From an uncultured virus (IMG/VR IMGVR_UViG_3300049170_000088) (taxonomy: Duplodnaviria; Heunggongvirae; Uroviricota; Caudoviricetes): a stretch of 20,000 bases of DNA. Shown piece by piece: positions 1 to 20,000 of the stretch. A program made the translations under genes and the position numbers. The notes under the pieces are model-generated. The model was not told the origin of the DNA. It did no database searches and worked only from the letters and a program-made list of their open reading frames with translations. Location of the stretch: IMG/VR virus record IMGVR_UViG_3300049170_000088. The stretch is one strand, 5' to 3'. Numbering within the stretch: position 1 is the stretch's first letter; the number at the start of each line of letters is the position of its first letter.

Positions 1-615
1 CGTGTACCGCGCGGAGCGGTCATCGGCCGCCGCGCGCGAGCCGGAGCCGCGGCCGGGGGTGACACCGGCGCCCTTGGAGCGCAGGAAGTTCAGCGGCAGG
101 CGCCGGTCCTGGGTGGCCAGGGCGCGGGAAGCGCCGGCGGAAGCCGAGGACTTCTTCTTCGTGGTCTTCTTCTTGTCGTCCTTGGCCGGGGTGTCGGCGC
201 CCGGATCGTCCTTCGGGTCGTCGTCTTCGTCGGCGTCCTCGTCGTCGGCGGAGTCGTCGGCGAACTGGCCGCCCTCACCCTCGTCGTCGTCGGCGCCGTC
301 CTCGCTGACCACGCGTGCCCCGAGCGAGGCGAGGCGGCGCTGGGCCTCCTCGTTGCGCTGCTGGGTGCCCACGTTGTACTCGCGCAGGTGCTCCACCACG
401 TCCACGAGGAATTCGAGGGCGGTGAGCTGGTCATCGCTGGGGGTGCGCTCTTCCGCCTCTTCGCGCAGCTCCCGGAAGCGGTCGACGGCGGCGGCCTCCA
501 GGCCGCTCATGTCGGTGCCGCTTTCGGCAGCGGCGCTCACGGCGTCGCGGATTGCCTCACTGCGCTCGTCGTCGTTCGCGGACGCGAGCACGTTGAGGAT
601 GTCGTCAAGTTCCAC
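1..615 (-). CDS. Probable major capsid protein, N-terminal scaffold-like part (truncated by window edge; absent from ORF track)
   Basis: GTG at 615 with RBS AAAGGA (623-628); frame open to position 1: VELDDILNVLASANDDERSEAIRDAV...helical, then acidic linker and Lys-rich patch...RYT. High GC3. Position downstream of portal and protease suggests capsid. Confidence 0.65.
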   Translation of the reverse strand, partial: MELDDILNVLASANDDERSEAIRDAVSAAAESGTDMSGLEAAAVDRFRELREEAEERTPSDDQLTALEFLVDVVEHLREYNVGTQQRNEEAQRRLASLGARVVSEDGADDDEGEGGQFADDSADDEDADEDDDPKDDPGADTPAKDDKKKTTKKKSSASAGASRALATQDRRLPLNFLRSKGAGVTPGRGSGSRAAADDRSARYT

Positions 616-653
616 CTGAGTGTCCTTTGATCGAGACATCGACTTTTGGTGCT

Positions 654-721
654 CCCGGCGCAGACACCAGTCAGAGCGCGAAGTGCTGGGGACCGTGGCC
701 CCCGGCGCAGACACCAGTCAG
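654..721. repeat. Perfect 21-bp direct repeat CCCGGCGCAGACACCAGTCAG (654-674, 701-721) in the capsid gene leader
   Basis: Two identical copies read directly, starts 47 bp apart. Confidence 0.9.
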
Positions 722-1029
722 GCGGATCGGTCAGAAACCTACACATCTCACATTAAAAGGGGCGCATGGTGCGGCGCGCCGCATCAGCGGGCTTCAACTG
801 CACCTCAAACGCACTTCACGCAGGCGCGAGGCAGACATGGGAAAGGGCCGCCTTCCCGCTGTGATTGCGGATGGGTCGCGCCCTGGGGGGGTAGGGCGTT
901 CTCCGCGGGAAGACGGCCGCACAGGCGCCGTGGCCGTGGGAGGGCGGCGCCTTCGGCCCCGAAGGGCCGGTGATCCCACACTAGCGTCTGGACGCCGGGC
1001 GACCGGTCATATCCGGCACGCGTCACTCT

Positions 1030-1209
1030 TCAGCGTGTGGTCTGCTCCCAGTAACCGCCGTGCTGGGACACCGACCGGTCAGCGTCCTCCTTCACGTAGT
1101 AGTCGACGCGGGAGCCGTCGGGCCGGTAGTGCCGGAAGATCACCGTCTTCCCGGCCGGGGTCGTCTGTCGCCGCCCGCCGCAGGACGAGCAGTTACCGAA
1201 AGTGCTCAT
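1030..1209 (-). CDS. Small 59-aa protein with CxxC (MSTFGNCSSCGGRRQ...QTTR); not in ORF track
   Basis: ATG at 1209 overlaps the upstream stop (ATGA), GGAG RBS, TGA at 1030-1032, GC3-rich codons. Confidence 0.75.
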   Translation of the reverse strand: MSTFGNCSSCGGRRQTTPAGKTVIFRHYRPDGSRVDYYVKEDADRSVSQHGGYWEQTTR

Positions 1210-1643
1210 GGGGTTCTCCGTTCTCTTTCAGGGCCCGCGGAGTCCCGGCCGTTCCGCCGGTCGGTGACGCGCAGGAGTTGTTGGGGTGGCTGCGGCGCGC
1301 GCGAGCCCGCGCTGATGCCGCTCGCGAGCTGGGCCAGACGCTCATCGCGCAGCCGGGCCGCGTCCTCGTCGGTGGTGCGCTCGGAGACCTCGGGCACGTG
1401 CCACATCCGCCTCGCGGCTTCCTTGCGCAGGGCGAAGGCGATCTCTCCGGCCGGTGAGTCGATGACCACGCGCAGGTGGCTGCCGCCCTCGATGGGCACC
1501 AGGGAGGACGGCCACATCCCGGCGAGCACGCCGAGCACCAGGGCCAAGTCCTCCTCGGTGCGCTCCAGGGCCTGGCTCAGCGCGTGGAACTCCTCGACCG
1601 ACGGCCGGAACTTGGCTCCGGCCGTCTTCTTGGCACCGGCTAT
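1206..1643 (-). CDS. Hypothetical protein in head module (start uncertain: ATA 1643, TTG 1547 or GTG 1538)
   Basis: 3' part of ORF 1206..2066 has strong GC3 bias from 1643 onward; its stop is coupled to the next ATG. Confidence 0.6.
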   Translation of the reverse strand: MAGAKKTAGAKFRPSVEEFHALSQALERTEEDLALVLGVLAGMWPSSLVPIEGGSHLRVVIDSPAGEIAFALRKEAARRMWHVPEVSERTTDEDAARLRDERLAQLASGISAGSRAPQPPQQLLRVTDRRNGRDSAGPERERRTP

Positions 1644-3931
1644 GACGCCACCGCCTCGGCCTCGGCCAGGGCCTGGGTGTCCTCGGCTGCGTTCGCGCGG
1701 GACTCCGCCCGCTTGGCCTGCCAGTGCGCGACGTCCGCGCAGCCCTGGGCGCGGGTCTTGGCGGTCACCCGCTGGGTCTTGGGCCAGTTCAGGCCGTCGG
1801 CCGGGTTGCCTCCGGCGCCGCCTCGGCACCACTTCTTGACGACGTTGACGGCCACCGCGATGGCATGGGACTCCGTCATGCCCTTGGCCATCAGGTGGTT
1901 GGCCACGCGCCGGATGAAGTTGGGCAGGTGCCCGGTGGTGGTCTTCTCGATCCAGTTCTCGCGGTTGCCCTTCTTGAAGCCCTCGGCCTCCGCGACGCCC
2001 GCGTACTCGCCCTCCTTGCCCTCCTCGGGCTGACAGGCGTGCATGATCTCCGGGTCGGCCAGACACTCGATCATGTAGGCGGCCAGCTCCTCGTGATACG
2101 CCGGGGAGCCGCCCACGTCACTGTCGCCGATGCCGCCGGATGCCTTGCCGGTGTCGCCGAGCGGTCCGGGACGCTCGGCGAGTTCGGCCATGCGCTTGGT
2201 CATGCTGGCGATGCGCGAGCCGGACAGCCGCTTCGCGGCCAGCTGCACGCGCGCGGTGCGCTCCGCGGCGAACACGCTCTCCGCGCGCGCCTGGTGCGCG
2301 TCGGCGTCCTGGCTCAGGGCGCCGCAGCCCAGCGCGGAGAACGGCGCTCCCTCGGCGCCGGCGCGAGCCCTGGTCTGGGGGAAGCCGGGCACGTTGACGG
2401 CGAGCGCGGCCACCAGCTCCATGCCGCCGCGCACCGCACGCCAGTCGCCGGACAGCCCGCACAGCGCGATGCGGGTGCGCTCCTCCTCGTCCAGGTGGGG
2501 CAGCAGGGAGCCCGCGCACCAGATGCCGAACTCGTCCTCGCCGACGGCGACGACGGCCGCCATGGTGCCGGTGTTGTCGTAGTGGGCCGTCGCGGAGGCG
2601 GGCAGCGCTTCCAGGGAGGCGTGGCCGGTGTCCATGGTGATGACGCCGACCTCGCGGATACCGCCGCCCTTGGTCTCCAGGAGGCGGGTGGCGTAGTAGG
2701 CGTAGCCCGTGTTGGACGGCGGGGCCATCACGCACCGCTTGTCCACGCCGATGTGGCAGACGTTCCACAGCGCGAGGTGGCCGAAGACGCGGTCGCCGGC
2801 GACGGTCCAGGGAGTGCCCTCGGCGAACGGGGGCCGCTCGAACCACGGGGCGGGGGGCTTGAAGGAGTCGGGGGCGAACTGGCCAACCGCGAGGGCGGTC
2901 GTGGTGGAGCGGACCAGCGAGGCCGCGGACTTCTTCTCGCCCTTCCAGGGAGCCTGGATGGAGGGGTCCTTGAAGGTGGTGGCGGCGCGGCTGTAGAGGG
3001 TGCTGAGCTTGGACTTCAGGCCGGAGGTGGACACGTCGGTGCCGCCGCGGCCACCCTGGACGACGGCCGCCGCGGCAACGACGCCGGAGAAGACGGCCTT
3101 CAGCTCGCCGTCGATGACGTCGGCGAAGGGGAACTTGTAGGAGCCGACGTTGTTGGGGTCGGCGTTCTCGTCGCGGTAGAGGAAGCCCTGGCTCATCTTG
3201 GCTACGTCCAGCGAGCCGTCTTCCTTCTTGGCGCGGGCGGCCATGCGCTTCTTCGCTCCGGCGCCGTCCCAGGACCGGCCGCGGTCGGCGAAGGGAAGGG
3301 AGGTGTTGCCGATCGCCGCGGCGGTGACCGCGTAGCCCTCGGTCAGCTTCTCGCCCTCGATGTCGCCGGTCTCCGCGTAGGAGGAGACGAACGCCTCGGG
3401 GAAAGCGGGCTGAGAGACGAGGGTGGCCCCCATCAGCCGCCAGTCGGAGAAGACGATGCCCTGGTGTGCGGGCAGTTCCTCGGGGTCATCACTGGCCGCG
3501 TAGGCAGCGCAGTCAACCAAGGAGCGGTTGTCTCCGATGCAGCCGATCTGGTGGGAGTCGTCGTCCAGGTCCACGCTCACGAAACGGAGCCAGTTCTGGT
3601 GGACCTTGCGGGCGACGTCGGCCGCGCGCTCGTCCTCCAGATCAAATCGGCCTTCCCCCATCAGCAGGTCGCCTTCGATCCAGGCGTGGTCGATCACGCC
3701 CACCGGGACGGCGCCGTCGTGGCCCTGACTCAGGGCGTCCTGGTAGAGGAGCGGGAGCGGGAGGGGACGGGTGCGGGGCACGCCGTTCTCGGGCCGGGCC
3801 AGGAGTCGCCGGTCACGGGAGGAGGCGAAGACGCCGAGCGGGGCCAGGACGCCCCTCCACGTGCCGGGGACCGGGGCGTCGTCGCCGTCGGTCTTGGAGT
3901 TCTGAGTGCTTTCAGTGGTTACGGTCATCAT
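1640..3931 (-). CDS. Capsid maturation (prohead) protease, multi-domain
   Basis: Motifs typical of actinophage proteases: WRGVLAPLG, PLPLPLLYQ, GHDGAVPVGVID, VSVDLDD, GATLVSQPAFPEA; second module RVFGHLALW..CH, TGHA, HYDNTG, GEDEFGIW, LSGDWR, LAVNVPGFP. Directly follows the portal. Confidence 0.8.
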   Translation of the reverse strand: MMTVTTESTQNSKTDGDDAPVPGTWRGVLAPLGVFASSRDRRLLARPENGVPRTRPLPLPLLYQDALSQGHDGAVPVGVIDHAWIEGDLLMGEGRFDLEDERAADVARKVHQNWLRFVSVDLDDDSHQIGCIGDNRSLVDCAAYAASDDPEELPAHQGIVFSDWRLMGATLVSQPAFPEAFVSSYAETGDIEGEKLTEGYAVTAAAIGNTSLPFADRGRSWDGAGAKKRMAARAKKEDGSLDVAKMSQGFLYRDENADPNNVGSYKFPFADVIDGELKAVFSGVVAAAAVVQGGRGGTDVSTSGLKSKLSTLYSRAATTFKDPSIQAPWKGEKKSAASLVRSTTTALAVGQFAPDSFKPPAPWFERPPFAEGTPWTVAGDRVFGHLALWNVCHIGVDKRCVMAPPSNTGYAYYATRLLETKGGGIREVGVITMDTGHASLEALPASATAHYDNTGTMAAVVAVGEDEFGIWCAGSLLPHLDEEERTRIALCGLSGDWRAVRGGMELVAALAVNVPGFPQTRARAGAEGAPFSALGCGALSQDADAHQARAESVFAAERTARVQLAAKRLSGSRIASMTKRMAELAERPGPLGDTGKASGGIGDSDVGGSPAYHEELAAYMIECLADPEIMHACQPEEGKEGEYAGVAEAEGFKKGNRENWIEKTTTGHLPNFIRRVANHLMAKGMTESHAIAVAVNVVKKWCRGGAGGNPADGLNWPKTQRVTAKTRAQGCADVAHWQAKRAESRANAAEDTQALAEAEAVAS

Positions 3932-3961
3932 CGCCTCACGAAGTGACGGTTTGCGGCGACT

Positions 3962-6499
3962 TTAACCTTTGATCCCTGTTAGGTCCTTTGACCGATCCGG
4001 CCCAGGAATGTCTGTTTCCTCCCGAGGGGCGGAGAGGTCCGCCCACTCCGGGCATCCGCGCTCCGCCATCACGGCCCGCAGCAGCATCAGGTCGTGCGGC
4101 TTGCCCTCCCTGATCAGCGCCCGCACGTAGATGTCGACCAGCTCGTGCGTGCACGGCGCGTCCGGCAGCACCAGATGCAGATCCCGGTACGCCCCGGCGA
4201 GCATCAGTTCCGTCTGCTCGGTGTTCGGCTCCAGGTGCACGTGGATCTCGTGCTTGGGGATGTCCCGGTACTGCGCCCGCACCGGCCGGGACTGACGCGA
4301 CAGCAGCCAGTTGCCCGCCTTGTCCAGCGCGCGCACCGCGGCCATCTCCACGGCCTTCTCCACCGCCGCGGCGCCCGGCGCCGACGGCCCGGCCGGGGCC
4401 CCCTTGCTCTTGGGCTGCGGCCGGTCCTTGGCGCCCTCCTCCACCGGCCGACCCGACTTCTGCGGGGCCTTCTTGCCCCCGTCCCCCGAGGCGGCGCCGC
4501 CCGCGGCCGACGACTTGTTCTGCGCCGGCGAGCTCCCGCCGCCCTGCTGCTGGGTCTTGGGCGGCACCGGTGCCGAGGAAGCCACCTGGTTCTTCGCGTA
4601 CTCCTGGAGATCGGGGGTGTCGATGCCCAGCAGCGGCAGCAGCAGAGGGGCGATCAGGCCCTGCGAGGCCACGATCGACTGGAGTACGTGTCGGTTGCGC
4701 TCCTCCTTGGTGGGCGCGTCCTCGTCCCCGAAGCCCAGCACCTGCCGCAGCGCCCGCTCGCCCAGTGCGCCCTGCTGGTAGGCCTGGAGCGCCTGCTGCG
4801 GCCGGTTGGCCTGCTGCACCAGGTCCGACACGTCGTACCAGAGTGCGAACTCCTCGGTGTCCCCGACGCCGAGCGCTTCGAGCGAGGGCCGTAGGTACTG
4901 ATACGTCAGCGCGTCGCAGATCAGCGCGAGCAACGGCTCAATGTGGATCTTGATGCTCGACTCTTCGAGCGCCCACACGCTGTTCCCGGTCCAAAACACG
5001 GTGCCCTCGTGCCGGGCCAGCCACGTCTGGTTCCCGGTGGTGGGGCACCAGATGGTGCCCGTGTAGTACGTCTGGTTCATCTGCTTGGGCGTGGGCGTGA
5101 ACCGGCCGCGGTGCGCCAGCGACAGATCGCGGGCGCCGTCCTCGGTGTCGGTCAGCAGGTGGAAGTAGCCCAGCTCCGCGGAGAGCAGATCCTTGGAGGT
5201 CACCCACATCGGCACGCCGTGACGCGAGCGGACCGGCCAGCGGTGCGCGAGCGTGGTCAGCGAGTGATGCCCCTCGCCCTTCATCTCCACCATGGGCTCA
5301 GCGAGCACGTCCCACGTGTTGATCTCCTGGCACGCTCCCCACTCCGGGGCGCCGGTCTGGTGATTGAGGGTCATCACCTCCTCTCCCTGCTTCAGCTCGC
5401 CGTAGGTCTTCCAGCCGCCGCGGGTGAGAATTTCCGTTGTATCGGGCACGCACCAGTGGTTGATGTCGGCGATGCCCAGCAAGATTTCTGCCGGGATGTC
5501 CAGGCCGGAGGCGATGCGTTTGGTCGCGGCGTCGCGCAGGTCGGCCGCCGCGGCGTCCAGCGGCGTGGAGAAGGAGAAGTGCTTGATGCCGTTCCCGGCC
5601 TCCGCGGGCCCGCGCACCACGATGGGCACCACCGCCGAGGCGCTGCCGCGGTCCTTCAGCGGCGTCATCATCGCCTCCACCAGGGAGGCCGTGAACGGAT
5701 CGGAGTGGATGGGGTTGATGCCGTCGCCCTGCGCGGGCTGGGGGAAGGTCAGCTCGTCGGGCAGGAAGAGCAGACCCGCGCCGGCGAGGCGGGATTCCGC
5801 GGAGGCGGAGATGTGCGCGGAGAGGTCCAGCAGCTCCTTGCACGCCCCGCGCAGCGAGATGACCGGCGAGTCGGGGTACCAGTTGCGCCGGGGGTGCGGG
5901 CGCCAGATCCGGATGAGGGCCGCGTTGTCGGTGTCGATCTCGACCGGGTCCGGCTCGTCGGGCGGCGTGATCTGCATCGTCCCGGAGGCGGAGTTGGTGA
6001 CCTCTGCGGAGTTGACGACCTGCCAGATCCGCTCGTGGTCCTCGGGGTGGTCGTAACCGCAGATGTAGGTCTCGCCCACGAGGTTGATGTGGGTGGCCAG
6101 GCGCCGCAGCATCTCGCCCTGCCCGAGCTGGCCCCCGAACAGCTCGTAGTAGGGCTGGAGCACCCGGTCCATGCCGTCTTCGGAGGACTCGATCGGCGTG
6201 GGCGGCGCGGAGCCTTCCGGGTCGATGCGGCCGATGTAGAGCCTGGCCCTGGAACAGGCGTTGGCAATCCAGCCGATGCCGAAGCGCAGCTCGGGAACGG
6301 AGTCGTACAGCTCCCAGGCGTCGATCTGCCAGTCCGCGGCCTGGGAGACCGGCCGTACCCGGTCGCGGGTGATCAGCGCGGCGGAGGCGACGGTCGCGGT
6401 ACCGAAGGTGCGCGGGATGTGGTGGCCGTCGTCGGGCAGGTCGATGGTTCGGGTGTGGGTGGCGGTGGTCTTCCTGGTCAGCCGGGGAAAGACGCTCAC
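3962..6499 (-). CDS. Phage portal protein, intein-containing
   Basis: WQIDAWELYDSVPELRF..WIANACSRARLY, IRIWRPHP, SRLAGAGLLFLPDEL, SASAVVPIV, RIASGLDIPAEILLG..NHW are motifs recalled from actinophage portals; synteny with protease and capsid. Confidence 0.85.
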   Translation of the reverse strand: MSVFPRLTRKTTATHTRTIDLPDDGHHIPRTFGTATVASAALITRDRVRPVSQAADWQIDAWELYDSVPELRFGIGWIANACSRARLYIGRIDPEGSAPPTPIESSEDGMDRVLQPYYELFGGQLGQGEMLRRLATHINLVGETYICGYDHPEDHERIWQVVNSAEVTNSASGTMQITPPDEPDPVEIDTDNAALIRIWRPHPRRNWYPDSPVISLRGACKELLDLSAHISASAESRLAGAGLLFLPDELTFPQPAQGDGINPIHSDPFTASLVEAMMTPLKDRGSASAVVPIVVRGPAEAGNGIKHFSFSTPLDAAAADLRDAATKRIASGLDIPAEILLGIADINHWCVPDTTEILTRGGWKTYGELKQGEEVMTLNHQTGAPEWGACQEINTWDVLAEPMVEMKGEGHHSLTTLAHRWPVRSRHGVPMWVTSKDLLSAELGYFHLLTDTEDGARDLSLAHRGRFTPTPKQMNQTYYTGTIWCPTTGNQTWLARHEGTVFWTGNSVWALEESSIKIHIEPLLALICDALTYQYLRPSLEALGVGDTEEFALWYDVSDLVQQANRPQQALQAYQQGALGERALRQVLGFGDEDAPTKEERNRHVLQSIVASQGLIAPLLLPLLGIDTPDLQEYAKNQVASSAPVPPKTQQQGGGSSPAQNKSSAAGGAASGDGGKKAPQKSGRPVEEGAKDRPQPKSKGAPAGPSAPGAAAVEKAVEMAAVRALDKAGNWLLSRQSRPVRAQYRDIPKHEIHVHLEPNTEQTELMLAGAYRDLHLVLPDAPCTHELVDIYVRALIREGKPHDLMLLRAVMAERGCPEWADLSAPREETDIPGPDRSKDLTGIKG
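4982..5452 (-). mobile_element. Mini-intein (157 aa, no homing endonuclease) in portal, residues 350-506
   Basis: Block A CVPDTTEILTRGGW; block B TTLAHRW; block F YTGTIWCPTT; block G VFWTGN followed by Ser+1. Removing it gives the extein junction INHW|SVW. Confidence 0.92.
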
Positions 6500-6504
6500 T
6501 TAGA

Positions 6505-6828
6505 TCACCTCGCGTCCAGGTGCTGAGCGGCCAGGCCGGTCAGCCAGGAGAGGGTGAGCAGTCCGGCGCCCCACTGGTAGGCGAGGGTGTCTCCGTACTC
6601 GATCGCGGCCGGGGTGACTCCGGCGGCCACCCAGATCGACATGCACCAGGGGCAGCCGATCAGCTCGTTGAACCACTCCCAGCCCGCGGAGGGCTTGCCG
6701 CCCTCCTCCTGGGGGGTCGCCTTCTTCGCGAGGCGATCACGCAGGGGGAAGGTGATGCTGTCCCTGCCGATGAGGCGGGTGATGCGCGCGGTCGCGCCGA
6801 GGGCGGTGATGGCAGTGATCGGGTCCAC
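6505..6828 (-). CDS. DUF1360-like membrane protein
   Basis: ARITRLIGRDSIT..LRD, ELIGCPWCMSIWVA and hydrophobic segments; this family often lies upstream of actinophage portals. GTG at 6828. Confidence 0.8.
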   Translation of the reverse strand: MDPITAITALGATARITRLIGRDSITFPLRDRLAKKATPQEEGGKPSAGWEWFNELIGCPWCMSIWVAAGVTPAAIEYGDTLAYQWGAGLLTLSWLTGLAAQHLDAR

Positions 6829-6870
6829 GCGGCGCACACTAACCAAAAAGCGACATCACGCCCGGTAGCG
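6829..6870 (-). promoter_or_regulatory. Candidate promoter for the head operon giving a leaderless mRNA (-10 TAGTGT at 6836-6841)
   Basis: TANNNT hexamer 7 nt upstream of GTG 6828; no Shine-Dalgarno visible. Confidence 0.45.
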
Positions 6871-7076
6871 CCCATACGTGGCGAACCTGAACTGTCGTCA
6901 CCAATACCCGCAGATGCGAGAATTAGCGCAATGCGGTGGATACCGTTTCACGCCTTGTTCTGCACCTGGGTCTACACCATCTGGCAGCAGCCCCCCACCG
7001 GCCCGACCAACCTGCCCATCTACATCGCGGTCCTCGGAGCAGTGATCGCCTTCCGCCAGGAGGAGGAACCCGAGCC

Positions 7077-7496
7077 ATGGCCGTCGCCCGACTCAACTCC
7101 GGCGCCATCAACCACCTCCTCAAGGGCCGCGGCGGACTCGTCGACCGGCACTTCTCCCGCCACGCCGCCAACGTCGAACGCGCCTGCAAGGCCCTCGCCC
7201 CCGCCGAGTCGGGCGCCCTGAAGGCGTCCATCCGCACCCGGCGCACCGTCGCCGGTCCCCTGGTCATCTGGCACATCGGCTCACCGCTGCGCTACGCCAA
7301 GTACCCCAACTGCGGAACCGGCATCTACGTCGGCCGCGGACGCATCGTCCCTCGCCGAGCCCCCAAGCTCGTCTTCTACTACAAGGGCCGCAAGTGGGTC
7401 CTGGACTCCGTCCGCGGCCAGGAGCCGCAGCGCTTCATGATCGAAGGGCTGCGCCGCGGCCAGCCCTACCCAGTCACCCCGCTGCCCTGCGGCTGA
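7077..7496 (+). CDS. HK97 gp10-like (head-tail / tail completion) protein
   Basis: RBS GGAGGAGG; CKALAPAESGALKASI, IGSPLRYAKYPNCGTGIY, VRGQEPQRFM match the gp10 pattern (AP..TG.L..SI, YA.Y...GT, P.PF). Confidence 0.75.
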   Translation: MAVARLNSGAINHLLKGRGGLVDRHFSRHAANVERACKALAPAESGALKASIRTRRTVAGPLVIWHIGSPLRYAKYPNCGTGIYVGRGRIVPRRAPKLVFYYKGRKWVLDSVRGQEPQRFMIEGLRRGQPYPVTPLPCG

Positions 7497-7504
7497 GCAC
7501 GCCA

Positions 7505-7536
7505 CGGGCCCCCGTCTCCGCCGAGACGGGGGCCCG
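7505..7536. terminator. Hairpin between convergent genes, probable terminator
   Basis: CGGGCCCCCGTCTC-cgcc-GAGACGGGGGCCCG, perfect 14-bp stem. Confidence 0.8.
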
Positions 7537-7567
7537 CGATCTTGCATTAGCGCTTCAATTGAAGCGC

Positions 7568-8179
7568 CTACGCCGCGGCGGACAGGCTCCTGTCCACGCT
7601 CGCCGCAACGCCGGCGGTTCCGGGACCCTGGGCCGCGCGCATGCGCTCCTTGTCCCGCAGCTCCGCATTGCGGTGCTCGCACATCTGGTGCCACTGCGCG
7701 CGCACCGAGGCGCCGCCGGGCTCGATCCACCCGTACTGCTCGCCCGTGCGTACCACCTCCTCGATGTCGTAGCCCTCCAGGGCGCCGACAGCGACGGCAG
7801 CCTGCATGCCGTGCCCGGCCGCCTTCATGCGCCCGATCGTCTTGCGCTCGCGCCCGAGAAGCCTGGCCGCTTCTCGCGCCGTGCAGAAACGGTCGGGCAC
7901 CTTGACGTACCAGTCGGGCGGCTCCTCATCCCGGCGCGGGCGTCCCACCCGGTCCGCGCGCGCCGGTCGGCCCCGCACGTCGATGCGGCCGGTCTCCTTG
8001 AGCCACCGCGTGATCCGCTTCTCCTCCCATCCCGGCTGGAAGCCGATGTAGATGTCCGGCCGCGGACACCAGGGACCGATCGCGATCTTGTCGAAGGTTC
8101 CCTTGGAGATGCCGACGCGGCGGTAGATGTCGTGGCCCGCCAGATAGCGGACCGGCTCATCTCTGCTGTCCTGGTTCAT
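7568..8179 (-). CDS. DNA-binding protein with two Xis/AlpA-like winged-HTH units
   Basis: YLAGHDIYRRVGISKGTF...PRPDIYIG..PGWEEKRITRW and FCTAREAARLLGRERKTI...GYDIEEVVR. Confidence 0.7.
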   Translation of the reverse strand: MNQDSRDEPVRYLAGHDIYRRVGISKGTFDKIAIGPWCPRPDIYIGFQPGWEEKRITRWLKETGRIDVRGRPARADRVGRPRRDEEPPDWYVKVPDRFCTAREAARLLGRERKTIGRMKAAGHGMQAAVAVGALEGYDIEEVVRTGEQYGWIEPGGASVRAQWHQMCEHRNAELRDKERMRAAQGPGTAGVAASVDRSLSAAA

Positions 8180-8337
8180 GGGTCCTCGCTTCTTTGCTGC
8201 TCAGCGGGGTGCCACAAGCAAGGGTCCACTCTACTTCGAACGGCCTAACGCCACCCCGCAAGGTAGTTGCCGCCCGGCGTCTGGGGGTGTGTCCTAGTTA
8301 TGTCATCTGCACTGTTCATACTGGTTTGGGGTAATCC

Positions 8338-8592
8338 ATGGGAAGCGGCACCGCCCGACACGCCATGGACCAGGCCATGGGCCAGTGCTGGTGCCCGCTG
8401 CGCCACCGGCGACCCGCCGGACGCGGTGTGTCAGGGCAACGCGACTCCAAGCCACCCTCCACCCCCGAGGCCCCCAAGGAACCCACGCGGCTTCAGCGTC
8501 TCAAAGCGCTGCTGACGCGGGGCCAGAGGAAGTCGAAGGACAGTCCGCCTACCCAAGGCGCCCCCCAGGGTGCCGGAGGAGAGTCACCATGA
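8338..8592 (+). CDS. Small hypothetical protein (start uncertain)
   Basis: Stop overlaps next ATG (ATGA at 8589-8592); three alternative ATGs. Confidence 0.45.
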   Translation: MGSGTARHAMDQAMGQCWCPLRHRRPAGRGVSGQRDSKPPSTPEAPKEPTRLQRLKALLTRGQRKSKDSPPTQGAPQGAGGESP

Positions 8593-8732
8593 TCGTCATG
8601 GCGCGTGGCCGCGGTGGCAACATCGCGAACCTCAAGCGAGGCCGCAAGAAGAAGAAGTCCGGCAAGCGCAGCGGCGGCCGTCCGTTCGCCGCGTCCGGCA
8701 GCGCCTTCTCCTACAGCCCGCGTGGCCGGTAG
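8589..8732 (+). CDS. 47-aa highly basic peptide (MIVMARGRGGNIANLKRGRKKKKSGKRSGGRPF...)
   Basis: RBS GGAGGAG, ATGA coupling, GC3-rich codons; next ATG 3 nt after the stop. Confidence 0.65.
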   Translation: MIVMARGRGGNIANLKRGRKKKKSGKRSGGRPFAASGSAFSYSPRGR

Positions 8733-8735
8733 TAG

Positions 8736-9395
8736 ATGAGCCTGCACGGCATCTGGTCCGAGGGCTCCCGCCGCACCGGCGGGGGCCCTTCGGGCATGCC
8801 CTCCTTCCAGCCCAGGCGGTGGCCGCTCAAGCCGCGGGCCAAGGTTCCCCAGGAGGACCCCACCGACGCGCAGGACGAGGCCAACCCCGCCCTGGACCGT
8901 TCCTCCTCCGGCGGCGAGAGTTCCGGCACCCACGGCGAGGGCCGCGGCATCGACGGGCGCGACAACGACAACCCGTCCACCCAGGACATCACCGTGCGCC
9001 GCAACGACCACCACGGCGACGACCACTCCGAGCCGCACCGCTCCAGCCGCAAGGATCTCGACAAGCGCCGCGGTGTGAAGGGCCTGCGCTCCCGCCGGCG
9101 CCGCGAGGCCGGAGGCGACCGCGAGGAGATGACGGCCGACCAGGAGGACGAACCCGCACCGCCGACCGCCTCCGTCCACACCGCCGCAGGGATCAGCATG
9201 AGCGACTTCGCGCCCACGTCCTTCCAGGCCGACAACGGCCCGCGCCCCCGGCTGCCCGGCACGACGCCGCTGCGCTACATCACCCCCTCCAAGCGCCCGC
9301 GCGCCGGGCTCGGCGCCTCCCGCTCGCGCAAGCTGCCCGGCCCCGAGCCGGTGAGCAGCCCACTGCCGTGTCCGGGGTGTCACAACCAGAGGTGA
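8736..9395 (+). CDS. Hypothetical, likely disordered protein with C-terminal CPGC
   Basis: Strong GC3; hydrophilic low-complexity composition. Confidence 0.65.
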   Translation: MSLHGIWSEGSRRTGGGPSGMPSFQPRRWPLKPRAKVPQEDPTDAQDEANPALDRSSSGGESSGTHGEGRGIDGRDNDNPSTQDITVRRNDHHGDDHSEPHRSSRKDLDKRRGVKGLRSRRRREAGGDREEMTADQEDEPAPPTASVHTAAGISMSDFAPTSFQADNGPRPRLPGTTPLRYITPSKRPRAGLGASRSRKLPGPEPVSSPLPCPGCHNQR

Positions 9396-9465
9396 CAGGA
9401 GCTCAGCCGGCAGACTTCGGCGTGGCGCATCACAGTGACCGGAATGACCCAGTTTCATCCGGTTC

Positions 9466-10614
9466 ATGGCACCACGCCTCGGCTCACTCTGCTCCGGATA
9501 CGGCGGCCTCGACATGGCCGTCTCCCACGTCTTCCATGCCCAAACGGTCTGGCACTGCGAGAACGCAGCCGCCCCGTCAGCGGTCCTCGCGCACCGCTTC
9601 CCCGGCATCCCCAACCTCGGCGACCTGAAGGAAGCCGACTTCACCGACGTCGAACCCATCGACATCCTCGCCGCGGGCTTCCCCTGCCAGGACGTCTCCA
9701 TCGCCGGACGCCGTGTCGGCATGCGCGAGGGCAACCGCTCCGGACTGTGGTCCCACGTCGTGCGCGCCATCGAGACCCTTCAACCGACCTGGGTGGTGAT
9801 CGAGAATGTCCGCGGACTCCTCTCCCAGAGGGCCCATGGCGTGCTGGAACCCTGCACGCGGTGTCTGGGACACCAAAAGCCGGAACACCGGCTGCGGGCA
9901 CTGGGAGCCGTACTCGGCGATCTGGCCCTGCTCGGGCTCGATGCGGAATGGCTGTGCCTACGCGCATCCGACGCCGGCGCGCCGCACCGGCGCGACCGCA
10001 CCTTCATCCTGGCCCGCCGCGCCGCTTCTGAAGACCCCGACCTCGAACATTGGCTCCAATGGCGGGACTCAGCATCCGGACAAGCGCAAGCGCGGCGGCC
10101 ATGGCCCGACCTTGGCGGACGAGGTGGAATGGGTGCTGCTGCCCACTCCGTCAGCCTCGAACCCCAACGACAGCGAGCCCCTGGAGAGCTGGGAGGCGCG
10201 CCGTCAGCGGAACCTGGCCAAGGGGATCAACGGGAACGGGCAGGGGACGCCGCTGGGTGTGGCTGTCCGGCTGCTGACGACCCCGGATGCGGCATCGTCT
10301 GGGGCAAGTACGAAGCCGTCATCCGCCGCTGGGAAGAGCTGATCGGGTACCCGGCACCGTGCCCGATCGGCTGGGTGAAGACGGGACGCCGGATCACACC
10401 GGAGTTCGTGGAGTGGATGATGGGCCTGCCCCCCGCATTCGTCACCGGCGTCCCCGGCATCTCCCGCACCCGGCAGTTCACCGTACTCGGCAACGGCGTC
10501 GTGCCCCAGCAGGCGGTGATGGCCCTGTCCATCCTGCGCGAGCGCTTCTCCCGCGAGGAGCAATGTGCCGAGGAGGCCGTGCAGCTCCTCCTGGACCTCA
10601 ACATGGCTTCCTGA
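9466..10614 (+). CDS. DNA (cytosine-5) methyltransferase
   Basis: Motif I GSLCSGYGGL, IV AAGFPCQDVS, VI IENVRGL, VIII GAPHRRDRTF, IX ITPEFVEWMMGLP, X LGNGVVPQQA. Confidence 0.95.
   Translation: MAPRLGSLCSGYGGLDMAVSHVFHAQTVWHCENAAAPSAVLAHRFPGIPNLGDLKEADFTDVEPIDILAAGFPCQDVSIAGRRVGMREGNRSGLWSHVVRAIETLQPTWVVIENVRGLLSQRAHGVLEPCTRCLGHQKPEHRLRALGAVLGDLALLGLDAEWLCLRASDAGAPHRRDRTFILARRAASEDPDLEHWLQWRDSASGQAQARRPWPDLGGRGGMGAAAHSVSLEPQRQRAPGELGGAPSAEPGQGDQRERAGDAAGCGCPAADDPGCGIVWGKYEAVIRRWEELIGYPAPCPIGWVKTGRRITPEFVEWMMGLPPAFVTGVPGISRTRQFTVLGNGVVPQQAVMALSILRERFSREEQCAEEAVQLLLDLNMAS
9806..10342 (+). CDS. Nested +1-frame ORF encoding methyltransferase TRD-like repeats (LLKTP/LLPTP/LLTTP)
   Basis: Repeats start at 10025, 10136 and 10271; from about 10025 to 10290 the GC3 bias is in this frame rather than the main frame. 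Confidence 0.7.
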   Translation: MSADSSPRGPMACWNPARGVWDTKSRNTGCGHWEPYSAIWPCSGSMRNGCAYAHPTPARRTGATAPSSWPAAPLLKTPTSNIGSNGGTQHPDKRKRGGHGPTLADEVEWVLLPTPSASNPNDSEPLESWEARRQRNLAKGINGNGQGTPLGVAVRLLTTPDAASSGASTKPSSAAGKS

Positions 10615-10622
10615 CCAGGGCG

Positions 10623-10659
10623 TTAAAAAGGGCCGTGAAGAAATCACGGCCCTTTTTAA
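10623..10659. terminator. Bidirectional intrinsic terminator
   Basis: TTAAAAAGGGCCGTGA-agaaa-TCACGGCCCTTTTTAA between convergent genes. Confidence 0.9.
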
Positions 10660-10696
10660 GGTCTGGCAGCGCCTGCCATTTCCGGCGCACCCACGG

Positions 10697-10969
10697 TCAG
10701 TACAGGTTGCGCTGGGCGTTCCACCGGGAGATGTACCAGGCGTAGACCGCGTTGCCGATTCCGGCGGTCAACAGCAGCAGCCAGAAGTGCGCCCAGAAGG
10801 ACTGGCGGCGCTTGCCGCGCACCCCCCACCCGGCCGCCGCGGAGGCGGAGGAGGAGGCGGAGTTGTTGATGATGATGGGCGGCACCGCGTAGCCCGCGGG
10901 CTGCGGCGGCAGGTGGTACTGGCCCTGCTGGGCGTGGTGCTGGTCGTACGGGCCCGGCGGCGTGGACAT
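10697..10969 (-). CDS. Small membrane protein (Pro/Gln-rich N-terminus, hydrophobic C-terminal hairpin)
   Basis: RBS AAGGAG, ATG 10969; FWAHFWLLLLTAGIGNAVYAWY. Confidence 0.8.
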   Translation of the reverse strand: MSTPPGPYDQHHAQQGQYHLPPQPAGYAVPPIIINNSASSSASAAAGWGVRGKRRQSFWAHFWLLLLTAGIGNAVYAWYISRWNAQRNLY

Positions 10970-11055
10970 CGGATGCTCCTTCGTGAGCGGGAGTTCGGCA
11001 GAAGGGCACAGGCCCCGCTCTACGGTTGCAGAGCGGGGCCTGGGATGGAGGTCTA

Positions 11056-11244
11056 TCAGACAGGTTCGCCGACCGCGCGGCGCACCTTGAAGTGGGCGCT
11101 CAGTTCGTTCCAGTCGACTCCTTCGGCGGCCGGGTAGCCGTAGTGGGCGCAGGCGCCGGTGAGGGTGGTGGGAAGGATCAGCCGGGTGCGGCCGGTGGGC
11201 TCCGGCGGGCGCCGCCGCAGCAAGCGGGTTATTGCGGTACGCAT
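11056..11244 (-). CDS. Small hypothetical protein (62 aa)
   Basis: AAAGGG upstream of ATG; co-oriented with neighbours. Confidence 0.55.
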   Translation of the reverse strand: MRTAITRLLRRRPPEPTGRTRLILPTTLTGACAHYGYPAAEGVDWNELSAHFKVRRAVGEPV

Positions 11245-11299
11245 GGTATGCCCTTTCCGGCCGGGTTCTCCGGCGACCGATCACGGTGGTTGTAAGGGG

Positions 11300-11578
11300 T
11301 TAGAAGAGAGTGAGGGGTCCGGCGTCGTCCTCGGAACCGTCACGCACTGTACGGGACTGTGCTGCCCACCCGTCAAGGCACGAAACCCGGTATACCTCGT
11401 CCAGGTCGGACAGGTACGCCTCCACCCCGGGGATGACCAGGTCGTCTTCCTGCTCCTCGTGAGACACATCACTGGCCACCGTCACCACTCCTTCCGCCGG
11501 CGAAAAGGGACACGGGACCGGCCCCCATGGGCCCGGCCCCGTGTCCAGAAGAACGCCTGGCGTGTGCGGATACGTCAT
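11300..11578 (-). CDS. Possible small acidic protein
   Basis: TGATG overlap with upstream stop; alternative GTG near 11480 with AAGGAG; codon bias weak. Confidence 0.35.
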   Translation of the reverse strand: MTYPHTPGVLLDTGPGPWGPVPCPFSPAEGVVTVASDVSHEEQEDDLVIPGVEAYLSDLDEVYRVSCLDGWAAQSRTVRDGSEDDAGPLTLF

Positions 11579-12585
11579 CAGGCGCGCGGTACATCGCTCT
11601 TCTTGACGCCGGTCAGGTTGCGGCCATTGACCTTCACCTGGCCCACCTTGATCTGCCGGTACACCAGGGCATCGGCGAAGTCCGAGGACTTCGTCTGCGG
11701 CGTGACCAACTGCGGGGCGTCCTTCTTCTCCCGGGCCGCCTTCAGCAGGTCGGCCAGGTGGATGCCGTTCTTGTCGCCGATCTGCTCCAGCACCCAGCCC
11801 CACACGTAGCGGTCCACGTCCTCCTTCGTCCACGCAACCGGCTCGTCTCCCTCCTCCGGCTCCTCCTCGACCGGCTCCTTCTCCAGGGAGATCTTCGGCC
11901 TCGCCTCGTCGTCCTTGCCCTGCTCGCCCTTCTCCTTGGCCAGGAACTCCGCGACGTCTTCGGGATCGAGCCCGTAGCGGGCGGCCTTGGCGACCAGGCG
12001 CTTGCGCTCCGCGTTCTTGGACTTCTTGGCCTTGGCGATCTTGCGGAGCCGGGCGTCGTCGCGGGCGTCGTCCGCGAACATCCAGGAGGCGACGATGAGG
12101 CCGCAGCCGACCATGGGGACGATGAACTCCTTGCCCGGTTGAAGGGCGAAGTACGCCGTGCCCACGGTCGGACCGATGACGAGGGCGGCCCGGATACCGA
12201 GCTTGGCCAGGCCACCCTCCTCCTTCACATCGGGCGCGGTGATCCAGTAGTAGGCCAGACGCGGCAGGTACTTGGTGGAGACGGCGAGGTCTTCCACGGT
12301 CTCGATGATGAAGCGGCGGATCTCCAGGGGGCCGATGATCTCGCGCCACTGTTCGCCGATCCAGTACCAGGTGCGGTGCAGGAGGCCCGGCTCCTCCTCC
12401 TGGTCCTCCTCGTCCTCCTGGTCCTCCTCGACCGGCGCGTCCTCCGGCTGGTCCTGGTCCTCGTCCTGGTCGGGCGCCTCGGGCTCCGGCTCGCTCTTGA
12501 CCAGCAGCAGGCGGGGGCCTTCGGGCTCGGGGGGCTCATCCTCCGGCGGGAGGGCTAGGGGCTTCTCGGGTTCAGCGGTGCTCAC
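11578..12585 (-). CDS. Membrane protein: acidic N-terminus, two TM helices, basic linker, C-terminal wHTH-like domain
   Basis: GTG 12585 with GAGAGGA RBS; TM segments ALVIGPTVGTAYFAL and FIVPMVGCGLIVASWMF; GIHLADLL...VKVNGRNLTGV. Confidence 0.75.
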   Translation of the reverse strand: MSTAEPEKPLALPPEDEPPEPEGPRLLLVKSEPEPEAPDQDEDQDQPEDAPVEEDQEDEEDQEEEPGLLHRTWYWIGEQWREIIGPLEIRRFIIETVEDLAVSTKYLPRLAYYWITAPDVKEEGGLAKLGIRAALVIGPTVGTAYFALQPGKEFIVPMVGCGLIVASWMFADDARDDARLRKIAKAKKSKNAERKRLVAKAARYGLDPEDVAEFLAKEKGEQGKDDEARPKISLEKEPVEEEPEEGDEPVAWTKEDVDRYVWGWVLEQIGDKNGIHLADLLKAAREKKDAPQLVTPQTKSSDFADALVYRQIKVGQVKVNGRNLTGVKKSDVPRA

Positions 12586-12596
12586 GGCCGTTCCTC

Positions 12597-13076
12597 TCAG
12601 GAGAAGCGCTGGACGATGTGGTTGGAGAGGTCGGTGAGGCCCACGAAGAGGCTTCCGTCGGCGGCCGACCAGGCGCTGTAACCGAGGAAGCCCCACAGGA
12701 TGCGCTGCATGGGCTTGAGCTTGAACAGCCACAGGATGAGACCGATGCCCACGCCGATAGCGGCCGGAGTCGCCTCGCCCATGCCGAGGTTGTTGACCAT
12801 GCCGGTGAGGTCCAGGGCCAGTTTCTGGAGGTCCGTCAGGAAGCCTCCGGCGGCGGCGAAGGAGGCGGCCATGATGACGCCGACGACCACCAGAATCCAC
12901 GGCTTGCCATCGGCCTTACCGGACTTCTTCAGGCCCATGGCCAGGATCATCATGATCAGCGCGGTGCCCCCGGCGCCGAAGCGGCCGACGGCGCTCAGGC
13001 CGCCGCCCTCGGCGGCCAGGACGGTGAACTGTGCGTCGTGCAGGAACATCGCGGCGTCGGCGGCGGAGATACGCAT
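12597..13076 (-). CDS. Small multi-pass membrane protein (159 aa), Gly/Ala-rich
   Basis: ATG 13076 with AAAGG RBS; about four hydrophobic segments. Confidence 0.8.
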   Translation of the reverse strand: MRISAADAAMFLHDAQFTVLAAEGGGLSAVGRFGAGGTALIMMILAMGLKKSGKADGKPWILVVVGVIMAASFAAAGGFLTDLQKLALDLTGMVNNLGMGEATPAAIGVGIGLILWLFKLKPMQRILWGFLGYSAWSAADGSLFVGLTDLSNHIVQRFS

Positions 13077-13120
13077 GGCGGTGCCTTTCAAGGGAATTCG
13101 AGCAGGCGGAAAGGGGGGTC

Positions 13121-14209
13121 TCAGGGGGTCATGAAGAGCAGTTCGGCGACGCCGAGGGTGCCGGTCACGGCGCAGGTGGCCCAGTGGAAGATGTGACCCT
13201 GGGGGGTGTGGGCGTAGGCCTCGGTGCGCCGGTCGATGAGGTACCAGGACGTGGTGGTGGCCGTGATGCCGACCAGATGCGGCATCCAGTACGTCATGTC
13301 CAGGCCCTTGGATTGGAGGTAGCCGACCAGGGCGTAGCCCCAGGGCAGTGCGAAGTAGCCGCCGACGGCCGTTGCGAGGACGCGGAAGGGCACGTAGTTG
13401 CCGAAGATGGCGTTCCAGGCGTTGTCCACGAAGTCCGTCAGGTGGCCGACGACGGGGACGACGCTCAGGATGCGTCCGAAGCCGGAGAAGAGCTGTCCGA
13501 CGGCGGCGAAACCGGGCTGGAGGATGTGCTGGAGTTTCCCGAGCAGCTTCCATGCGCCGAATGCGCCGGCGAAGGTGGCGATCCAACTTGCGGCGTCGCT
13601 GGGCGAGTTGTGGGCGTAGACCAGCATGTTGGTGGCGTAGTCGTCGGCTCCCACGGCCCACCCGATGGCGGCTCCGGTGCCGTATTTGGCGGCCAGGAGA
13701 CGGCGGTGGCGGACCTGTTCGTCCTCCCGCATGAGCTGTATCTGGCGCTTGACGCGGTCGACGAAGCCCTGGGTGTCCTTGTCCTCGTCGGCCGGGGCCT
13801 CTTTGGCGGCGTCGGTGGGCTGCGGTCCGCCGTGGGGCTGTGTGACGAAGACGACCGGGCCTTCGGCGTCCTTGATCAGGTCGGCGATTTCCGGACTGAT
13901 TTTCGGCTGGGAAGCATCGGGTGCGACGGTGTCGGTCTTCTCGCCGGGGCGCTTGCGCCAGAACTCCGGGTCCCACTTCTTGGGCTCGGGGGTGTCCGTG
14001 CCGGTGTCCTCGGGAGCGGCCTTCTGGCCTGCGATTTCAGGCTTGTTGGGGGCCTTTTCGACCGTGCCGGTGTCCGCCGCGGTCTCCGCGCGAGAGTCCG
14101 GCTCGTCCGGCTCGGCGGCCTTGGGCTGCTCGGTTCCGGTGGTGTCGGGGAAGGTGAGAAAAGGACCGGGAGGCCACACACGCGTGCGTGTGTGGGTGTC
14201 ATCGGACAT
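13121..14209 (-). CDS. Membrane protein with disordered N-terminal half and multi-TM C-terminal half
   Basis: AAGGAG at 14221-14226, ATG 14209; several hydrophobic segments. Confidence 0.8.
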   Translation of the reverse strand: MSDDTHTRTRVWPPGPFLTFPDTTGTEQPKAAEPDEPDSRAETAADTGTVEKAPNKPEIAGQKAAPEDTGTDTPEPKKWDPEFWRKRPGEKTDTVAPDASQPKISPEIADLIKDAEGPVVFVTQPHGGPQPTDAAKEAPADEDKDTQGFVDRVKRQIQLMREDEQVRHRRLLAAKYGTGAAIGWAVGADDYATNMLVYAHNSPSDAASWIATFAGAFGAWKLLGKLQHILQPGFAAVGQLFSGFGRILSVVPVVGHLTDFVDNAWNAIFGNYVPFRVLATAVGGYFALPWGYALVGYLQSKGLDMTYWMPHLVGITATTTSWYLIDRRTEAYAHTPQGHIFHWATCAVTGTLGVAELLFMTP

Positions 14210-14246
14210 GATGGGCAGCACTCCTTGCGTTCATGGCGGGGAGAGG

Positions 14247-14286
14247 GAGCCCTCGGTGGTACCGGCCAGGAACTGACCGAGGGCTC
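14247..14286. promoter_or_regulatory. Inverted repeat in the leader of the 14209 gene
   Basis: GAGCCCTCGGT (14247-14257) and ACCGAGGGCTC (14276-14286). Confidence 0.55.
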
Positions 14287-14433
14287 TCGCATGTCTTGAG
14301 GTTGTTGGGCTTCACGAGCGTATAGAGAGCAACCGCTCGCCTTCGTGCGTTTCGAACAAAGCGCTATTGAGGGGCCCAGGGTAAGGACTTCCGGGCCGGA
14401 CTATAAAGTATCACGGACTGTATGGTCGATGTA

Positions 14434-16104
14434 CTAGTTGCCGTTGACGGCGCGCAGCCGACGGCCGCCCTCGGGCTTCTTCGTGGTCTCGGCCTTCACT
14501 TCCTTGATCCGGTCCTGCGCCCACCGCACGGACTTGCCGAACTGCTTGCCCAGCGACTCCGATTCGACCGGCTTCCCGGCCGCCACGGACTCCCGGTACA
14601 CCTGGCGGGCGTCCTCCTGGATCTTCTGCTGGAGCTTGCGGCCCGTCAGCTCCCCCTCCGCGGGGTCCTCGCCGGTCTCCGGCTCGTCGACCGGCTCGTC
14701 GACCGGCTCGGGCTCGGGCTCGGGCTCGGCGGTGCTTGCGCCGGCGGAAGCGGGCTCCTTGACCGGCTCCTCAGCCACCACGGGCTCCTTGAGCGGCGCC
14801 GGGTGCGGGCGCGCGGGCTCCGCGTGCGGGCCCGGCGATCCGGACGGAGGTTGCGGGTCGGGATCGGGGTCCGGCTCGGGCTTCTCGGGCGCCCTCGGCT
14901 TGAGCAGGGAGACGGTAGGCGTGTCGTCCGTACGCGGGTACTCCTCGCCGCCGTGCTTGCGCGGGTCGTCCAGAGCGGGGTCTATCTCGGCGAACGCCAC
15001 TGCCTTCCCACCCGGCGCCGCCGCGGAGGAGGCGGCGTTGCGGGCGCGCAGCCGGGCCGCCATGTCCTGAAGGCTCGTTTCCGGTGCGGGCTGGGCCGTC
15101 GGGAGGACCGGCGCGGACTGCCGGGGCACGATGGGGAGTTCGGGGGCGGTGGCGGCCCGCATGACGCCCTCGCGGACCACCGTGCGGGTCTGCATGGCCA
15201 GGGCGTGCGCTTCGGGGTCAAGCAGTTCGGTGGTGTTCCAGACCTCGGGCAGCATCATGGAGGAGAGCTGGCGGGCCTGGCGGCGCTCGGCGAGGCGGGT
15301 CGTCAGCTCGCGGCGCCGCTTCAGGTCTCCGCCGCAGCCAAGCGAGGCGTACTTGGAGGCCTTCTTGTGCTTCTTGGCGATCTGCCGCTTGTCCCAGCGG
15401 CCGGGGGTGCCCTCTTCCAGGAACTCCAGCTCGGCGTAGAGGTCGACGGCCTTGTTCAGGTTGCGGTCCCTGACGATCTCCAGGGCCGTCTTGTTGCGCT
15501 CGGCGAGGCCCATGGACGCGAAGATCCGGGTGCGGGCCTCGCGGGCGAGCTGCGCGAACATGGAGTTGTTCTCGGCGTCGGCGTCTTTGTGCTTCAGCTC
15601 GATGTCGAGCATGAGGTGCCACATCAGCATGGCCATGACGGGGCCGAAGAAGGCGCGTACGACGCCGATCCAGAAGGAGTCGGAGACCTCGAAGGCGGGG
15701 ATGACCTGCACGCCGACGACCACTTTGACCAGGGTTCCGGGCACGCCGGGGGTCTTGGCCGCGCTGTTGAGGTTCTGGCGGGCCATGAACACCAGGGCGA
15801 GCACGCCCAGTTCGGCGACGCCGAAGAGGATGCCCCGCTCCCAGTTGTCGGTCATGCCCATCTTCCCGGCGAAGCGCCAGGAGGAGTCGGCGGAGAAGAG
15901 GGTGAAGCCGAGCGCCGCGGCGAAGCCGAGCGCGACGGCGATGGAGACCTTGCCGTGGAGGAAGGCCACGGTCTTCTTGACGCTCTTGAAGAGCCACTTG
16001 GTTGCCGGGACGACGACCAGGGCGACGGCGAGGAGGAGCAGAAGGATGATGACCGCGACCGTGGGAGTCGGCGGCGACTCGGGAAGGTGGTCGAGCGGGT
16101 TCAT
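14434..16104 (-). CDS. DUF2637/SpdB-like membrane protein with Pro/Glu linker and C-terminal HTH
   Basis: N-terminal TM bundle (FSADSSWRFA, FGVAELGVLAL, VVRAFFGPVMAMLMWH), long helical region, EP repeats, ESLGKQFGKSVRWAQDRI. Architecture resembles Streptomyces plasmid spread proteins. Confidence 0.65.
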   Translation of the reverse strand: MNPLDHLPESPPTPTVAVIILLLLLAVALVVVPATKWLFKSVKKTVAFLHGKVSIAVALGFAAALGFTLFSADSSWRFAGKMGMTDNWERGILFGVAELGVLALVFMARQNLNSAAKTPGVPGTLVKVVVGVQVIPAFEVSDSFWIGVVRAFFGPVMAMLMWHLMLDIELKHKDADAENNSMFAQLAREARTRIFASMGLAERNKTALEIVRDRNLNKAVDLYAELEFLEEGTPGRWDKRQIAKKHKKASKYASLGCGGDLKRRRELTTRLAERRQARQLSSMMLPEVWNTTELLDPEAHALAMQTRTVVREGVMRAATAPELPIVPRQSAPVLPTAQPAPETSLQDMAARLRARNAASSAAAPGGKAVAFAEIDPALDDPRKHGGEEYPRTDDTPTVSLLKPRAPEKPEPDPDPDPQPPSGSPGPHAEPARPHPAPLKEPVVAEEPVKEPASAGASTAEPEPEPEPVDEPVDEPETGEDPAEGELTGRKLQQKIQEDARQVYRESVAAGKPVESESLGKQFGKSVRWAQDRIKEVKAETTKKPEGGRRLRAVNGN

Positions 16105-16156
16105 GAGGCTGGGGCTTCCTATTCGGTGGCGGCCGAGTAGCCCTGCGGGAGAGTTT

Positions 16157-16399
16157 TCATCCTCCCGAGTTGGTGACGGCTACGGGGCAGATTTCGAGCA
16201 GCGGGCAGGTGGCGCAGATGACCACCGCGTCGGCGCGGTCCTGCGGGTCAGGACGCAGCGATGCGGCGAGGCGGCCGTAGAGATCGGCGTAGGGGATACA
16301 GGCCGCGATCCCCTGGTCGGTGGGCAGTGTGCGCGCCGCGTGGAGCATTTGGAGCTTGCGGGCGGATTCTGCCGTTACCTTCTGGGGGTGAAGGGCCAT
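16157..16399 (-). CDS. WhiB-like Fe-S protein, C-terminally short
   Basis: C34-x27-C62-x2-C65-x5-C71 (AC...AVVICATCPLLEIC); GGAG RBS; lacks GVWGG. Confidence 0.65.
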   Translation of the reverse strand: MALHPQKVTAESARKLQMLHAARTLPTDQGIAACIPYADLYGRLAASLRPDPQDRADAVVICATCPLLEICPVAVTNSGG

Positions 16400-16429
16400 G
16401 GGGTGCTCCGCTTGATCTCATGGTCAGTA

Positions 16430-16448
16430 TCACACACTGTCCGGGACT
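16430..16448. repeat. Dispersed 19-bp motif, copy also at 11340-11358 (17/19) and partial copy at 14407-14425
   Basis: TCACACACTGTCCGGGACT vs TCACGCACTGTACGGGACT; AGTATCAC..ACTGT..GG shared by 16426 and 14407. Confidence 0.6.
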
Positions 16449-16484
16449 AGCACGTCAACCGGATAGTGCGTAATACTTCGCTCT

Positions 16485-16892
16485 ATGGAAACCTTCACGA
16501 TCAGCGCGGCCCGACAGAAGTGGGGCGCACTGTGCCGGGCTGCCCAAAGGGACGAGGTCCCCTTCACTCTGCGCCTGCGCCACGACCCGGCATGCGTCGC
16601 CGCGCCGAACCGCTGGTTCAAGCGAGCCTGCCGCGGACTGGACCCGGCCCCCGAGGTGCAGTCCAGCTTCGAGACCCACGACGACCAGCGGCAGAAGCTG
16701 GCCCGGCTGGTCGAGCCCGTCCTGGCGGACGGCGCCTTCGTCAGCGTCACGCGCCTGGAGGGCCGCGCCCTGGTACTGGTCCCCATCGACTGGTACGAGG
16801 AGCGAGTGGCGGCCATCGGGCCTCCCGCCGGCGACTTGCCGGAGCCGGAGAAGGAACCGGACGGCGGCGGCCAGGACCCCGCCGGAACGTGA
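16485..16892 (+). CDS. Tandem Phd/YefM-type DNA-binding protein
   Basis: Unit 1 TFTISAARQKWGALCRAA...FTLRLRHDPACVAAPNRWF; unit 2 THDDQRQKLARLVEPV...VSVTRLEGRALVLVPIDWYE. Confidence 0.7.
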   Translation: METFTISAARQKWGALCRAAQRDEVPFTLRLRHDPACVAAPNRWFKRACRGLDPAPEVQSSFETHDDQRQKLARLVEPVLADGAFVSVTRLEGRALVLVPIDWYEERVAAIGPPAGDLPEPEKEPDGGGQDPAGT

Positions 16893-16926
16893 GGAGGGCC
16901 GCAACCCCGTGGTTGCGGCCCTCTTC
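16891..16926. terminator. Hairpin between convergent genes, probable terminator
   Basis: GAGGAGGGCCGCAACC-ccgt-GGTTGCGGCCCTCTTC. Confidence 0.8.
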
Positions 16927-16971
16927 GGTGTCACGCGCCGGTCACCGCTTGATGACCGGCGGAGCGCCCCG

Positions 16972-17142
16972 TCACATACGGGGGAGCACGACGGCGGCCA
17001 GCAGGAAGAGTGCTCCCACGGCGACGTCCCTCAACTCGCGTGCGGTGGGCCGGAATACCTCGCCGCGCCGCAGCGGCACCCAGCGCACGGAATACGGGCG
17101 CGGCGGCGTGGCGTTCGCGGGCTCGACAGGCTGATCGTCCAT
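16972..17142 (-). CDS. 56-aa protein with C-terminal TM helix; not in ORF track
   Basis: AAAGGA RBS; MDDQPVEP...VAVGALFLLAAVVLPRM. Confidence 0.6.
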   Translation of the reverse strand: MDDQPVEPANATPPRPYSVRWVPLRRGEVFRPTARELRDVAVGALFLLAAVVLPRM

Positions 17143-17323
17143 GCTGAACGGGTCCTTTACTGAGCTGTCAGTCTGGCTGCTGATGCCGGTGCTACGGGAC
17201 TCTTCCGGCGCCCCTGCCGGTGCTGCCGCGGGGGCGCCATCTTCTTGTTCCGAGACTACCCCCGCTTAGGGTGTCGTCAATACCGCTATTGCCCGAAGGC
17301 CCGCTGTGTGCAAGCATTCGGCC

Positions 17324-17719
17324 ATGCGAACGAAGCAGCAGCCCAACGGCAGGCTCACCGACGAGGAGCGCCAGGACCCGAAGATCGCTGAACTCCTCCA
17401 GCTCTTCGCCGACGTCGACATCATCGAGACCCTGTACGCCGACGCCTACCGGCTGCGCGACGAGCAGTTCACGACCCTGGTCGAAGAGGCGGGAACGCGC
17501 GGCCCTGGCCGCGGGCTGTCGGTCCGGCTGGGCAACGAGCTGGGTGTCACCGACGCCGCGGTGAAGTCCATGAAGGGCAAGACGCGCCGGCGTCGTACGG
17601 AGGGCGAGCTGGTCACGGGCGTGAAGGCCAGGGCCGCGCTCGCCGCGCTGCAAGCGGCCGGAAACGCCTACCGCGCGGTCATGGCCGAGGAGGAGGGCGA
17701 CGGCGGCGGTAGCGCCTGA
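17324..17719 (+). CDS. Putative HTH regulatory protein
   Basis: Strong GC3; LSVRLGNELGVTDAAVKSM is HTH-like, followed by basic KTRRRR. Confidence 0.6.
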   Translation: MRTKQQPNGRLTDEERQDPKIAELLQLFADVDIIETLYADAYRLRDEQFTTLVEEAGTRGPGRGLSVRLGNELGVTDAAVKSMKGKTRRRRTEGELVTGVKARAALAALQAAGNAYRAVMAEEEGDGGGSA

Positions 17720-18052
17720 TCGACCGGCGCGCCCGGACATCCAGGACTACTGCGATCAAAGGGGACGGGTGCCACCATCGGGTGGACCATGCCCCTCCCG
17801 TGTCCCCCCCCAGGCAAAGCAAAGGCCCGACCGGTCACCAAAACCGGCCGGGCCTGCTGCTCGGAGCCCTGCGTCCGCCAACAGCTCGCAAGACGTCTAC
17901 GCTCCCCCCGCGGTCCATAGCTTCCCAGGGCCTGAACCGCTTGACCCGGCTGTCACCGGGTCCGATGCCCATCCACTCAGATCAGATAAGGCTCTTCGAA
18001 GGTACACCATGCCCGGCGTGGCGGTGCCTGCGAAAGCCGAGGAAGGCTGTAC

Positions 18053-19177
18053 GTGACCTCCGCAACACAGATCCGCGCGCCCCGCGACCCCGACGACGGC
18101 TCCGGCCCGCAGGTCACCTTCACCGTGCAGTCCTGGCGCCGGATCGTCCGTGACGCCATCGACGATCCCGGCCTGGAGTCGCTGCCCTGCCGCCGTGATC
18201 TGCTGCTGGTCGCCTACGACTTCGCCTCCCTGTGCGACGTCGCCGGTCGCGGCGCCTACTCCTCCGAGCCCCGCAAGGGCAACGCCCGCTCGGAGCGGCC
18301 GGACGCGAGCCTGTGCGAGTTCACCGAGATCGGCCGGTTGCAGGTCGCCAAGATGCTCAAGCTGCTGATCGCTCTGGGGCTGCTGCGTCAGGTCAGAAAG
18401 GCGCAGATGAACCAGCAGGCCGTCTACGTGGCCTCCATCCCGCCGCGCGGATACGCGGAGATCGGCGAGTGCCTGGCGGTCGCCGCGGCGCTCGGATTCA
18501 AGCCGCGGGCCAAGCGGGACACCAGCCGGGCCAGCGAGGAGAGGCGCCGCCGCAAGGCTCACGACGAGGCGCGCCAGGTGCTCGATGAGGTACCTCAAAC
18601 GGCCGTGGACGAGCCTGTGGATAACCCGGTCAGGGACGTCGTCCCGACGACGTCCCTGGAGTGTCGTCCCGACGACGTCCCTCCACGTCGTGCGGACGAC
18701 GTCCCAGGCGGTCGTGCGGACGACGCCCCTCTTCCTATAGGGGTTCTAGGTAGTAGGGGAACTATCTCTAGTCACCTAGGTACAGGTCCCTGGTCGCTCG
18801 CGACCGGCGCCGGAAAAGAAGATCATCTGGTGGGGGGTGAGGAGAGCGATCAGCCGTCCGTCACGACGACCACGATCGACGGCTCACCTGCCGAGAACCG
18901 GTGGGGTGCGGCCGTCTCCCAGCAGGCGATCAGACAGACCGGACGCGAGCGGGCCCGTGAGGAGCGTGCCTCGGTTCCCCGCTGCCAGGGCCTGACCGGC
19001 AACGGCTGCGCCTACGACCGGCCGATCTCGCCGAGCAACGACAAGGACTTGTGTCTGCGCTGTCACGGCGACCTGGTGACGGCCGCCGGCTCATCCGCCG
19101 GCGATCAGCCGCTATCGTTCGAGGCTCCCGAGATGCCGCCGCCGAACTACGGCACCGAGGACGGAGCAGACTCATGA
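18053..19177 (+). CDS. Probable replication initiator (N-terminal wHTH-like, internal origin, C-terminal 4-Cys motif)
   Basis: RBS GAGGAAGG; LCEFTEIGRLQVAKMLKLLIALGLLRQV wHTH-like; internal iterons; C..C..CLRCH. Confidence 0.7.
   Translation: MTSATQIRAPRDPDDGSGPQVTFTVQSWRRIVRDAIDDPGLESLPCRRDLLLVAYDFASLCDVAGRGAYSSEPRKGNARSERPDASLCEFTEIGRLQVAKMLKLLIALGLLRQVRKAQMNQQAVYVASIPPRGYAEIGECLAVAAALGFKPRAKRDTSRASEERRRRKAHDEARQVLDEVPQTAVDEPVDNPVRDVVPTTSLECRPDDVPPRRADDVPGGRADDAPLPIGVLGSRGTISSHLGTGPWSLATGAGKEDHLVGGEESDQPSVTTTTIDGSPAENRWGAAVSQQAIRQTGRERAREERASVPRCQGLTGNGCAYDRPISPSNDKDLCLRCHGDLVTAAGSSAGDQPLSFEAPEMPPPNYGTEDGADS
18616..18786. promoter_or_regulatory. Putative replication origin: DnaA box, four 19-bp iterons, AT-richer tract
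   Basis: TGTGGATAA at 18616-18624; GTCGT(CCCG/GCGG)ACGACGYCCC at 18638, 18663, 18687, 18711; TAG-rich lower-GC tract 18730-18786. Confidence 0.8.
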
Positions 19178-19542
19178 CCTCCCGCGATCACGGGCCGCAC
19201 GACTGCGTTCCGATAGCTGAGCTGGACAAGATCTTCCAGGTGGCCAGTGACCTGAAGATCCCCGCGTCCGTCGCCGCCCGCTGGCTGGCGCTGCTCCAGG
19301 AGATGCGCCAGCGCAAGGTCCGCGGCGAGCTGGCCATGCCGGTCGGGGCCGCTGCGGAGATCGGGGTGGCCCATGCCTACCGCCGCGGGGAGCCGTGGGC
19401 CGCGGAGTTCTTCCGCTCGCTGTACGCCTCGTCGGTGGGCGATCTGTGGGACGACTCGCTGCTCGATGTGCTCGCCACGGCCGCCGAGGTGAACGGGGAC
19501 GGCGTGACGGCCGCCCGTGCCGCGGTAGGACTTCTCGATTAA
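19174..19542 (+). CDS. Hypothetical protein coupled to the initiator
   Basis: ATGA overlap at 19174-19177, GGAG RBS, GC3-rich codons. Confidence 0.7.
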   Translation: MTSRDHGPHDCVPIAELDKIFQVASDLKIPASVAARWLALLQEMRQRKVRGELAMPVGAAAEIGVAHAYRRGEPWAAEFFRSLYASSVGDLWDDSLLDVLATAAEVNGDGVTAARAAVGLLD

Positions 19543-20000
19543 CGATCTGTCCGTTTTAGGATCATTTCGGAACGTTTCGGTCGTAGTGTCCGGGCGGAAC
19601 TGGCGGGCGTGAGATCATCTCTGCACCGCGACCGTCTCGCCGGCGCATTGCGCCGTCAGCGACGAAAGACGGCCGCACCGCCCGGTGCAGTCGGTCCGGG
19701 CGGCGGGCGCCCTCGCGGGCCGCAGCCACAGGGCGCCCGCCGTGGAGCAGGCGGCCGCGACGCGACCGCCCCCACTATTGCCGTGTACCGGTCAAGAGGC
19801 TTCGTCGGCGAGACCCGGAATTCTTGCTGGGGGGGAACCCTTCCGCGGGCGCGCGCGAGCGATTCGCCCTCATCTGCGATGGTCCGGCCTGGTACGTCCG
19901 GTATCCGCCGGTCGGTGGCTGCTTGCTGCTGATTGTGTTCATTGACTGATCTTTGTCTGTCTGTGCTCCCATCTCCCCCTCTCCCCCCCCTGCCCCTGTC

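Follow-up and report, generated by a model that had tools for sequence, protein, structure and literature searches.

The multispecific C5 methyltransferases of the Bacillus phages SPR, phi3T and rho11s have short recognition units, several of them in a tandem row that separates motif VIII from motif IX, all within a single chain that is read in one frame. C5 methyltransferases can also be divided, and both natural two-chain enzymes and fragment complementation are documented in the available text of PMC2836561 and PMC3404938. According to the same portions of these papers, M.EcoHK31I from E. coli HK31, which recognizes YGGCCR, is a heterodimer whose smaller chain comes from a different reading frame nested completely inside the larger gene; its alpha chain holds motifs I-VIII and X together with the target-recognition domain (TRD), and its beta chain motif IX only. 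In M.AquI (CYCGRG) the break falls inside the variable region: the larger subunit has motifs I-VIII, and what remains of that region is on the smaller one, together with motifs IX-X (PMC3404938, available text).

In the window, a stretch of 20,000 nucleotides from an uncultured virus of the Caudoviricetes (IMG/VR IMGVR_UViG_3300049170_000088), one locus probably has two overlapping genes on the same strand whose polypeptide products together form a single C5 methyltransferase, a reading to which we assign a probability of about 0.78. The larger gene, alpha' (9466-10614, 382 aa), is the frame-0 ORF and encodes motifs I-VIII, then a linker, then motifs IX and X. The smaller one, beta' (9806-10342, 178 aa), starts with an ATG in the +1 frame and is nested wholly within alpha'. 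All coding features described below are on the plus strand, and motif coordinates were derived by arithmetic from the sequence, the ORF translation and the invariant residues.

Residues 6-187 of alpha' matched Pfam family PF00145 (E 2.1e-31), and no Pfam match was found for its C-terminal half. TIGR00675 gave E 1.5e-27 and 97.1 bits, under its cut-off of 100.65, and two PHROG 'DNA methyltransferase' profiles covered most of the chain (phrog_363, aa 1-355; phrog_116, aa 2-369). Frame 0 contains the N-terminal motifs I, IV, VI and VIII of C5 methyltransferases as well as the C-terminal motifs IX and X. The AdoMet-binding glycine-rich loop of motif I (aa 8-16, 9487-9513) has nearly invariant G11, G13 and G14. 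Invariant throughout are G71, F72, P73, C74 and D76 of motif IV (GFPCQD with the catalytic Cys74, aa 71-76, 9676-9693), E113, N114 and V115 of the ENV motif VI (aa 113-115, 9802-9810), and G171, A172, H174, R176 and R178 of motif VIII (aa 171-178, 9976-9999). The C-terminal part (10300-10614, stop at 10612-10614) comprises a conserved WG.Y...W helix region (10300-10341), motif IX (10387-10431) and motif X (10489-10512), with W279, G280, W289, F314, V315, E316, W317, G342 and N343 as invariant residues. On these sequence features, C5 cytosine methyltransferase would be the activity of the locus, with a target set by its recognition modules.

A TRD between motifs VIII and IX is absent from this chain: frame 0 has an unselected linker there, and the modules lie in the +1 frame. 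The linker (aa 184-278, 10015-10299) is an out-of-frame reading of the module DNA. The initial annotation had described a main ORF with all catalytic motifs and junk-like sequence between VIII and IX, and the 95-residue stretch is indeed of low complexity. Between 10020 and 10290, the GC content at the three codon positions was 0.86/0.67/0.54 in frame 0 and 0.66/0.54/0.85 in the +1 frame; the GC3 of frame 0 was 0.83 and 0.90 in the flanks (9466-10015 and 10300-10614). The proposal that a GC3-rich +1 frame carries LL(K/P)TP modules was thus borne out by the comparison of 0.85 with 0.54, and in all 69 related loci tested the GC3 of the module region was higher in the +1 frame. The three units that had been reported begin where expected, with LLKTP (10025), LLPTP (10136) and LLTTP (10271).

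From its N-terminus, beta' comprises a predicted docking element, which we call element E (aa 11-52, 9836-9961) and which shares its coding bases with motifs VI-VIII of alpha', then recognition module A (aa 74-110, 10025-10135) and recognition module B (aa 111-155, 10136-10270). The third unit is a stub (10271-10291) followed by the tail of beta' (stub and tail together 10271-10342, TGA at 10340-10342), which overlaps the start of the C-terminal part of alpha'. In the single-chain relative P0140, element E aligned to residues 189-205, 3' of motif VIII, module A to residues 218-254 and module B to residues 410-456. By crude classing of modules, 14 of 73 loci have class A and 11 have class B. 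One profile, phrog_1008, is common to both products: its positions 71-213 matched aa 9-126 of beta' (E 2.8e-11) and its positions 204-325 the C-terminus of alpha' (aa 259-365). No family was assigned to beta' in Pfam (E<=0.1) or NCBIfam (E<=0.01), and a beta-chain profile had no match among PDB sequences at E<=1. As a lead only, the ESM Atlas returned 'hypothetical protein' clusters of Actinomycetota and Uroviricota.

The 95-aa +1 peptide retrieved 1734 representative proteins at E<=0.001. A Pfam scan of 30 of its relatives found PF00145 in the same chain in 10, indicating that the modules are real protein. A motif search placed catalytic motifs and modules in one chain in nine of the best 150 relatives, so a single-chain form is viable. 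The initial annotation had also stated that units starting with LPTP mark the TRDs of phage C5 methyltransferases; we traced no paper to this effect, and in-frame relatives carrying LPTP units do exist.

The frame under selection was apparent from pSTRVI02, a plasmid whose gene STRVI_RS49775 is the closest homologue with DNA available. This gene has a full-length +1 ORF that is 88% identical, with the same stop followed by ATG, the same end and no indels. Over 10016-10296 its differences from the window numbered 18/6/4 on frame-0 codon positions 1/2/3, hence mostly on third positions of the +1 frame; in the two flanks they numbered 9/13/33 and 12/13/33. By this pattern, the +1 frame is the selected one in the module region, and the linker residues appear to be unselected.

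Selection on the +1 frame was also detected upstream, where it overlaps motifs VI-VIII. Among 71 non-redundant loci, frame-0 codons were frozen at four alignment columns: Ala 182 was GCC in 71/71, Gly 185 was GGG in 69/69, Ala 188 was GCG in 42/47 and never GCC, and Leu 193 was the rare CTA in 33/41. Each of these frozen codons preserves a +1 residue. The motif of element E was kept in 54 of the 71 loci, as against 1.1% of reshuffles that preserve frame 0. These codon statistics argue that purifying selection acts in both frames over about 70 codons (about 210 nt); because element E shares its bases with motifs VI-VIII, this stretch would be truly dual-coding. Since synonymous sites of frame 0 are frozen here for the sake of the +1 frame, one chain made in a single ribosome pass cannot hold both readings.

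The ATG at 9806-9808 is formed by the Asn and Val codons of ENV (gag aAT Gtc), as the initial annotation had noted, and a +1-frame TGA at 9797-9799 precedes it by two codons. Of 76 loci, 29 encode the Asn of ENV with AAT and 47 with AAC. In the non-redundant set this codon is AAT in 28/71, as against 7/71 and 1/16 at two other Asn columns, so that the ATG is enriched. In loci with long inserts, AAT creates the ATG in 29 of 36, with the +1 stop two codons 5', and 3 further ones have a TTG two codons upstream. Short-insert relatives have AAC in 42 of 43 and are thus without the ATG; GTG codons at -66 or -54 are candidates only for the start of their beta chain. Upstream of ENV, the +1 frame was open in 12 of 25 loci of the window's group, with 0.37 expected, which is chance level and indicates that beta' is not extended upstream here. 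Inspection of the sequence showed no clear Shine-Dalgarno sequence before ATG 9806, and a promoter scan of 9300-10800 returned 0 sites. From the codon data we infer that initiation takes place at ATG 9806.

The arrangement recurs in many actinobacterial genera and in their phages, the modules being in the +1 frame in 75 of 79 related loci. We distinguished loci with motifs IX-X in frame 0, as in the window (type a), from those with IX-X on the +1 chain (type b), the latter accounting for 32 of the 79 relatives. Frame 0 stops 24-114 nt past motif VIII in type b, except in L063 and L071, and is open to the end in all 35 type-a loci in which motif X was found. On a tree of the N-terminal domain, the wiring of IX-X flipped at least 3 times and most simply 5 times. 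The modules are arranged in tandem and shuffled, with 0-5 per locus (two and a stub in the window), and their order is very variable, with about 40 architectures in 73 loci by crude classing. In the module region of 41 type-a loci, we counted 0 frame-0 stops in 5526 codons, as against 43 expected from the stop density of type b. Reshuffles in which the +1 protein was unchanged left frame 0 open in a median of 23% per locus, and the summed ln p was -55.6 over 37 loci, a sum that overstates independence because the loci are related. Thus both open frames are conserved in type-a loci, the +1 frame being kept and frame 0 staying stop-free.

According to the two-chain model, ribosomes starting at ATG 9466 would make alpha', that is, a catalytic core with motifs I-VIII, a meaningless linker of 95 residues and a C-terminal part with IX and X, and those starting at ATG 9806, inside ENV, would make beta' with element E and two LL(K/P)TP modules. 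Element E is predicted to dock on an alpha' strand around residues 159-162. The pair would be the active enzyme, with target recognition supplied by beta', and its role for the phage would most likely be methylation of phage DNA against host restriction. Co-folding of the two chains gave a complex model that passed its controls, with a score of 0.85 as compared with 0.00 for the best control; of 157 solved complexes 116 reach this mark, as do 2 of 215 mismatched pairs, counts that are rough because our own alignments were used. Runs agreed in at least 56% of contacts, the partner pLDDT was at least 58, and the most confident contacts lay in element E. A resemblance to single-chain C5 methyltransferases of solved structure, and not an interaction of alpha' with beta', may also account for the score. 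A type-b beta chain folded alone (19-row alignment) had a mean pLDDT of 53.5 and a pTM of 0.35. From the model we infer that alpha' and beta' would form a heterodimer. Of the two options raised in the initial annotation, an enzyme of two chains whose specificity subunit is translated on its own is the one favoured by the selection on the +1 frame, the ATG enrichment, the open frame 0 and, as a prediction, the complex model.

The other option was a double frameshift. In its programmed form, a ribosome starting at 9466 would shift to +1 after motif VIII and back before 10300, yielding one complete chain. The existence of single-chain relatives and the lack of a strong visible ribosome-binding site before 9806 are in keeping with this. 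Yet the first module follows motif VIII at a variable spacing of about 4 to 30 codons, and inspection of 76 loci revealed no shared slippery sequence. Of the hallmarks of a frameshift gene, a conserved fixed shift site was not seen on inspection of these loci, and a 0 frame that soon closes was not found in type a. Frame 0 could close under such a scheme, yet it has no stop in type a; that it is stop-free through the modules only where IX-X are in frame 0 argues against a double frameshift. Furthermore, selection on the +1 frame begins 5' of any shift site, where the bases also encode motifs VII-VIII, a shifted chain would miss either element E or motif VIII, and the enrichment of the ENV ATG would be unexplained. 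We consider programmed frameshifting very unlikely as the explanation, though a low level of a frameshifted fusion product is possible. It is more improbable still that there are three products, namely a short alpha chain ending functionally after motif VIII, beta' from 9806, and IX-X from an internal frame-0 start. A frame-0 ATG at 10126 would offer such a start, with a GAGG-like stretch a few bases 5' as judged by eye, but it stems from a +1 Glu-Trp pair that is missing in most relatives, and frame 0 is open from motif VIII onward rather than just 3' of this start.

If the gene were decaying or dead, or the sequence wrong, two compensating indels would be involved, with frame 0 open by high GC alone; high-GC DNA does leave frames open (32 ORFs of at least 40 aa in 3 kb), and frame 0 of the window remains open in 23% of reshuffles. 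Against this, the Logan assembly of run X1 showed 0 differences and 0 gaps over 9400-10700 at a mean depth of 606, although this run is possibly from the same sample and the match therefore checks the assembler only; run X2 contained only short parts of relatives, and no RNA run was listed as carrying the sequence. The identical, indel-free layout of pSTRVI02, the family-wide change of frame across many genera and the purifying selection in both frames make compensating indels or errors highly improbable, and this version of the double frameshift found no support. Finally, the +1 sequence might be untranslated and conserved for a function in DNA or RNA, such as recombination repeats or structure. 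Repeats coding for LL.TP could serve recombination, and the variability of module order would suit this; yet substitutions sit on third positions of the +1 frame, codon usage in this frame is biased as in coding DNA, and the same peptide modules are in frame in annotated methyltransferases, so that we regard this explanation as close to negligible.

Immediately behind the methyltransferase gene, a hairpin (10623-10660) that lies between a run of A and a run of T is likely a two-way terminator; the fold of 10612-10668 had -35.2 kcal/mol and a z of -7.6, with 0 of 200 shuffles as good, and a simple terminator scan did not list this hairpin. Pfam searches with 12 neighbouring ORFs yielded only DUF1360 and a weak Phd/YefM match.

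Taken jointly, the data could describe a family of C5 enzymes in actinobacteria and their phages that is very large, for the most part mis-annotated, and made up of obligate two-chain proteins with long same-strand overlaps, a reading to which we give slightly less than even odds as a whole. It includes the modelled prospect that two stretches with shared coding bases, alpha' 159-162 and beta' 43-47, touch in the assembled enzyme. It further includes the proposals that one-base indels repeatedly move IX-X between the chains, and that the nested layout allows modules to be shuffled without touching the catalytic chain. With modules shuffled in this way, the two modules of the window would give two targets, a possibility that the initial annotation had raised. 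If the modules do set the target, the family is a natural two-part, modular methyltransferase scaffold. In bacteria and phages, it is rare for genes on the same strand to have a long conserved overlap in which both frames are under selection, and this one would be easy to test, as one silent base change would remove the second start. Records of the family take one of two forms, either one ORF with an out-of-frame artefact as its 'variable region' (P0002-P0120, Raleigh gp38, pSTRVI02) or two genes of which the second is annotated with too late a start (KBurrousTX). Anyone predicting specificity or modelling structure from such records works with the wrong recognition domain.

Literature searches found no paper on an actinobacterial methyltransferase family with modules in the +1 frame, and methyltransferase terms gave nothing on this family in the available text of a review of frameshifting (PMC5009743). 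Annotated relatives can be compared directly. In Arthrobacter phage KBurrousTX, two adjacent, overlapping genes of this family, 79 and 80, are annotated as 'DNA methyltransferase'. The coding sequence of gene 79 stops behind motif VIII; gene 80 is read in the +1 frame and consists of modules and IX-X. Gene 80 is annotated from its first module and omits element E, although further 5' the +1 frame is open and this element is conserved. In Streptomyces phage Raleigh and in bacterial records, one read-through ORF is annotated instead.

Compared by description, the locus resembles the SPR, phi3T and rho11s enzymes in having tandem modules, 0-5 per relative and in very variable order, but unlike in those single-frame enzymes the modules are out of frame with the catalytic motifs. 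Judged by analogy, the closest precedent for the nesting is M.EcoHK31I, with the parts divided differently. As far as the available descriptions of M.EcoHK31I go, the analogy drawn in the initial annotation stands for the nesting in an alternative frame, the smaller chain of the window (9806-10342, +1) lying wholly inside the larger gene (9466-10614), and falls for the assignment of parts to chains. Unlike in M.EcoHK31I, as described there, motif IX is on alpha' together with I-VIII and X, and a putative docking element and the modules are on the nested chain; a nested chain with IX and a large chain with TRD and X were not found in the window. The division of M.AquI, as given in the available text, is matched by the 32 type-b relatives and not by the window, in which a second change of frame has transferred IX-X to the catalytic chain. 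A further likely difference from M.AquI is the gene overlap of the window, which is long and dual-coding.

The main ORF of the methyltransferase gene (9466-10614, plus strand, frame 0, 382 aa) entirely encloses a second, ATG-initiated ORF in its +1 frame (9806-10342, plus strand, 178 aa). Pfam assigned residues 6-187 of the main ORF to the C-5 cytosine DNA methylases (PF00145, E 2.1e-31) and returned no match to the nested ORF. The window has a GC content of 69%. Broken down by codon position (1/2/3), frame-0 GC was 0.74/0.50/0.83 over 9466-10015 and 0.66/0.48/0.90 over 10300-10614; over 10020-10290 it was 0.86/0.67/0.54 in frame 0 and 0.66/0.54/0.85 in the +1 frame. Units of the LL.TP type start in the +1 frame at 10025 (LLKTP), 10136 (LLPTP) and 10271 (LLTTP), and ATG 9806 arises where the Asn codon of ENV (motif VI, 9802-9810) meets the Val codon. 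The initial annotation had described the nested ORF, its ENV-embedded ATG, the +1 units and the third-position contrast correctly in all details. The predicted frame-0 chain (motifs I-VIII, a linker and motifs IX-X) is called alpha' below and the predicted nested chain beta'.

The out-of-frame layout is neither an error nor a private accident. The closest homologue with DNA, on the Streptomyces violaceusniger plasmid pSTRVI02, aligned over the whole gene without indels, and its +1 ORF matches that of the window (a stop, then the ATG in ENV, an identical end, 88% identity). A Logan assembly contig spanning 9400-10700 had 0 differences and 0 gaps, which checks the assembler only, as the run may be the window's own sample. 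The compensating indels that could have brought the units into frame were thus found in neither. Related loci were sought in bacterial genomes: 572 of 603 matching stretches passed confirmation, and the 80 best were kept. Motifs IV, VI and VIII share one frame in 79 of 81 loci (the 80 and the window), and 75/79 have one or more LL.TP units in the +1 frame, three of these 75 having frame-0 units as well; in ten other loci the sole frame-0 match was a chance one immediately 3' of motif VIII. The loci belong to Streptomyces, Kitasatospora, Nonomuraea, Actinomadura, Micromonospora, Amycolatopsis, Lentzea and other genera. Module-region GC3 was higher in the +1 frame than in frame 0 in 69/69 loci (means 0.86 vs 0.64). 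The family's database proteins are frame-0 read-throughs with the same low-complexity middle. Three loci from Amycolatopsis and Sciscionella (L063, L067, L071) have LL.TP units split between the +1 frame and frame 0, with the C-terminal part in the +1 or third frame; these extra frame changes within the module array reflect either a different wiring or decay. In a Lentzea locus (L005, about 1973-2180), the +1 frame is stopped within a module while frame 0 is still open, and the beta chain may be cut short.

Differences from pSTRVI02 at frame-0 positions 1/2/3 numbered 9/13/33 over 9466-9805, 7/1/8 over 9806-10015, 18/6/4 over 10016-10296 and 12/13/33 over 10300-10614. This pattern indicates that the selected frame goes 0, +1, 0 along the gene, bearing out the suggestion that the +1 frame is the one selected in 10016-10296; stretch 9806-10015 is under constraint in both frames. 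Searched as a protein, the 95-residue +1 peptide (10016-10300) had 1734 representative hits at E<=0.001, of which 598 reached E<=1e-10. PF00145 was on the same chain as the modules in 10 of 30 Pfam-scanned proteins, taken from the 150 best hits (29 with 400 aa or more and the related protein P0127), and a motif search found motifs IV and VIII in the chain in 9 of those 150. Single-chain enzymes with in-frame modules therefore exist, but the majority of hits have modules only. Another protein with LL.TP modules (P0130, 447 aa) gave a weak N-terminal LAGLIDADG endonuclease match, below cut-off (E 4e-4).

When both frames were laid out for 76 loci, a conserved +1 reading was seen to overlap frame-0 motifs VI-VIII upstream of the modules (element E, 9836-9961; motif VIII is at 9976-9999). 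In the frame-0 codon alignment of 71 non-redundant loci, individual codons were frozen in ways that keep the +1 residue: Ala at column 182 is GCC in 71/71 (+1 Pro), Gly at column 185 is GGG in 69/69 (+1 Gly), Ala at column 188 is GCG in 42/47 and never GCC (+1 Arg), Leu at column 193 is the rare CTA in 33/41 (+1 Tyr), and Leu at column 181 is xTG in 59/70 (+1 Trp). Outside the motif VI-VIII overlap, the same amino acids use an ordinary GCC/GGC/CTC mix. A WP.SG-type +1 motif was present in 54/71 loci vs 1.1% of reshuffles preserving the frame-0 protein (single-locus maximum 3.7%). Element E aligns to residues 189-205 of P0140, a single-chain relative in which its equivalent lies downstream of motif VIII, in frame and with no overlap. 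As E and motifs VII-VIII are both conserved on the same bases, one ribosome pass cannot join both; on this sequence evidence two polypeptides would be required, since one chain could not hold E plus motifs VII-VIII.

The initial annotation had left a choice between two chains and a double frameshift, and the frame of the C-terminal part bears on the return to frame 0. We sorted 79 loci accordingly. In 41, including the window (type a), motifs IX-X are in frame 0, which is open through motif X in 35/35 loci with X found; in 32 (type b) they are in the +1 frame, open through X in 29/29, and frame 0 stops 24-114 nt beyond motif VIII, except in L063 and L071. Two other loci have IX-X in the third frame, and four, truncated or degenerate, were left unclassified. 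Within the module region, type b has 38 further frame-0 stops in 4836 codons and type a 0 in 5526, where 43 would be expected at type-b density, a clear contrast. When sequences were reshuffled with the +1 protein preserved, frame 0 stayed free of stops in 23% of trials for the median locus and in 22.8% for the window. Added up over 37 loci, ln p came to -55.6, with the loci being related and the trials thus not independent. Frame 0 stays open exactly where this is needed for reaching IX-X. Its openness in type a supports a read-through alpha' in which a meaningless linker would join motif VIII to IX-X, and speaks against a putative second frameshift back to frame 0. On a quick IQ-TREE tree of the N-terminal domain (73 rows), the type label requires 5 changes, at least 3 of these forced by well-supported branches (label shuffles average 24); the C-terminal part has therefore switched chains several times.

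Conservation of the ENV-embedded ATG, the candidate start of beta', held in part. It holds in the window's group, whose ENV and motif VIII are separated by a long insert: the ENV Asn is AAT, giving ATG, in 29/36 loci, usually with a +1 TGA two codons 5', and 3 of the remaining 7 have a TTG two codons upstream. It does not extend to short-insert loci, where the Asn is AAC in 42/43, +1 conservation reaches farther upstream, across ENV, and 18 loci have a candidate GTG start 66 nt upstream, formed where Ser is encoded by the rare AGT. Among the 71 non-redundant loci, AAT occurs at the ENV Asn in 28/71 vs 7/71 and 1/16 at two other Asn columns. Just 5' of ENV, columns 108-110 (window about 9787-9795) carry rare codons (Leu CTA/CTT, Arg CGA 39/46) that, in short-insert loci, preserve an aromatic-Asp-Pro motif of the +1 frame. 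The window's group still has a legible vestige of this motif ahead of its +1 stop, suggesting a duplication as the origin of the long insert. One type-b clade (L041, L046-L076; Micromonospora, Plantactinospora and related genera) has no +1 stop anywhere in the N-terminal domain, as far back as a start codon close to that of alpha, in 19/19 loci (reshuffles 0.44 each). Modest evidence from a single clade, this may point to a version with complete overlap or to a different start for beta.

Co-folding of the two chains, from custom alignments (alpha' A3, 46 rows; beta' A2, 47 rows), gave a complex score of 0.85, the best of three controls reaching 0.00. The mark of the alpha'-beta' model was reached by 116/157 solved complexes and 2/215 mismatched pairs, a rough calibration given the custom alignments. 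Run-to-run contact agreement was at least 56% and partner pLDDT at least 58. Confident predicted contacts involve alpha' 116-186 and 276-343, and beta' 14-54 (element E), 69-84 and 103-113 (starts of both modules); the tightest and most confident pairs, alpha' 159-162 with beta' 43-47, are both encoded by bases 9940-9946. The model supports alpha'-beta' binding, but it may have passed through resemblance to solved single-chain C5 methyltransferases. Modelled alone, the beta chain folded poorly.

Existing annotation divides such genes variously. Arthrobacter phage KBurrousTX has two overlapping genes annotated 'DNA methyltransferase': gene 79 stops after motif VIII, and gene 80 (+1) comprises modules and IX-X, element E lying 5' of its annotated start, where the +1 frame is open. 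Streptomyces phage Raleigh has one read-through ORF of 519 aa. The nested ORF matches 171 phage records (Mycobacterium 74, Arthrobacter 43, Gordonia 31, Streptomyces 15, others), many with two adjacent methyltransferase features beneath the match. One PHROG profile, phrog_1008, covers two frames, its positions 71-213 matching beta' and 204-325 the alpha' C-terminus. Modules number 0-5 per locus, in about 40 architectures among 73 loci by crude classing; the idea that two modules might mean two targets draws on this shuffling.

Minus-strand genes within 1-8200 give the methyltransferase a phage-like neighbourhood: a portal protein at 3962-6499 (phrog_776, E 9e-143), another that resembles a portal or head-morphogenesis protein (1640-3931), part of a major head protein (1-714), a protein with DUF1360 (6505-6846) and one that binds DNA (7568-8179). 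Immediately 3' of the methyltransferase stop (10612-10614) is a strong 16-bp hairpin (10623-10660) with an A run on one side and a T run on the other (fold of 10612-10668: -35.2 kcal/mol, z -7.6), likely a two-way terminator between convergent genes; it was not among the reports of a simple terminator scan. A small ORF at 16485-16892 weakly resembles Phd/YefM antitoxins (E 3.9e-6; its 27 bits fall short of the 29.8-bit Pfam cut-off).

A literature search for a description of this actinobacterial methyltransferase family found none. Two papers describe the two known two-chain C5 methyltransferases, M.EcoHK31I and M.AquI (PMC2836561, PMC3404938), and one records fragment complementation of monomeric enzymes (PMC3404938). 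M.EcoHK31I has its small chain, with motif IX, encoded wholly inside the large gene in a different frame; motifs I-VIII, X and the TRD belong to the large chain. M.AquI is split within the variable region, its small chain bearing IX-X (PMC2836561, PMC3404938). On these descriptions, the analogy with M.EcoHK31I drawn by the initial annotation applies to the nesting of one chain's gene in another, but not to the division of parts between the chains, which differs in the window; it is the window's type-b relatives that apportion their parts in the manner of M.AquI.
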